In this document: piece by piece, positions 1 to 64,000 of the stretch | How positions within the stretch are numbered: position 1 is the first letter of the stretch | Layout of the letters: each line of letters begins with the position of its first letter | NCBI RefSeq assembly: GCF_001194135.2 | Contig: NC_068994.1 | Span: 4,211,519 to 4,275,518 of the forward strand | Reading direction: 5' to 3' | DNA length: 64,000 nucleotides | Origin: Octopus bimaculoides | Lineage: Eukaryota | Made by a program: the position numbers and the translations under genes | Notes under the pieces: model-generated | The model's input: only the letters and a program-made list of their open reading frames with translations | Told to the model about the DNA's origin: nothing | The model's database searches: none

Positions 1-2989
1 CTGTTTGACAATCAATGTTGTGCTTATGTCCCTGTAACTTAGCAGTTCGGCACAGGGGACCAATGGAATGAGTATCAGGCTGTAAAACAAACAAAATATA
101 AATAAAATACTGAGGTGGATTCATTTGACTAAAACTTTGTCATCATTCTGCGAGCTGGCAGAGTCGTTAGCACGCTGGGCAAAAAGACCATTTTGTCTGT
201 CTTCATGTTCTGAGTTCAAATTCCACCAAGGTCCACTTTACTTTTTATCCTTTCAGTATGGCCACAGTCTAATGACTGATACAAGTGAATGATAACACAC
301 ACACACACACACACTCTCTGCCATACACATTCGATGTTATTTGTTTCCAGTCTTCCAATGGTAAAAAATTTTTAAAAAATGCTTGTCTTGCTTAGAAACT
401 GATGGGGATTGGCAGGAGGAAGGGCATCTGGACATTGGAAATTTGCCTCCTTAAATTCCATAGTGTGGTGTGATTTAGTAGACTGCCATTTCTAGCAGGT
501 CATGCAACCATATAGTGGCTCCGTTCGGTTTGGGTGAGCACAACTAGGGTTTCTGACCCTGGGGAAGGGAAACAATTAAGACTGGGTCTGTTTGAAGAAC
601 TGCATCTCCTTCTTAACCCCAGCTGGGAGTATATTTATGGAGGAGCTGGGGTGGAGTGATTTGGGGTCAAAGGTCACTGCATTTATTTGGATGTCAGCTT
701 GAAGGTCACTGCAGTCATTAAATTTTGGAGGTCAGGTCAGTTGAAGTAATTATTTTTATGTTAAGAGTAGGGTGGAGCTGTTGTTGTTTAACCCTAGGTC
801 GTCCCTGATCAAACAGACCCCTAATCAAATACATATTCAGCCCGTTGTTTATCTAGGACTACATTATAGAATATGTTCTTGATTGACAGTTTGCGTTTTG
901 CAGTAATGATTATTATTACTATGTAAGGAGTTTATTATTCCCTGTGTGAACCCTTTGTGGATAAAGAAATCATCATCATCGTCATCATTCTGCAAGCTGG
1001 CAGAATCGTTAGCACCCCGGGCAAAAACAACATTTTGTCTGTCTTTACGTTCTGAGTTCAAATTCCACCGACATCCACTTTACCTTTTCATCCTTTCAGG
1101 GTCAATAAAATAGCTGTTGTGTACTGGGGGTTCGATGTAACTGACTTGGCCCCTCTCCTGAAATTACTGCTCTTCATTAGGTTCCCTGTCCTCGACGTAG
1201 CTATCGCACCAGACACATCTCCACTGGGTTACCTGTTCTAAATGTATTTGATACCCAAGTCCATCTCTAGTAGGTCACAGTCTTAGACATGGCTAATCTA
1301 TGAAACCATCTCCAGTGGTTGACCTTGCCCTAGATAATATGGCTGATCATCTCCAGTAGTATTTAATTGCAATGAAGTTATATGACATTAGCTTTCACAT
1401 TCATATGAAAAGAAAACAGGTTCTGTAAAAAACTGTTGGTCATCCGTAAGAACGAAATATGTTACAGTGAAGTTTGGATAAGTTCCTATGCTACCGGAGA
1501 CATTTTTGACTGAAATCTTTTTGTATTCTTAAACACCAGATTTCTTCTCCATCACGCTTAACAGTATTTCGTCAGTCAAATTCTGCTGAGATCAATTTTG
1601 CCTTTTATCCTTTTGGGGATTGATAAACTAAGTACCAGTTGCATACTGGAGTCGATTTAATTGACTGGGCAGAGTAGAAAAGAATATTGGTGACTGATTT
1701 CTTGGCATTTTTTTCCCTTTTTATCACAATAATTGCAAGCTCTTGATCGATATTAAAAAAATTGAAATTTAAAAAAAAAATTTTCGGATTTAAAATATGA
1801 TTTTTATAATTTTTAACTCTAAACTTAGTATTTAGGAAAAATTTCAACAAAGTTCTAAAAAACTTTTTCTTTTTTTTTTTTCTTTAAATCTGCGATTTCC
1901 ATTGTTGGGTACAGGAATCTGGGAGAAAAAAATTGGGACAAAATATTCATGTATGCCAGCTCTGGAGATTATCTGATGATGTCAGTATTTCCATTTTCAC
2001 TTTTTGTTCATAAAATAAAAGAACACTGATTTATTGTTTGTTTGTTTTTTGTCTTTACATGTGGGTCTACTTGATCATAATAAGGTCAGAAGTTCAGGCT
2101 TTACCTCTGACCACCATTACAGCCATTGTAACTTGACTTTGACCAAGGCATCTATAGTATACCTGGCTGAGAATATAAACAACTTCCACCCCTCACCTCA
2201 CAGTTCAGTGGTCAGTAGGGAACACCCAGATGTGTAATAAACACTTTTATACATATTACACCCAGCTTCCCAATATGGATTTTATTGTTGTTGTTGCTGC
2301 TGCTTATTGCTTTGTTTTTTATACCTAAATGGCTGTCCTATTGTTAACCAGCCAACTACTGTGCCATAGTTAAATATATATATATTTTTGAAAGCATTCA
2401 TAGTAAATTATAGATTTGTCTCAATAGGTCTGTGACTTATATTGAAAATAAGGAGACTGAACTGGGTAGAATTAGCAAGGCCACGAAGTGGTGTCCCTCG
2501 CTGAAGGTCTGAATGTAATGTATTGATTGCCTTGAAAAATTTGTGCTTTTTGAATCTGTTCATAAAAATGTTTAGCTCTCAGCCATCCCTGATTGTGCAA
2601 AGCAACCCTTTAGGATCACGTTGGACTGTTTTGTCTAAACTTTGAGATAGTGATTACTGGGAAATTTGGTTGCTGTTTCTAGAAGGTCAAACTACCCCAT
2701 ACATACCGTTTTGAGCTGTTTAAGTTACTATATCTAGCAATTTTAAAGCTATCTCTCTCATATTTTGCCCATTTATTCTGTTTTTATTTTATATTAGAAA
2801 TGGTGAATAATAGTGGCGTTGGTTACAGGTTTCTTATGAACCAGTAGTATAGTTCTTTTGCATTTAGAGTGACAAGTCAGTGTCTGTCTATTTTTAACTC
2901 AATGCAGAAACATCTCAAATGGCACGTCATTTCTAAATCACAGTACTTAAGTTTTTGTCAACAATATTTTCTCTATCCTCAACACTCAC

Positions 2990-3375
2990 AGGCGTCTGCG
3001 TAATTCCTGTCTACCGAACTTTATTCCAATTGTCTAACATGTCACACAATAGGATCGAACCTGCGAGGCGAAGTTCCAACGCAGCCAGTTTCCAAACCTG
3101 ACCAGAAAGGCAACGGTATCAGACAAACGTGTATAAAATGTGAAAATTTAAAGCAGCAAAATTTAACTGAATTTTAAAGTCCAGCAACTTACTTCATGAT
3201 ATGTGGCGTGTTGCACAGATATGAAAGCTAGCCAGTTGGCCGTCATCTCGACATGTTTGTGGACTGAAAGCAAGGAAGAGTCATTGAGGTCTTTTCCGTC
3301 TTCAGAGAACGACGCTGATTGGAAACGAGGCTGCACTGGTTTGGGTGATAATTAATGTGGTGGCGGCGGTGGTGG
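2990..3375 (+). promoter_or_regulatory. Putative promoter and non-coding first exon of ZNF-A
   Basis: CpG is locally retained. Plus-strand donor GGTGG|GTAAGT at 3376. Downstream acceptors at 9016 and 9421 lead to ZNF-A. Confidence 0.35.
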
Positions 3376-3560
3376 GTAAGTAGGTAGATAGAGAGGGGAA
3401 GAAAGTTCGGGGGGTGTAGTGAGGTAACAGCAAGAGGGGGAGGAAACGGGGAAAAGAAAGACATACTGATAGGTAGGTAGATAGATAGATAGATAAATAG
3501 ATCAAAAGTTGGCAGTCTACTCTGGAGTTTCGCCCCTGGCTGTTCACGAACTGTGTATGT
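3193..3560 (-). other. Putative first exon of a leftward gene, possibly coding MTANWLAFISVQHATYHE (3246-3193)
   Basis: CpG-bearing segment ending in the minus-strand donor TGAA|GTAAGT at 3192. An 18-codon ORF is open into the donor in phase 0. No downstream exon was identified and the 5' end is a guess. Confidence 0.3.
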
Positions 3561-4399
3561 GTGTATATACATACATACACACGTTTATGTTATAAGGAGA
3601 GTGCGGAGAGATATATACAGAACGAAGTGTTTGGAGATGAAAAAAAAATTGCCTGAGTGAAATTAGAAAGAAAGAGAGTACGTGGGAGTAAGAGGAGAGG
3701 TTGAATGGTGGTGGTGACGACTGTGGGTGTAATTAGACAGTGGAAGGTGGAGGGGGAAAGATGAAGTGGAGTCGGTGGGGGGAGTAAGAGGAGATGGTAG
3801 CGGCGGCGGAGAAGCTTGTAATTAGTGGAACGCGAGTGGGAGGAGGAAGGGAGTGGTGAGAGTAATAATTATTATTAGGACGTAGCGGGGGGGGGGGGAA
3901 GACAGATTTCAGTAGTTGATGTGGTGGTGGTGTTGGGGGAGATGAAAGAGGTGGGAAGGTTGTTGTTCTCTGTAAGATCTTCCTTCCACTTCGTTTATTT
4001 CCCCCTCACTCACTGCCGACGACTGATTCCTCTCTTACCACTACTCTCTTTCTTTGTGAGGTGTTGGTGTATGAATGGTTGAGAGAAGGGGAGGAGGTGT
4101 ACGACTCTGTCTGTCTGGCTAATTGTTTCTCTCTCTCTCTTACTCTCCTCTACACACTCTCCCTTGCTGAGGATTCCCTCAGCCTAGTGTGTATGTATAT
4201 ATATATGTATGTATGCGTGTCCTAGTTTATATGTACGTTTAACACACGCATAAACACACTACTGTAACATATGCGTATGTTAACGTGTGTGTATGCACAG
4301 GCTTTCACTCTGTCTTTACTCCCCTCACTCTCTATTTCTTACTTTCCCCTCTACTCTCTCTCCCTCCCCTGTCACTTGCCAATCTTTCTCTTTCTCACA

Positions 4400-5880
4400 T
4401 TTGTCCTTCACATTTTCTCCCTCTCTCGCTTTCATCTCTTAATCTCTCTCTGTTTTTCTCTGTGTTGACTATGGACATAGCTGTCTGTCTATTGATTTTT
4501 CCTCCTTTACCAACGGGATGGGGATGTCACAGTACAACACCACCGCCACCACCACCTATAATTCCTGCCATTCACACAACACCTCCACCGCTTCCTCCTC
4601 CACCTCCATACTTTATTGATTGATCATTGATTGTGAAGCCAGATTTTTACATTACTCAAACTCTCTCTCCCTCTCTCTCATTATCTCTATTCTCATTCCT
4701 AGATGTTTTTTTTCTTCTCTCTCATGCCATAGCTTCACTCCATCTTGCTTGTCATCTCTTTCACACACACGCACCACCACTCTACCATCAAGTCCTCAAC
4801 CGTTACGCTGCACCGCCGCTGCCACCATCTCCACCACCGCCAACTACTGCCATCATTATGCATCATCATTCTTCACACATCCCCTGTTCCCTTCACCGCC
4901 ACCACCACAGCTGTCATCACCGTCACTCCCCTCCTTTTCTTCCATCACCACCACCACTATTGCCAACGCTATTCTATCACCACTCACCCCACCCCCGCCG
5001 CCACCGCATCAAAAGTCCTTCCCCCCACCCCAGTCCATTGCCTCCTGTTGCCATTGATACTACTAACACACACACACACACATATCCAACGCNNNNNNNN
5101 NNNNNNNNNNNNNNNNNNNNNNNNNNNNNNNNNNNNNNNNNNNNNNNNNNNNNNNNNNNNNNNNNNNNNNNNNNNNNNNNNNNNNNNNNNNNNNNNNNNN
5201 NNNNNNNNNNNNNNNNNNNNNNNNNNNNNNNNNNNNNNNNNNNNNNNNNNNNNNNNNNNNNNNNNNNNNNNNNNNNNNNNNNNNNNNNNNNNNNNNNNNN
5301 NNNNNNNNNNNNNNNNNNNNNNNNNNNNNNNNNNNNNNNNNNNNNNNNNNNNNNNNNNNNNNNNNNNNNNNNNNNNNNNNNNNNNNNNNNNNNNNNNCGT
5401 TCTGCCAACAACCACCTCCATCAATGCCAATAGTCTCCTCTACCACCATCACCATCACCACCACCACCACTCTACATCCTGCCAATAGCTCCCCTCCCAC
5501 ACCAGCACCACCACTACCACTACCATTCAAACCACATACCTTGCCAACAGCCATCATCACCCCCACCACACACAGTAGCCACTACTAACTACCATTGTTG
5601 TCATCACCAATCCTTCCTACCATAATATACCTTGCCAATAGCCACTACCTCCAATTTCCTCCTCTTCATCCTTTCCAATAATTTATACCCTGCTGCTAAT
5701 AACTACCAATTCCCCCCACCCCATCGCCCACCACTGCCATTGTCTTCACCCTTCTTACCTTGACAATAGCCACCCCTGGCACCACCATCCATTTACCACA
5801 CATTCTGCCAATAGCTCCTTAGTCTTGAGACCCAAGAATGACCACCACCACCACCACACAACTATCTCTTTATGTTTGTC
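4400..5880. repeat. Degenerate (CAC/CAT/CT)n low-complexity tract
   Basis: Mosaic trinucleotide repeats spanning a gap. Confidence 0.85.
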
Positions 5881-6399
5881 ACCCAACAACCTCTGCTAGA
5901 CATAGCAGCCAAATCACATTCTTGCAAGATTCAGAAGAAAATACAGAGCCATCTTGGAACAATATAATAAAAAGAAACCCCTATTAATTACACTTGACCA
6001 AGGGGCTCAAACACATCAAGAGAACATTGTCCAAGGGTCTCTTCAAAAAACCCTTCCAAGCTTATTTATTTTCTGTTTTAATATTGCTTTTAATACAAAA
6101 CTCTGAGACTGCCCCCTGTCTCTTTGATAAAAACTTCTTGATTCAAAATCATTGCCCCTCAATTGTTTTTTCCCCCCTTTGATTCCTATTTTATTCTTGT
6201 GGACCTTCATGGCCATTTGAGGTTTAAAAGAATTCTTGTAATTGAATATTATCAGGAATTGTATTTAAAAAATGTTAAAATATCATTTTGTGTATTGTAG
6301 AATAATAATAATAATATTTTAACTGACAAAATCTTATAAGGACCCTCAAAGGTCATGTGAACACCAGCTGTAAAATTATTTACTGTTTTAATTTAAACC

Positions 6400-7215
6400 T
6401 TTTTGATACAAAACTCTTTGAAACTGCTACCTCTGTCCTCTTTATTACGAATTTCTTTCCATTAAAATTTTCGTGTTAATTTATGTTCCAAATGAAGTTA
6501 TGCTACTAAATTGTTCATTATTTTCAAAATTTATTGTAACAAAGACTTGTATTTAAATAGAAATATGTTAAGAGGGTGACAGTGATCTAAATTAAAAACC
6601 TTCCATGAAAATTTCATGTTAATTTATGTTCAAAACACAGCTGAATTTTTGGCAAATTATATTTCTAAATTCTTCATTATTCTCCAAATTAATTGAAAGC
6701 AAAAGTAGTTTATTTCAGCAGAAACAAGGTTAAAGTGATCTAAATTAAAAACTTCCATCAAAATTTCATATTAATTTGTTCCAAATACTATTAATAATGA
6801 TGACAAAAAGTATTTTTTAAAAATACCTTCATTATTTTCAAAATTAACTGAGACAGTGGTATTTCAAGAGAAATATGGTAACTAAAGGGTTAAAGTAATC
6901 TAACTAACCTTCTTCCATCAGGATTTTGTATTAATTTATGTTCCAAACACTAGCCTTAATTTGCGCTAATCATTTACTAGACAGTTCAAAATTAATTGAA
7001 TCAGAGTTAGTTTATTTCAACAGTGGTATTGTAACAAAAGGGTTAAAATGATCTAAATTACAAACCTTCCATCACAATTGCATGTTTAATTTATGTTTAA
7101 AACATCAGCTTTTTTAAGATGGACAAAGTGGTTTTGCTAAATTCTTCATCATATTCGAAATTGATTTAAACAACACTCAGTGTGTTTCAACAGAAATATT
7201 TTGACAAAAAGGTCA
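6400..7215 (+). repeat. Tandem array of ~155-bp units related to a piggyBac-like MITE
   Basis: (aaag)ggttaaagtgatctaaattaaaaccttccat recurs near 6572, 6725, 6885 and 7037. Related single copies at 13950-14168, 55342-55505 and 62590-62780. Confidence 0.75.
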
Positions 7216-7236
7216 AAACATCAGACACAAAATATT

Positions 7237-7567
7237 CCACTTGCCTCAACAACAAAGTTCTCTAGCCTCAGGCCAATCAAAGTCTTGTGAGTGGATTTGG
7301 TAGACGGAAACTGAAAGAAGCCTGTCATATATCTATTTATGTATATATTTATGTGTGTGTCTATGTTTGTACCCCGTCATCACTTGACAACCAATGCGGG
7401 TGTGTTTATGTCCCTATAACTTAGCAGTTTGGTAAAACAGACCAATAGAATAAGTACTAGGCTTACAAAGAACAAGTCCTGGGGTCGATTTTTTGGACTA
7501 AAAACCTTTCAGGCAGTGCTCCAGCATGGCTGCAGTCAAATGACTGAAACAAGTAAAAGAATATAAG
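7237..7567 (+). mobile_element. SINE family A (head truncated)
   Basis: Collinear with 25669-26040. Another 3' fragment at 1-90. Confidence 0.8.
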
Positions 7568-7959
7568 AGAAAATTTTGGGGTACTCAAAGTCTGTGGCAA
7601 AAAGAGAAAAAAAACACTGGAATTTTGAAGTAATCACACACAATCAACTGAAGATGACTTCTTTGTCGGGAAAATGTCTGGACAACACTTTTGTTCTTTC
7701 TGTCTGTGTTTCTTGGTGTGAATAGAGGTTTGCAGTAATGTTTTATAACCTAAGACAAATTTCCTGCAAGGCTGTCAATTGAGAATGACATGTGGGTGTG
7801 TCTTTCTGAAACTCTATCTGTAATTGAGTTACTCATTATAAAGAACCAACCTATTCCATCTAATTAAAATTGTCGTCGTCATCATCATCATCCTTTAATG
7901 GACATCAAAGGAGGAGGATGATGTAATATTAAATTAAATTCATTTCATATATAGGAACA

Positions 7960-8700
7960 AGATCAGAGATTTAAGGAGAAGGTGCAGTTGATTATATTGG
8001 CCCCAGTACATGACTGGTATTTCATTTTATTGACCCTGGAAGAAATGATAGGCTGACTAAAATATGGGACTTTGCTTTTTATCCTTTCGGGATTGATGAA
8101 ATAGGCGTACTACGGTCACTGTAATCGACTGGCCCCATCCCCCAAAATTTCAGACCCTGTGCCTATAACCGAAAGGATTATTCTTGTTGTTGTAGAGTTC
8201 AGATGTCACCAGGGTCGTTTCAGAATTGATAAAATAAGTACCGGTTATGTACTGGGGTCGATGTAATCGTTTTACCGCGTCCCTTGAAATTGCTGGCCTT
8301 GCACCAAATTTTGAAATAGTTGTTGTTGTTGTTAAGGCGGTGAGGCGGCAGAATCGTTAGCACACTGGGCGAAATGTTTAGCAGTATATCACTTGCCACT
8401 ACGTTCTGAGTTCAAATCCTGCTGAGGTTGATTTTGCTTTTTATCTTTTTTGGGGTCAATAAATTGAGTACCAGTCAAGTACTGGGGTTCGATGTGATCA
8501 ACTATACCCCTCCCCACAAATTGCAGGCCTTGTACCTACAGTAGAAAGGATTATCATTATTGTTGCTAAGGGGTAGAAGAGAGCTGGCAGGGTCACTATG
8601 GTAGCTGACAAATGACTTCTTTTCTTCTACTTGTCGCATTCTGAGTTCAAACACCACTGAAGTCAACATGACTTTCCATCCTTTCGGGTAAAGCCAGGCG
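7960..8700. mobile_element. Pile-up of at least 5 copies or fragments of short tRNA-derived SINE family D (best copy 8335-8545, +)
   Basis: ggcggtgag..ggcagaatcgttagcac...gttctgagttcaaat...tttatcc...gtaccag...ctggggtcgatg. Other copies at 150-260, 995-1170 and 1490-1680. Confidence 0.8.
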
Positions 8701-9016
8701 GCGGTGGGGTTGTTTTAGTTTTACAAGTTGCAAGGTATTATCCACAGTGCTGCCCCCACCCCCCACCCAATGCTCTGTAAAGTGATTGGTAATAAGCAAG
8801 GGAATCCGACCATAGACAATCTGCCAAAAATGACATTGGAACTTGACTTGCCAAACGTCTTCAACCTCTTCAAATTGGAAAGCAGACATCAAATAATGAT
8901 GAAAATGTTATGTATGCGCACGTGTGTGTATGTGTGTATAAACCTGTATAAACCTTGTAATGTAGTTTATTTTTCAGTTTATTTAATAATGTTTTTTTTT
9001 TCTATTTTTATTACAG

Positions 9017-9860
9017 GTTCTGCAGACTGGACTTGAACTTTTGGACATTTGACCAGTTCCACATACACACACAAATATATATATATATGTGTGTGTGTGT
9101 GTGCGTACAGCAGTCTGCTTGTGTACCTGTTTGCCCAGCTGTCTAATTAATTGACTCTTCTTCATTTCTTTATAACATAAACAAGTAAACTCGACAAAAC
9201 TCACACAGGGAACTCTTCACTCATACTCCACTCATTTCTCATCCATACTCATCTCATGTACATGTTGATAATGGATCCATATCTCCCAAAGACGTGTACT
9301 TGTAAATAACACTGCATGCCTCTCCATTTGATTTCTAATCAATTTAAATTGCAGAGTTCTCTCCCTTGCCTGTCATGACAAGAACTGTCACTAATGCTAA
9401 TTACTCTTCTTATCGTCACAGGTGTAGTTTCAATTGATTAAAAGAGAAAAAAAAAATCACTTTTCTGACCCAGAACATTTAAATAATATGTTAGCTTCTG
9501 CTACTTAACTAACAATGATATTTCTAGTTATATGTTGACATGAGGTCAGTAGAGATCGCTAAAACTGGAAAATCCTTGGCCAAACTGACTTAGATATGTT
9601 CGTTTCAGAGTTTACATAAGAGAAAGAAAACTGATTCCTTTTTTTTTTTCTTTTTTTTTTTTTTTTTTCAAAAAACTCAAACAAAACATAACTCTCTCTT
9701 TCCCTTCCTCTCTCTCTCTTACCAAAATACTTGATGTTGGTGTTATTGTTGTGTTCGTGAGGTAAAAAAGGATCAGGAGACACGTATATATATATATATA
9801 CACATATATATATATTAGGGGTTGGGTGAAAGGAAAACACCTTAAGTTTGGAAAACAAGG
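9017..9860 (+). other. Putative ZNF-A 5'UTR exons (9017-9184, and 9422 into the CDS exon)
   Basis: Acceptor tttttttctatttttattacag|g (9016), weaker donor caa|gtaaac (9185), and branch-like ctaat plus ttactcttcttatcgtcacag|g (9421). Confidence 0.4.
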
Positions 9861-12182
9861 ATGGAGAAGACTTCATCTGATAAATCGGGGAAAAACCTGG
9901 TCTCCAACACCAGCGATCGGAACCACCCTCATAGCATTTGTTCAGCAAGCAGCAGCAATGGTACCAGCTGTGCGAATAGTCCGAGCCATGTCACTGCCGC
10001 CATCAACATGCATTCAAAGCAGTTCATGCAGCATTATCCATGGCAGGCTCAACGCTTCCCTCACGTCCCCGACAAGTCGTGGTGCAGTGAGATATACAGC
10101 AACCAGTTTGCTCAGCGTTGCTACTTACAGTCTCATGGTATTTTCCCATCAGCTGGCACTACTGCTGCGGGCAGTTGCTCCGAGAAGGCTTTCCACTGCG
10201 CCGCCAGCTACATGAACCAGTTCACGCAGCGGTGTTTCCTGCAAACGCACGAACGGCTGCAGAACTTCGATAAACAGGCAATGGATGTTAACGACTACAT
10301 GAAACACTTGCATGGGGGCACGTACCAGCCGAAACACTGCCAGGCTGCTAACAACAATAGCATAGTGAGTAGTGGTTGTGGTGGTGGGAGTAGTTGTAGT
10401 GTTGGGGGTGGTGGCAGCTGTAGCATTGGCGGTGGCGGTGGTGGTGGTGGAGGTAGTTGTGGTGGTGTTGGTGGTGGTAGTAGTAGCTGTAGTGTTAACC
10501 TGACCAGTAACAGCAGCTGCGGCAACACCAACCATCGCAATAGCGTATCCAGCAGCAGCAACAACAACAATAACAACACTAACAGCAACAATAACAACAA
10601 CAACAACAACAACAACACCAGCAGCAGTAACGGCAACACATCGGTTTATCCAAAGCAAGTAGCTCAGGTACAGCATGCTGTGAAAACACAGCCACCCTCT
10701 TCACCAAACACAAAGGTGCCACTTCAGCAGCCCCATCACATGCTCCTTCTGCAACCCCCTCCACCCATCGAGAAACCCTTCCACTGTGACCTTTGTCCAA
10801 AACAGTTTGCACGTAGGAATACGTTACAAATGCACAAACGCATTCACACAGGTGAGAAGCTGTTCCATTGCAGCTACTGCGACAAGCGATTCGTGCACCG
10901 AGATAAACTTCAAATACATGAGCGGACTCATACGGGAGAGAAACCGTTTCATTGCACTTACTGCACGAAACAGTTTTCTCGTAAGGACAAATTAAAGATT
11001 CACGAGTGCTCTCACACGGGATTAAAACCTTATCACTGCAGCTACTGCGACAAACGGTTTGTCCAAAGAGAAAAACTTAAGATTCACACAAGGATCCACA
11101 CGGGAGAACGTCCATATTCGTGTGACATTTGTTTCAAGCAATTTGCTCGCGGTGATAAGCTTCAAATTCATCGTAGAACTCACACAGGAGAGAAACCATT
11201 CCACTGTGAATACTGTCCGAAAAACTTTGTCCAGCGTGATAACTTGGTTATACACAGAAGGACCCATACTGGGGAGAAACCATTTTCTTGTGAAGTATGT
11301 TCAAAGCGATTTGCTCGCGGTGATAAGTTGCAAATCCATCGTAGAACACATACGGGAGAGAAACCGTTCCATTGTGAATACTGTCCGAAGACTTTTGCTC
11401 AAAGAGATAATTTAGTCATACATAGAAGAACCCATACAGGAGAGAAGCCCTTCTCCTGTGAATTCTGTCCCAAGCAGTTCTCTCGGAGTGATAAGCTCCA
11501 GTTGCATCGCAGGACTCACACGGGTGAGAAATTGTTCCATTGTAAGTATTGTTCAAAGCAGTTTGTTCAAAGGGACAAACTTCAGATCCATGAACGAACT
11601 CACACAGGCGAGAAGCCGTTTCACTGTGAGATTTGTTCAAAGAAGTTTGCTCGTAAAGACAGGCTGCAAATCCACAAGAAGACGCACACTGGTGAGAAGC
11701 CCTTCCACTGCGACCTTTGCCCGAAGCAGTTTGCACAGCGAGACAACTTGAAAATTCACCGGAGGATACATACCGGTGAGAAGCCTTTCCACTGCGAAAT
11801 CTGTTCGCGCCAGTTTGCCAGAAAGGACAAATTGCAGATTCATCGGAAAACTCACATGATTGAGAAAGTTTCGTTCAACTGCGACATATGCCACAAGCAA
11901 TGTGAATCAAAAGAAATGTTGATGAGTCACCAGCAATTAAATCATGCACCACCACCTCCGCCGCCGCCACCACCACCACCACCACCACCCCTCACCAATA
12001 ACGACACCTCACATTTATGCTGCCAGGTTTGTAATCGGGAATTTGCAACTGTCGAGAAGTTACAAAATCATGAAAAGACACATAAACCAGTGAGAAATAA
12101 TTTTCTGAAACCCACATCGTGTAAGAATATCAAGGAATACACCCCAATGAGTACATTGCTGTGGCAATCTATCTACCCCTAA
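9861..12182 (+). CDS. ZNF-A: multi-C2H2 zinc-finger protein, 773 aa (13 tandem fingers at 10779-11855 plus 2 spaced C-terminal fingers; poly-G, poly-N and poly-P tracts)
   Basis: Uninterrupted ORF starting in aggATGg context. 13 CxxC-x12-H-x3-H units joined mostly by TGEKP-type linkers (84-nt period), then [22 protein letters not shown] and [21 protein letters not shown]. Paralogue of ZNF-D. Confidence 0.95.
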
Positions 12183-13453
12183 TTTTGATAATACATTGGG
12201 TTTGTTACAGATTAATTTAGCACCTTAACACTTGGCATTGTTCTACTTGCCTGTTTGATGGAAAAAAGAAAAGAAAAAAATATGTATTGGCTATGATTCT
12301 AAAAAGTAATTGGGATCCAGCTATAAAATGAATGCTTGAAAAAAAAAAAATACTTGCAGATGTCTGCATTTACAGAACTATCCAACCCATGCTAGCTAGT
12401 ATGGATAATCAAGAGGATGTAATCATGTGAAATGTCTAAAAATAATGGTCAAACATCCACAACATAAATCAAGAGATTGATTATAAATTTACAGTGGAGC
12501 AAGTGCATCGTTAATTAATTGACAAGGGAGATCCAACTGCTTAATTAATCATTTGCTCTGAAAATGTTGAGACAAATCTGAATCTGCCCTGCCTATCCAA
12601 TAGGGGTACATCTATGCAGTTCATCAGCCTGTTAAAATAACAGCCAAATTCCCTGACATACACTTAAAAAAAAAGGACACAATGGGTAGTGTAATCCTTA
12701 AATACACAAAAGGATGGGGTTGTCCCAGCTGGAGCTCCTTTGATTATATGTCTGCTGGTTCAGAATTGATTTGGGGCTAAGTGAAATAATAATAATAGCC
12801 ACATCATATCTGCTGGACAGAAAGAGACATTGATATGAAATAAGTGTTTAACAAATATGCAAAGAGCTCAACACTGAAAGATGAAAAGTTTTAACATGAC
12901 AAATCAGTGAAGCAGAAGAGAAACTTCCATGATAAATGGTGGATGAGAGGAAACAGAAGACAGTTGCTATGGTATGTCGATGGCAGTGACGCTGAAAATA
13001 AAGATGGTCAAAGAAAACAGAATCAAATGATGACAATCAAAAGTGTTTCAGGTGTCGGATTATTTTAGAGTTGATGTAATGAAGCTTGATCTATATAATA
13101 AACGTTTTTGGTGGGGTGAACTGTTAAAACAAGTAAGCTGCTTACTGACCTTTGAATATATTATGCAGAAACAAAGAGTGGAGCAGTTGTGTATCTCCAG
13201 GTGAATAGGAAGAAGTGAAGGCTTTTGTAGACATCTGTGAGGATATTTCATGAGAAGAAAGTTTTAGCTTCTTACTCGTCGGAGTGACTCTCATGTGGAT
13301 GTTTTAAACAATAATTGAAGAAAACACAAACAATGGCACAAGACTAGGCTTTACCTGAAGATTCATTACAAATAAAAATGATTGCCATGAGATCTGGCCT
13401 TACCTACAAGATTCATTATAAAAAAAAATTAAAAAAAATTTTTTTTAATTAAA

Positions 13454-13800
13454 ACCACCAATAGCACAAAGTGCCGGCTGTGTTCTGATGGTGAAACAGT
13501 TAACAATATCATTGCTGAATGTCCAGTCTTGGCATGAGTGGTATTCGAGCCGACCGAATATGTTTATTGGACAACATTCAAGAGAAATTCATGGTAAATG
13601 TTACTTCCACATCCTGACAGCAGAGACCACCTTCAGCCAAAGATTTTGTATGGTCTTATTAACATTGGTGGAGATATTAATGACAACAGACCAGACATAG
13701 TTATCTATGATTGAAAATAATTAAATCTATCAATCAATAAAATCTTAAAACGAAATTTTGGGAAGTTCAAGGACTTGCTACAGGGATTTTGAAAATGTGA
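13454..13800 (+). mobile_element. Decayed 3' part of an RLE-type non-LTR retrotransposon (R4/Dong-like)
   Basis: Translates to KCRLCSDGETVNNIIAECPVLA*...YVYW (CCHC knuckle with H>N), then DNRPDIVIYD* (PD motif of a restriction-like endonuclease) and KFKDLA. Contains stops and frameshifts. Confidence 0.75.
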
Positions 13801-13944
13801 AGAACAAAAGTGAAATGATTTCATACATTTTAAAAGTTGCAAGTGTAAAGTGTACAACTTAGAAGTTTTTCTACCAGGCATGGCTCATACGACATGTGAA
13901 GTATTGGATGTAACCAAGATGGTGATAAGTTGTTAAAAAGTTTT

Positions 13945-14390
13945 GTGACACCTTTTTTGGTACCAACCTGCCTGAGATCAGACCTGGTTCTATGATACAA
14001 ACTTTCTTATTGTGATCTAAATTTAAATCTTCCATCAAAATTCCATGTTGATTTGTTCCAAACACCAACTGAATAATGACAGTCGTTTTACTAGATTCTT
14101 CATAATTTTCATAATTAATTGACACAAACAGTGTATTTCAACAGAAATTTGGCAACAAAAAGGTTAAACCTTCAGCGTTTAAACCACCCATACCTGGCCC
14201 AAATATCTTATGTGATTTATGTTGAAAACGGCCAGGTCTGACCTCTCATACCTATTCTACAGTGTCATTCTATAAATAAGGAATTACAGCATCAAAATCT
14301 CAAAGCAACAACATAATACATCGTTGATTCAGAACAATGTGAATAAATAAGCATCACATGTGACAGAATAACATGAATGCTACAGGGCTA
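13945..14390. mobile_element. Two adjacent piggyBac-like MITEs (TTAA-CCCTT...AAGGG-TTAA-type ends), joined at aaaaggTTAAaccttc ~14165
   Basis: First copy: cctttttggtacc...ggcaacaaaaaggttaa. Second copy: ttaaaccttcagcgttt...gaatgctacagggctaa. The second family is also at 28444-28610 (ttaacccttcagaattt). Confidence 0.55.
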
Positions 14391-14992
14391 AACTTGGTGT
14401 CTGACACCAAAACCTGTCTAAGATTAATGCTATGTACATTATTGGTAGAACTGCAAAAGAAGGGAGACGTGAAAAAGAAAAAAAAAAACAGTAATAACCT
14501 CATGCTGGAAACCTGCAGAAGATTGAAGTGGGAATTACTGAAATTTCACTTAAGTTTAACAAAGTTTTTGTCTGATATTTCTTGGTTCATCATGGCCATC
14601 AATTAAGACAACAATAATAATATCACAGATGAGGCCAGTGAAACAGCTTCAAATATTCATCCTTTAAAACAAAACTTGAACATTCAGTTGAATCACTCCT
14701 TGTGGTTATAATATTGTTTCTTGAATGGCCTTCTAAGGACGAAAATCCCCCCACATATATAAAACGAACCGAAAATTTTCTGGTTTCCTTCTAAAACTCT
14801 CTGGAAACCATTTCTGAGACAACCCAAAACACATATTTCTAACTCAGGACTTTGTGTATGTCAATCTTTTCTTCTCGAGCTTTCAGTCATTCAAGTCCAT
14901 CTCAAATTTTACATTTTTCCCTAATGTGTAATTTTAAATAAAAGCAGGGCTGTTAAATAAAAACGCCCATGTGTATAAGCCTAACAGATGCA

Positions 14993-15029
<37 letters not shown>

Positions 15030-15539
15030 GCATATATATATATACACACACATGTATATATACAGACACACACACATATATATATATATATACAATCATA
15101 AAGGAGTTGAAGTAGTGGAATGGATATGACCACCACTTTGGCTAACGAGTCCCGATTCTCATGTCTCATCCTTAGTGCTGCTTTTGATTTCCCCCTGGAC
15201 AAGGCACTGGCCCCGACCCCTTCCCCTGTCACATTCACCTTGTTATAGACCAGAGCAGGTAACAAAATCGTGAAAGAGAGAGAGAGAGTGTGAAATAAAG
15301 TGAGGATGAGGGCTGCCATCCAACATGAAAAATTGTCAAAGGAGTTTGGTGAAGGCCAAACTTATCCAAAATAATGAAGAACTTTAGATCGGACTGGGTG
15401 ACATCTTAAAACTGATTAAAAAACATTTTATTATTGTAGATATTGTCAAATGTCTGTGAGAATTTTCTGGAACTTACAGTAACAAAATATATATAAAAAT
15501 ATAACTGATCAAAAATCTTGTTTCTTTTTTTGTTTTTTG

Positions 15540-15900
15540 TTTTATCTTTTTATTTTACATGTTTAAGCCATTGGACTGTGGCCAACCTGGAGCAACATCT
15601 CGATGGATTTTTTTTTTTTTTAAACAAATTGACCTCATTTTTTAAAGTCTGGTACTTATTCAATTGGGGTCTTTTGCTGAACTGCTCAGTTACAGGAATT
15701 TAGGCAAATCAGTGCCAGTTATCAAGGAGGGCATAAACACACACATACAATGGTTTTCTGCATAGTTTCCATCTACCAAATTCACTGACAAGGCATTGGT
15801 TAGCCCAGAGCTATTGTAGAAGACATTTGCCCAAGTTGCTCCAGTGGGTCTGAACCTGAGACCATATTCTTACAAAGCAAGCTTCTTAACCACTCGCCCA
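15540..15900 (-). mobile_element. SINE family A, diverged
   Basis: Reverse complement of the family A head (gcttcttaaccac), core and tail. Confidence 0.75.
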
Positions 15901-16099
15901 CTGTCATTGACCACGTCAGCGATTTTAGTTTGTTTAAACTTGCCTCAATAGGTCTTCACAAGCAAAATTCATTGTCCAATGAATGAGGGGTACTCAGAAG
16001 TGGGCCGGTTACACGTCCTCTTATATTTTCATTAACTGTTTAAGGTGTTCATGTTGTTGCAAGTAGACATAGGCATCCTCTCAACTGATTTTTCCCATT

Positions 16100-16204
16100 C
16101 TTTGGCCCAGCATCACGTCCAGTATATGACAGCTGATAAGGGGCACTGAGGGTATTATGTGGCCATGAAGTGGGTGGTGGCCCCAAAATGTTTGAGAACC
16201 ACTG
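16100..16204. mobile_element. hAT-like MITE end
   Basis: gtttgagaaccactg (reverse complement CAGTGGTTCTCAAAC) is typical of hAT/Charlie termini. Similar ends at 30205 (cagtgtttctcgac) and 50607-50621. Confidence 0.45.
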
Positions 16205-17061
16205 GTGTATATGAATGGTTTTTGAGAGTTGATCAAGCAGGTACAGGGGTGCTAAAAGTAAAGAGGAAGCTAGAAATGAGGTCTATGAAGGGAGTTCAGT
16301 TCTCAGTCCCCTGTTATTTGATGTAGTTCTTCTAAGTCATGACAGAAAACTTCAAGGCTGGCTGTCTTTGAGAATTCTTATATATCAATGCCTGGTTGTT
16401 ATAGCTGAGTTGGCCAAAAGATTTAGAGATTAAGTCCTTTAAGAAATGGAAGCAGGGTCTACAATAAAAATCCAACAGTAAATCTAGAAAAGAAAAGACA
16501 AGATTTAACAAGAACAATAAAAAACTTTAGGGCTCTCTGGGAATCGGTCATATTTAATCGACAGAAACAATTTTGGTGGGACTTTTATACCCGAGTATTT
16601 AATGGAAACTATAGGAATCACAAGTAAATCTAATAGAGAAGCGGGACTTTGTATGCAGCAGATGTACAGGGGTAGATGGCAGTAGGGGCAGCCGTGTTTT
16701 AAATTACTTCATATGGTGGAAGACCGTAACGTTGTAGTTTCTGTTACCTTGGTAACCTCAAAAAGCAGAGTAGAAGATGGGTTTCAGAAAGTTCAGGCAG
16801 TTAATTAGTTCTGCTGGTAATGAGGGAAATCCTTTCTTAAAATGAAGAACAGATTGTATGATGTGTGATGTTGCTGCATTACAACAAACTTTGGACATTA
16901 AGATACAGAAGATGAGGAAGGGGTGTAAAGGGGATGGGTGCTCTGGTGGAGGAATCATGGGAAGATGAATAAGAAAAATAAGCTTGGTATGAAAGAAATC
17001 AAATACCAAACATGAGAGAAGATTGTGTTGGTATGATTCAAGTTTTTTTTTTTTTTTTTGC

Positions 17062-17372
17062 AATGTCCATTCCCCATGCTGGCATGGTTTGGACAGGAGC
17101 TGGTAAGGATGACAGCCACTCTAGGGTCTATTGTTTTGGCAAGGTTCCTACAGCTGGATGCTCTTTCTAATGTCAACCACTTTAGAGTGTATTGGGTGCT
17201 TTCTATGTGGCCCCAGCACCAGCACTTTTTATGTGGTACCATCGCCAGTGGTTTTTATGTGGTACCATCACTAGTGCTTCTTATGTGGTACCATTGCTAG
17301 TGCTTTTTAGGTGGTACCATCACCAGTGGTTTCTATGTGGTATCATCACCAATGATTTTTATGTGGTACCAA
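17062..17372 (-). mobile_element. SINE family B with an internal 26-bp tandem expansion (17195-17372)
   Basis: ccatgctggcatgg...ctacagctggatg, then ~7 copies of agtgctttttatgtggtaccatcacc. Confidence 0.8.
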
Positions 17373-18159
17373 CAAGGTCAAGTACCTTGCAAGACAAGAC
17401 ATCTGAACAGGATTATAAGATGAATATGAAGGATGATAGTCGAGTGAAGAAGTGGAGGAGGTCGGACATCATTAAGAAGCTGATGAAGGACTATAATATG
17501 GTCGAGATGGCTTCTCTAATACATGCAAGCATAGAAAAATATGCAAAAGGAAGAAGAGGAGACATATAAATATATACAACAGGAAATTCATGTACAAACA
17601 GCAAATGGTTATTTTTTTTCTCTTTTTCAAATTATTTATTTTTGCCATTAAAAAATAAAATAAAATAAAACCTAGCAGTCATTTATATTGTCCAGTATCT
17701 GACACCGACTCTTGTCCATTGGCTCCACACACCCTCACGTTATCCATTGACTGCCCCCTCACCCAAAATAATGGCGAGAAAGAGAAGGAAAAAACCCCAC
17801 CCCATATGTATACATAATAATAATAATATAAAACTAGAGAAACAAAGCCTGGTTGATTAAAAAAAACCCAAAAATAACAAAATCCAATCTTGTCATTCAC
17901 AGCCCATCTGTGACCAGGCTAGAGCAGGTTTTAAGAGTGTGCAAGAACTGACCCCAGAAGAGTTGAGTTACATCCACGAAAGAGAGACAGAGAGAGGTGG
18001 AAGGAGGGAGGGAGGGAGATAGCATTTAGCAGGGGGGTGGGGAATGAGAAGACTGTTTGCAATATGTTAATCAGTTTTTAGCGGATCAACACCCTGGCTT
18101 TTTTATCCTCATACACTGCATATATATACATATATATATTCACACACACACACACATAT

Positions 18160-18410
18160 CGTTGTCATCATTTAACATCTGTTTTCCATGCTGACATGAC
18201 TTGGATGGTTTAACAAGAGCTGGAAAGCCAAAGAGCTGCACCAGGTCCCAAAGTTCATTTTTACATGGCTTCTATGGCTGGATGTCCTTCCTGACGCCAA
18301 CCACTCTACAGGGTGCTTTTTATGTGGCATCACTGCCTGTGTTTTTTACATGGCACCATCGCCAGAGTATTTCATGTGGTACCAGCACCAGTGCTTTTTA
18401 CATGGCATAT
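18160..18410 (-). mobile_element. SINE family B
   Basis: catcatttaacatctgttttccatgctg...ggatgtccttcctgacgccaacc. Confidence 0.8.
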
Positions 18411-18825
18411 ATATACATGTATAAAATGTTCATTTTACCATGATACACATTATATGTATAATACTTTAAGTGTATTATATATTTCATTTATATATATATG
18501 TACACATATATACATACATGCATACATTATTAGCTTATACAAACATGCACACACATACAGTGACTGTGGCCATGCAGGGGCACCACCTTAAAGCATATCT
18601 GTCTCTGCATGTTTAGCAGAAGTGGTGAATTGTAGAATGGAACTTTTGTTTTCTCACAAAAAACATATTGAGAAAATTAGCAAAGTTTTGTGAACCATGG
18701 AACTACCATTACCCCCTCTTTCTCTCTCTCTGTCCCTCTCTCTCTCTTCCATCTCTCCTCCACCAACATCTGATACCAAACCAACATCAACAGAATTGAC
18801 TGATGTAACAATGTTTTGGAAGCAG

Positions 18826-19335
18826 ACGCCTGTCAGAATCAAGTATGAGAATCAAATTGTTGGAGTTGAATATGAGAGTCACACTGTTGGAGTGGAGTAT
18901 GAGAGTTATGCTGCTGGAATGACATATGAGAATCACTCTGTCGGACTTGAGTATAAGTCACACTGAGCCACACTGTTCAAGTGGAGTATGAGTCACACTG
19001 TTGGAGTGGAGTATGAGAGTCACACTGTTGGAGTGGAGTATGAGAGTTATGCTGCTGGAGTGACATGAGAATCACTGTCGGACTTGAGTATGAGTCACAC
19101 TGTTGGAGTGGAATATCAGAGTCACACTGTTGGAGTGGAGTATGAGAGTCACACTAGTGGAGTGGAGTATGAGAGTCATGCTATCAGAGTCACACTGTTG
19201 GAGTGGAGTGTGAGTCACACTGTCGGACTGGAGTATGAGAGTCACACTGTCAGAGTGGAGTATGAGAGTCGTCTTAGCAGGGTGAAGGTTAAGAGTCACA
19301 TTGTCAGAAAGGAATATGAAAGTCTAGTTTGTTGA
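18826..19335 (+). repeat. 27-bp minisatellite (consensus agtcacactgttggagtggagtatgag), ~19 units
   Basis: Direct tandem units, some shortened to 23-25 bp. Reads SHTVGVEYE in one frame. Confidence 0.9.
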
Positions 19336-19756
19336 GGTTGTAAATTCATAACCTATTGAAATGGTGGTAATCCACTTGGATTAACTGATGATTAAATATC
19401 TACAGTTTGCAGACAATGGGAAACCACAAGTTCAGAGTGTGTGCGTGCCGAGTAGGGGTGTGAGTGTGTGTGTAGAGGGCTGTTTACTTAAGGGGTTTGT
19501 GACAAAACCCTGTCACATTTCAATAATCAATTCTCTTTTCAATTCAACACAACGAACCATATTTAATTTCTTCATTTTCCGTTTAAAATTGGAAAATTTT
19601 AATTCAATTTGTTTTTTTTGTTTTCCAAATTTCATTTCCAAGTTTGTTGTTTTATATTTCAGTTTTTACATTTTTTCGTTTCTTTTTTTTGAAAACTTCC
19701 TCGGGGGTTTAAAATTTCATTTGTTTTCTGTCTGTTTTTGTTTTTGTTTTTTATTT

Positions 19757-20902
19757 TTATTTCGTCTGATAAAGCTGTGCTGCCGCTGGGGCAGAGACGG
19801 TGACGGCTCCTTGGTACATTTGAATGGTAGGGAAGATCTGTGTGGTCGCCGGAGATATCTGTATTGTGCTCGGAAAGATATGTGTGACAGGATTCATCTG
19901 GGTGTAGAGCGGATAGACTTGAGTGCCGGCCGGGTAGGTGGCTTGAGTGCTGCTCGCCACCACGTTCGAGTTGAGGTGGTGGCTAACATTCACTCCCGAG
20001 TGCTGTGGTTGGCTGGAGATGTCGACAACCGAGGCACTTGCTTGTTGGCTAGCAACCACTGCGTGTTGTGATGTATTCACACTGACAGCACAACTGGTAT
20101 TCACTCCGGAGTTACTGTTAGCGGCAACTGTAGTGCTGCTAGTCTGTTTGTCTTTGTTAGGTTTATTATTGGTATTTGAAGAACTACTACTACTACTACT
20201 ACTACTGTTACTATTACTACTACTACCACCACCACCACCACCAGTACTGCTGTTGTTGTTGTTACTGCTGCTGATTGGTGTTGGGGAGGCTTCTGTTGTG
20301 ATTGCTGTTGTTGTTGCCAGTGTAACGTTGTTGTTGTTGTTGTTGCTGTTGTTGCGTAGCGGCACGCAGCTTATTTTGATGCCGTTCTTGTTTGGCCGAT
20401 TGTGTTTGACGAGGTGGTCTTTGCGGGAGAAGGCGAACCCACAGATCTGACACCTGAACGGCCGCTCGCCCGTGTGGATCCTCTGGTGCACCTTCAGGTA
20501 CGACCGGTGCACAAACGTTTTGCGACAGATCTCGCAGCTGAATCGCTTCTCCAGCTGATGCGTGCCTCGGTGCCGTGCCAGGTGGTCGCTGCGGTAGAAC
20601 GCGCAGCCGCAGATCTGACACTTGAAAGGGCGCTCACCGGTGTGAATCCTCTTGTGGAGCTTCAAGTGGTCTCTTCGCGACAGGCACTTGCCACAGATGT
20701 CACACTTGTACTGCTTGTCGGATGTTGCCCCCGGTGCCACCGACAGAGCCATGCCACTGTCCCCTGCAATATTAGCAGCAGCCAGCACGACAGCTTGTTG
20801 ATTACCGCTGCTGCTGTTGTGAAGAGTGTGTCCATGGTGATGGTTATGGTGATGGTGATTGTGATGATGATGGCCAATATGATTGCAACTATTTCCCTCC
20901 AT
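19757..20902 (-). CDS. ZNF-B: C2H2 zinc-finger protein, 381 aa (N-terminal His-rich tract, 3 canonical fingers plus 1 lacking the last His, low-complexity N/S/G/Q tail)
   Basis: ORF with [73 protein letters not shown] and [17 protein letters not shown]. Polypyrimidine tract plus AG acceptor just upstream (minus strand, 20917-20912). Confidence 0.92.
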
Positions 20903-21960
20903 CGCAACTCCCTATCTAACACATACAGGAAAGATAACAGACGTAGTTCAGTCTAATGGCTGCACACAGCCATGTCAGGATGTAATTCAAGAAAAGACTC
21001 AGTTGTATTTAGTTAACGATTCTTGGAAGAAAACGACATCTTGTAGAACATGGATGATGTCTTTTTTTACTTTAGTTTTGTTGTTAAACAACAAAGAACA
21101 AGAAAATGGTAGACAATAATAAGACAATTTCTAATTCCTCTTCCTTTGTTGTTTGGATATTAACATCCAAAATCCAACTCAAGAATCTTCACTGAACCAA
21201 GATATTCATGGATTATCTTAGGAAATGGCAGTTCAATGTAGGATTAAATTCTTGGAAAGTTATTTGCTTTTAATTACTGTTGTTGATTATCAGTATCAAT
21301 AATGATGATGATGTTAATGATAATCTGATAATTTAGTGATCTGTGATTAATGATTGAAGAACTGGGTTTCTTAATCACTATGGAGCATCTATAAATTGTC
21401 ACGTGCCTCAACGACACCAGAACACTTGTGGAATAAAAGTTGAACCACTTCAGACAATTCTGAATTCTTCAAGTATTGAAAAAAAATCAGCCAGTACAGT
21501 ATCACCATTCACTATATATACATGTGTGTGTAAATGTGTTTTTATGCGAAGCTGTTGAGCGTCAATACACGTGTATTTGTGTGTGTGTGTAGATTGAAGG
21601 GCAATACTTATGATAATCAAGTGAGTTGGACAAACCTGTATCTGATGGCACTATGTGAGAATTCTTGGGATCACAGAGTGAGACTGTCTTCCATGTAAAA
21701 ATCTGTATGTATAGATGTGTATATGTATGCCTGCATATAACATCTATAATTGTCTATATATATAGACACACAACACAATATGTCCTATAAATCAATATGT
21801 ATGTATGTATAAAGATGTATGTGTCAGGTAGCAGGTGTAGTTTCACAGTTCTCTTCCTGAGGGGTCTCAACTAATCTGTAAGGAGGCTTTCCAAACAGAA
21901 AAATCCTGAGGGGAAAAAAACCCCAAAAACTCCTTTTCTCTCAAAGGGTAAAATGCAGGA

Positions 21961-22011
<51 letters not shown>

Positions 22012-22182
22012 ACCTTAATCCAAAGAGTCTATGCAGGGTGTATATGCAAATACAAAAATCTGTTTGGTTGTGATGGAGCTCGGTGAAGTTTAGATATAAG
22101 TTTAGCTGTTTTCAATCTGAAATAGAAGAAAAGATATTTGTAAAATCAAAATAATTTTTTTTTTAATGTGGTTAACAAACAC

Positions 22183-22350
22183 ATCATCGTCATCATCATC
22201 ATCATTTAACATCTGCTCTCCATGCTGGCATGTGTTGGATGGTTTGACTGAGGACTGGTGAGCCAGATGGCTGCACCAGGCTTCAATCTGATCTGACACA
22301 GTTTCTACAGCTGGATGCCCTTCCTAACACCAACCACTCCAAGAGTGTAT
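22183..22350 (-). mobile_element. SINE family B 3' part
   Basis: (CAT)n ttaacatctgctctccatgctggc...ggatgcccttcctaacaccaacc. Confidence 0.8.
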
Positions 22351-22979
22351 TATATATATAAAATAAAAATGAAAAAAATACATATTAAGTACAGAACATC
22401 AAGGAATGAAAAATACGTAAACACGCAACGAGAGACAAGTACATGACAAAAAAACCAAAAGAACTCTAACTCCTCCTCAGTTGGCAACTATTTATTACTA
22501 CCTGTTTTGTGCTTTTAACGACAAGACAGGAAAACTTCAGAAGACAGCAGCATCCAGAAATTTTAAAACTATAAAATTTGTGGAGAGTTAGGGCTTCGAA
22601 CGAACAAACAGCAACAGAGTGGACGTACAGAAACGATCGATGAAGACAGATGTTTAGGGCTGTTAGACGAAGATGAATTGTAATGGGTAACGGCTGGGAG
22701 AGATTTTGAAAGGATACAGAATAAGTAGAAGAGAAAAAAAGATATTGGGAGGTGAGAGAAATGACGTCCAGCCAGCTGGACGTCCCATCCAGAAAAGACA
22801 GGGAGACGAGCAAAATTGCCTCAGAAATTATTCAGACAAAAAACAAACAATACCAAAAAACTGACCAAAATATTTTTCAATATGTTTGATTACAGGTATG
22901 TTCAGTTAAGGTTGGCTTGAGCCTCAACAGCAGCAGTAGCAGCAGCAGCAATAACAGCTATTATAAAATGTCGGTTAAC

Positions 22980-23300
22980 AAGGGAACATGTACAAGGTCA
23001 CACGATTTTGCTAGAAATACCTGTTAGATCTTCGTTCAATCATACTCTGCATGTGAAAAAATGACATAACAGACAATGTAATCCTAGATATGTTATGCCT
23101 GAAAGAAACAGGGCTGATCATGGTTGGAACGTCTTTGACGACAGGTCAGCTGGTTTAGGTTCGACCTTGGGTTAAACAACAATAGCAGTAGCGGCAAATC
23201 TGTGGATCTCCCAACTGTTTGACCAATCCATCTTCACGACAAAGGGTAGCTGGATCAAGGTTGGCCTGGGGTTAAACAACAATGACAACAACAACAATGC
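22980..23300 (+). mobile_element. Retroposon family E 3' ends with (CAA)n tail (two copies)
   Basis: gacc..gggttaaacaacaa termini. Related pieces at 781-850, 12540-12790, 33850-34045, 39815-39850, 51205-51255 and 55025-55090. Confidence 0.55.
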
Positions 23301-24005
23301 TGGATAATGTTGGCCTGTGTACACTGCACCTGAATAATAGCAGGGTTTGATGGGAGAGAGAGTTTGGCTGCTATTTCTAGCATATTGAACGATTAGGTGA
23401 CACCAGGTAACACACACACACACACACACAGCAAATGACTTTGTGGATCAGGATTGCCCCAGGTATTGTTGACCATCGCCAAATGTAAGAAGATCTGTTA
23501 CACATCGGGAATCTAGCAAAACAAATTCATAAAAGATTGAGCTATACAACAACAACTACCTGCCTGTCATAGGACTGACCTCGGGTTATAAAACTTCAGT
23601 GACTATTAATGACACGGTGTGGGGGGGGGGGGTGAATCAGTTACTAAACAGTGGAAAGAGAGCGAGAGAGAAAGGACTGATAGAGAGGTGCACTGAGTGA
23701 CACATTAATTACCACCACCACTACCACTACCGCCTTCTTATGAAGTGACAGTCTAGAGAAGTTTGTTGATCACCAAACTGACCACTCTCACACAAATAAA
23801 TACTGTTGAACCACTGGACAGAGAGAGAGGAGTGGCAATGGTGGAGAGGCCTTCTACATGGTTATTAATCTGGTAAAAATAACAACCAAATCGCCAAAGG
23901 TCTCCGCATTTGTATTGTGTATGCACTTTCATTTTTGTTGTATCTTTTTCCTTTACCAACAACAGACCTTAAAACACAAGGTGAGGTGGACTAAGCCTAA
24001 GTTAG

Positions 24006-24305
24006 CATCATCATCATGATCATCATTGTTTAATGTCCGCTTTCCATGCTGGCATGGGTTGGACAGTTTGACTGAGGGCTGGCAAGCCAGGAGGCTGCAA
24101 CAGGCTCCAATCTGATCCAGCAATGTTTCTACAGCTGGATGCACTTCCTAATGCCAACCAGTCCGAGAGTGTAGTGGGTGCTATTTATGTTCCACTGGCA
24201 CAGGGGCCAGTCAGGGGGTACTGGCATCAATCACATTCGGATAGTGCTTTTTACGTGCCACCAGCACAGGGGCCAGTCAGGGGGTACTGGCATCGACCCC
24301 GTTTG
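24006..24305 (-). mobile_element. SINE family B
   Basis: Family B body with a duplicated cacaggggccagtcagggggtactggcatc. Abuts the LINE relic. Also a short piece at 24785-24840 and a copy at 28043-28225. Confidence 0.8.
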
Positions 24306-24309
24306 GTCT

Positions 24310-24680
24310 ACTCCTTATACAGAGTCTGACCATCTCCTGTACCCACACCTTAGAACCATCATGGCATCTGATGTGGTTTTTTAAACCAGACAATGTTTTG
24401 AAAGGATACCCACATAGATTGCATATCTGATTTGGACCACCATGAGTTGCAGATAAGTTCTGATCTTTGTGGATCTTAAAATGTCTTTTGAGGCCTCCGT
24501 TAGATTTGCAAACCTTCTGGCATACATTGCATTCAAAGGTGTGCACAGACATATAGAATAGTTGGTAGAGGTTCGTTTTCCATGGGTTCACAAATTAGAT
24601 TTGAGCCCAGCAAAAGAAAGGCATCGTCTGCCACAAACTGGGCACACAGAAAGGTCATTGTGATTCACCTTCTCGATCAT
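24310..24680 (-). mobile_element. 5'-truncated LINE 3' end (RTE/CR1-like) encoding three decayed C2H2 fingers
   Basis: CPVCGRRCLSFAGLKSNL*TH (stop at 24590-24588), a frameshift, then CNVCQKVCKSNGGLKRHFKIH and CNLCGYPFKTLSGLKNHIRCH. The CxxCxxxCxSxxGLxxH style resembles LINE ORF2 C-termini, not the TGEKP-linked fingers of this cluster. Confidence 0.65.
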
Positions 24681-24839
24681 AACAGACAGACAGATATGTT
24701 AATATTTGTTTTTATGTTCAGTTGTAATAAAAACAAATTTACTTTAATCTGATGAGTCTCTCACTTTATTTTATATAAGTATATCATCATCATCATCGTT
24801 TAACGTCCGTTTTCCATGCTGGCGTGGGTTGGACGGTTC

Positions 24840-25072
24840 TTTTACTTGTTTCAATCATTTCACTGCAGCCATACTGGAAATATATTTTATACATTTATTC
24901 ATTTCAGTAATGTGACTGTGGTCATGCTGGAGCACCACCTTATGGGGTTTTTCAGTTGAAGAAATTGACCTCAGGATCTATTCTTTTTGTAAGCCTGGTA
25001 CTTATTCCATCAGTCTCTTTTGCTGAACTGCTACATTATGGGGACATAAACACACCAAAATTGGTTGTCAAC
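24840..25072 (-). mobile_element. SINE family A 3' fragments
   Basis: gtaagcctggtacttattc...gctgaactgcta...gacataaacacacc. Confidence 0.7.
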
Positions 25073-25239
25073 TATAAATATATAGTTAAAATGTACAGAA
25101 AACAAAAGACAAAGACAGGTGAGGGAACTACAAGCAGGTGTGTTAGTTTGACACTCAAGAAGAATGGAAAAGTCTTCGACATTTTGAGCCTGTGCTCTTT
25201 GATAGAAAGGATAGAGAGGAGAACATGGAAAAAAGAAGG

Positions 25240-25270
<31 letters not shown>

Positions 25271-25461
25271 NNNNNNNNNNNNNNNNNNNNNNNNNNNNNN
25301 NNNNNNNNNNNNNNNNNNNNNNNNNNNNNNNNNNNNNNNNNNNNNNNNNNNNNNNNNNNNNNNNNNNNNNNNNNNNNNNNNNNNNNNNNNNNNNNNNNNN
25401 NNNNNNNNNNNNNNNNNNNNNNNNNNNNNNNNNNNNNNNNNNNNNNNNNNNNNNNNNNNNA

Positions 25462-25620
25462 CGCCAGCCAGTCATGAGTGGTCGATCCCAACCCCAACCC
25501 TAAACACGTATTCATTTGCACACACCGGTTAGGGATAGGGTTAGGGTTAGGGTTAGGGACAGGGTCAGGGCTAGGATCAACCACTCACGACTAGCTAGCG
25601 CGACCGCGCGCTCGGGACCG
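25462..25620. repeat. Hairpin element with a telomere-like (TTAGGG) core
   Basis: 27-bp inverted arms 25462-25488 and 25574-25600 (4 mismatches) enclose caaccccaaccctaa and 7 NNAGGG hexamers (25529-25570, four perfect TTAGGG). A GC hairpin gcgcgaccgcgcgc follows. Confidence 0.8.
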
Positions 25621-25668
25621 TGCTGCTTTAGTAGTACCTATATATATATATATATATATATATACATA

Positions 25669-26040
25669 GGCGCAGGCGTGGCTGTGTGGTAAGAAGCTTG
25701 CTTCCCAACCACATAATTCCATGATCAGTCCCACTGCGTGGCACCTTGGGCAAGTGTCTCCTACTATAGTCTCGAGCTGACCAAAGCCTTGAGTAGCTTT
25801 GGTAGAGAGAAACTGAAAGAAGCCCGTCGTGTATATATATATATATATATATATGTTTGTTCCCCCACCATCGCTTGACAACCGATGTCGGTGTGTTTAT
25901 GTCCCCGTAACTTAGCGGTTCGGCAAAAGAGACCGATAGAGTAAGTACTAGGCTTACAAAGAATAAGTCCTCGATTTGTTCGACCAAAGGCGGTGCTCCA
26001 GTATGGCAGTAGTCAAATGACTTGACTGAAACAAAAGAAT
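25669..26040 (+). mobile_element. tRNA-derived SINE family A, near full length
   Basis: A-box-like tggctgtgtggtaa, then gcaccttgggcaagtgtct, gaaactgaaagaagcc, an internal (TA)n, cttagcggttcggcaaaag, and tail gtgctccagtatggc...gactgaaac. Confidence 0.85.
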
Positions 26041-26139
26041 TTTTAAAAATACAGACATACATCTATAGCTATACATATTCAAATATTCTGCGAGAACATG
26101 TATAGCCATGGAGAACTATTACCTTGTTTCGAAAACAGG

Positions 26140-26250
26140 TGAGGGTCGGCGACAGAAAGTGCACCCGCTTATAGAATCTTAACCTGAATAAACTTCGCCT
26201 GGTCCATGCAGGCATGGAAAAGCGGACGTTAAAACTATGATGATGGTGAT
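26140..26250 (+). mobile_element. RTE-type 3' tail fragment
   Basis: gaaaacaggtgagggtcggcgacagaaag...gcatggaaaagcggacgttaaaactatgatgatg. Relatives at 385-470 and 41020-41110. Confidence 0.6.
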
Positions 26251-27285
26251 TGTTGTATACATATATTTAAGTATATATGTTCAGGTACAGATATACACCG
26301 TAATTGATCGTTGAATAAATATTCGCGTCGTCTTGAGTTGATTTGAAAAATTTGTTGAGAAACTGAACATTATCCACACAAAACTTCACTAATTAACATC
26401 GATGTCCTAGTAGTGTATTTGTGGATCAAGGACTAATGTGATTGTGGGGAATGTACCGCCTCGATTACACGACACAAAATAGACAAAAAGAAAAAAAAAA
26501 GAGAGGGAAATAAATATCAAACTATTTTTGAACTAAGGAAAAGCCTTCGTCAAAATCGATATCCGTACATGAAGTAGTCAATATTTAAATTATTGGATTA
26601 GCCACGGCACACAACGATACAATACATTCATACTTTACAATATATGTATGTATGTGTGTCTGTACGTATTTATAGGTGTAATTGTAGTTGGACAAGTTTT
26701 ATTAATAGCGGAGCCAACGTATTAAAAATAACCACTGAAAACTTATTCTGGCCTGAATATTTATATTTCTTTCATGACATGTAAACTCTGAAAAACTATA
26801 TACTATAAGGTTATATTGGTACATAGAAACATACATATAACATATAAATACATATATATAATCACTTAATAGGGAGTGAGTACCTAAGAGGAAAGATGTT
26901 GGTGGTGGGGAAAAAAAGGAAACGTGGTTTGTGAATGATTTTAGGAAAAATATTGTCTGGAGTTCACAGACGAATGAAGTTGTAAAATGGAGGAGTGGGG
27001 AGAAGTGAGAAAAGAGCGGCTTGTCTGGTCGATATTTCTAGGGCAAGAAGCGAAACCTGATCACTATCTTTATTACATTTGGCCTATATATGTGTCTCTC
27101 TCTTTATATATATATATATATATATATCTGCAAGTGTTGTGTATGTGTTAGGTTATATGTGTAAAGAGGAAGTCTTACTGGATATATTTGAAAGGGAAGT
27201 TGATATGTAGAGAATTAAATAAAAGAAGTGGCGATACGTAATGTGATCACCGACTTTAGAATTGCTTTAAGAACACAAAACTCAC

Positions 27286-27480
27286 CTCAGCCGAGAACAA
27301 CATCGATTGAACCTTCGTCCAATCTGTCCGAATATCTCAGCTACGGCAGGCGTCAGTTGGCAAGTAACGCCACTGGACATTTCGGCATTGGTCAATCAAT
27401 GAAATGGCACACATATTCGGCAGATAGGGGTCCGATTTAGGCAGACAATGTGACCGGGAGAGAAGAAGCTAGAGTTTTTT
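27286..27480 (-). promoter_or_regulatory. Putative non-coding first exon and promoter of ZNF-B
   Basis: CpG-rich island ending in the consensus minus-strand donor CTGAG|GTGAGT at 27285. It matches the acceptor just upstream of the ZNF-B ATG, implying an intron of about 6.4 kb. Confidence 0.5.
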
Positions 27481-28000
27481 TACACAACCATCGAAGTAAA
27501 CAAAGGGGGAGATAATAACAATAAAGAAAAAACGTTAGAAATACGACACACAGACAGACAGCCGGATTAAATATTCCATACCTCATATCTTACATATACC
27601 AACTATATTTACATATTTTCCTTCATGAAAATGCATATTATCAAATAAAACAATATCATATTTTATATCAATCGGAACTACTAATTAGAACAGACGGAGG
27701 TAGTACGTATTTCATATGGAGTGTTTTTTCAATGAAAGGACTTTTATTACGAACACCGTTTGTCTTGCATGGTTTTTTTTTTCTCCCTCTGATTTCTCTT
27801 TACAGCAGACTTAGTTTGAATTCTGTTTCTACAGGTCACTGTTTCACTCGAGTTAAATCTTATCGAATTTTAAGTACTGTTCCAGACAACCGTTAACACT
27901 AAACAGGAAAATATAAGCACATCACTTGTACACCTTGCGTGTGTTTGTGTGCATATATGTACATATATATATATATATATATGAAATATGTATATATATA

Positions 28001-28038
<38 letters not shown>

Positions 28039-28297
28039 GTATCATCATCATCGTTTAACGTCTGCTTTCCATGCTGGCATGGGTTGGACGGTTTGACTGG
28101 GGACTAGTGAGCCAGATGGCTGCACCAGGCTCCAATCTGATCTGGCCGTGCAGTGGGTGCTTTTACGTGCCACCAGCACGAGGGCCAGTCAGGCAGTACT
28201 GGCAACGGCCACTCTCAAATGGCCACTTCTTTGGCCGGGTTTGAAGAAATGCCAATATTGCTTAGTGGCAATATTGACATGGAACTAATGGTAACAT

Positions 28298-28332
<35 letters not shown>

Positions 28333-28699
28333 GTATGTTAGCCAACTGATTCAACAACAGGCTTATGTAGTGTACCAAATGGATTTGTAATAAATCTGAA
28401 AGATCTTACATCAGTAACACCCTTTATAAACTGTACATCCACATTAACCCTTCAGAATTTAAACTGGTCATTTCTGGCCAAAATATTCTACATATTTTAT
28501 GTCCAAATTGGCCAGATCCAACCTCGCCCATCAATCCTACAACGTCATTCCAAAAATAAACAGTTGCATTATCAAAATGATAAAAATACGAGATAATGAA
28601 GTCGAAAAGTTCTGGGAGTTCCTCTGTCCTGACAGCTTTAGAAGTCTGTGGGAATTCTTCAACACTTGCAAATGCCTAATTCCATGTTTAAGCTGTAAT

Positions 28700-29040
28700 T
28701 AATAGTGTTAAGTATTGTACATAAAAAACACCATTTTGAGCATGGCCATTGCCAGTACCGTCAGACTGGCCCTTGTGCAGGTAGCACATAAAAATACCTT
28801 TTGAGCATAGTCGTTGCCAGTACCACCTGACTGGCCCTTATGCCGGGGGCATGTAAAAGCACCGACTACACTCGCGGAGTGGTTGGCATTAGGAAGGGCA
28901 TCCAGCTGTAGAAACATTGAAAGATCAGATTGGAGCCTGGTGCAGCCTTCTGGCTTGCTAGTCCTCAGTCAAATCGTCCAACCCATGCTAGCATGGAAAG
29001 TGGATGGTAAACGACGACAATGATGATGATGATGATGATC
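28700..29040 (+). mobile_element. SINE family B with RTE-like 3' end and (GAT)n tail
   Basis: ggttggcattaggaagggcatccagctgtagaaac...ccatgctagcatggaaag...aaacgacgacaatgatgatg. The GGAAGGGCATCC motif is typical of RTE-related tails. Confidence 0.85.
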
Positions 29041-30404
29041 GTCTTTCTTCTCACCTTGTAGGGTTTTTTTTTTATGTGTTGGTTATGTTGGTGAGAACTA
29101 TGTCTTCAGCAAATTCAGCATCTGATATCTTTTTAGCCTTGTCCCTCCTGCCCTGAGCCAGCGCTACAGTAAAGCCAGAGTCCTGGTGTTTCTCCAGTGC
29201 AAGGCGCATACAATGGTCCACCACAATGATACAAAAGTAAGGAGCCAATGTATCTCCTTATCTAGTTAGTTCTCTCTATATAAGGCATATCAAGTTGCAA
29301 CACGAGCTCGCCAATCAGCTGTTTTCTAGCAAAAAAAACTTCCTGTACTTTTCAGCTAAGGCAGAGAATGGTTAACTGTTGGCTTTGTCTATCTTGTATT
29401 TTACCTATGATGTGGTGAAGGCCATGGCTGGCACAGCTTTATTTCAGCAATATCATTTTATTGCAGTGATTCCACAATTCTAATTTGAGTCATCACAATT
29501 TTTGACAAAATAACACACACACACACAGAGAAACGCATACACACACACACACGTATTCTATGTGGCTGTCTCTGAGCCCTCCATAGCAGTTCTATAGAAC
29601 TATCATGTTACATTTCTCCAATTATCATTATCAATATATTGTTCTCACCATCTTAAATGGCTCTCTTTCTAAGAAAGACAATTTAATTTTGAGCACGACG
29701 CATTCAATTATGCTACAAATTTGATAAAACTATTAAGACTATCACACAAGACATATTGTTTATGCTGGCCATTTCTCCTTTTAAATTGGTAACTGAGGGA
29801 GACAAACACTTCTAAACACTTGCTAACAATTAAAGAACCAATATGTCACGATTATTCACTTATTATCAATGAATTGCTCACACTCTCTTCAATAATTCTA
29901 TGTTTCTAAGAAGGACAATTTAATTAGAAATATGAGCCGTTTAATTATATTACTTCACACACAACACATCAACAATTAGTCGTTGCTGGCCAATGACTCC
30001 ACCTCCCCATCCCTCCCACCATATTGACAACCTTGATTGAACTGCCATTAGCTTACAGTCTCTTGCCCTATTATCTCCTTTGTAGACAGAGACAGACCAT
30101 TCATCCTCTTCACGCCCCCTGGACTATGCTAAAACGGAAGATGTAAATATCGACAACACAGGTAAGATTCTTGTGTTCTCCCTCAGGGGACTAACAACCT
30201 AATGCAGTGTTTCTCGACCAATTTTTACCTATGGACGCTTTTCCTTTCTATTCCAATCTATGGGGCCCTCGTAACTATTCAATGTTTAAAAAATCCATCG
30301 ACCTCTATGGGAGTACGACTGATGTGTTACTGACATGTAACATGGGAGAGCTGGAGGTGTGACTGATATGTAACAGGAGACATCACGAGGTGTAATATTG
30401 GGTA

Positions 30405-30573
30405 GCTGGATTACATCGACCCCAGTGCGTAACTGGTACTAATTTAATCGACCCTGAAAGGATGAAAGGCAAAGTCAACCTTGGTGGTATTTGAACTCAG
30501 AACATAGCGGCAGACGAAATACTGCTAAGCATTTCGTCCGGTGTGCTAACAATACTACCAGCTCACCACCTTC

Positions 30574-30608
<35 letters not shown>

Positions 30609-30978
30609 TGATGATGATGATGATGATTTCAAAATTTTGGTGTAAGGCCAGCAATTTTAAGGAAGAGGGTAAACTAATTATAACAACCCCAGTGATCAAC
30701 TGGTACTTAATTCATTGGCACCTAAAAGGATGAAAGGCAAAGTCTACTTTGGCAGAATTTGATTCCAGAATGTAAAGAGGAAGAAATGCCACCAAGCATT
30801 CTGTTGAATGTGCCAACAAATCTACCAGCTTACTAATGATAATAATAATAATAATTCTTTCTACTACAGGCATAAGGCTTGATATTGTTACGGAGGGCAC
30901 TAGCTGATTACACTGATCCCAGTGTTTCACTGGTACTTAATTTATTGACCCCGAAAGATTGAAAAGCAAAGTTGACCT
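30405..30978 (-). mobile_element. Three tandem SINE family D copies separated by (AAT/GAT)n
   Basis: Repeated gaaaggatgaaaggcaaagtc...gaactcagaac. Others at 34615-34860 and 55120-55325. Confidence 0.8.
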
Positions 30979-30979
30979 C

Positions 30980-31265
30980 CTGCGTGACACCTTGGTCTTG
31001 TACTATAGCCTTGGGAGTGGATCTGGTAGATGGAAACTCAAAGAAGCCCGTCGCATATATATATATGTGTGTGTATGTTTGTCCCCCCACCATCACTTGA
31101 CAATTGATACTGGTGTATTTACATACCTGTAACTTAGCGGTTCAGCAAAGAGAACGACAGAATAAGTACTAGGCTTACAAAGAATAAGTCCTGGGGTTGA
31201 TTTGCATGACTAAAGGCGGTGCTCCAGCATGGCCACAGTCAAAATGACCAAAACAAATAAAAGAA
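30980..31265 (+). mobile_element. SINE family A
   Basis: ggtagatggaaactcaaagaagcccgtc...cttagcggttcagcaaag...gtgctccagcatggccacagtc. Confidence 0.8.
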
Positions 31266-31906
31266 AAAAAAAATACCAGTTTCTTTTGGTGTATTTTATT
31301 TAATTGCTAAAATGACTCTTTTATGATGTAATTATTTCATTTTTTAATGCACAATCTCAGATCAAGTCACTTACCAAAACAAATATATATATAAAAGGGG
31401 GGCGAGGGCAAAATAATTTTAACAATGAGAACTGAGAACTCAAAAGAGAACTCAAGAGAGAAATGTATAATGTTTTTATTCAGTTGCTGGATTATTCTCT
31501 AGTCACATTACAACTAATAGTTTCACCCTGATCTCTTCATCAGGTAAATCGTTCTAAACCATTTTTATGGTTTGGTCATAATAAAGTAGAAAGGTGGATT
31601 AGAATAGATTGTGGTGAAACTATTAGTTGTAATAAGAACTGGTTACCAGTTCAAATACGCCTGGGGGACTATTTGAACCCCCTAAGATAGCCATTCACTG
31701 CATTTTGTTATGGAGAAAATTTCTTGCTGGAGATGAATAGGCATAAATACATGGGTGGGGGTGGGGGGTCCAGCTTGCAGCATCCCCTGACCAGACTGTT
31801 GGATGCATGCATTTTAGAGTGGTTGTAATGTGACTGAAAGATAATCGAGTCTTGTGAACAAAACGTGTGTGTGTGTGTGAAAGTGTAGCTGTTCTCTTTA
31901 TTGTTT

Positions 31907-33124
31907 TCACATCAATGATTGGATGTTATTGTCAGAGGATCCTTGATTGTCACCTTTTCTCTGACCAACTGTGTAGGAGGGAATGGTCAAGGTACTGGGG
32001 CAGCCATTCCATGTCCACGAAGACGCTGGGGAAGTGTTCCGTTTCCAGTCGTAGTGAGCTTGTGAGGGCATCTGCTGCTGCTGCTGTTGCTGTTGTTGTT
32101 GTGGAGGCTGTTGGTGTGCAGCTGAAGCTATAGAAGCCGTGGTGGTTGTGGACCTCTGTGGCTGTGAGACACTTTTCTGATGGGAACACAGGGATGATGC
32201 AATGTTGTCGAGGTTCAGGGTTGAGAGAACCGGCTGTTTTAGAAGAGTCGTCGTCTTGGATGTTGAAGTGGCTGATGCTGGTTGGTGAGAAGACGAAGAC
32301 ACTGATGCAGCTTGATAAGAATGATGTTGTGCTGAGCTGACACCTGCAGCATTCATTAAAACAGGAGTGTTCAAACCACTAATTGGAATCGTTTTACATA
32401 GTTCGTCAGCAGAAACCGGGGTCAAATGGTGTGAAATGTCATGTCTGTCTCCATGGAGAAATTCCTTTTTTAAAAGATTGCCACACTTTGCATTCGAGAG
32501 TACCGAAGTCATATTGGTTTTGTCGTGAGGATGAATAGTTTGAGAGCAACTGTAATGGTTGGTATGAGTGCGTTCATGCTTGTTTAGGTGGTCTTTCCGA
32601 GAGAAAGCTTTCGTACAAATCTGACAACAAAATGGCTTCTCCCCAGAATGGGTTCGTTGATGGATTTTCAGTTTGTCATTTCGAGAAAAAGCTTTTGGGC
32701 AAATATGGCAGACAAATGGTTTTTCTCCTGAATGAGTTCTGGCATGGTTTTTTAGCTTGTCTTTACGAGCAAAAGCCATAGGGCAGATATCACATGCAAA
32801 CGGGCGTTCTCCTGTGTGTGTCCTTTCATGGATCTTTAGTTTGTCCCTTTCTGGGAACGCTTTACAGCAGAAGACACAGATGAAATGCTTCCCTAATTCG
32901 GGAGCCAATTCGTGTTTCTTCAGATATGCACGGAGGGTAAACCGCTTACGGCAGACATTACATTTGTAGGGTTTCTTGTCGATGTACGACTGCCGGTAGC
33001 TGACGTAGGTGTATGGGGTGGACAAGGGTGGTGTTGATGGGCTCGGGGTTGTGAATGGACCAAAGCCATAGGAGTGATTGCTTCCGACAACGGGTGAGAA
33101 TTGAACCTCTTGGTTTGCATACAT
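31907..33124 (-). CDS. ZNF-C: C2H2 zinc-finger protein, 405 aa (1 atypical plus 4 canonical fingers at 32564-32968; S/T-rich tail with poly-Q10)
   Basis: ORF with TGERP/SGEKP-linked fingers ([84 protein letters not shown]). An in-frame TAG upstream of the ATG closes the ORF. Confidence 0.92.
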   Translation of the reverse strand: MYANQEVQFSPVVGSNHSYGFGPFTTPSPSTPPLSTPYTYVSYRQSYIDKKPYKCNVCRKRFTLRAYLKKHELAPELGKHFICVFCCKAFPERDKLKIHERTHTGERPFACDICPMAFARKDKLKNHARTHSGEKPFVCHICPKAFSRNDKLKIHQRTHSGEKPFCCQICTKAFSRKDHLNKHERTHTNHYSCSQTIHPHDKTNMTSVLSNAKCGNLLKKEFLHGDRHDISHHLTPVSADELCKTIPISGLNTPVLMNAAGVSSAQHHSYQAASVSSSSHQPASATSTSKTTTLLKQPVLSTLNLDNIASSLCSHQKSVSQPQRSTTTTASIASAAHQQPPQQQQQQQQQQMPSQAHYDWKRNTSPASSWTWNGCPSTLTIPSYTVGQRKGDNQGSSDNNIQSLM

Positions 33125-34299
33125 GCTGAGTGTTCTGTTTATGAGTCTGAGGCGTAATTGCTACGAACGTATGCTGACAATGATCTTGATGACGATATTG
33201 ATAACACTGATGATAATGATGATGTGACGATGACTATGAGTCTGGTGAGGGACTTACATATAAAGTTACCAAAATATAACGTAATTAAATAGACATCTTA
33301 ACATACATAGAGTGACTATATTTCATCAACAACTACATGTGACTGTATATGGTTATAATATATATATATATAATTGTATAGAGTTATATATTTACTACAC
33401 TATGACTCGAAATAGAGGAGTATTAGACTAGAAACATTCACAGTTTCAGTTTAATCACAGCCTAGACAGACCTTATAACTGTCTATGGTCTACGGAGAAG
33501 GAACTATGTATAAACCATACCAGTTATATACTGGGGTGACAGACGCGAATGACAGTTATTCAAGTAGACAGGAGCAGTATACTTTCATGAAGACCAACTC
33601 TTGAACAATTTTGTGGATGAGGTTTAATTAGGGGCTGATCAATTGCAGTCAGCCCAAACATAAACACAGAGAAAGGGCACTGACTGCAGACCATGGTGAG
33701 GGAAGGGGCCAACTAAAAGATGGGTAAGCGGTAGGGTTAATGCAGGATTAAAAGATATGGAGATTAGTCCATTTAGGGAACACACAAAATAGGGGTTCCA
33801 CAGAGTAGCTAACCCCTAAACTATTCCTTACATATACAATCATCTTTATGCCCTTAACAAAAGTCTGTAAGTAATCACTTGACTTGCGAAAAGTAACAGC
33901 CAGTTATCCCTTAAACCACAGCCTACTGTCTTAAATAAGGAAAGGAAGCATTAAAAAATGTGGTCCTAGACATCCCCTAAAAAGACAGGATGGTCATGGC
34001 TGGAGTACTTTTGATCATAGGTCTGCTTGTTAGGCAACAACTCTTAACAGAGTGATTATACAGGAGAGAAGGAGTGATCAAATTATACGAAAGGGGTCAG
34101 TTTTATTTTGGAATGGCAAAAAGTGTTATCTTGTGAAATAGCAGGGGTCAAAATGTTTTTTCTCCTTTATTAAAGCATGCTAGTTATAGACCCTTGTCAA
34201 ATATCCCCACTAAAATGGTAGCGTATATATTCTTATATTTCTGTATATAGTTCACAGATGAGAACCAGATATTTCTGTACATAACATAAAAATCATAGC

Positions 34300-34537
34300 A
34301 TATATATTAGTGTATATATATGTATTAGTTGGGGAGGGTCATTTCTGGATGCTAGCACAATGTAATCAGTGGAATGTAATATCAGCACAAAATAATAATT
34401 GGAGTTTATCCCATTTCCCGTAGAGGATCAGGAACCGTCATGGGAAATATATAAACAGACAGCAGGTCTTGTTCTTTTGTTGCACTGGATGGTCAGCAAT
34501 GGATTCTCTCGGAGTGTATACAAGTTGATCCAATATC
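34300..34537 (-). other. Putative ZNF-C 5'UTR exon start
   Basis: Strong minus-strand acceptor ttatcattttctcctttcag|g, exon starting at 34537. The exon end is undetermined. CpG-rich DNA at 35000-36250 upstream is a plausible promoter. Confidence 0.3.
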
Positions 34538-34867
34538 CTGAAAGGAGAAAATGATAACATTATTAACGATGATGATAACTAAAATAATGATTGATTTTAA
34601 TTTAGAGATAAGATTAAGGCAGTGAGCCGGCAGAGCCATAACTGTCCAGGGAGAAACGCTATGTCGTATTTCTCCAAACTCGATGTTCTGAGTTCAAATG
34701 CCACTGGCAATGATTTTTGACCCCCAGTACTCTACTGGTACAGATTTCATCAACCCTGAAAGGATGAAAGGCTAAGTTGACCCAGATGGAATTTCTTCAT
34801 AAAAACGGATGAAATGTCACTAAGCATCTTCTCTGGCAAGGCTAACAATTCTGCCATCTCATCGTCT

Positions 34868-34927
<60 letters not shown>

Positions 34928-35966
34928 TCGTTCTTTTTATTGGCCACAAGGGCTAATATCAATTAAAAACATATAAGGACAAAGACAGGACGAAGGTTAC
35001 AAAAGGTTTTGTCCGAAAAGGTAGGAAAGTTCGTCTAAACAGAGGAAGAAAACGGAGAAAGATATAATAAATAAATAGATAAATAAATAAGTAGAACTCC
35101 CAAAGGGGGAGCGCTTCGAAAAAGGAAAGGTTACACGTGGAAAAAACGATAATAATAATTCTTTCAACCGTTACGGGAATTGTGGAAATGAAGGCAGGAA
35201 TTCTTTTCTCAGAATTTTACGAACTTCGAAGATGTATTCGTGTGAAATTTCGCAAAAGATATGCTTTTTCAGAAAGTCGGGAGGAAACATAGTCAGGAGG
35301 CACCAAACTATACTTATACCAAAATTCTAATTAATTTAAACTAAAAGCAAACGAGAAGGAAAATTATTAACGATGTATTCTGGTTAAAACAGGTAAGGGA
35401 GACAACTAAAAAAATTACAAACAAACATTGTAAGTAAAATAACTTCGATGTTAGCGGCGGCTTGAAATAAGAATTTCTATACAGTAAGTTGTAAAAGAAA
35501 GAAAGAGAGAGAGAGAGAGAAAGAGAAAGACAGAGACAGGGAGGGAGAGACAGAGAGAGTTGTTGGTGGGAGATATGAAATTTATTTACGTAGATTTTTA
35601 ATAAAAAAAACTTTACCGTGAAACAATATAATAAATTAAAACTACGAAAGTTAAAAATAAAACCAGTGAATGAGTTACAGAAGCAAAATTGGAGATGAAA
35701 AACAGCTGTAAACATCAAGCAGAGATGTGTGGTTTACAGTATGTCGGGGAATAAATATCTTATTTCTTCCCCGACATACTCTGATTGGGTCGGCCTGTCA
35801 TCGAAGGTATTATAATACCTGTCTCGTGTGTATATAAGAACTACATTGTCCAATATGTCTTTCTTTTATTAAGACAGTAGAATGGGATTCGATGTAGATA
35901 CGACTGCTATTTCTAACAAGACTATGGTCTACGCGCAGCCATTTAAAATTGTATGCCTAATAAAAC

Positions 35967-36025
<59 letters not shown>

Positions 36026-36081
36026 AGAAAAACAGACGACAGACAAAAAGGCAGACGACAGATAGACAGACAGACAGATAG

Positions 36082-36112
<31 letters not shown>

Positions 36113-36954
36113 GATAAGGAATGGAAGTGGTACATTAAAAAAAAATTTATTCGCATATTTGTAAATTTAGTCGCTAAACCATGAGTTGTATGGTGACCGT
36201 CTGTTTATCGAAATTCCTTTAATTTCGATATGGGACGAAGTAACGTGCGATGTTAATAAACTCGTTTTANNNNNNNNNNNNNNNNNNNNNNNNNNNNNNN
36301 NNNNNNNNNNNNNNNNNNNNNNNNNNNNNNNNNNNNNNNNNNNNNNNNNNNNNNNNNNNNNNNNNNNNNNNNNNNNNNNNNNNNNNNNNNNNNNNNNNNN
36401 NNNNNNNNNNNNNNNNNNNNNNNNNNNNNNNNNNNNNNNNNNNNNNNNNNNNNNNNNNNNNNNNNNNNNNNNNNNNNNNNNNNNNNNNNNNNNNNNNNNN
36501 NNNNNNNNNNNNNNNNNNNNNNNNNNNNNNNNNNNNNNNNNNNNNNNNNNNNNNNNNNNNNNNNNNNNNNNNNNNNNNNNNNNNNNNNNNNNNNNNNNNN
36601 NNNNNNNNNNNNNNNNNNNNNNNNNNNNATATATATATATATAAATGTGTGTGAGCGTGTGTGTAGACGCATGTAAGTACGAGCTTAAACAAAGTACACG
36701 TGACATTTGACCCCAGCATGGATTTATGCAGCATTGCTCACATAACCTACTGACCTTTCCACGGCCCATACAGGCTTTAAACAGAATGTATACATACATT
36801 TTATTTATCTATCTATCTATCTAACAAATGGTTGTGCTGTTCACTATATTTTTCTGTTTGTGACGGACTTCATAACTACTGGCAGCATACGAGAAATATA
36901 CACACATTTGAAGAATAATCTAATATACGCGCTTATGTATATATTTTTTTGCTT

Positions 36955-37259
36955 TAAACTGCGGCCATACTGGGGCACAGCTTGAAGAATATTTAGCCCA
37001 TATTTTTTTTTAAAGCCTCGCACTTATTCTATCGGTCGGCTGCTAAGTTATGGGTACGTAAGCACAGCAACACCGGCTGAGAAGCAATGGTGGGGGGACA
37101 AACAAGCTTCTTTCGGTTTCCGTCTCCCAAATCCACTTAGAAGGCTTTGGTCAGTCTGAGATTATTAGTAGAGGACGCTGGCCCAAGGTACCACGCAATC
37201 GATTGAACCCAGAGCCGTGTCGTTGGGAAGCGAGATTCTTACGATACAGCCACGCCTGA
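36955..37259 (-). mobile_element. SINE family A
   Basis: Reverse complement includes the head ending cagccacgcct. Further fragments at 37560-37615, 38840-39070 (+), 52635-52710 and 56165-56340. Confidence 0.8.
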
Positions 37260-37332
37260 GAATAAAAGCGGTCAGCAAGCTGCTGCAGAGAATCGGACCC
37301 CTCAGCCTCTCAAATTCCGACTGAGCGATCCC

Positions 37333-37402
<70 letters not shown>

Positions 37403-38454
37403 ACATGTGTACGTATGTGTATCTGATTATTAGAAATGATATATAAATTAGTAATAAGCTAGCCACCCTTAAGACATCGTTTCACTTGTCCCACCCGTAA
37501 TTAAACATCCTGGCACATTTATCTCTGTATATCATGTGTGTGCGTGTGTATATATATTCTTGTACTCTTTTATTCATTTCAGCCATGCGGCTGCGATCAT
37601 GCTGGAGCACCACCATATATATATATNNNNNNNNNNNNNNNNNNNNNNNNNNNNNNNNNNNNNNNNNNNNNNNNNNNNNNNNNNNNNNNNNNNNNNNNNN
37701 NNNNNNNNNNNNNNNNNNNNNNNNNNNNNNNNNNNNNNNNNNNNNNNNNNNNNNNNNNNNNNNNNNNNNNNNNNNNNNNNNNNNNNNNNNNNNNNNNNNN
37801 NNNNNNNNNNNNNNNNNNNNNNNNNNNNNNNNNNNNNNNNNNNNNNNNNNNNNNNNNNNNNNNNNNNNNNNNNNNNNNNNNNNNNNNNNNNNNNNNNNNN
37901 NNNNNNNNNNNNNNNNNNNNNNNNNNNNNNNNNNNNNNNNNNNNNNNNNNNNNNNNNNNNNNNNNNNNNNNNNNNNNNNNNNNNNNNNNNNNNNNNNNNN
38001 NNNNNNNNNNNNNNNNNNNNNNNNNNNNNNNNNNNNNNNNNNNNNNNNNNNNNNNNNNNNNNNNNNNNNNNNNNNNNNNNNNNNNNNNNNNNNNNNNNNN
38101 NNNNNNNNNNNNNNNNNNNNNNNNNNNNNNNNNNNNNNNNNNNNNNNNNNNNNNNNNNNNNNNNNNNNNNNNNNNNNNNNNNNNNNNNNNNNNNNNACCC
38201 CCATTCTTAAACACGTTCAACAGCCGCAGCCACCGCCGTGGCTGCCATGGTAAACCACTTCACACCACCACCACCACCACCACCGCCGCCGCCACAATCG
38301 TATTAAACCAGTTCATACACCCCGCACTAAACTATATAATACCTCCACCATCGACACCACATTAAACTGGTATACCCACCGCCATCTCCTCAACCACCAC
38401 GGTTAAACCACTATACTTCCCCACAGGCCCTGTTCTCCGTCGCTAACGACGACG

Positions 38455-38730
38455 AGTATTCCAGTTGATTTGATCAATAGAACAACCTGCTCGTGAAATT
38501 AACGTGCAAGTGGCTGAGTACTCCACAGACACACGTACCCTTAATGTGGTTCTCACGGAGATTCACCGTGACAAGGCTGGCCTCTTGAGTTACAGGTCCT
38601 ACTCATTTCTACAGATGAGTGAACTGGAGCAACGTGAAATAAAGTGTCTTGCTCAAAGACACAATGCGCCGCCCAGAATCGAACTCATGACCTCACAATT
38701 GTGAGCCGATTACCCCTAACCACTGAGCTC
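38455..38730 (-). mobile_element. tRNA-derived SINE family C
   Basis: Reverse complement: gctcagtggttaggg (A box)...gagttcgattc (B box)...tgtgtctttgagcaagacactt. Related pieces at 44395-44520, 45285-45385 and 63860-63970. Confidence 0.8.
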
Positions 38731-40219
38731 TTAGATTCCCTACCAAGTTAAATCGGAACACCACGTGAAACCATTGGGTAAGCGTCTTCTACTTACGGCT
38801 CCAGGCCAATCAATGATTTGGGAGTGAATTTGGTACATAGAAACTGTGTGGAAGCCCCTGTTTGTGTGTGTGTGCGTGTGTCTTTTCATTTGTGCATCTC
38901 CCATCACTACTTTACATTCAGTGTTGGTTTGTTTACATCCCATGTAACATAGCAGCGCAGCAAAAGAAATCGACAGAATGAATAATTGACTTAAAAGTAA
39001 GTGCTGATTAAAAGCTTAAAACTGGTGCCCCAGCATGGCCACAGTCTAATTAATGACTGAAATAATTTAAGGACAAAAGTTTGGTTGATTCTTCCTGTTT
39101 GAGCATATCCTGGCCTTATTAAGAAAATGTGACTTGACAGGACCGGAGGTTGGGTGGGTGGGAGTCTGTTGCCAAATAATGCAAGAATCCCTCTCGGTGG
39201 GGGGGGCATCAGAAAGGCCCCCACCTCAGAGGAAACTGACTGAAGCAGCAAGGTGTAGGAGGAAATGGTTCCAGTTACATGACACCCTGTGGTACTTACA
39301 GCTAGGTGGTCTGAACTGGAAGGAAGGAAGGAAGTGTCTTGGTCATCTGGTCATCTTGACCATGGTCATTGCTGCAATGGTGGCAAAACACAAACTGCTG
39401 TGGCCACCGCCCATGATACTCCATCCCCACCCCCACTGCAATTGATTGTCCACTTCTCCCTCTCTCTCTCTCTTTACTGTCAGTTTGACCATCTGCCACT
39501 CTCAGTCACCTCATCTTCTACAATTAATGGATGGACACTTCCTCATCATCAATTGAACCACCACCACTAACGCCACCGCCGCCACAAGCACTACCACACC
39601 TACACACCAGCCCTATTGCCAGCACCACTTCAACCATGAGAACTGCCAGCTCCACCACTTCTGTGACTACCACTTTAACCACCACCACCACCATTTTCTC
39701 ACCTCCTTTGGCCATCATTGCTATGACCACCACTTCAACCCTCATCACCAGCAGCCACCCCTTCCTTCACCACCAACTTAAATGACCAGTACTTGGCTCA
39801 AGATTCATGGCTGTCTTGTTTAACCCTGGGTTGATAATACTGATCCCCGGATGGTATCATCAGTCAGGCCATCAACCCCTTTTTATGGCTATGTCTACCA
39901 CTACGTTATCAAATTTGTACCATCTTTGACATAGTAAGATGCGATTAGAGGTAGATTTAGTTGTTATTTCTAGCAGATCAGATGATCATATAGAAATCCC
40001 TTCATTGGCCTGTTCTCTGGTTTTAAATTGAGGAGGGATAGATTTCTCCTGGATAAGAAACTGGTCTAATCAAGGTAACACTTCTTACTGTGTATTTGAT
40101 CAATCTGAGCTAACATTCACCATCATCATCATCATCATTCACTGTCCCCTTTTCTAGCAGTAAGGGTCTCTACAGGCCATATGCCACATGTAGGGTAATC
40201 GCTTCATCTGTCTGTCTGC

Positions 40220-40271
<52 letters not shown>

Positions 40272-40284
40272 CAGCAACATTTGT

Positions 40285-40820
40285 CCTAAACCAGGACTGC
40301 CATGTTATGTTGGCAAATAATCTTTACTCCAAAGTACTGTTTCTGAATATCTCCTTCAAAGCAATCCCCTTCCGAAGTCACACACTTGATCCAGCATCGT
40401 TTTCATTGATGGAAGCATTCCTGGAACTCGTTTTGGGGGGATAGCAAGCAGCTGCCTTGTCGTATTCTCTTGGATCTCCTCAATGTCTTGAAATCTTGTT
40501 GGGGTCTCTCACTGCAAAGACCGAGCTTTGGTTTCACGATCATAGCCATAGACCCAGGATTCGTCACCTGTTATAACTGCTTGCAAACAGGTTTCCTCTT
40601 CCTCAACACAATCAAGAAGTTCATGAGCAGCTGAAAACCTGATCTTCTTTTTGAGACAACCACATTTGACACACTTTACTTTCAACCACTGCTATGAACA
40701 AAGAAAGAAAGCAAGAACGTTAGAGTTCAAAGTCAAGCTGTGCCAGGCGGCTTCTCTTTGTGTACTTTAGCTCCGTTACTGTAGCAACAGTCCTGATATT
40801 TTTGATAAGATCTCATATAT
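40285..40820 (-). mobile_element. Internally deleted, non-autonomous mariner (Tc1/mariner) element
   Basis: Translates to VITGDESWVYGYDRETKARSLQ* fused in frame to RFQDIEEIQENTTRQLLAIPQNEFQECFHQ*KRCWIKCVTSEGDCFEGD. TIR-like tatatgagatcttatcaaaaatatcaggactg at 40818-40788 and a partial partner ccaggactg at 40291. Confidence 0.9.
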
Positions 40821-41198
40821 ACATATGTACTTTCATACATACGTGTGTGTAAGCCTGTATGTTTACAACTTATGCTGAGTCATGCCAACTGGCAGTGATG
40901 CTATTGTTTATATTTAAGCTATAAAAAGCTATGTCATCATTTGTGATTGGGCAACAGAAGAATTGTCTGCTAGCTCTAAGCTTTCAAATTCCTCTGCAAT
41001 AAAAAAAAGTCTCTTACTTGAAAAACATGTAAAGGTTGGTGACAGAAAAAGCATTCAGCCATCAATGTCCTCCCATTTAATCCATGCTAGCATGGAGAAA
41101 CAGACATTGAGCAAAAACCATATAGATTACAACCAGTGAGTATCAGATGTGTTTCAAGTAAGAATTTGGTAGAATTTTTAAGTATTGGACAGATTGCC

Positions 41199-41531
41199 TT
41201 TTGTATTTTAGAAGTTATTTTGTGTTAAAGTTGTCATTTTTGAGTAATTTTAACCAATCGACGACGTGCATTCAGTTGAAGAAACCTAATGCTGTTTGCA
41301 AAAGTAATCAGAGAGCAACAACTTCTGGATCATCTCTACTAAATGTATTTTTTGACCATGTGTGGATTATTCGGTGAGTTCTTTACATTTAGTAGAGATG
41401 ATCTGGAAGTTGTTGCTCTTTGAATACTTTTGCAAACAGCAGTAGGTTTCTTCAACTGAAGGCACATCGTTGATTGGTTAAAATACCCAAATATGGCAAC
41501 TTTAACACAAAATAACTTCTAAAATACGAAA
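41199..41531. repeat. Long inverted repeat / foldback MITE-like element (arms ~149 bp, loop 36 nt)
   Basis: 41199-41347 is the reverse complement of 41384-41531 at roughly 90% identity (about 8 mismatches in the inner 96 bp, counted by eye). Confidence 0.9.
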
Positions 41532-41849
41532 TTTTGTCAAAAATGTTGAAAGTTAACTGTGTTCGGCATGAGAAATTACACCAGTATACAAAGTTTTGAA
41601 CTGTCAAGTTTAAAAAAAAATAATTAAAAAATCTGTGAGCCAAACTGAAGAGATCCCACCTTCCTATTAAGAGTAACACCACCGACCAACTACAACACGA
41701 ACCAATAAAGGGAGTTTCTATGTGGCCAGTGCAACATCTAAAAATAGCAACCAAATTCCCTCCATACAGTGGACAACATTAGTTTAGTCCTGAATATAAA
41801 CGATGGGATGGTCACACTATTGAAATACACCTTCTTTCCTTCCATATAC

Positions 41850-43052
41850 ATCATCACAACTGCTAACTGCTTTTACTACCACCACCACCACCACCACCAT
41901 CAGTCTTACACCACAATTGCAACCATTATGACCACTGCCACCATTAACCATGACTACTACCACCACCACTACCATCATTAGCATTACTGCCATTCTCCAG
42001 TACATCACTTCATCTACTTCCACCACTACTACTACCAGTACTTCTACATACATCATCACAACCACTATCTACACTTGCCACTACTACAACCATTACTACC
42101 AACACAAACTACCTACAACAAATCTTTCAAAGCACACCACTTCAACTACCACCACCAATACCTTCGTCCTGCTAATACATCCCCACCACCACCACCACCC
42201 TAACAACAACAACTGTAATATTTTCCAGAACATCACCACCAGTGCCACCATCGCAATAATCCCCCCCCCACCGGCTGCCAGCTATTCACCCAGACTAACT
42301 ACAAAGACCTCTATTCACACATACACACTTCTACTATATACACCCACACACATACATCATCATCATCACAACTACACACACACACCACACACCGCTAACA
42401 CCATACACACATACATCATCTCCCTACACCATCACCACCACACACTAATATATACTAGTGTGTGGTGTGTGTATATATATATATACACACACACACATAC
42501 GCTCATGTTCCCCCTCCCCCACCCGGACGGGCCTATATCTCCCCTCCCACCCCAAAGTGTATACCCACTCACTCAACCATACACACGTCCCCCACCATCT
42601 CCTCTCACAGGATTTAAACAAAACAACACAGTTAGTCAAGGAGGCGGTGGCGATGGTGGTCTTAGTATACAACAGTGGGGAAGGGGGGAAGTGAAACGAA
42701 GGTGGTGGGTGGTTAGGGTGTGTATGCTGGTAGCATGGAGAACCGGTGGTGGTGGCGGTGGTGATGTTGGCCATAGGTACAGGGGTGGCGGAAGGAGAAA
42801 AAGAAGGTGGCAGGCGATACAGGGTGGGGTGGAGAAAAAAAATCTGGTTGAGGTAACAGGGTGGGGGAGGGCGTGTCATGTAAGCAGCTGTGGCAAGGGG
42901 AGGAGGTAACGGTAGTGGGAGATGTGCTGTGAAGAGAAGGTAGCAATGGTCGTAGTAGCAGTAGTGGTGATTCTAGTATGTATGTGTGTGTAGATGTATA
43001 TCTTTCTATTTGTACATGTATGGCTGTTTGTATGTGTGTGTGTATATATACA

Positions 43053-43091
<39 letters not shown>

Positions 43092-43490
43092 GATATGTGT
43101 ACACACACACACGAGTGTGTGGGGGGAGGGGAGATGGGAAAGTTAGTAATGATGGAAGATATGGCAAGTGAGGGAGAGGGGGTAAGGGTGGTTTNNNNNN
43201 NNNNNNNNNNNNNNNNNNNNNNNNNNNNNNNNNNNNNNNNNNNNNNNNNNNNNNNNNNNNNNNNNNNNNNNNNNNNNNNNNNNNNNNNNNNNNNNNNNNN
43301 NNNNNNNGGGGTGGCCTTCAGACTGGTAGCCATGATGATGATGATGATGGAGTGATATGAAGGAGGTGGTTGGAGTGGTGGAAGTGGTGGTAATGACTGA
43401 AGTGGAGGGGTGGTCGCCATGGTTGCACTGAAGTAGGCGGGCTGGGGGGGGGGAAGAGGTGGTGGCGGCGGCGGTGGTGTGATGTTGGAA
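41850..43490. repeat. Degenerate (ACC/CAT)n block followed by (GGT/GAT)n blocks
   Basis: C-rich at 41850-42450, G-rich at 42630-42980 and 43310-43490. A similar ACC tract lies at 39500-39790. Confidence 0.85.
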
Positions 43491-43679
43491 TAAACACAAT
43501 ATAAAAGGCTTTCAACACCACTTCCTATCCAACACTCATATACACCAGTGTATATATATGTGTACATACATATCTTTGTATACACACACACATCTATATA
43601 TAAAAGCTTACATGTATATATGTATACAAATGCGCATACACACACACACATATATACATATACATACACATATTCCTTT

Positions 43680-43915
43680 ATATCATCATCATCATCATCA
43701 TCATAATTGAATGCCAAATGAAGAGGCGGGAGTGGCTCAGGTTAGCTTGGGTTGGACAACCTGACAGGGTGTGATGATTCAGAGGACAATATCTTCTTCC
43801 CATGTCTGTACTGGCATAGGTTTCTATGGCTGGATGCCCTTCTTAATGTCAACCAGCTCACAGAGTGTGCTGGATGTGTTTTTCTTGTGGCACCAGCACC
43901 AGTGAGGTGGCCCTG
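43680..43915 (-). mobile_element. SINE family B
   Basis: (CAT)n...ggatgcccttcttaatgtcaacc. Further minus copies at 44986-45200 and 46686-46865. Confidence 0.75.
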
Positions 43916-46059
43916 AGCCTTGTAAGACTGAGGGCCTCAAGAGGAGAGTACTAGAGAGAGGAAGGGAGAGCGTGTGTGTGTGTGTGTGTGTGCTGATGTG
44001 AGGGGGTGAAGTGTGAAGAGAGGAGGAGATTGATAGCTGTGAGAGGGTGGTAGTGGAGGGAGTAAAAGAATAGAAACTACAGGAGGGAGGGAGGAGAGGA
44101 GAAGGGGTGGGAAAGGAATTAGGGAGAAAGAAAGAGACAGAGGGATAAAGGTGACAGGATTGGCTATGTAGGGGAAACTGGAGCCACCCCACATGATAAG
44201 GGTATGAACATGTAGGGGAGAGGGGGAGACACAGATGGGTTTGGTATCTGGAAAGAGAAAGAGTGATGGAGAAATAGAGAGGTGCGTATGTAGGGAATGT
44301 CATGGAGGGGGGGGGGTCAAAGATGGAGAACTGAGAGGGTGTTCTGATAGAGGCAGAGCTTTGAGAAGAGGTACTCCATCAGTTACGATAATGAGAGTTC
44401 AGCTGATCCGATCAATGGGACAGCCTGCTTGTGAAATTAACATGCAAGTGGCCGAGTACTCCACAGACGCATGTACCTTTAACATAGTTCTCAGGGCAAC
44501 CCAGCGTGACAAGGCTGGCCAGCAGGGGTTTGGCAGGGGAACAGGGACTGTAGAGATGGAGCTGGAAGACATAAGCAGTGAAAGCACCATGGGAGGAGCA
44601 CTGAGAAAACAAAAACAGCATAAGTATCTCAGCCATCAATGTTCCCCTTGTTAATGCTCTTTCTGCCAAACATTTTTTTTGTCAGAGAGAGCGGGTTTTC
44701 TTCATGTTGTTGCCAGTTGTAACAGTAACTTGTGAGGTTCAGCCTTTTGAGCTCAGTTTTTCTCTACTTCATCCCATACAATAAAAAAAATAGAGAAACC
44801 TATTTGTTAATTTTAGGCTTTATTAAACATACACATGTTTCAGTAAATCAGCTGACAGAATTGCACAATCATTTGGTCAAATCACACAATCTTCTTGATG
44901 CACCTCGTCAGTGCTTTTAGCAAAACTTACAAAGAACAACGTGAAATTTGCTCAATATATACACACACATTTATATGTATATGCATTTCATCATCATCAT
45001 CATTAAACATCCGTTGTCCATGCTGGCATGGGCTGGACAGATGAGGGGCTACATCAGATTCCAGTCTGATCTGGCATGGTTTCTACAGCTGGATGCCTTT
45101 CCTAACACTAGCCACTCCAAGAGTGTAATGAGTCCTTTTACGTGCCACCGGCATAGGTGCCATTTCTGTGACACCAGTATCTGCCACGACTGTTTTCACT
45201 TTGCTTCATGATTCGTCTTCTCAAGACAAGCAGAGGAAATGTTGGGTCTATTCTTTGTCATGCCAGTCCTCACACAGCACTACAGCAAGGTGGAAATGAA
45301 GTGTCTTGCTCAAGAACACAACACGATGCCCAGTCTGGGAATGAAACCTATGATCTGGCAGTCATGAGTACAACATCCTAACCACTATGTCAAAGAAGCG
45401 CTGTGTTCCACCCACATGTAACAAGAAAACTTCTCCCCCCCCCCCCAACAAGCCAAACTACATCTTTTCTCTTCCTCACATTTCCTCCTTCATGCACTAT
45501 ACTTATCTCTCACTCCCCAATCCTGTCTTCATGGGGCTCTGTTTCTCTGTATCATTGCAGTCTGATAGCTCCTCCCCCACTCTATATACCCAGGTTTTTC
45601 ACCACTCGTGCACTTCACTCTCCACTCTATAATCACGCTCTTTGGTAATGTCCTGCCACCTATATTATGACCTTTGAACCTCAAGAGTATGCCCTGGCAC
45701 TTGCCACCATCTATATCTCTCTCTTCTTTTATTTGACCATCCCCCATTTATATTCTGATCCCTATCCCTTGTGAGTATGCCCGACACTTTGCCACCATCT
45801 CTTTCCTGCTCTTCCCTCAGGTTGGGTCACCATGCATTTCCTTTGCAGCAGCACACCTGTTTCTGAACTCATTCCTGATCTCTCTCTCTCTCTCTCTGGC
45901 CAGGTAACCTCCTCTGCAGCAAGACACCAGTTTCTGTCTCTCTGTCTCACTATAACCTATCATCATCCAACACAAAATCATTTCCTCCAATGCCCCCCAC
46001 CCATGCAAAAGAGTTTCTTTTTGTCTTGCAAGTACTTGGTCACCCTGTCAGTGCAGGTG

Positions 46060-46340
46060 CCACTTAAAAAGCATACAGCCCACACTGTAAAGTGGTTGGG
46101 TTAGGGTTAGGGCATCCAGCTGTAAAAACCTTGCCAAAACTGACCTCGCCTGTGCTTGTGCCACGTAAAAAGCACTAAGTCCACTCTGCTGAGTGGTTGG
46201 TGTTAGAAAGGGCATCCCGCTGTAAAAACCATGTGAAACAGACATAAAAGTCTGGTGCAGTCTTCTGCCTGGCCAGTTTCTGCCAAACCATCCCACCCAT
46301 GCCAGCACAGAAGGCAGACGATAAACGATAATGATGATTA
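46060..46340 (+). mobile_element. SINE family B (partly duplicated; contains gggttagggttaggg)
   Basis: Two gggcatcc..ctgtaaaaacc segments and tail aaacgataatgatg. Confidence 0.75.
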
Positions 46341-47440
46341 AATGAACATGAGTTACAAGAAAAAACTCAAACTGACCAGTGACTTCAATTTAGACAACAT
46401 AGACAAATACAAGTATATTATACACCACTTGACATAAATTCATAATTTATGGAAATCCTCCCATCTCTAGAGGATGTATCATAATTAATGAATGGGAAAT
46501 GAGAGAGTTTCATACACAAATGGGAGATAAGACCAAGGATTGAGAATCCTCTAAAGATGACATGTGGTTAGGGATAAGGAAAAGCTTATTATCTAGAGAT
46601 GAGGGGACAGTTGTGGACATGTGTTTCGAGCAGAAAGGGTGTCAAATATTCACATATATATATATGTCTCTCTCATACACACATACATCATCATCATCAT
46701 TCAATATCTGTCTTCCATGCTAGAATGGATCGGATGGTTTGACAGGAACTGGCAACCATACCCGGGTTCCATTGTCTGTTTTGGCAAGATTTCTATAGCG
46801 GGATGCCCTTCCTAATGCCAACCACATTACAGAGTGTACTTGGCTGCTATGTGGCACCAACCACATGTGTATGAGTGTGTACACAAACATCCCTTAACCC
46901 ACCCCACTGTTTTCCCTAATGTGATTCCTATCTTTGCAACAAATCCCTTCCTTTCTACAAATGCCCCACCACCACCACCATATTCTTCCACACCAATATT
47001 TCCTTTAATATTTCTGTTTTACTTAACACTCCCAGAGGAAACCCAGCCAATACCACCCCTTGAAAAGACAAACCCATCATCAAGATGTTGCTACACAGGA
47101 TTGATGTAGAATAAGGGTGGGCGGGTGGCCGAATACTGCCGTTGGGTACATATAGTCCAACCCTTGAAAAGAAAATCAGCACAGCAAAATCTAAACTGGA
47201 GATGAACATACATACACACACATGTATGTATGTATGTGTGTGTATATATATATATATATACACATATAAGCATAAATATGTATACATACTTTTGTGTACA
47301 TACTTTTGTGTGTATATATATGTATATACATATATGTTTATATGCATATGTATATGAAAATTATACATACAATTGTGTGTGCATGTGTAGGTAGGTATAT
47401 ATGTACATATGTACGTACGTATGTATGTATGTGTATATAT

Positions 47441-47476
<36 letters not shown>

Positions 47477-50132
47477 GTATATGTATACTTATATGTGTAT
47501 GATATTAAATACAAATATATTTATATACAACTAGAATGATTAACCTCGCCCTCATCCTATCTCTCTCTGGAGATCATCTTGTACCAGACACACACACACA
47601 CACAAACACGAGAAAGTGTAGGACGAAGGCAGCAGTAAAAAAGCATTGGGGGGAAGGGGAGGAGAGAGAAAAAAGTGTGGATGGATGAGAACAGCTTGGA
47701 GATAAATAGATAGTGAGAGATAGAGAGTGATGTGGTAGTTCTGTGAGTTGTCATGGGAAGGGTGGGGGGAGAGGAAAGAGAACGAAGACCTTATTACAAG
47801 GGGGTGGTAGTGGTGGGGGGAAAGGAAAAGAAGGGGGAGTGCGGTTGGAGAAACAGGTCATTGGCAAGGGAGATAATTCGGAACGAGTTGGGGAGAATTA
47901 ACTAAAAAGTTTTTTTTTTTTTGCATCAAAGAAATTCTCTTGTGTTTAATTAATTTTAGCACTTAATTAAGGAAAGATCTGTAACAGTTAGTGTATAAAT
48001 TATGCATAAATTATTAGTATATAAATATATATAAATAGATGCTGATTGACGTGTATTTCTATTCCTTGATTTGAAGCCTTCCAGTATGGCCATGCTGGGG
48101 CACTACCTTCAAATGTTTACACACGGACACGCAAATACATACATACACACATCCACATATATATATATAAATGCACATGCATATAACGTTTCTGTCTGTA
48201 TAAAATTCAATAGTTTTTACGATCATGTATGAATAATTATTTGCATAATACAAAATGTAAGGTGTATATTTTTATATGCATAAGCTTTTAATATTGTTTA
48301 ATAATAAATAAGACTCGACTGCCGGTTGCATGGATATTCTTCATTTAAATTACGTCACTAATACTGTTCAGATATGGATGAACCTCACATAATCTCATCT
48401 CGTTTGTTTTTAATTAAAAAAAACTGCATAAAAGAAATATTGTGGGACATATTGATCTATTAATTTTACAATACAAAATGCGTTTGCATACATATATGTG
48501 GATGTGCATATATAACACGTTAATATATACACATATATATACGATAAAACACACATATACACACTTCTATGTACGTGTCGCACATTTATGTGTGTGTGTG
48601 TGTATTTGGGAAATCCTCAGGTGCTAATTTGTCTGTGTGTCTAGGTATATGAACTTAATAAACGTATATTGTGTAACAGCATATATGTACAGAGAGAGAG
48701 AGAGATTCATGGATGCAGACGGACAGATAGGTGGATAGCAAAGTAGAAGAAACCTCAACGAAAAAGGAGACGCATTGAGAAATCAATAGACAGACATACG
48801 GCCAGGATAGATGTAGAATTAAATGTATGTCTGCCTGTGTGGCTATGTGAATTTCTAGCATGGTACAAGCGTTATTTCACAGGGATTATTTAAAGGATGC
48901 ACGAGAACAACGAACAATTTCACAGGCACTGGCGCTTAAATATAATGTCAGTGGATAACAGACGAAAATAATTAGCACTTTATACCTGACGTTGGTGTAT
49001 TTCACTAATTTCTTGCCTCCTCCATCGATTCACTTCGACCCGTGTCTCAAGGCTACTCGCCAGTTTATATTTTTTTTTTCTTTTAGCCCCGAAATGTCGG
49101 ATATATTTTCCCCGGGACTTTTACACCGGTGCCCCCCCTCCTCCACTTATACTTTTCTTCCGCCCCCTAATGCAACTTTTAACGATAAGCAACCGACTAC
49201 ACGCAAATATTTATTAGAAATAATCATGATTATTATTATTATTATTATTATTGTTGTTATTATTATTATTATTGTTATTCGAAATATGTGTTCACAAATA
49301 AGGATTTCTCTATTTGCCTCAAGAGGTACCAAAATGACACTTGCATCGATGTTGAAAAGAAAATAATGTGAACAGTATTTTTAAAAATAAATAATAAATA
49401 AAAGCATTTTTATTAAAAAAAGAAATTTAATATTTTATATATCGATTATTTAGAATATAGTTTTATAAAAATATGGTAAGTCAATTTATCTGCTGATAAA
49501 TCCCAAAATGTGGACTAGCAATATCAGGCAAATTTAGGACAGGTGAAAGAAAACGAACTACTTCGTTGTGGTTAGGTTCCTTGCTTTCGCTTCGATCTAA
49601 CCTGTTAACGTAACTGGGGGAGGGTTGATCCATCGCCCTAATATCCATGCTGGCGCACACTCATTTAATCTCTTTATTATATCTATATTTATATGAGGGA
49701 TTTTTGGTGGAGTTTTGGATCTGCTGTCTCAGATCTCTTGGAGCAAGGAAACGGTTACGGAAATGTGTGGTGGGAGAGACAAAAATGCAAAAAGTTAGAA
49801 TTGTTGAAAAAAAAAAAATTGTTTTGTTTAGTTAACCTCAGAATCGCAATTTCCGTTGCAGGGATCACAGAAATACAAAAAGAAAAAAAGAAAAAAACGA
49901 CTATCCTTTTTTCCTTTCCTAAGAGATTTCAGCTGTTTTGAAACCCTGTTGCTTTTTCCTTCCCCTTATTGAACGCTTTGTTTGAAGATCTGGACTCGGT
50001 CGTTAACCTCCTTGTCCACCATACGACCCCTTTTTGTTATTGGCATTAAGCAGAGAAAATCGCAACGATTTTGCAGAGGAATATAGCAAAACAATTCTCC
50101 CATTCTAGGGAGACCCAGGTGACAACTGGGCA

Positions 50133-50195
50133 GGTCCTACATGGAAAAACAGGTCCTACATGGAAAAAACAGGTCCTACATGGAAAAACAGTCTG
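50133..50195 (+). repeat. 3x tandem caggtcctacatggaaaaa(a)
   Basis: Directly visible 19-20-bp triplication. Confidence 0.9.
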
Positions 50196-50199
50196 TTTT

Positions 50200-50460
50200 G
50201 TCGAACCGCTAAGTTATGGTGACGTAAACACACCAGCATCGGTTATCAAGCAATGTTGGGGGGTCAAACACAGACACAGACACACATATATATGACGTGC
50301 TTCTTTCAGTTTCCGTCTACCAAACCCATTCACAAGGCTTTGGTCGGTCCGAGGCTATAGGAGAAGATACTTGCGCAAGGTGCCATGCAGTGGGACTGAA
50401 CCCAGAACCATTTGGTTGGTAAGCAAGCTACTTACCACACAGCCACTGCTGCACCTATAC
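50200..50460 (-). mobile_element. SINE family A
   Basis: ttctttcagtttccgtctacc...caaggtgccatgcagtgggactgaaccc...cttaccacacagccac. Confidence 0.85.
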
Positions 50461-50639
50461 ACAAAATGTTTTAACAATTTTTTAATACAATTCTTAATAA
50501 TATTTAATTATAAAAATACAATAATGTTTTCTTTTTTTTTAACAGAGAATTGGCTGAGGGTCAACATACATAAAATAGAAATCAAAGCGGTCCATTGGAC
50601 GAAAAGGGTTGAGAATCACTGTTCTAGTTGACTTGGCCT

Positions 50640-50915
50640 TCACTTGATTTTAAAGCTGGTGCCACGTAAAAGGCACTGGGGCAGGTGCCACATAAAAAGC
50701 ATTGGGGCTGGTGCCACATAAGAAGTACTGTTGCTGGTGCATGTAAAAAAGCACCCAGTACACTCCGTAAAGTGCTTGGCATTCGGCTGCAGAAACCATG
50801 CCAAGACAGACTGTAGAACCTGGTCCAACTCTCCTGCTTCCTAACTCCGGTCAAACTGACCAACCCATGCCAGCATGGAAAAATGAGTGTTGAATGATGA
50901 CGACGACGATGATGA
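50640..50915 (+). mobile_element. SINE family B
   Basis: Subrepeats gctggtgccacataa, then cccatgccagcatggaaaa and (GAT/GAC)n. Further plus copies at 51520-51722 and 56620-56900. Confidence 0.75.
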
Positions 50916-51901
50916 TAGAAGATGGCCCTCAGCTGTACCTCTATCTCTCCCTCTCTACTACTCTCTCTTCCCCTTCCCAATCACCCCCCCCCTCTCTCTC
51001 ATACACACACACATAAGTTGTGGTGTGGCAGAAATGTACATGGAGATAAATAGCTTATGGGTCGTGGTGTGTGAATGAGCTCTTTAAGTAGTGGCAGGAT
51101 TAACAGTCAGTTTAGCGAGGATTTAGTAATCTACAGGTGTCTACACACAGGATCATTCCCCTCCCCCACCGTCTCAATACTTCACTTTAGTCTTGTTATG
51201 CAAGTTGTTGTTGTTGTTTAACCCCAGGTTAACTCTGATTAAGCAGACCTACGATCAGTACTGGTGGATCATTGTGGCCATCCTGCATAATTTTGTATTT
51301 CCTCTCCCTCTCTCTCTCTCTTTCTCTGTCTGTCTCTGTCTCACTCTCTTTCTCTCTCTCCCTCCGACCAGGTAACCTTGAACCTCCTCAACAGCAAGAC
51401 ACCTGTTTCTGTCTCTCTGTCTCACTATAACCTTTTCATCATCCAACACAAGATGACCTCCTCCTCCTCCTCCAATGCCCCTCCCTTCAAAGGATCTTTG
51501 TCTTGCAAGTTACTTGGTGACTCTGCCAGTGCTGGTGCCGCATAAGAAGAATCCACTCCACATTATAGAGTGGTGGGTGTGAGGCAGAGCATCCAGCTGT
51601 AAAACTCATGCGTGAACTGACACAGGTGTCTGGTACAATCTTCTGGCTGGCCATCTCCGGTCAAACTGCCCATCCCATGCCACCATCGAAAGCGAACATT
51701 AAACGATGATGATGATGATGATATATATGTGTATGTGTACACATATATATATTCAAATGCTATGCTGCTTGATACCTAAACACACCATCTATCTTCACAC
51801 ATTTGCATAAAACTCAATAGAATCACCACATTCATGCATATATGCACATAAAACACACACACACACACACACAATATATACATATATAATATATTACACA
51901 C

Positions 51902-51963
<62 letters not shown>

Positions 51964-52311
51964 TTATATATATATATATATATATGTATATATGTCAACT
52001 AATATAGAACGTTTAGCTTCCTCTCACACTGTTTGTATATCCATCCATCATAAAGTAGAAATGACATCAATCACCCTTAAATTAGAAAAAAACCCAGCCA
52101 AACATCTCCCCCACCCCCACCACGACCACCACCATAGATGCCGATCATATCCTGCTAGCTTTAAAAATTCTAGAACACACTGGATTATTTCACAGCCTTA
52201 TTTTCACTGAAATACACGGTGAGGGAGGATCATAATAGGATTGGCAGATCAGTTTCAAAATGAACATTTTTAGTTCTTCCACACATACGCGTCTATGCAC
52301 ATCTTTATATG

Positions 52312-52362
<51 letters not shown>

Positions 52363-52404
52363 ATATATATATATACATATACATACACACACACATAATA
52401 TATA

Positions 52405-52620
52405 TGGCCGTTGCCAGTACCGCCTGACTGGCCCTCGTGCTGGTGGCACATAAAAGCACCCACTACACTCTGAGTGGTTAGCATTAGGAAGGGCATCCAG
52501 CTGTAGAAACTCTGCCAAATCAGATTGGAGCCTGGTGTAGCCATCTGGTTTCGCCAGTCCTCAGTCAAATCGTCCAACCCATGCTAGCATGGAAGGCGGA
52601 CGTTAAACGATGATGATGAC
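52405..52620 (+). mobile_element. SINE family B, young copy
   Basis: Nearly the reverse complement of 61537-61768. Confidence 0.85.
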
Positions 52621-53047
52621 AGTAGGAGGCACTCGCCCAAGGTGCCATGCAGTGGGACCGAATTTGGAAACATGTGGTTGTGAGGCAAATCTTCTTAGCA
52701 CACAGCCACGGCCGTTTCTCTGTATCATGGCTATCCGTTAGACTCCCCCCCATCCATATACCCAGATTTTCACCACGGGCATACTGACAAGGGACGCAGA
52801 TCAGAATATAAATGGGATGGTCATATAAGAACAGAGAGAGAAATATAGATGATGGCAAGTTCTAGGGCATACCGTTGAGGTTCAAACACCATAATATAAG
52901 TGGTAGGACATTGCCAAAGAAGCATGTTTAGAGAGTATGGAGAAGTAAGTGGTGAAAATCTGGGTCCGTATGTCCTCAAACAGGGGAGATAAGCACCTCC
53001 ACCCAGCAAAGCCAGCATCCAGAGCCTAGTCTCAGAGTCATTGCTCA

Positions 53048-53645
53048 TCATCAGTCTGGAGTAGCTTGTTACCACTATAACATTAGTTTAGCCTGGTACA
53101 TGCAACCATTATAACATTAGTCTTGTCTGGTAATTGTCACCACTATTGCATTAGTTTTGTCTGGTAATTGCTACCACTATAACATTAGTTTTGTCTGGTA
53201 GGCAATTTCACTGTGGCATCAGATTTGTCTGGGATTTCTTACCAATATGTAAAATAGTTCTGTCTGAATTTAGTACCATCATGACATTAGTTTTGCCTTG
53301 TGATTAATACATTAGTTTTGTCTGGTAACTGCCATGACCATTCCATTAGATATATCTGGTTATTGCTACTATTATGCCAAAACATTTTTTTATAGGGAAT
53401 GTTACCAAAATGGTATTAGTTATGTCTGAGAACTCTTACAGTTATGACATTAGTTTTGTCTGGGAACTGTAATTTCTATGTCATTAATTTCACTGAGAAC
53501 ATTCATCCATATTCCATTAGTTATGTCTGGCAATTTCAACCAACATGCTATGGGTTTTGTCCAGGAATTTCCACCACCGTGGCATTAGTTTTGTCTGGGT
53601 ACAACAACAATAACAGCAACTATTACTCTGTTAGTTATGTCTTGC
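53048..53645 (+). repeat. Degenerate 34-bp minisatellite (acattagttttgtctggtaattgctaccactata), ~16-17 units
   Basis: cattag anchors at 53081, 53115, 53149 and 53183, plus a variant at 53217 (34-bp spacing). It decays rightwards. Confidence 0.85.
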
Positions 53646-55341
53646 AGTCACTTCAGATTAATCATTCCTTGCACACTTTAGACTCTGCCAGATTTTTATC
53701 TTCCATGGTTGACACTCTCACACTTTCAGACATTTTAATTACTCCAATCCCCGTCCCCTGCCCCACTTCCATACCCCGAACCATTCCTTTGCCACATTTT
53801 CCAATACCATCTTCTCCATCCTGCTTCTTTCTTCCTCAACCAAATTATCTCTTCTTCCTCTCCTTCCTCCAATCTCACTCTCTCTGTCTACTCACCTATG
53901 TACTCCCCCCTCTCTCTCTATATATATTATATACATGTGTGTATATATGCATATATCTACTTATCTACCTACATACCTAACTATTTATCTCTATGTACAC
54001 ACACACACATATATATATATGCATATGTGTATATATGTCTATCTATCTATTTGTCTGTCTTGCTATCTATCTATCTTTCTAGCTACCTACCTATCTATCT
54101 ATCTGTCTGTCTATCCTTTACACTCACCTTTTCTGCCAATCAGTCCTCCTTTTCCCCTCCAATTAAGCAACATCTCTCCCCCTTCCCCACTTCCTATTCT
54201 ACTTCTCTCTCTTCTCCTTCCCCACCTCTTACTTTCCAATCAACCAACTTCTCCTTTGTTCACTCCTTCACTTCTCCCCCTCCCACCGTTGCTAATCAAT
54301 TTGCTCCCCTCCTCCTCTTCCTTCACTCACAACGTTCCCCCCTTTTTCATGTAACCAAACAATCTCTCTCTCTCTCATTCAATCTCTTACTCCCCCTCTC
54401 TCTCCTAATCAATATCTCTTCCTTACCCTCACACACTTCCCACTTGTTCTTCTTTCCAACAAACATACCTCCACCCCCCATCCAGACCATGTCACTGCCA
54501 CTGCTATGGGTACCACAACTACCACCACCACCACTGCCAATGCCTTCACCACCAAGAACAACAACAGCACTTCCAGCTCAGGAATGTAAGAATACTGCCT
54601 TCCTTCTTTCTTTCCTGACTAACCACAAAGGTAGCCATATTTAAGAGATGCAGGGGGGAGGGAGAGAAGAAGCAGATGATACAAGAGTTTGTCACGTTCA
54701 TGCATTTCCCTAATAATGTTATTAATGAAAACGACAACAACAGCAGAGTTGCCACAGTTTCCATTGGGAAAACTAAACTTAAAAAAAAAAAAAGCAGAAC
54801 ATGTCATGGCCACAAATTGTTGAGATGACATCTTTTCTCCCTCCAGGGGACACCTTTCTCATTTTCTCCACCCCAGTACATACGATAAAAAAAAAACCTC
54901 CAACCCACCCACGACCATTACTACATTCTACAACAGTCCACTCAAATTCAATATTCTGACAAGAGCACAGAAATTTTTCCAATAATTTCAACGGCGAAAG
55001 ACCTGATCTTAATTAAAGATGCTGTTGTTGTTGTTTAGCCCTGGGTCAACCAAGGCTGAGTAGACCAATGACCAAAGATATTCCAGTCATTTGGATTACA
55101 TTATTTAATGCTGGTTTCCAATTTTCAGCACAAGGCCAGCAAATTTGTGGGAGGAGATAGGTTGATTACATCCACCCTGATGTTCAACTGGTACATATTT
55201 TATTGACCCTGAAATGACAAAAAGGCAAAGTCGACTCCAGCCACATTTGAACTCAGAACATAAAAAGCTTGAAAAAATACTGCTAGGCATTTTATCCAAC
55301 ATACCAATGGTTCCGCCAGCTCACTGCTGCAATTTCATTGT

Positions 55342-55505
55342 TTAACCCTTTCGTTACGAATCCGGCTGAAACTGCCTCTGGCTCTGAGTACAACTGTCTT
55401 GTTTTCATAAGTTTTGAATTAAAATCTTCCACCAAACCTTAGTCACAATTTATGTTCCTAACACTAGCTGAATGATAACTAAGTTATTTTACTAAATTCT
55501 TTGTT
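55342..55505. mobile_element. piggyBac-like MITE 5' part
   Basis: Begins ttaaccctttcgttac. The internal sequence resembles 13950-14168. Confidence 0.5.
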
Positions 55506-57746
55506 GAGGCAAGTGAAATCGAAATCGAACTAAATACGACTGGCACCCATGCCAACATCGTCTCCTTCATTGGACACGAAACTCAGCTTGCAAAGACCTG
55601 TTGGGGCAAGCGAAAGCGAAATCGTGACGGCACCTGTGCCCAGCGTCACCTTACTGGCACTTGTGCCAGTGGCACATGTAAAGACATTTGAGCGAGATCG
55701 TAGCCAGTGCTATGCAGACTTCAAAGACCTATGATGCCTCCTCCTCCTCCTCCTGTTCAAAACAAAATCAAAAACAAAAACACACTGAATGAAGTAAATT
55801 AAGTTCAGCCATGATTTTCTGTCATCTCACCAGGTTCACAGTGTTCTCGCTTCACGTAGTTTGAACTTGTTTCAGATTGTGATATACTTAAAACGACAGA
55901 AACAAACAATCACCATTGACTAATTAAAGTTACTGAATCAAAGGTTGATTAATTATATCCAAAGCAACAATGAAACAAAATAGCAAATCACGAGGGGGGG
56001 ATGGGACGAAAGAGGTGGTGGCAGTGGTGTGATTGAGAGTTCAAAGATTACAGATATTGTTCGATAGCAAGTAACTCGCTTACCCCAAGGTCTGAAGCAT
56101 TCCCATTATGAAACCGAAGCCGACAACTTGGAATGATAATAAATTCAAGGTTGATTTATTATCCTTTATCATTTACTTGTTTCTGTCATTAGTCTGCGAC
56201 CATGCTGGGGCACCACCTTGAAGAATTTCTAGTTGAATAGACTGCAGTAGGAATTTTTTTTTTTTTTTCGTAAACATGGTATTTATTTGGTTGGTCCCTT
56301 TTACTGAACTGCTAATGTTACAGGGATGTAAACAAACCCTTTAGATTTTAAGCCAGCAATATATGCAACTCAAATTTCTACCTATCTTGCATTCAAACTG
56401 GCTAGATCCAGCTTTTAACACCTACCCAACAATGCCATGACCATACTGGAGCACTCTGCACCTAGTATGTATCTCTGACCAAGCAATCTTACAATCAAAA
56501 ATGTTCCATTCCATTCACAGAGGCTCCCTCCTGTGTGTTGTATATATTCTAGAAGAATCCCAGTTGAATGCCATCTTCTGTAAAGAAATGTCACTGACAG
56601 ATACGTACATGTGGGCGTGTGAGGACCTTGACTGGCTCCCATGGTAGTGGTACGTAAAAAGCACCATCCGAACGTGGTTGATGCCAGTACNNNNNNNNNN
56701 ACCTTGACTGGCTCCCATGCCGGTAGCATGTAAAAAGTACCTACTACATTCTTGTAGTGGTTGGCATCAGGAAGGGCATCCAGATGTAGAAATCTTGCCA
56801 GATCAGATTGGAGTCTGATGCAGCCTTCTGGCTTGCCAGTCATCAGTCAAACCTTCCAACCCATGCCAGCATGGAAAGTGGACATTAAATGATGATGATG
56901 ACATATATATATATATAGAGAGAGATGTGTTTACATTCCTTGCTGACGTTACAAATGGTTACTCTGCAGTTTCCAATAATGCTAGAGAGACCCAGGCTTG
57001 AGAAATAAAAACAAGAAGGAATTTGCAACAGGAAGTGACCTCTGGTTGAAAAATCCTGGTTCAAATTACTCTTCTTCATTCAACACACGTCACCCAAATC
57101 AACAAGTTGGAGGTAGGAATTTTTAACACTGTCTCACCAGGTTCCTGCTGTATGAGGAACAGCTTAAAATGTCATCCCTGGTGGACTAAAAATAGACAAC
57201 TGGTCACATTGTAGCTTTGTAATTATAAGTGTTTATGAGTCATTCGTTCCCTCCATTGCTGTTGTTTACTTTTTTAAACAGAACAAAAAAAAAAAAAAAA
57301 AAAANNNNNNNNNNNNNNNNNNNNNNNNNNNNNNNNNNNNNNNNNNNNNNNNNNNNNNNNNNNNNNNNNNNNNNNNNNNNNNNNNNNNNNNNNNNNNNNN
57401 NNNNNNNNNNNNNNNNNNNNNNNNNNNNNNNNNNNNNNNNNNNNNNNNNNNNNNNNNNNNNNNNNNNNNNNNNNNNNNNNNNNNNNNNNNNNNNNNNNNN
57501 NNNNNNNNNNNNNNNNNNNNNNNNNNNNNNNNNNNNNNNNNNNNNNNNNNNNNNNNNNNNNNNNNNNNNNNNNNNNNNNNNNNNNNNNNNNNNNNNNNNN
57601 NNNNNNNNNNNNNNNNNNNNNNNNNNNNNNNNNNNNNNNNNNNNNNNNNNNNNNNNNNNNNNNNNNNNNNNNNNNNNNNNNNNNNNNNNNNNNNNNNNNN
57701 NNNNNNNNNNNNNNNNNNNNNNNNNNNNNNNNNNNNNNNNNNNNNN

Positions 57747-57900
57747 TGACAGGCTTCTTTCAGTTTCCGTCTACCAAATCCACTCACAAGGCTTTGGTTG
57801 GCCCGAGGCTATAGTAGAAGACACTTGCCCAATGTGCCATGCAGTGGGACTGAACCTGGAACCATGTGGTTGGAAAGCAAGCTATTTACCACACAGCCAC
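57747..57900 (-). mobile_element. SINE family A head (cut by gap)
   Basis: Same head sequence as 50300-50455. Confidence 0.8.
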
Positions 57901-58742
57901 TTCCCTACAGTTGTTACTCCTGTATATGTAACTATTTGTTTTTTTTTCTTTTGTTTTTTCAGGTAGAGTCAAGTTGGCCACAGAGGCCCCGGCCCAAGAG
58001 GGTTCAGCCTTCGCAAACAGCTTCTAGAATGGGAGCAGGCAACAAAAACAACAATGACAAAAATAAAGAACAAAAACAACGAATTATGGTTCCAAGAAAC
58101 CATTGAGTTTCTCTGTTTGTTTTTAATTTTGGTAAAATGTGAAGAACATTTGGAATTAAATGGTTAAATTTAATGTGCTAATGTACAAGTAGACAGTCTA
58201 AAGTTGGCTCCTTCAAGACTTGAGGTGGTCAAAGCATGTGTAGTGTGTGTGTGTGTGTGTGTTTGTGTGTGTTTGTGTTAATTGGGATATGTATCAAACA
58301 TAGCAGTTTCTAACACTGGTAGAAGGCCTCAAAATGTGTGCTGGGGTGGGGGATCATACAAGAGAGATACTTGTATCATAGAACTGGAGGCGGCTTCAAA
58401 TAGGCTGGTATCAAAAAGGGTTAATACAGATGGTGGTGGGGTGTAAAGGGGTTTAGAAAAGGGGACATATGTGTGTGTGTGATGGGGGATGTAGGGGTTG
58501 GACTAATATAAAGCAGGCCAGAGATAGAATAGCCGTTGTTAGTAGTTGAGTAAGCAAGGAGTAGAAACAGCATTGGGGAAAGTGTGTGTGTGTGTGTGTA
58601 TATATATGGGTTTGTGTGTATATTATGTATGCTTGTGTACATATGTATATATATTTTTTTTTTAGTCTTTCTATTTACAGTTTTTCTTAAGTCTGAAGAA
58701 GTAGAGCAGAGCCCTTTGTCCTTGTGTGCACAGGTTTGTATG

Positions 58743-58791
<49 letters not shown>

Positions 58792-59176
58792 NNNNNNNNN
58801 NNNNNNNNNNNNNNNNNNNNNNNNNNNNNNNNNNNNNNNNNNNNNNNNNNNNNNNNNNNNNNNNNNNNNNNNNNNNNNNNNNNNNNNNNNNNNNNNNNNN
58901 NNNNNNNNNNNNNNNNNNNNNNNNNNNNNNNNNNNNNNNNNNNNNNNNNNNNNNNNNNNNNNNNNNNNNNNNNNNNNNNNNNNNNNNNNNNNNNNNNNNN
59001 NNNNNNNNNNNNNNNNNNNNNNNNNNNNNNNNNNNNNNNNNNNNNNNNNNNNNNNNNNNNNNNNNNNNNNNNNNNNNNNNNNNNNNNNNNNNNNNNNNNN
59101 NNNNNNNNNNNNNNNNNNNNNNNNNNNNNNNNNNNNNNNNNNNNNNNNNNNNNNNNNNNNNNNNNNNNNNNNNNNN

Positions 59177-59224
<48 letters not shown>

Positions 59225-59349
59225 AGGTTATACACGCATACATGTATAAATGTAAGAGTGTATACAAGTTTATATATATATCTTTTGTTTGTATATGTGT
59301 GTGTGTGTGGAGACACATAATAAATCTATATATTGAAGAGAGTGTACAA

Positions 59350-61326
59350 TCACCAGGGACAGAGGATAGAGCTAACCGGAGTATACTCTCTTAAACTTTT
59401 GCAAGAATTTGGCTTCAAGAAATTGTTTTTCACAGAGCCATGACTCTTCTGATGACTCTGCAGCTTGAGTGCAGACGCAAATTGCCGTGGGCACATGTCG
59501 CATTGCAACAGAGGTTCAGTGTGTATCTTCATGTGCAGCAGGACAGCTTCCTTGTCCGGGAACTTCTGCAGACAAACATGGCACTCGTGTAGTGCTGAAT
59601 GATCTTCGTTGTGCTGATGAGCAACAGCAGGAACCGTAATGATGCTCTCGTGGTTATTCATGGCCAATATGTGGGCGTCCTCGGTGCCGTTGCTGACCTG
59701 CATTCTCTGCTGTTGCACAAGCAAGTCTTTCTTCATGCAGATATCACAGGGTTCGGTGTGGCTCTTGTCAGGTGTGTTGTTGCTGTTGAGATTATTTAAG
59801 TGGATACGTCTGTGTATCTGTAATTTGTCACTGCGATTAAAATCACGGGAACAGAATTCACAGTGGAAAGGTTTCTCTCCAGTGTGAATCCGACGATGGA
59901 CCTGAAGCTTGTCCTTTCTGGCAAACTGCCGGCTGCAAAGATCACAGTGGAAAGGTTTCTCTCCAGTATGTGTCCTTTCGTGTATCATAAGCTTATCTCT
60001 CTGGATGAACTGTTTCGGGCAATAATTACACTGAAAAGGTCTGTCCCCTGTGTGGATTTTCCGATGCAGTTGCAGCTTATCACGGCGGGAAAAGCATTTT
60101 GTACAGATCTCACAAGCAAATGGTTTCTCACCTGTGTGAGTACGTCTGTGGATGACCAAGTTGTCCTTTTGGGCAAAAGATTTGGGACAAATGTCACAGG
60201 CAAAGGGTTTCTCCCCAGTATGTGTCCTACGATGAACCTGGAGTTTGTCCCCACGAGAGAACTGCTTACAACAAATATCGCAAGAGAAAGGACGCTCTCC
60301 GGTGTGAATTCTCTCATGAATCTTCAGTTTCTCTCTTTGAATGAATCTTTTGCCACAATAGGTGCAAGGAAACGGTCTTTCTCCAGTGTGAATCCTTCGA
60401 TGTATTTGGAGTTTATCTCCTCGTGAAAACTGTTTCAAACAAAACTCGCAGTGATAGGGTTTTGCACCGGTATGGACAGTCTCGTGAATCTTCAGCTTAT
60501 CTTTGCGGGAGAACTGCTTCGGACAATAACTGCAGTGGAATGGTTTCTCTCCTGTGTGTGTCCTCTCGTGAATCTGCAACTTGTCTCGGTGAACAAACTG
60601 TTTGGCACAATAGTTACACTGGAACAACTTCTCACCCGTGTGAATCCGTTTATGGATCTGCAACGTATTCCTTCTTGTGAACTTCTTGGGACACAGATCA
60701 CAATGGAATGGTTTATCTGGCACTGTTTGCGATGACAACAGAAGGTGACCCGATGTAGAAATACGACTCACCATACTGGTAGACGTCAGGTCCTTCTTGA
60801 AGAGGGCCATGGGTTTGTGTTGAATATGGATGGGGTCAGCATTACAGTAAGTATCGCTGCAGTTGTTCTCCTTGCCAGCAATTGCATTGCAGTCATTGTT
60901 CCGTTTCTCTGCGACATCAGCAGCAAGTGACGGTTGTTTCTCAAGAACTCCATTAGTAATGGCGCAGCCGTTCTCTCCAGTACACTCTTGTAATGACGAC
61001 GGGGTTAAGAAACAGTTCGGCATAAACTGTTTTCCGTAAATATCATCAATAGAGATTTTCTGATTTGTTGGAAATAATCCATGTGTCTTTAAGTAACAAC
61101 GCTGAAGGAATTGGTTACTCAAGATCTGATGTGTAAAGTGGGGTGGTGGTGGTTTGGGGCTTGTAGCCGGTGGTCTCCGATGAGCTGCTGGTATTGTGTA
61201 GGGTTGAGCAAATTGTCTTTCATATGCAATGGCATGTGAAGGAGGTCGGTCAGATGTTGCTACCTCGTTACTTTTCTTAATGATTGCTTCCTCGGTTATT
61301 TTTGACAGGTTAGTTTTATCCATCAT
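59350..61326 (-). CDS. ZNF-D: multi-C2H2 zinc-finger protein, 658 aa from the first ATG (11 tandem fingers at 59800-60708, a vestigial CDIC and 2 C-terminal fingers)
   Basis: The ORF track starts at GTG 61401, but the first ATG is at 61326 (MMDKT..., compare ZNF-A MEKT). 11 linked fingers. Strong acceptor ttttttctattttcag|g gives an exon start at 61484. Paralogue of ZNF-A. Confidence 0.95.
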   Translation of the reverse strand: MMDKTNLSKITEEAIIKKSNEVATSDRPPSHAIAYERQFAQPYTIPAAHRRPPATSPKPPPPHFTHQILSNQFLQRCYLKTHGLFPTNQKISIDDIYGKQFMPNCFLTPSSLQECTGENGCAITNGVLEKQPSLAADVAEKRNNDCNAIAGKENNCSDTYCNADPIHIQHKPMALFKKDLTSTSMVSRISTSGHLLLSSQTVPDKPFHCDLCPKKFTRRNTLQIHKRIHTGEKLFQCNYCAKQFVHRDKLQIHERTHTGEKPFHCSYCPKQFSRKDKLKIHETVHTGAKPYHCEFCLKQFSRGDKLQIHRRIHTGERPFPCTYCGKRFIQREKLKIHERIHTGERPFSCDICCKQFSRGDKLQVHRRTHTGEKPFACDICPKSFAQKDNLVIHRRTHTGEKPFACEICTKCFSRRDKLQLHRKIHTGDRPFQCNYCPKQFIQRDKLMIHERTHTGEKPFHCDLCSRQFARKDKLQVHRRIHTGEKPFHCEFCSRDFNRSDKLQIHRRIHLNNLNSNNTPDKSHTEPCDICMKKDLLVQQQRMQVSNGTEDAHILAMNNHESIITVPAVAHQHNEDHSALHECHVCLQKFPDKEAVLLHMKIHTEPLLQCDMCPRQFASALKLQSHQKSHGSVKNNFLKPNSCKSLREYTPVSSILCPW

Positions 61327-61536
61327 GTTTCTAGAGAATTTCACCTCGAATTGACTCAAAGATGGATGAACAACAACAGAACAGGATTCAATACTCTTCA
61401 CAGGGAAAAATAAATATTTGAATTCTCTATTTTAACAGGAACTTCAGCAACTGATCCATTTAACTTGTTATAAAAGGGAGATACCTGAAAATAGAAAAAA
61501 AAAACACATTAACATTCATGGAGATATATATATATA

Positions 61537-61768
61537 TCATCATCATCATCATCATCGTTTAACGTCCGCTTTCCATGCTAGCATGGGTTGGACGATTTGA
61601 CTGAGGACTGGTGAAACCGGATGGCAACACCAGGCTCCAGTCTGATTTGGCAGAGTTTCTACAGCTGGATGCCCTTCCTAACGCCAACCACTCAGAGAGT
61701 GTAGTGGGTGCTTTTACGTGTCACCCGCACGAAAACGGCCACGCTCGAAATGGTGTCTTTTATGTGCC
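61537..61768 (-). mobile_element. SINE family B, young copy in the ZNF-D 5' intron (cut by gap)
   Basis: (CAT)n cgtttaacgtccgctttccatgctagc...ggatgcccttcctaacgccaacc. Confidence 0.85.
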
Positions 61769-63196
61769 NNNNNNNNNNNNNNNNNNNNNNNNNNNNNNNN
61801 NNNNNNNNNNNNNNNNNNNNNNNNNNNNNNNNNNNNNNNNNNNNNNNNNNNNNNNNNNNNNNNNNNNNNNNNNNNNNNNNNNNNNNNNNNNNNNNNNNNN
61901 NNNNNNNNNNNNNNNNNNNNNNNNNNNNNNNNNNNNNNNNNNNNNNNNNNNNNNNNNNNNNNNNNNNNNNNNNNNNNNNNNNNNNNNNNNNNNNNNNNNN
62001 NNNNNNNNNNNNNNNNNNNNNNNNNNNNNNNNNNNNNNNNNNNNNNNNNNNNNNNNNNNNNNNNNNNNNNNNNNNNNNNNNNNNNNNNNNNNNNNNNNNN
62101 NNNNNNNNNNNNNNNNNNNNNNNNNNNNNNNNNNNNNNNNNNNNNNNNNNNNNNNNNNNNNNNNNNNNNNNNNNNNNNNNNNNNNNNNNNNNNNNNNNNN
62201 NNNNNNNNNNNNNNNNNNNNNNNNNNNNNNNNNNNNNNNNNNNNNNNNNNNNNNNNNNNNNNNNNNNNNNNNNNNNNNNATATATATATATATATATATA
62301 TACATACATACATACACACACATCTGCATATAAATGTATTTGACAAAACATATCACAACATACTTTTTTTGTCTTATCAGTTTACAAGGATACTAAATTT
62401 TACATGCAAAAATACGTACCACCATTTAATCTAGAATTTGGATCAAATGAATGTAAGAAAGATCAAAGCAATGAGAAATACTGCAATGGTTTAGTCCCAG
62501 GCTGGGGCTGACTGAGGAAACTGGCTTAACCCTTTTGGTTAAGTCTGCTTCCCTAAGACTTGCTACGTGGCTCAATGTGTGATGCATTTTTTTCATTAGT
62601 AATTGAAACAAAAGCAGTACATTTCAACACAAATATGGTAACAAAAGGGTTAAAGTGATCTAAATTAAAACCATCCATCAAAATTCCATGTTAATTTACG
62701 TTCTGAGCATCAGCTTAATAACAGAAAGGTATTTGACTAAATTTTTCATTATTTTAAAATTAATTGACACACAAAGGCAGAGAATTCCACATCGACATCA
62801 ACCAATGTGTGTTTACTCCTTCCTTATCATTTTCTGATGGCAGGCTTCGATCAAAAAAGACCTGGCTGCTATTTTTAGCATGTTAAGTGTCCACATAGAG
62901 GCTCAGATCCCGACTCTCAGACAGGGATATAAATTGCTCTGATGGTATGGGCAAGGCAGTGAGCAGTTTCACTTTGTCTCATTCCTAAATAGTATACAGC
63001 AACTTTAGTGCAGTAATTTACATCAGCTTAATTAACAATAGTTCGTTTACACAATTAATTATGATAAAATATGCCCCAGCGAAATATCTAATTAAATTCT
63101 TTTTCTTTTTAAATATTATAAATGGAAAAACATTCATCAGGAGATATTTTGAGTTGTAATGGAAATGAACATACACACTCGTGTGTGCTGTGTGTG

Positions 63197-63229
<33 letters not shown>

Positions 63230-64000
63230 TTACACACACACATTTATATATTATGATGGTGATACAGATGTATGTGTATGTGTCTGTATACACACACATG
63301 TATGTATAAATATATATATATATATATATATACTGAGAAACAGACAAGACAGGTTGAGACAGACATAAATACAAACCATACATACAGTTAGATAGAAAAA
63401 CAAGCGTATACATAAAAGGAGCAAACACACACACACACACAAACAGACGGCATCTGTTGGCGACACATTAAGTTCTAACCACAGATATATCTCTAGATGA
63501 TAAATGCGTATATAAACGTGTGTATGCACGCATGCATGCGTACGTGTGCATATGACTAGCCTCATGCAGCAGCTTCCTGTACAACAGTACATTCATGACT
63601 TATGAACATTGCAGGAGGTGCACAGACAGTGCACGGTAAACGTGCAGTTTGCAATCATATGATGATAATGACGGTGACGGCGGGGGATTATTAAATCTAC
63701 TGCATACCACTGATTCACTGTGCATACTTGCTCACAAACTAGCACACCTGATGCACTACTGTGCATTTCCATGCAAGTGTCAAATAAGGTATTTGTTGAT
63801 AGTGCTGGCAGTGATAGTGGTGGTGGTGGGTTTCTGTTGTCTGACGACAAGGATTCAGTTGTTTGAGCTCAACTGAATTACCCGCCCTAGAATTAACGTC
63901 TAACTGGCTGAGTATTTCTATAGACATGTGTACCTTTAACACAACTCACAGTCTGTGACAAGAGAAGCCGGTCATCTTTTTAAATTGCAATCAACCCAAT

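Follow-up and report, generated by a model that had tools for sequence, protein, structure and literature searches.

In tetrapods, the KRAB domain (PF01352) of KRAB zinc-finger proteins recruits TRIM28/KAP1. Other poly-zinc-finger subfamilies are likewise defined by taxon-restricted add-ons, among them ZAD in insects, SCAN, BTB/POZ, FiNZ in fish and FAX, a finger-associated module of Xenopus. Short peptides can also provide docking sites: WRPW/WRPY of Hairy/HES and Runx bind Groucho/TLE, PxDLS binds CtBP, and eh1 has the form FxIxxIL. At the C-terminus, Ikaros and Hunchback have a separated pair of fingers that serve in dimerisation, and insect Kr-h1 depends for repression on a short conserved box that follows its C2H2 array. 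In octopus genomes, C2H2 zinc-finger genes number many hundreds to thousands. FiNZ as a finger-associated module is discussed in PMC10547256, and a survey of cephalopod C2H2 genes finds coleoid-wide duplicates to be the most highly expressed (PMC12513265). The words "motif" and "C-terminal" are absent from that survey, and neither it nor a metazoan ZNF paper names an effector domain for cephalopod C2H2 proteins.

The window analysed here is a stretch of 64,000 nucleotides from Octopus bimaculoides (C14:4211519-4275518 of the 2.34-Gb assembly). Its DNA is eukaryotic in character, with assembly gaps (N-runs) and microsatellites, and among named proteins, those of Octopus vulgaris and Argonauta hians come nearest to its own in protein searches. 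Under the standard code, the window contains two long zinc-finger ORFs, A and D, each in a single frame and 47 kb apart in the same cluster (Table 1). Both are tandem C2H2 proteins, taken here as having multiple C-x2-C-x12-H-x3-H fingers with TGEKP linkers (PF00096, PF13465), and match PF13465 at E = 3e-91 over 14-15 stretches (A) and E = 1e-78 over 12-13 stretches (D). Pfam finds no KRAB, ZAD (PF07776), SCAN (PF02023) or BTB domain in either protein at E ≤ 1. Gene D, which has colinear counterparts in two other species, shares the architecture of gene A, and the two can be aligned end to end through the N-terminal motif, the array, two separated terminal fingers and the C-terminal tail. The spacers cannot be aligned, as the first-pass annotation had reported (pN 0.53). 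That annotation had also proposed a KRAB-less layout of motif, array and tail. The layout recurs in at least 18 genes, none with KRAB, but its N-terminal "motif" consists of two or three degenerate fingers that lack Cys, hereafter pseudo-fingers.

Table 1. Features of zinc-finger genes A and D, in positions of the window
Feature	Position	Strand	Remarks
Gene A	9861..12182	+	single open frame, 773 aa
Gene A layout			in order: pseudo-fingers; N/G/S tract of low complexity; 13 canonical fingers; two terminal fingers set apart; tail
A pseudo-fingers (N-terminal, without Cys)	10071-10139 and 10182-10253	+	family finger HMM scores of 16.1 and 13.5 bits (shuffled 99th percentile ~3 bits)
A main array	10779..11855	+	13 tandem C2H2 fingers, recognition helices near-uniform
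A atypical penultimate finger	11874-11945	+	
A poly-proline spacer	11946-11990	+	
A last C2H2 finger	12015..12083	+	directly before tail; pLDDT 85-90
A tail	12090..12179	+	30 codons; Box 1 12090-12128, Box 2 12129-12179, stop 12180-12182
Gene D	59350..61326	-	single open frame, 658 aa; 11 canonical + 2 terminal fingers
D N-terminal pseudo-finger remnants	61224-61174, 61143-61078, 61062-61000	-	conserved in Argonauta
D main array	59800..60708	-	11 tandem C2H2 fingers; dN 0.017 vs Argonauta
D two terminal fingers before tail	59589-59521 and 59508-59440	-	dN 0.145 vs Argonauta
D tail VKNNFLKPNSCKSLREYTPVSSILCPW	59353..59433	-	27 codons; Box 1 59433-59395, modified Box 2 59394-59353, stop 59352-59350

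Both tail peptides quoted by the first-pass annotation are reproduced exactly on translation, and a recount again gives 16/24 identical residues. The tail adjoins the last finger, with a linker of two residues after the final His (KP in A, GS in D). It had been described as ending at the stop codon, but A continues with WQSIYP and D with CPW before the stop; D thus reads VKNNFLKPNSCKSLREYTPVSSIL and then CPW, three codons past the end first assigned, and A has six codons past it. The assigned end is too early because the family consensus extends through LWQx[IL]Y, its last residues being [ST][IL]Y[PS]. A splice donor at the tail start (GTGAGA in A) was ruled out, as the paralogues have GTCCGG, ATTCGT and GCCAAA.

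The tail contains two conserved boxes. Box 1, NNFLKPxSCKN, is found only in the A/D and p3.21-type clades, while Box 2, IxE[YF]xPxSxxLW[QH]x[ILY], is family-wide and is followed by at most ~15 residues before the stop (up to ~21 in P0004). As some relatives end in the distal half only, the tail is bipartite. The family was defined here by Box 2 near the stop, namely I-x-E-[YF]-x-[PS]-x-[STN]-x(1-3)-L-W-[QHG] at ≤ ~15 residues from the end of an ORF that has one exon and 9 or more fingers. A matches this definition throughout, and D matches apart from having LCPW in place of LW. In D, the otherwise invariant Trp has become Cys (codon TGT), and a new Trp appears two residues later, followed by an earlier stop. 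This ending recurs in Argonauta hians (P0006) and in P0040/L092, from a closely related genome that is probably that of a second Octopus species. Its presence in Argonauta indicates that the replacement is old and maintained, and as D and its counterparts swapped the Trp yet keep the tail, Box 2 is not strictly required in full. We regard D as a divergent, atypical member of the tail family.

Comparison of codons shows how the tail has been kept. Between A and D, 14 of the 16 identical residues differ in codon and 2 share one, implying selection at the protein level, not gene conversion. Synonymous sites are saturated in every region of this pair, and pN is 0.20 in the tail, 0.15 in the main array, 0.36 in the last finger, 0.40 in the two terminal fingers and 0.53 in the spacer, in agreement with the earlier observation that the tail is better conserved than the two fingers before it. 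Pooling the 24-codon tail of seven A/D-clade paralogues gives pS 0.93 and pN 0.08. Pairwise, the tail of A differs from that of p3.66 by 19 synonymous and 0 non-synonymous changes and from that of p4.06 by 14 and 0, and it is identical or nearly so in five paralogues with saturated synonymous sites. Equal conservation of synonymous sites, which the first-pass annotation had linked to recent gene conversion, is not what we find: the sites are saturated, both between A and D and across paralogues, and the tail is kept at the protein level. Gene conversion was ruled out on this basis.

Counterparts in other genomes (Argonauta, SRR8281683 and L092) also keep the tail, although its loss in orthologues had been raised as a possibility. 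The A counterpart from SRR8281683, probably from another octopod, has 76% nucleotide identity to A with pS ~1, and 29/30 of its tail residues are identical. For this pair, dN is 0.029 in the tail, 0.069 in the last finger, 0.106 in the array and 0.53 in the fast-evolving atypical finger plus poly-proline spacer (11874..11990), making the tail the slowest-evolving of the regions measured. Comparison of D with L092, a Logan contig that is genomic and not cDNA (92% nucleotide identity), yields 7 synonymous and 0 non-synonymous changes in the tail. Against Argonauta hians (GCA_054771915.1), dN for D is 0.108 in the tail, 0.017 in the array, 0.133 in the N-terminus, 0.145 in the terminal fingers and 0.206 in the spacer. 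Together, these patterns indicate that the tail is coding sequence kept by purifying selection on its amino acids.

To place A and D among their relatives, genome, protein and profile searches were combined with a phylogenetic tree. At least 18 single-exon poly-zinc-finger ORFs terminate in Box 2; all lie on the chromosome-scale contig C14, mostly at 3.2-5.0 Mb. In a whole-genome peptide search, 12 long zinc-finger ORFs have the tail at their end, again all on C14, with two short relic copies elsewhere. The degenerate DNA pattern CK[NS]x[KR][ED]Y[TS]P has nine matches in the 2.34-Gb genome, each at a zinc-finger ORF end on C14, and its reversed control has none; a broad Box 2 DNA pattern mostly matched SINE-like repeats outside C14. 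Searches of the same genome also show that p3.24, p3.94, p4.68, p4.94, p3.90 and p3.73 end in NKT[IV]EEFPPMS[TD]YLWQL or NNMEELSPMNNYLWQL before the stop.

Full-length protein searches mostly returned unrelated poly-zinc-finger proteins, the informative matches being the D counterparts and the p3.24 clade. They were topped by the O. vulgaris "ZNF45-like" protein P0016, its Argonauta counterpart P0017 and the Logan protein P0067, which carry the distal half of the tail only and end in KPIHEFPSVTNYLWHTI or YLWQL. Word-indexed protein searches with the tail of A or of P0004 alone gave nothing, or the query itself only. A 30-position profile was built from 12 tails and run against 1.84 billion representative proteins clustered at 50% identity, which gave three credible matches: P0003, a truncated gene call of the A counterpart from SRR8281683; P0006, the Argonauta D counterpart; and P0004, a protein of 633 aa with pseudo-fingers and array, whose C-terminal part has LVRNNFLCASSCKSIKDYTPLSAHLWQTLYS. 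Rejected as tail carriers were P0005 (a repeat-inflated ORF), P0007 (a repeat peptide from unrelated metagenomes) and P0008 (a bacterial protein). The best match of P0004 in the octopus genome is p3.21, with which it is colinear at 36-45% identity and pairs in the tree (support 0.87); P0009 is 99% identical to P0004. P0004, P0009, P0010 and P0067 come from ERR12408771, ERR3431203 and ERZ21867824, with run ERR3431203 the source of both P0009 and the long-type P0067. P0067 and P0016 are colinear at 43-50% identity, compared with 79-80% between the Octopus and Argonauta equivalents. One organism well outside the octopods has both tail types, implying that both clades predate that split. A dispersed SINE-like repeat in the flank of L026 is held in common with the octopus genome and is suggestive only.

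The tree, reconstructed with FastTree from the C-terminal 330 residues, resolves four clades, every one of them tail-bearing. D and its Argonauta counterpart are sister to A and six paralogues (support 0.96-1.0); as D groups with Argonauta in a position sister to the A clade, the A/D duplication predates the Octopus-Argonauta split. Copies from other species occur in three clades, namely A/D (Argonauta and the second Octopus D), p3.24 and beside p3.21; the p3.94 clade holds copies from the O. bimaculoides genome only. Overall, counterparts of A, D and two more clades that keep the tail are found in Argonauta hians, two other probable octopods and one more distant organism. The tail is therefore older than both the Octopus-Argonauta split and the split of the four clades. 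The profile search gave no named non-cephalopod matches among the representative proteins; as that library is clustered at 50% identity, absence outside cephalopods is weak evidence, and, so far as these searches show, the motif is confined to cephalopod-like genomes. The family is small and slowly evolving, not rapidly turning over, and as it makes up ~1% of octopus zinc-finger genes it cannot be a general effector of the expansion.

How does the tail compare with the described modules? Like KRAB, it is a conserved module outside the fingers, joined to a tandem C2H2 array in clustered, duplicated genes, and the presumed effector arm of a sequence-specific binder. KRAB, however, is N-terminal, ~75 residues long and usually on its own exon, whereas the octopus tail is C-terminal, ~30 residues long and encoded together with the fingers in one exon; the two sequences show no similarity, and the octopus family, with at least 18 genes, evolves slowly. 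ZAD, SCAN, BTB/POZ, FiNZ and FAX share with it the marking of a subfamily, but they are N-terminal and larger, and SCAN, BTB and ZAD are folded, in contrast to a C-terminal tail that is predicted to be disordered. The closest functional analogy is with WRPW, eh1 and PxDLS, as short conserved peptides, often at the extreme C-terminus, in which an essential Trp or aromatic residue docks a corepressor; their consensus patterns are absent from the family in a regular-expression scan, and the tail is longer and bipartite. The two fingers set apart near the C-terminus in the A/D clade recall those of Ikaros and Hunchback. The conserved octopus element, though, lies beyond those fingers and outlives them, the last finger having decayed in two members. 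Kr-h1, a single-copy gene in another phylum, has no visible sequence resemblance to the tail.

The first-pass annotation did not recognise the tail, and our searches give the same result. Pfam has no family for any of four tails at E ≤ 10, a PDB profile search yields nothing beyond 13 residues matched to an unrelated 260-aa chain (E = 0.03), and the motif strings are absent from the searched literature. Pfam finds no KRAB, SCAN, BTB or ZAD domain in the family members. In regular-expression scans of 17 family proteins, PxDLS, WRPW, eh1, LxxLL, SNAG and PxVxL are absent, as are the Groucho/TLE peptides WRP[WY], F[KR]P[WY] and FxIxxI[LM] and the CtBP peptide P[LVIM][DEN]L[STV], with "RRT" matching only inside the finger sequence HRRTH. 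Judged by these features, each of which is absent where tested, the tail belongs to none of the KRAB, ZAD, SCAN, BTB, Groucho-peptide or CtBP-peptide classes. It is a finger-associated motif, C-terminal, predicted to be disordered and bipartite, that is absent from Pfam, the PDB and the searched literature.

Modeling with AlphaFold2 was performed on two constructs. With the last finger plus tail (11 aligned sequences), the finger reaches pLDDT 85-90 and the tail 55-59, IKEY and STLLWQSI being modelled as short helices. In full-length p3.66, the tail has pLDDT 31-33 and no secondary structure and the pseudo-fingers are at ~30, so that the full-length context brings no gain in confidence for either. 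The tail and the pseudo-finger region are accordingly predicted to be intrinsically disordered. The tail is also independent of the neighbouring finger: in p4.06 and p4.78 the last finger lacks its zinc ligands (Cys/His) while the tail is intact, and in p3.21, p22.2, p30.1, p44.7 and p3.24 a long low-complexity or acidic spacer precedes it.

A peptide that is conserved, disordered, positioned independently of the fingers, near the C-terminus and invariant at aromatic, Pro and hydrophobic residues has the profile of a short linear motif folding upon its partner. We favor, at about even odds (a probability of roughly 0.5), the reading that the tail is a bipartite motif docking a partner protein, with a transcriptional cofactor or chromatin regulator as the likeliest candidate. 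Since no other effector can be recognised in the family, we rate cofactor docking, which the first-pass annotation had also suggested, above the alternatives, and the label is most plausible by analogy with the general behaviour of conserved disordered peptides. In such a mechanism, the tail, in a disordered C-terminal extension, would dock a trans-acting partner, with the invariant F, Y/F, P, L and W folding onto it, possibly through the weak helix predicted over STLLWQSI. Through docking, these DNA binders, which lack KRAB, would then obtain an effector arm. Counting against this reading are the lack of any match to the catalogued corepressor and coactivator peptides scanned, the lack of a confident AlphaFold2 structure for the tail, the replaced Trp in D and its counterparts, the absence of TP from part of the family and the small share of octopus zinc-finger genes that carry the tail. 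Phospho-regulation at TP, which the first-pass annotation had suggested, does not extend to the whole family, as the long clades have EFPP, EFPS and ELSP. With PP or PS at this position, it is at most specific to the Box 1 clades, and T/S-P phosphorylation could modulate docking in the A/D and p3.21-type clades only.

Alternatively, the tail may bind the pseudo-fingers or the separated terminal fingers, in cis or in trans, leading to auto-inhibition or to homo- or heterodimerisation, in the manner of the Ikaros and Hunchback finger pairs. Pseudo-fingers accompany the tail in every full-length member examined, including A and D, the two set-apart fingers of the short (A/D) clade adjoin it, and the members, all clustered paralogues, could heterodimerise. 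The absence of any pLDDT gain for tail or pseudo-fingers in full-length p3.66 speaks against such contacts, as do the dispensability of the terminal finger in p4.06 and p4.78 and the long clades, where no separated finger pair directly precedes the tail. We consider self-association unlikely. A signal governing the fate of the protein itself, be it a phospho-degron, a C-terminal degron, an LC3-interaction-like WxxI or a localisation signal, is a rather more doubtful proposition. By eye, T-P-x-S-T resembles a TPxxS/T degron, and EYTPMST and WQSI match loose degron and LIR regular expressions, in a motif that always lies near the C-terminus. The long clades, however, have PP or PS in place of TP and WQL at the stop in place of WxxI, and the extensions after the motif vary (PGLQNPV; 21 residues in P0004), so that recognition of a free C-terminus is less likely. 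Nor, by eye, do basic residues cluster as in a classical nuclear localisation signal, and the spacing is unlike that of the export-signal classes.

Descent of the tail from a zinc finger, or a role as an adjunct aiding the DNA binding of the last finger, is highly improbable. The tail does adjoin a finger in the A/D clade, and a forced alignment made by eye puts F, C, Y, L and Q/H near finger positions. Yet, against an HMM built from 151 fingers of this family, tails score -1.6 to -3.0 bits, as shuffled sequence does (median -2.2, 99th percentile 2.0), whereas the N-terminal pseudo-fingers of the same proteins, as positive control, score 10-27 bits; the first-pass statement that the tail is not finger-derived is borne out. 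A proline inside the would-be helix also speaks against a decayed finger, as do the five members in which the tail stands apart from any finger and its outlasting of finger loss. Finally, recent gene conversion, a DNA- or RNA-level element or chance is a negligible explanation of the similarity, given the saturated synonymous sites (2/16 codons shared, pooled pS 0.93), an A/D duplication older than the Octopus-Argonauta split and a reversed control pattern without matches.

Returning to cofactor docking, a wider and less probable form of this reading can be put forward tentatively: the Box 1/Box 2 tail may be the handle of an old, coleoid-wide (possibly wider) subfamily that recruits a dedicated cofactor, an independently arisen counterpart of KRAB-KAP1 in molluscs and the first effector motif of the cephalopod C2H2 expansion, with the pseudo-fingers as a second, co-evolving interaction surface. 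The 30-residue tail, with 0 non-synonymous against 14-19 synonymous changes between old paralogues, is a bait-ready experimental handle for such a partner. It also marks a slow-evolving, multi-species subfamily inside an expansion that is usually described as lineage-specific and fast-evolving, and the motif bears on how octopus zinc-finger proteins act once they are bound to DNA.

The N-terminal "motif" that the first-pass annotation assigned to the zinc-finger genes A and D consists of pseudo-fingers that are Cys-less. These follow the pattern F-H-[C>N]-x-x-[C>Y]-x-x-Q-F-x-Q-x-C-Y-L-Q-x-H-x3-H, in which the two His are retained and the two Cys are substituted, and reach scores of 10-27 bits with the HMM of the family's fingers. 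They are kept among the paralogues and in the more distant tail-bearing protein P0004, and are predicted to be disordered.

At the other end of the protein, the finger adjoining the tail no longer has its zinc ligands in the paralogues p4.06 and p4.78, and the tail is intact in both. Two loci with short frames but no zinc-finger ORF also carry tail-like stretches, and one of these, L013, is the sole tail-like sequence outside contig C14. Both are probably decayed copies of tail-family members. The window holds two further, unrelated short zinc-finger ORFs, which contain long low-complexity regions and have neither tail nor pseudo-fingers.

Features of A, D and related loci (window coordinates unless a contig is named)
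Feature	Location	Strand	Detail
A pseudo-fingers	10071-10139, 10182-10253	+	N-terminal, Cys-less
D pseudo-fingers	61224-61174, 61143-61078, 61062-61000	-	N-terminal, Cys-less
A main array	10779-11855	+	
D main array	59800-60708	-	
p4.06 (L005/L046)	C14:4.06 Mb		pre-tail finger without zinc ligands: NDLDIKPFALIHELENQKRLQ
p4.78 (L006/L047)	C14:4.78 Mb		pre-tail finger without zinc ligands: NTEICSKPHCTEMDDLQLMKRPQ
L013, tail-like relic	G000:C7:110353135-110353233	+	..NVFNMKPHSCKVNQMATPGSNLIWQSFYS..
L014, tail-like relic	G000:C14:12365507-12365599	-	..ETCKRIKEYIPVSPVLSQIVQP..
Short zinc-finger ORF	19757-20911	-	4 fingers
Short zinc-finger ORF	31907-33160	-	5 fingers

The D tail ends differently. 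At 59353-59370 (-), the family-invariant Trp (TGG) is replaced by Cys (TGT), a new Trp lies two residues further on, and the stop comes three codons earlier than that of A. Argonauta hians shares the resulting LCPW* ending, and so does a closely related genome that is probably from a second Octopus species. As runs of N (assembly gaps), flanked by (TA)n/(TATG)n microsatellites, lie on either side of D at ~58840-59175 (starting ~175 bp past the stop) and ~61770-62280 (5' of the ORF), its UTRs and promoter are incomplete in the assembly, but two other species confirm where the ORF ends.

Among contigs from other data, the one carrying the A counterpart (L095, Logan SRR8281683) has ankyrin-repeat ORFs opposite the zinc-finger strand (187-2804 (-) versus 1580-3215 (+)), and may be chimeric. 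The zinc-finger frame spans at least 546 aa, overlaps with the genes called on this contig, and is truncated in the public call P0003 (85 aa). On L026 (ENA ERZ21867824), a SINE-like element at 7700-7880, 3' of the P0010 gene, has dozens of dispersed matches in octopus DNA, which are 45-180 bp long and 70-96% identical to it; this hints at, but does not prove, a cephalopod source.

Long poly-Gly/Ser/Cys, poly-Asn and poly-Pro tracts occur in A at 10350-10700 (+) and 11946-11990 (+), and the same places in paralogues hold poly-Ala, poly-Pro or poly-Gln, the last reaching ~100 residues in p4.78. Antisense ORFs over the A tracts were rejected as low-complexity artefacts. Octopus and Argonauta differ very little in the D array (dN 0.017). 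Array fingers in both A and D have near-uniform recognition helices, which suggests that their target would be short tandemly repeated or low-complexity DNA.

What the first reader, a model, noticed from the sequence alone, without database searches (positions are those of the whole stretch)
10092..10256. Conserved N-terminal motif SNQFxQRCYLxxHGxFP in ZNF-A and ZNF-D: an exapted dead zinc finger?
Seen: [20 protein letters not shown] (10092-10148) versus D ILSNQFLQRCYLKTHGLFP (61125-61069) is 14/19 identical, while the surrounding N-termini do not align. A has a second copy, [25 protein letters not shown] (10182-10256), and both proteins have KQFM remnants. The motif mirrors the finger helix ([12 protein letters not shown]) but has lost CxxC and carries Cys-Tyr/Phe at helix positions 2-3. 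Inference: ancestral fingers were converted into a conserved non-DNA-binding module (protein interaction or atypical Cys/His metal site). It may be a cephalopod effector domain filling the role KRAB or ZAD play elsewhere. I do not recognise it as a named domain.
Basis: partly seen in the sequence, partly recalled or inferred. Interest (0 to 1): 0.78.

Follow-up and report, generated by a model that had tools for sequence, protein, structure and literature searches.

The report
Conserved dead zinc fingers in octopus ZNFs
Two old paralogous octopus zinc-finger genes begin with three decayed, zinc-less copies of their own DNA-binding finger, and one of these copies has been kept as strictly as the working fingers, which points to a new peptide-type job, but it marks only a small gene family and is not a general cephalopod counterpart of KRAB.

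Summary
A (9861-12182 +) and D (59350-61326 -) share SNQFxQRCYLxxHGxFP, 14/19 identical. The window is Octopus bimaculoides chromosome CM046614.1.

The motif is the core of the second of three collinear 28-aa units that descend from C2H2 fingers and have lost three of the four zinc ligands:
- A ligand-masked finger PSSM picks out exactly these units against shuffled controls.
- hhalign gives 91% probability, E=1e-6, in perfect register.
- The 28-aa spacing is kept.

The motif is under purifying selection. Against the Argonauta ortholog its dN is 0.014, equal to the finger array (0.016), while the flanks show 0.15-0.25 (P=1e-4). Half of the identical A/D codons differ synonymously, so gene conversion does not explain the identity.

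Pfam and PDB give no match. AlphaFold2 predicts a disordered N-terminus with a tentative helix over the motif.

An exhaustive HMMER search of 1.84 billion representative proteins found the module only in D orthologs and one paralog (ZNF431). Looser Tyr-for-Cys units, together with a shared C-terminal tail, mark a small linked family (A, D, ZNF28/45-like, ZNF431).

The exapted dead-finger idea is supported. A KRAB/ZAD-like effector for cephalopod ZNFs in general is not. Function is inferred, most likely a helical protein-binding peptide. Interest is moderate.

The parts
9861..12182 (+). Gene A: intact single-exon ORF of 773 aa. It holds three N-terminal dead-finger units, a low-complexity Gly/Ser/Cys and Asn tract, 13 tandem canonical C2H2 fingers, 2 C-terminal fingers and a conserved tail. 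It is not present as an annotated protein in the collection.
9996..10079 (+). A rep1 (aa 46-73, [28 protein letters not shown]): first dead-finger unit
   Evidence: One of the three top ligand-masked PSSM windows. Its Phe lies 28 aa before that of rep2.
10080..10163 (+). A rep2 (aa 74-101), the unit that contains the reported motif [19 protein letters not shown] (10092-10148). Finger register: Cys1->Ser (with a Cys one residue earlier), Cys2->Tyr, His1 kept, His2->Pro, helix +2/+3 = Cys-Tyr.
10182..10277 (+). A rep3 with its linker remnant (aa 108-139, [32 protein letters not shown]). It keeps Cys1 and His1, has a 1-aa insertion in the knuckle, Cys2->Tyr and His2->Gln.
10779..11855 (+). A canonical tandem C2H2 finger array (aa 307-665)
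12096..12179 (+). A C-terminal tail [28 protein letters not shown], the second family signature
59350..61326 (-). Gene D: single-exon CDS of 658 aa starting at MMDKT. It is annotated in O. bimaculoides (CM046614.1, about 4.27 Mb). It holds three dead-finger units, 11 tandem fingers, 2 C-terminal fingers and the tail.
61156..61239 (-). D rep1 (aa 30-57, SHAIAYERQFAQPYTIPAAHRRPPATSP)
   Evidence: (dN 0.041 vs Argonauta)
61054..61137 (-). D rep2 (aa 64-91, FTHQILSNQFLQRCYLKTHGLFPTNQKI), containing the reported motif (61069-61125). Finger register: Cys1->His, Cys2->Leu, His1 kept, His2->Pro.
   Evidence: Best PSSM window in D, beaten by 0/1000 shuffles. dN 0.014 vs Argonauta. Tentative helix at residues 65-81.
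60970..61053 (-). D rep3 (aa 92-119, SIDDIYGKQFMPNCFLTPSSLQECTGEN), exactly 28 aa after rep2
59800..60708 (-). D canonical tandem finger array (aa 207-509)
59353..59427 (-). D C-terminal tail NNFLKPNSCKSLREYTPVSSILCPW

Best explanation
The motif is the strand-2/helix core of the second of three zinc-less 28-aa units that precede the working finger arrays of two old paralogous O. bimaculoides ZNF genes, A and D.

Shown:
- The units descend from C2H2 fingers of the same family.
- They lost the zinc ligands before A and D duplicated. Both share the derived states: Cys1->His/Ser, Cys2->Leu/Tyr, His2->Pro, Asp(+2)->Cys.
- Since then rep2 has been held under purifying selection as strong as that on the DNA-binding fingers, while the sequence around it drifts.
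- Related Tyr-for-Cys units (D-phi-Y-x-K-x-F-x-Q-R) and a shared extreme C-terminal tail define a small linked family: A, D, ZNF28/45-like and ZNF431.

Inferred:
- The unit no longer folds as a zinc finger.
- It is a short amphipathic helix-forming peptide in an otherwise disordered N-terminus.
- It works as a protein-binding module, recruiting a co-regulator or mediating self- or paralog association, which gives these sequence-specific DNA binders their regulatory output.

It is a family-specific exaptation, not the general effector domain of the cephalopod ZNF expansion.
For: Finger ancestry:
- A PSSM built from 26 canonical A/D fingers, with the four ligand columns masked, ranks rep1-3 as the top windows. 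A's maximum is reached by 5/1000 shuffles, D's rep2 by 0/1000, and the top-3 sum by 0/1000.
- hhalign of 20 degenerate units against 23 canonical fingers gives 90.9%, E=1.1e-6, columns 2-27 to 2-27, with Tyr aligned to Cys2.
- Phe-to-Phe spacing is exactly 28 aa for A rep1->2 and for D and Argonauta rep2->3.
- A rep3 keeps an EKAFHC linker remnant.

Loss of finger identity: no Pfam finger hit on any N-terminus at E<=10.

Constraint:
- D vs Argonauta: rep2 dN 0.014 and finger array 0.016, against flanks of 0.15-0.25, with dS about 0.8-2.
- 1 nonsynonymous change observed against 11.5 expected; Poisson P=1.3e-4, Fisher P=2.9e-4.
- A vs D: rep2 dN 0.32 against about 1.0 in the flanks, with synonymous sites saturated.
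- 7 of 14 identical motif codons differ synonymously.

Structure: AlphaFold2 gives pLDDT below 50 for D 1-203, with a helix at 65-81 over the motif. In A, the only stretch with pLDDT >=50 is the motif, and it is helical.

Restricted distribution.
Against: - Function is entirely inferred. No partner, expression or reporter data exist.
- The AlphaFold2 helices are low-confidence (pLDDT 33-55) and come from a 4-sequence alignment.
- Conserved Cys residues are unusual for a plain disordered interaction peptide and may point to metal or redox chemistry instead: +2 in rep2 and rep3 of A, D and Argonauta, and in rep3 of ZNF431.
- The standard finger HMM gives D's units no significant score on its own (39/300 shuffles do as well).
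- The units fed to hhalign were chosen by a finger-like anchor pattern, so that test is not fully independent.
- Only two orthologous species were available for D and none for A, so the dN/dS estimates rest on few substitutions and dS is near saturation.
Confidence: 0.55

Rival explanations
1. Atypical metal (or redox) site. The conserved Cys(+2) and His(+7) of rep2, together with Cys(+2) of rep3 and a further downstream Cys or His, form a non-classical cross-repeat zinc site. On this reading the 'dead' fingers are re-wired rather than zinc-less.
For: - Invariant across A, D, the Logan Octopus ortholog and Argonauta: C77, H82 and C105 (D numbering), plus C115 in the D lineage.
- A has a symmetric arrangement, C87-x4-H92 ... 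C125-x4-H130.
- ZNF431 rep3 also keeps the Cys (QNCYF).
- The Cys replaces the family's usual Asp at +2, which needs two nucleotide changes, and it is then conserved.
- Cys is rare in disordered regions (general knowledge).
Against: - The fourth ligand is not at a conserved position: spacing C-x9-C in D, C-x8-C in Argonauta, C-x4-H in A.
- The rep2-rep3 spacing differs between A (38 aa) and D (28 aa).
- In the classical fold, helix position +2 points away from the zinc site.
- AlphaFold2 predicts no compact fold, although that is weak evidence with 4 sequences.
- No match to any solved metal-binding domain.
Confidence: 0.17
2. Accessory part of the nucleic-acid-binding apparatus. The dead fingers extend or modulate the canonical array, for example through backbone or RNA contacts or through intramolecular docking that gates DNA binding, rather than recruiting other proteins.
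For: - The units keep the finger's Lys/Asn-Gln-Phe-x-Gln-Arg segment, including Gln(-1) and Arg(+1), which in working fingers lie at the DNA-facing start of the helix.
- Their conservation tracks that of the array.
Against: - The units are separated from the first real finger by about 90 (D) to about 170 (A) poorly conserved residues, in A low-complexity ones.
- Without zinc the beta-beta-alpha scaffold that positions those residues is not expected to form.
- No fold is predicted.
Confidence: 0.12
3. One reading: a cephalopod-wide ZNF effector domain, analogous to KRAB, ZAD or FiNZ, attached to many members of the expanded octopus C2H2 repertoire.
For: - It sits N-terminal to a poly-finger array, as KRAB, ZAD and FiNZ do.
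- It is about the same size as FiNZ (28 aa, PMC10547256).
- Looser versions of the unit occur in other cephalopod ZNFs (P0006, P0007, P0058, P0125).
Against: - The exhaustive profile search found the module in only two 50%-identity clusters.
- ZNF genes B and C in the same window lack it.
- The carriers are slow-evolving genes with omega about 0.04, not rapidly diversifying arrays.
- The motif has no acidic residues, unlike KRAB and FiNZ.
- The cephalopod C2H2 survey reports no such domain.
Confidence: 0.06
4. Neutral relic. The units are ordinary decaying fingers of the kind seen next to many poly-ZNF arrays, and the A/D similarity reflects recent gene conversion or chance.
For: Degenerate fingers beside arrays are common and are usually regarded as non-functional (PMC2865497). 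rep3 and rep1 are visibly decaying in D.
Against: - rep2 dN equals that of the working fingers across the Octopus-Argonauta split, with saturated dS (P about 1e-4).
- Synonymous divergence inside the identical codons rules out recent conversion.
- The A-D duplication is old, with pS saturated.
Confidence: 0.03

Closest known systems
Degenerate ('dead') C2H2 fingers flanking the arrays of vertebrate KRAB-ZNF and other poly-ZNF proteins
   Same: - Same origin and position: finger-derived units in the same exon and frame, N-terminal to the array.
- The finger period and the Phe/Leu/linker skeleton are retained.
- Zinc ligands are lost.
   Different: Such fingers are generally treated as non-functional decay products (PMC2865497). 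Here one unit is conserved as tightly as the DNA-binding fingers across an Octopus-Argonauta divergence with saturated dS. It also shares specific derived residues (Cys-Tyr at +2/+3, Gly-x-Phe-Pro in place of the second His) between ancient paralogs.
Lineage-specific N-terminal ZNF-associated domains: KRAB, SCAN, ZAD, and FiNZ of cyprinid fish (PMC10547256)
   Same: A short conserved sequence N-terminal to a poly-finger array, with no similarity to other domains. FiNZ is also about 28 aa.
   Different: - No sequence relationship: Pfam KRAB, SCAN and ZAD models do not match.
- Not acidic.
- Derived from the finger itself rather than from an unrelated sequence.
- Present on a handful of slow-evolving paralogs rather than on hundreds of fast-evolving genes.
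- Not predicted to fold.
C2H2 fingers used for protein-protein contacts, such as the Drosophila single-finger dimerisation modules (PMC12774644, title and abstract seen) and the Ikaros C-terminal fingers (the latter recalled from memory)
   Same: Finger-derived modules that do something other than bind DNA, within zinc-finger transcription factors.
   Different: Those modules keep all four zinc ligands and the beta-beta-alpha fold. The octopus units have lost three of the four ligands and are not recognised by any finger model.
Xenopus finger-associated repeats/boxes (FAR, FAX). Recalled from memory only; no paper could be retrieved.
   Same: Repeated N-terminal units attached to a subfamily of poly-finger proteins.
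   Different: This is a lead, not a test.

Membership tests
C2H2 zinc finger (Pfam PF00096 and relatives) | Four zinc ligands, C-x2-4-C ... H-x3-5-H | tested here: not met
   rep2: Cys1->His (D) or Ser (A), Cys2->Leu or Tyr, His2->Pro; only His1 is kept. rep3 of A keeps Cys1 and His1 only. rep3 of D keeps none.
C2H2 zinc finger (Pfam PF00096 and relatives) | Match to the family profile HMM | tested here: not met
   No finger family reported on the isolated N-termini of A, D, P0006, P0058 or P0125 even at E<=10. In an own HMM built from A/D fingers, A's sum score was beaten by 0/300 shuffles and D's best score by 39/300.
C2H2 zinc finger (Pfam PF00096 and relatives) | Common descent from fingers: non-ligand skeleton, 28-aa period, linker | tested here: met
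   Ligand-masked PSSM; hhalign 90.9%, E=1.1e-6, in 1:1 register; exact 28-aa spacing; EKAFHC linker remnant.
C2H2 zinc finger (Pfam PF00096 and relatives) | Beta-beta-alpha fold | tested here: inconclusive
   AlphaFold2 predicts only a low-confidence helix and no hairpin. The alignment has only 4 sequences and metals are not modelled.
KRAB / SCAN / ZAD / BTB (named ZNF-associated domains) | Match to the Pfam model (PF01352, PF02023, PF07776, PF00651) | tested here: not met
   These models are absent from the Pfam hits of the full proteins (E<=1) and of the N-termini (E<=10).
FiNZ (cyprinid N-terminal ZNF-associated domain) | 28-aa Glu-rich N-terminal sequence on hundreds of fast-evolving cyprinid ZNFs (PMC10547256) | tested here: not met
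   The motif has 0 acidic residues, is found on very few genes, and its carriers have omega about 0.04. A direct sequence comparison with FiNZ was not run.
Lineage-wide ZNF effector domain (functional class) | Present on a large fraction of the lineage's expanded poly-ZNF genes | tested here: not met
   Only P0041 (the D-ortholog cluster) and P0125 are true hits among 1.84e9 representatives. B and C in the window lack it. None of about 220 non-cephalopod poly-ZNFs carries the unit. A scan of a full octopus proteome was not possible.
Lineage-wide ZNF effector domain (functional class) | Autonomous transcriptional repression or activation, or co-factor binding | not testable with these tools
   Needs a reporter assay and an interaction assay.
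Degenerate-finger relics of poly-ZNF genes | Finger-derived, adjacent to the array in the same reading frame, with one or more ligands lost | tested here: met
Degenerate-finger relics of poly-ZNF genes | Relaxed or neutral evolution, as usually assumed for such relics | tested here: not met
   rep2 dN 0.014 against flanks of 0.15-0.25, P=1.3e-4. rep1 is also constrained (0.041). rep3 is not (0.15).

The most novel reading that the evidence does not exclude
The rep2-rep3 pair is not zinc-less. It is a re-wired two-unit metal or redox module (Cys+2/His+7 of rep2 plus Cys+2 of rep3 plus a downstream Cys/His) that evolved from two adjacent classical fingers. Together with the co-occurring extreme C-terminal [EN][YF]xPxSxxL-W tail, it would define a previously undescribed cephalopod transcription-factor family with its own cofactor-recruitment mechanism.
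Probability: 0.12. Interest if true: 0.6.

Novelty: new variant of a known kind. Interest (0 to 1): 0.36.

Why it matters
Degenerate fingers beside poly-ZNF arrays are normally written off as debris. This is a clean case in which one such unit has been kept as strictly as the working fingers since before an ancient gene duplication and across the Octopus-Argonauta split. The finger scaffold was therefore recycled into something else, most likely a co-factor-binding peptide.

It gives a concrete, small and testable handle on how at least one conserved octopod ZNF family exerts its regulatory effect, in a clade where no ZNF effector domain is known. The handle consists of a 19-aa motif, a few invariant residues and a matching C-terminal tail.

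It does not explain the large cephalopod C2H2 expansion, so its reach is limited to this family.

Tried and rejected
- Word-indexed homolog search with the N-terminal alignment found nothing, not even D's known orthologs, so that index is not sensitive for short queries.
- Full-length searches with A and D were swamped by generic poly-ZNFs. They were useful only for picking out the cephalopod relatives, and no ortholog of A turned up.
- Pfam scans of the full proteins and of the isolated N-termini reported only finger families on the arrays and nothing on the N-termini.
- A PDB sequence search with the module profile gave 0 hits at E<=10.
- A standard finger HMM scanned over the N-termini is dominated by the ligand columns. 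It was significant for A only, so I replaced it with a ligand-masked PSSM.
- AlphaFold2 models of both modules had too low confidence to justify a fold search, so none was run.
- I tried to name the species behind the Logan samples SRR11869390 and ERR3431203. ERR3431204 is Mytilus coruscus, but ERR3431203 is not listed by that project, so the taxon of P0058 is left open.
- The Argonauta locus flanks (+/-10 kb) contain no ortholog of C or A, so synteny beyond D could not be tested.
- By eye, the motif resembles neither the eh1 (FxIxxIL) nor the Sin3-interaction consensus. This was not pursued.
- Literature on the Xenopus FAR/FAX repeats could not be retrieved, and the 2015 octopus genome paper is not held.
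Full report
WHAT IS THERE

The window is eukaryotic: runs of N and microsatellites are present. It carries four single-exon C2H2 zinc-finger ORFs: A (9861-12182 +, 773 aa), B (19757-20902 -), C (31907-33124 -) and D. D's listed ORF (59350-61401 -) begins at a bacterial-code GTG.

An exact-sequence look-up places D, as a 658-aa protein starting MMDKT at 61326, on Octopus bimaculoides chromosome CM046614.1 at about 4.27 Mb. Homology with the Argonauta hians ortholog begins 8 nt upstream of that ATG and ends at the stop codon, so D is a single coding exon with that start.

The quoted peptides are at the quoted coordinates and are 14/19 identical.

A AND D ARE OLD PARALOGS WITH COLLINEAR N-TERMINI

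BLASTP gives E=3e-176 over the arrays and a separate N-terminal HSP with E=8e-8.

Alignment shows the same order of elements in both proteins:
- PSH
- rep1: [KR]QFxQxY
- rep2: SNQFxQRCYLxxHGxFP
- rep3: YxxQFxxxCFL...LQ
- a variable linker, which in A holds Gly/Ser/Cys and Asn low-complexity runs
- the tandem fingers
- two C-terminal fingers
- a conserved tail, NNFLKPxSCKxxxEYTPxSxxL

A's 'second copy' is the homolog of D's rep3, and the two 'KQFM' strings belong to different units.

THE UNITS ARE DEAD FINGERS

Anchoring on the conserved Phe puts the units in register with the canonical unit F-x-C-x2-C-x3-F-x5-L-x2-H-x3-H-TGEKP. The states are:

| Finger position | D rep2 | A rep2 |
|---|---|---|
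| aromatic at -1 | Phe | Trp |
| Cys1 | His | Ser (with a Cys one residue earlier) |
| Cys2 | Leu | Tyr |
| Lys-Gln-Phe-x-Gln-Arg | kept as Asn-Gln-Phe-x-Gln-Arg | same |
| Asp-Asn/Lys at helix +2/+3 | Cys-Tyr | Cys-Tyr |
| Leu(+4) | kept | kept |
| His1 | kept | kept |
| His2 | Pro | Pro |

Phe-to-Phe spacing is exactly 28 residues for A rep1->rep2 and for rep2->rep3 in D and in Argonauta. A rep3 is preceded by EKAFHC, a remnant of the TGEKPFxC linker.

Three tests of ancestry were run:
- A standard HMM of 26 canonical A/D fingers finds its best N-terminal hits exactly on the units. It is significant only for A (sum score beaten by 0/300 shuffles; D's best score by 39/300), because the missing ligands dominate the score.
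- A PSSM of the same fingers with the four ligand columns masked, slid ungapped over the N-termini, ranks rep1, rep2 and rep3 as the top windows in A. Rep2 is the top window in D and Argonauta. The maximum was reached by 5/1000 shuffles for A, 0/1000 for D and 3/1000 for Argonauta. The top-3 sum was reached by 0/1000 in six of seven proteins and by 2/1000 in P0125.
- hhalign of 20 degenerate units against 23 canonical fingers gives 90.9% probability and E=1.1e-6, with columns 2-27 aligned to 2-27 and the units' near-invariant Tyr on the second Cys. The units were picked with a finger-like anchor, so this third test is supportive rather than independent.

Pfam no longer recognises any finger in these N-termini, even at E<=10.

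THE MOTIF IS UNDER PURIFYING SELECTION

Two orthologs of D were recovered with their DNA:
- a Logan contig from another Octopus (97% aa identity, dS 0.35)
- Argonauta hians 'zinc finger protein 2 homolog' (84% aa identity)

Nei-Gojobori estimates for D vs Argonauta:

| Region | dN |
|---|---|
| rep2 (29 codons) | 0.014 (1 nonsynonymous change) |
| rep1 | 0.041 |
| finger array | 0.016 |
| segment before rep1 | 0.25 |
| segment between rep1 and rep2 | 0.20 |
| rep3 | 0.15 |
| linker | 0.16 |

Local dS is about 0.5-2 and is near saturation. At the flank rate, 11.5 nonsynonymous changes were expected in rep2 and 1 was seen (Poisson P=1.3e-4, Fisher P=2.9e-4).

Between the paralogs A and D, synonymous sites are saturated. 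dN is 0.20 in the array, 0.19 in the tail, 0.32 in rep2, 0.47 in rep3, 0.61 in rep1 and about 1.0 in the flanks. A is therefore a selectively maintained gene, and rep2 is the best-kept N-terminal segment there too.

Seven of the 14 identical motif codons differ synonymously between A and D, against 33 of 54 in fingers 1-2. Recent gene conversion does not explain the identity.

NOT A KNOWN DOMAIN AND NOT A PREDICTED FOLD

- Pfam reports only finger families on the arrays and nothing on the N-termini.
- The module profile has no PDB sequence match at E<=10.
- AlphaFold2 on D 1-262 (4-sequence alignment) gives pLDDT 75-84 for the two canonical fingers and below 50 for residues 1-203. Tentative helices lie at 65-81, which is the motif, and at 93-105, which is rep3.
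- On A's module the only stretch with pLDDT >=50 is the rep2 motif. It is again helical, and rep3 is helical as well.
- No hairpin is predicted. I judged the models too weak for a fold search.

HOW WIDE IS IT?

An exhaustive HMMER search with the rep1-rep3 profile against 1.84 billion 50%-identity representatives returned eight hits:
- P0041, the cluster of D orthologs (2e-46).
- P0125 (2e-5), which is O. bimaculoides 'zinc finger protein 431'. Its N-terminus reads DMYSKQFAQR ... DVYGNPFTQNCYFPLTPERMQL, a clear rep3 homolog.
- Five proteins whose canonical fingers match the QF..L..H skeleton.
- One repetitive junk translation.

With full-length D as the query, nothing lies between the Argonauta ortholog (84%) and generic ZNFs at about 50%.

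A looser, Tyr-for-Cys version of the unit, [FY]-x-x-[DN]-phi-Y-x-K-[DEQ]-[FYL]-x-Q-R, is repeated eight or more times at 21-31-aa intervals in the N-termini of ZNF28/45-like proteins:
- Carriers are from O. bimaculoides, O. vulgaris, O. sinensis and Argonauta, plus a more divergent Logan protein, P0058, of unresolved species.
- Some of these units carry EKAFH or EKTFH linker remnants.
- The first unit still reads LCSKICGQDCPQR...EKP.
- The first ~130 residues, which hold these units, are better conserved than the rest of the N-terminus: 84% against 66% for Octopus-Argonauta, and 51% against 28% with P0058.

They occur only in the 12 cephalopod proteins and in none of about 220 other poly-ZNFs. 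In 170 kb of fetched loci they occur only inside these genes.

The family is loosely linked. D and ZNF431 lie 0.54 Mb apart on CM046614.1. The Argonauta D ortholog and ZNF45-like lie 1.4 Mb apart on one scaffold. Genes B and C in the window have no such units.

INTERPRETATION

Shown:
- finger ancestry
- loss of canonical ligands
- ligand loss before the A/D duplication
- strong, localised purifying selection on rep2 (and on rep1 in the D lineage)
- restriction to a small octopod-centred paralog family
- no match to any described domain

Inferred: the mode of action. The most economical reading is a short amphipathic helix-forming peptide, embedded in a disordered N-terminus, that binds another protein (a co-regulator, or self or paralog). 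In other words, the finger helix has been recycled as an interaction motif.

The main rival is a re-wired Cys/His metal or redox site spanning rep2 and rep3. It is suggested by the invariant Cys(+2)/His(+7) of rep2 and Cys(+2) of rep3. It is weakened by the variable spacing between the units and by the non-conserved position of the fourth ligand.

A role in modulating nucleic-acid binding is possible but is not favoured by the long, variable linker.

The neutral-relic reading is contradicted by the substitution data.

The broad 'cephalopod KRAB/ZAD equivalent' reading is contradicted by the distribution and by the slow evolution of the carrier genes.

COMPARISON WITH THE LITERATURE

- Degenerate fingers next to arrays are well known in KRAB-ZNFs and are described as non-functional (PMC2865497).
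- Lineage-specific N-terminal ZNF domains such as FiNZ are known (PMC10547256).
- The 2025 survey of cephalopod C2H2 expansions never uses the terms 'N-terminal', 'degenerate' or 'motif' (PMC12513265).

I therefore rate this a new variant of a known kind: a selectively retained dead finger that defines a small, undescribed family. It is of moderate interest and not categorically new.

Noticed in passing
window 9861-12182 (+): Gene A is an intact 773-aa, 15-finger ORF under purifying selection (dN 0.20 vs D in the array, with saturated dS). Its exact sequence is not in the 15-billion-protein collection, and no protein more than 57% identical to it was returned. It appears to be unannotated in O. 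bimaculoides, and no ortholog was found.
   Followed up: partly
window 12096-12179 (+) and 59353-59427 (-); also L001 11924-11959, L004 12347-12358, L006 13064-13075: A second family signature is a conserved tail at the extreme C-terminus, just before the stop codon. It reads NNFLKPxSCKxxxEYTPxSxxL(W/CPW) in A and D, KPIHEFPSVTNYLW in ZNF28/45-like and LSPMNNYLWQL in ZNF431. It co-occurs with the N-terminal dead-finger units in all 12 family proteins and in none of about 220 other poly-ZNFs. In A vs D, 14 of its 15 identical codons differ synonymously.
   Followed up: partly
window 31907-33124 (-) and 59350-61326 (-): An older O. bimaculoides gene model (XP_014771513, 'zinc finger protein 585A-like', 1089 aa) sits in the same 90% cluster as D (658 aa) and as a 405-aa protein that matches gene C. 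Its length suggests a former fusion of C and D into one model. C's O. vulgaris counterpart is named 'replication initiator 1-like'.
   Followed up: no
window 10368-10628 (+) and 11949-11990 (+): A carries long low-complexity insertions that D lacks. One is a Gly/Ser/Cys-rich tract followed by a poly-Asn tract between the dead fingers and the array. The other is a run of 14 prolines that splits the two C-terminal fingers.
   Followed up: no
window 19757-20902 (-): Gene B is a 381-aa, 4-finger protein with a His-rich N-terminus ([15 protein letters not shown]) and long Asn/Ser/Gly low-complexity tracts. Its exact sequence is also absent from the protein collection. It has no dead-finger units.
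   Followed up: no
P0006/P0235 residues 10-37 (ZNF28/45-like; Argonauta copy in locus L006): The very first N-terminal unit of the ZNF28/45-like proteins, LCSKICGQDCPQRHNLQMQKFSNLMEKP, still has a C-x3-C knuckle and an EKP linker but has lost both histidines. It is the top ligand-masked PSSM window (10.6) and is conserved in P0058. This looks like an intermediate stage of finger decay that has been kept.
   Followed up: partly
P0121 (hit): The second-best hit of the exhaustive search is a 1709-aa repetitive, GC-rich-looking translation with many copies of NELVKRCILHHAQLFPQDLAPDALYSRA. I treated it as a spurious match to the QRCYL..H..FP segment, but it was not examined further.
   Followed up: no
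L006 6537-8934: A reverse-transcriptase (RVT_1) gene fragment lies about 1 kb upstream of the Argonauta ZNF45-like gene.
   Followed up: no
window, e.g. 5100-5400, 25270-25460, 36270-36640, 37620-38200, 57300-57740, 58790-59180, 61770-62270: There are 2,885 N bases in assembly gaps, typically bordered by TA/CA-type microsatellites. These produce most of the long spurious ORFs in the six-frame list.
   Followed up: no

Follow-up and report, generated by a model that had tools for sequence, protein, structure and literature searches.

The alternating thirteen-finger C2H2 array of an unannotated octopus zinc-finger gene and its predicted DNA target

When the base-contacting residues of a long zinc-finger array alternate from finger to finger, does the array read a DNA sequence with the same beat, or does the alternation only record how the array was built? 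ZNF-A raises this question. The gene lies in a 64-kb stretch of DNA from Octopus bimaculoides (the window, to which all positions refer). A sequence-only reading had noted its alternating fingers and proposed a periodic target of the form (KGG-KRA)n. With its two-letter finger alphabet, ZNF-A allows a prediction that is unusually clear and cheap, namely a GG/RA pattern that repeats every 6 bp.

The ZNF-A gene and its finger array

ZNF-A is an intact, unannotated C2H2 zinc-finger gene of O. bimaculoides. It is a single-exon poly-ZNF gene, consisting of one uninterrupted open reading frame of 773 codons plus a stop (9861-12182, forward strand, as are all ZNF-A features below), and its neighbors are other ZNF genes; there are five ZNF open reading frames in the window. 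The protein was absent from the protein collection searched, both as an exact look-up of the whole and as its N-terminal and C-terminal parts. A search with the full-length protein was dominated by long vertebrate ZNFs and returned neither an ortholog nor ZNF-A itself, and a search with the N-terminal 171 amino acids gave zero matches. The C-terminal part found one 85-amino-acid Logan fragment, which pointed to the ortholog in Sepia (cuttlefish).

The array proper contains thirteen fingers (F1-F13) of 84 nt each at 10779-11855, from the Phe of F1 to the last His of F13, as parsed with a regular expression for C-X2-C-X12-H-X3-H. All 13 have H-X3-H spacing, the core Phe and a Leu at +4. The residues at helix positions -1, 2, 3 and 6 are exactly those of the sequence-only reading: RNTM, HDKI, RDKI, QEKI, RDKI, QDNI, RDKI, QDNI, RDKL, QDKI, RDRI, QDNI and RDKI for F1 through F13. 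The finger parse also bore out the two regularities noted there: at -1, Arg alternates strictly with Gln or His, and position 6 is hydrophobic in every finger. That is, the odd fingers are Arg-type (R-x-D-K-L-x-I/L) and the even fingers are Gln/His-type (Q/H-R-D/E-N/K-L-x-I). The two classes differ beyond the four code residues (permutation p = 0.012); for example, in the even fingers a Tyr lies between the cysteines and position +1 is Arg. The 12 linkers comprise nine of the TGEKP or TGERP form and three conserved exceptions (TGEKL after F1 and F9, TGLKP after F3).

Strict alternation is one of 1716 possible orders of seven Arg-type and six Gln/His-type fingers, and Ile, Leu, Val or Met occupies position 6 in 24% of background fingers (n=2234, from 115 non-cephalopod matches), which gives about 8e-9 for 13 of 13, although these chance figures apply to fingers that are not independent and descend from duplicated two-finger units. 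Asp at position 2 is found in 1.8% of the same background and in 11 of the 13 ZNF-A fingers. Tandem Repeats Finder (TRF) detected a 168-nt period at 11136-11531 (2.4 copies, 78% matches). The most alike units of the array are F5-F6 (11115-11282) and F7-F8 (11283-11450), an internal two-finger duplication spanning 11115-11450. Protein and DNA identity are both 82% for F5 versus F7, and 93% and 79%, respectively, for F6 versus F8. The finger pattern is real and non-random. Judging from the chance figures and the two-finger units, the immediate cause of the pattern is descent, after which strong purifying selection acted on it.

The rest of the protein also consists largely of finger-derived or low-complexity sequence. 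Near the N terminus are relics of fingers that lack the zinc ligands (35 and 26 amino acids; 10011-10259), with motifs that align with ZNF-E QFLQRCYLKTHGLFP, a paralog described below. These are followed by low-complexity Gly/Ser/Cys and Asn/Ser tracts (10374-10637) that arise from (TGG)n and (CAA)n microsatellites within the reading frame (TRF: TGG at 10427-10478 and CAA at 10559-10617) and that ZNF-E does not have. With these relics and tracts at its N terminus, ZNF-A is unlike the KRAB-ZNF proteins (the tetrapod repressors of transposable elements), which begin with a KRAB domain. Pfam matched zf-C2H2 (PF00096; 183.8 bits, cut-off 25.2) and zf-H2C2_2 (PF13465; 295 bits, cut-off 40), and all of its matches were to zinc-finger-type families; it reported no KRAB (PF01352) or other effector domain, no acidic activation-domain family and no non-finger domain. 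Downstream of the array are two more fingers that depart from the canonical form: a degenerate 14th finger (11880-11945; C-X2-C-X12-H-X4-H, with Cys in place of the core Phe), which is poorly conserved in Sepia, and, from the finger parse, a conserved last finger of 21 amino acids (12021-12083). The protein ends in a conserved tail of 32 amino acids (12084-12179) that is the same in Sepia except for one S-to-T change; the last finger and tail are 89% identical to the Sepia fragment P0126. The tail may be a docking or effector motif.

Age of the array and its cephalopod relatives

A Sepia transcript (L001:1590-3215) encodes a 13-finger ortholog that aligns with the ZNF-A array with zero gaps. 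We read its open reading frame directly, as an automatic gene caller had put the finger region on the opposite strand. Identity between the two arrays is 91.4% for protein and 76% for DNA; pS is 0.94, which means saturation at synonymous sites, and pN is 0.062. The residues at -1, 2, 3 and 6 are the same in 52 of 52 cases, and the substitutions fall in the beta-hairpin. The F5-F8 duplication already exists in Sepia; of the 13 orthologous fingers, 11 pair with each other as mutual best matches. Transcription of the Sepia ortholog follows from the nature of L001, a spliced RNA-seq contig.

The same contig joins the ortholog to a spliced ankyrin transcript. In the Sepia pharaonis genome this ZNF was not found within 10 kb upstream of that ankyrin gene, and thus L001 is probably chimeric. 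A synteny comparison through the ankyrin gene failed; the octopus window contains no ankyrin gene. No paper turned up when the run accession SRR8281683 was searched as text.

ZNF-A has an ancient paralog in the window, ZNF-E (59350-61401, reverse strand), with 11 canonical fingers at 60708-59800 and the -1 residues R H R R Q R Q R Q R R. ZNF-E is identical to the first 658 amino acids of O. bimaculoides XP_014771513.1 and has N-terminal relics and a C-terminal tail in common with ZNF-A. In the finger region, the two paralogs differ with pN 0.19 and pS about 1.0, the latter meaning saturation at synonymous sites. The ZNF-E ortholog of Argonauta hians (P0041) has 11 fingers that are 96.8% identical, with the code residues unchanged. 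Two other relatives alternate too: P0144 (ENA ERZ21867824, Logan ERR12408771) with R Q R Q R Q R Q R R, and P0160 with Q R Q R Q.

A tail of the form ...[DE]-[YF]-x-P-x4-[LYF]-W-[QH] follows the last finger in ZNF-A, Sepia ZNF-A, P0144, P0160, P0172, P0166, P0006 and P0058, and ZNF-E and its Argonauta ortholog have the variant ...EYTPVSSILCPW. We call this group the LWQ-tail ZNF family, a descriptive name defined in this analysis. ZNF-A has the tail, only R, Q or H at -1, an aliphatic position 6 and the N-terminal relics, and similar relics are found in P0006 and P0144. Judged from these sequences, ZNF-A belongs to a cephalopod C2H2 family characterized by zinc-less N-terminal relics, R/Q/H at -1 with I/V/L at 6, and an '...E-Y-T-P...L-W-Q' tail.

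These comparisons show that a two-finger module, one Arg-type and one Gln-type finger, gave rise to the array, that this building predates both the octopus-cuttlefish split and the ZNF-A/ZNF-E duplication, and that the array has been "frozen" since that time. Albertin et al. (2015) reportedly described expanded clusters of C2H2 ZNF genes in octopus. The expansions are about 25-41 Myr old and largely independent in octopods and decapods (PMC9795677; PMC13218726). In contrast to these huge, young clusters, ZNF-A is old and has kept every base-contacting residue since the cuttlefish divergence. Its one-to-one cuttlefish ortholog and the saturated synonymous sites place it in an old, conserved minority of ZNFs.

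What the array is predicted to read

In the zinc-finger recognition code, Arg and Lys specify G, Asn and Gln specify A, and a hydrophobic contact residue goes with a variable base; an Arg(-1)-Asp(2) pair weakly contacts a C or A of the opposite strand, equivalent to G or T on the recognition strand (PMC12264921). The code statements of the earlier reading hold, and the Barbas-type modules are RSDKLVR for GGG and QSSNLVR for GAA (PMC5260015). The cores of these engineered polydactyl fingers, R-S-D-K-L and Q-x-x-N-L, match those of ZNF-A (F9 is RSDKLQL). In the engineered modules, however, Arg at position 6 fixes a 5' G, whereas ZNF-A has Ile or Leu there, and at most two bases per finger are therefore specified.

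Finger 2 of ZBTB7A/LRF (PDB 7N5W, 7EYI and related entries) has the contact residues of the odd ZNF-A fingers and an aliphatic residue at 6, and the sequence matches of ZNF-A in the PDB include ZBTB7A chains. In the crystal, this finger (Arg -1, Asp 2, Lys 3, Val 6) reads exactly two guanines; the Asp is paired with the Arg and accepts a hydrogen bond from the cross-strand C, and the Val makes no base contact (PMC8553545). ZBTB7A is not an ortholog of ZNF-A: its four fingers are of different types, it carries a BTB domain, and it has neither the alternation nor a long array.

Our preferred reading, held with middling confidence, is that ZNF-A is a strongly constrained gene for a predicted sequence-specific DNA-binding protein whose fingers read two bases each, with a GG/RA beat. 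Each finger would be a two-base reader. Fingers with Arg(-1) and Lys(3) would read GG, those with Gln(-1) and Asn(3) AA, and those with Gln(-1) and Lys(3) GA. The hydrophobic position 6 would leave the 5' base of each triplet open, and Asp(2) of the next finger alone would bias that base, weakly, to G or T. If read by contiguous fingers, the duplex would be 5'-nGG kAA kGG kGA kGG kAA kGG kAA kGG kGA nGG kGr knG-3'; this strand is rich in purines and has a GG/RA beat of 6 bp. Long zinc-finger arrays rarely engage every finger, and a run of about 4-8 fingers would probably be engaged per site. In nature, the array would target G/A-rich, quasi-periodic elements that are conserved across coleoids.

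Based on the code rules and the structure of ZBTB7A finger 2, 5'-(KGG KRA)n is a fair prediction of a 6-bp periodic target, and to this extent the earlier proposal stood; its extension to tandem-repeat binding found no support. If the prediction is correct, ZNF-A would be a natural long zinc-finger array that reads a short tandem repeat, and would give a first handle on conserved cephalopod cis-elements or repeats. Some residues sit awkwardly with the code: Asp(2) beside Gln(-1) with a constant Arg at +1 falls outside it, and the His(-1) of F2 and the Thr(3) of F1 can each be read in more than one way.

It is possible, although somewhat unlikely, that the periodicity is history only: a few fingers would bind an ordinary motif, and the others would be kept for protein contacts, non-specific DNA affinity or spacing. 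The classical alternating case, ZFX/ZFY/ZNF711, is like ZNF-A in having 13 C2H2 fingers in two-finger repeats (even/odd couplets), and DNA binding in these proteins was mapped by mutagenesis to the last three fingers (PMC11030341). Thus, conservation of an array is by itself no proof that every finger reads DNA, and the step from a periodic array to a periodic target, as taken in the sequence-only reading, is insufficient alone. The differences between odd and even ZNF-A fingers at non-contact positions, as common descent predicts, and the 168-nt period also fit with history, as does a four-finger Q R Q Q beat in P0006 and P0058, which points to block duplication as a habit of the family. In addition, the conserved non-canonical linkers could split the array into sub-arrays. 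In contrast, all ZNF-A fingers retain TGEKP-type linkers and Arg, Gln, Lys or Asn capable of contacting bases, and the code residues have stayed the same in Sepia despite synonymous saturation, while hairpin positions vary. The alternation is also found in any contiguous subset of F3-F13, so that even a four-finger footprint would be 6-bp periodic. ZNF-A further differs from ZFX/ZFY, which have H-X3-H in odd and H-X4-H in even fingers, an acidic N terminus and DNA binding through fingers 11-13 (PMC11030341), in that all 13 of its fingers are H-X3-H and the alternation is in the base-contacting residues themselves. Should the GG/RA prediction fail, ZNF-A would be a further warning, after ZFX/ZFY, that periodicity records history and not target.

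We consider it quite unlikely that the main ligand is something other than duplex DNA, such as RNA, single-stranded nucleic acid or protein. Some multi-finger proteins do bind RNA or protein, and the hydrophobic position 6 throughout and the near-universal Asp(2) are atypical against the background described above. The last finger matches Pfam zf-C2H2_jaz, the family of double-stranded-RNA-binding fingers. However, ZNF-A has the hallmarks of a DNA-binding array (TGEKP linkers, canonical spacing and Arg-Asp pairs), and a natural R-D-K-V finger has been seen on DNA in the ZBTB7A crystal structure (PMC8553545).

A broader version of the DNA-binding reading, which we regard as doubtful, is that ZNF-A, ZNF-E and their relatives are a 'two-bases-per-finger' family conserved in coleoids, with alternating Arg/Gln fingers that would have evolved to coat hexameric tandem repeats in any register (microsatellite-like, satellite or telomere-associated) and with the tail recruiting a common effector. 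If so, nature would have produced its own counterpart of the zinc fingers engineered to target repeats.

Candidate sites in the window and telomeric repeats

We searched for sites with a home-made position weight matrix (PWM) of all 13 fingers (39 bp, from the simple code). In the 64-kb window, no site was better than those of column-permuted controls: the best sites scored 24-28 of 54 bits, compared to 23.9 +/- 2.4 for the permuted matrices. The mosaic microsatellites described earlier as abundant in the window did not stand out. With three units required and up to 2 mismatches allowed, the predicted hexamer occurred in 12 regions, ranking 7-8 among 30 composition-matched hexamers, and in zero regions of 59.5 kb of Sepia DNA. 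We rejected an apparent enrichment of the degenerate 12-mer KGGKRAKGGKRA (68 matches versus 13 expected) because its matches are G-runs and (TGG)n tracts, which dinucleotide shuffles fail to preserve. The supplements of Wells et al. 2023 contained no predicted motifs for octopus ZNF open reading frames; the 200 files are species BED files.

A link to telomeres had also been proposed, and we find it very improbable that ZNF-A binds telomeric (TTAGGG)n or interstitial telomere-like arrays. The Arg-type fingers are compatible with GG(G), C2H2 fingers can bind telomeric DNA (PMC9958480), and the target should be conserved among coleoids, as would fit TTAGGG, the one telomere motif of cephalopods to have been established by experiment (PMC13218726). 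An interstitial array in the window (25532-25570) ranked third under the PWM, but that rank is within the range of column-permuted matrices. Known telomere-binding C2H2 fingers read GGG with an Arg(-1)-His(3)-Arg(6) triad (PMC9958480). This triad is absent from all 15 ZNF-A fingers, and the Arg-type fingers instead have R-K-I/L, R-R-I or R-T-M at -1/3/6. In addition, TTA would fall to the Gln-type fingers, yet Asn(3) in three of them (F6, F8 and F12) specifies A, not T, and Lys(3) specifies a middle G.

TZAP/ZBTB48, ZBTB10 and ZNF524 differ from ZNF-A in having the Arg-His-Arg finger and BTB domains, and TZAP also has a C-terminal arm; Pfam found no BTB domain or other telomere-protein feature in ZNF-A. 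They are like the predicted ZNF-A in placing C2H2 fingers on a G-rich hexamer repeat, and ZBTB10 uses two fingers per 6-bp unit (PMC9958480).

The ZNF-A gene and its age

We found that the zinc fingers at 10779-11855 (+) lie in an uninterrupted open reading frame of 773 codons, ZNF-A (9861-12182, +). A pattern parse of this frame gave thirteen fingers (F1-F13) of the form C-X2-C-X12-H-X3-H, spaced exactly 84 nt apart, with two degenerate fingers on the 3' side of the array (11880-11945 and 12021-12083, +). The residues that a sequence-only reading had listed at helix positions -1, 2, 3 and 6 (the code residues, which contact bases) agreed exactly with the parse, as did the pattern it described. 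Position -1 was Arg in every odd finger and Gln in every even one (His in F2), with no exceptions, and position 6 was Met, Ile or Leu in 13 of 13 fingers.

ZNF-A had each tested defining feature of the classical C2H2 poly-zinc-finger class and belongs to that class. It matched zinc-finger-type Pfam families alone, with scores far over the cut-offs. Pfam gave no KRAB domain, which rules out a KRAB-ZNF, and no BTB, SCAN or other effector domain. A relative of ZFX/ZFY was ruled out because all fingers are H-X3-H and there is no non-finger domain (Pfam). The N-terminal region also contains finger-like repeats minus the Cys and His ligands (10011-10259, +). Such repeats are common to ZNF-A, its paralogue in the window (ZNF-E) and the related proteins P0006 and P0144; they are decayed fingers retained within the protein.

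ZNF-A as a whole, its N-terminal part and its C-terminal part were all missing from a collection of ~15 billion proteins that does include its neighbours from the same 60.6-Mb O. bimaculoides contig. Thus, ZNF-A appears to be an unannotated gene, within the sets searched. A search with the C-terminal part gave one match, an 85-aa fragment on the Logan contig L001. An open reading frame of L001 (1590-3215, 541 aa) aligned without gaps to window positions 10755-11905, with 75.7% DNA identity. (Over the finger region of this contig, the gene caller had wrongly placed a 374-aa ORF on the other strand.) The remaining half of L001 derives from an ankyrin transcript, whose protein falls into one cluster (90% or more) with a protein of Sepia (Acanthosepion) pharaonis and whose sequence has 95-100% identity to eight S. 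pharaonis exons across 39 kb. Therefore, L001 is a spliced cuttlefish RNA-seq contig, probably chimeric at its junction, and the cuttlefish orthologue of ZNF-A is transcribed.

The thirteen fingers of octopus and cuttlefish were 91.4% identical in protein, with proportions of synonymous (pS) and non-synonymous (pN) differences of 0.94 (saturated) and 0.062, respectively. All 52 code residues were identical, and substitutions were mainly in the beta-hairpin. For 11 of the 13 octopus fingers, the best cuttlefish match was the positional counterpart. Judging from these matches, the complete layout, including the F5F6/F7F8 duplication, antedates the octopus-cuttlefish split, which lies roughly 250-300 million years back. 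In contrast to ZNF-A, an old one-to-one orthologue, octopus ZNF expansions are young and lineage-specific (~25-41 Myr; PMC9795677; PMC13218726).

Origin of the alternation and a cephalopod family

With the fingers taken as independent draws, strict alternation is one of 1716 orders of seven and six fingers. Position 6 was aliphatic in 24% of background fingers (2234 fingers from 115 non-cephalopod hits) compared to 13 of 13 in ZNF-A, and position 2 was Asp in 1.8% compared to 11 of 13. The fingers of ZNF-A are not independent. TRF found a period of 168 nt (two fingers) across 11136-11531, and the closest finger pairs were F5/F7 and F6/F8. Odd and even fingers also differed beyond the four code residues (permutation p 0.012), including where DNA is not touched; the even fingers have Tyr between both cysteines, Arg at +1 and, mostly, Val at -2. 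The period, the similar pairs and the non-contact differences show that the array grew via duplication of a module of one Arg-type and one Gln-type finger.

A search with the C-terminal 108 residues of ZNF-A against 1.84 billion representatives found additional proteins that share its tail, ...[DE]-[YF]-x-P-x4-[LYF]-W-[QH]. The tail (12084-12179, +, in ZNF-A; near 59353-59440, -, in ZNF-E) was recognisable in at least eight cephalopod ZNFs, including P0144, P0160, P0172, P0166 and P0006, and might be a motif, not described before, for docking or an effector function. The -1 residues were R Q R Q R Q R Q R R in P0144; Q R Q R Q in P0160, from the Sepia RNA-seq series that also yielded L001; Q R Q R H Q Q R Q Q R Q R in P0172 (O. 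bimaculoides XP_014771537.1, same contig); and R R R Q R R R in P0166 (O. sinensis, O. vulgaris and O. bimaculoides). P0006, P0007 and P0058, with a tail of the same kind, repeated the order Q R Q Q every four fingers. These three, encoded outside the window, have 14-15 fingers and commonly carry Tyr at positions 2 and 3. The family seems prone to higher-order finger periodicity. Across the group, position -1 was almost always R, Q or H, and position 6 was aliphatic in most members, the exception being P0166 (mostly Cys). Thus, alternating -1 classes and a hydrophobic position 6 are largely traits of the cephalopod family, and ZNF-A is the cleanest case.

ZNF-E (59350-61401, -) has the same N-terminal motifs and C-terminal tail as ZNF-A. 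The fingers of the two differed with a pS of ~1.0 and a pN of 0.19, and their paralogy is older than the octopus-cuttlefish orthology of ZNF-A. The -1 residues of ZNF-E, R H R R Q R Q R Q R R, interrupt the alternation twice. The Argonauta hians counterpart was 96.8% identical over the fingers, with no change at the code positions of the 11 canonical ones. ZNF-E matches residues 1-658 of O. bimaculoides XP_014771513.1 (1089 aa) exactly; the latter protein joins it to a 405-aa ZNF on the same strand 26 kb away (31907-33124, -; named 'replication initiator 1-like' in O. vulgaris) and looks like a fused gene model.

Predicted DNA specificity and candidate targets

The recognition-code statements of the sequence-only reading were sound when checked against PMC5260015 and PMC12264921. 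The modules RSDKLVR and QSSNLVR read GGG and GAA, respectively (PMC5260015). G is read by Arg, Lys and His, A by Asn and Gln, and a base facing an aliphatic contact residue stays variable; pairing of Arg(-1) with Asp(2) stabilises the contact of Arg with G and adds a weak cross-strand H-bond to C or A, equivalent to G or T in the strand that is recognised (PMC12264921). The best support for applying this code to ZNF-A comes by analogy, from the natural finger 2 of ZBTB7A. Its residues at -1, 2, 3 and 6 are Arg, Asp, Lys and Val, and the crystal structure shows it reading two guanines and no further base, with Asp contacting a cross-strand cytosine and Val making no base contact (PMC8553545). 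By the same logic every ZNF-A finger would read two bases, and the full array would prefer 5'-nGG kAA kGG kGA kGG kAA kGG kAA kGG kGA nGG kGr knG-3' (k, G or T; r, A or G). The chance seems roughly even that ZNF-A reads dsDNA with such a GG/RA beat of 6 bp; that the array has a ligand other than DNA we consider improbable. The gain is a neat, testable prediction of specificity and a conserved, apparently unannotated gene; the mechanism is not new.

Less probably, the alternation is purely historical and only a few fingers set an ordinary motif. The 13 conserved fingers of ZFX/ZFY/ZNF711 likewise come in even/odd couplets, yet the last three of these fingers are credited with the DNA binding (PMC11030341). 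This precedent undercuts the earlier step from two-finger periodicity to a tandem-repeat target.

We scanned the window with a 39-bp matrix built from the predicted code. The top matches scored 24-28 of 54 bits and included an interstitial telomere-like array (25532-25570) and (TGGTGA)n (20835-20873). Column-permuted matrices scored 23.9 +/- 2.4 in the same window, with a maximum of 30.9. The matches were within this control range, and the data do not support in-window targets for ZNF-A. A telomere-binding role, also proposed from the sequence, is very unlikely. TZAP ZF11, ZBTB10 ZF2 and ZNF524 ZF2 rely on an Arg-His-Arg triad (PMC9958480), the hallmark of telomeric fingers, which ZNF-A does not carry. 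In addition, Asn at position 3 of F6, F8 and F12 demands A where TTAGGG has T.

KGGKRAKGGKRA, with up to one mismatch, occurred 68 times in the window compared to 13 expected. We rejected this enrichment as evidence for targets because G-runs and (TGG)n tracts account for it. As three units with no more than two mismatches, the predicted hexamer was found in 12 regions of the window, giving it rank 7-8 among 30 composition-matched hexamers, and nowhere in 59.5 kb of Sepia DNA. Given this rank and the source of the KGGKRAKGGKRA excess, the claim that the window is rich in the predicted repeats was not supported.

Repeats elsewhere in the window

Several of the window's TGG/TGA mosaic tracts belong to ZNF genes, where they are low-complexity coding sequence, among them the (TGG)n of ZNF-A itself (10427-10478). 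The (TGGTGA)n at 20834-20873 is the complement of codons for the His-rich N terminus of a 381-aa ZNF (19757-20902, -). A short head-to-head telomere-like element (25488-25575) adjoins an assembly gap and consists of CCCAACCCCAACCCTAA, a spacer of ~23 bp and ~8 TTAGGG-like units; TTAGGGTTAGGG occurs separately at 46101. The region 3700-5800, broken by an N gap at ~5094-5398, is of strongly strand-asymmetric low complexity (GC skew +0.24, then -0.55) and contains mosaics rich in ACC/ATC, for example CACCATCACCATCACCACCACC. Minisatellites lie between the ZNF genes at 18842-19298 (27-bp unit, AGTATGAGAGTCACACTGTTGGAGTGG), 17196-17371 (26 bp) and 53071-53595 (34/68 bp). Tandem repeats reportedly flank octopus ZNF clusters, as described by Albertin et al. 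in 2015.
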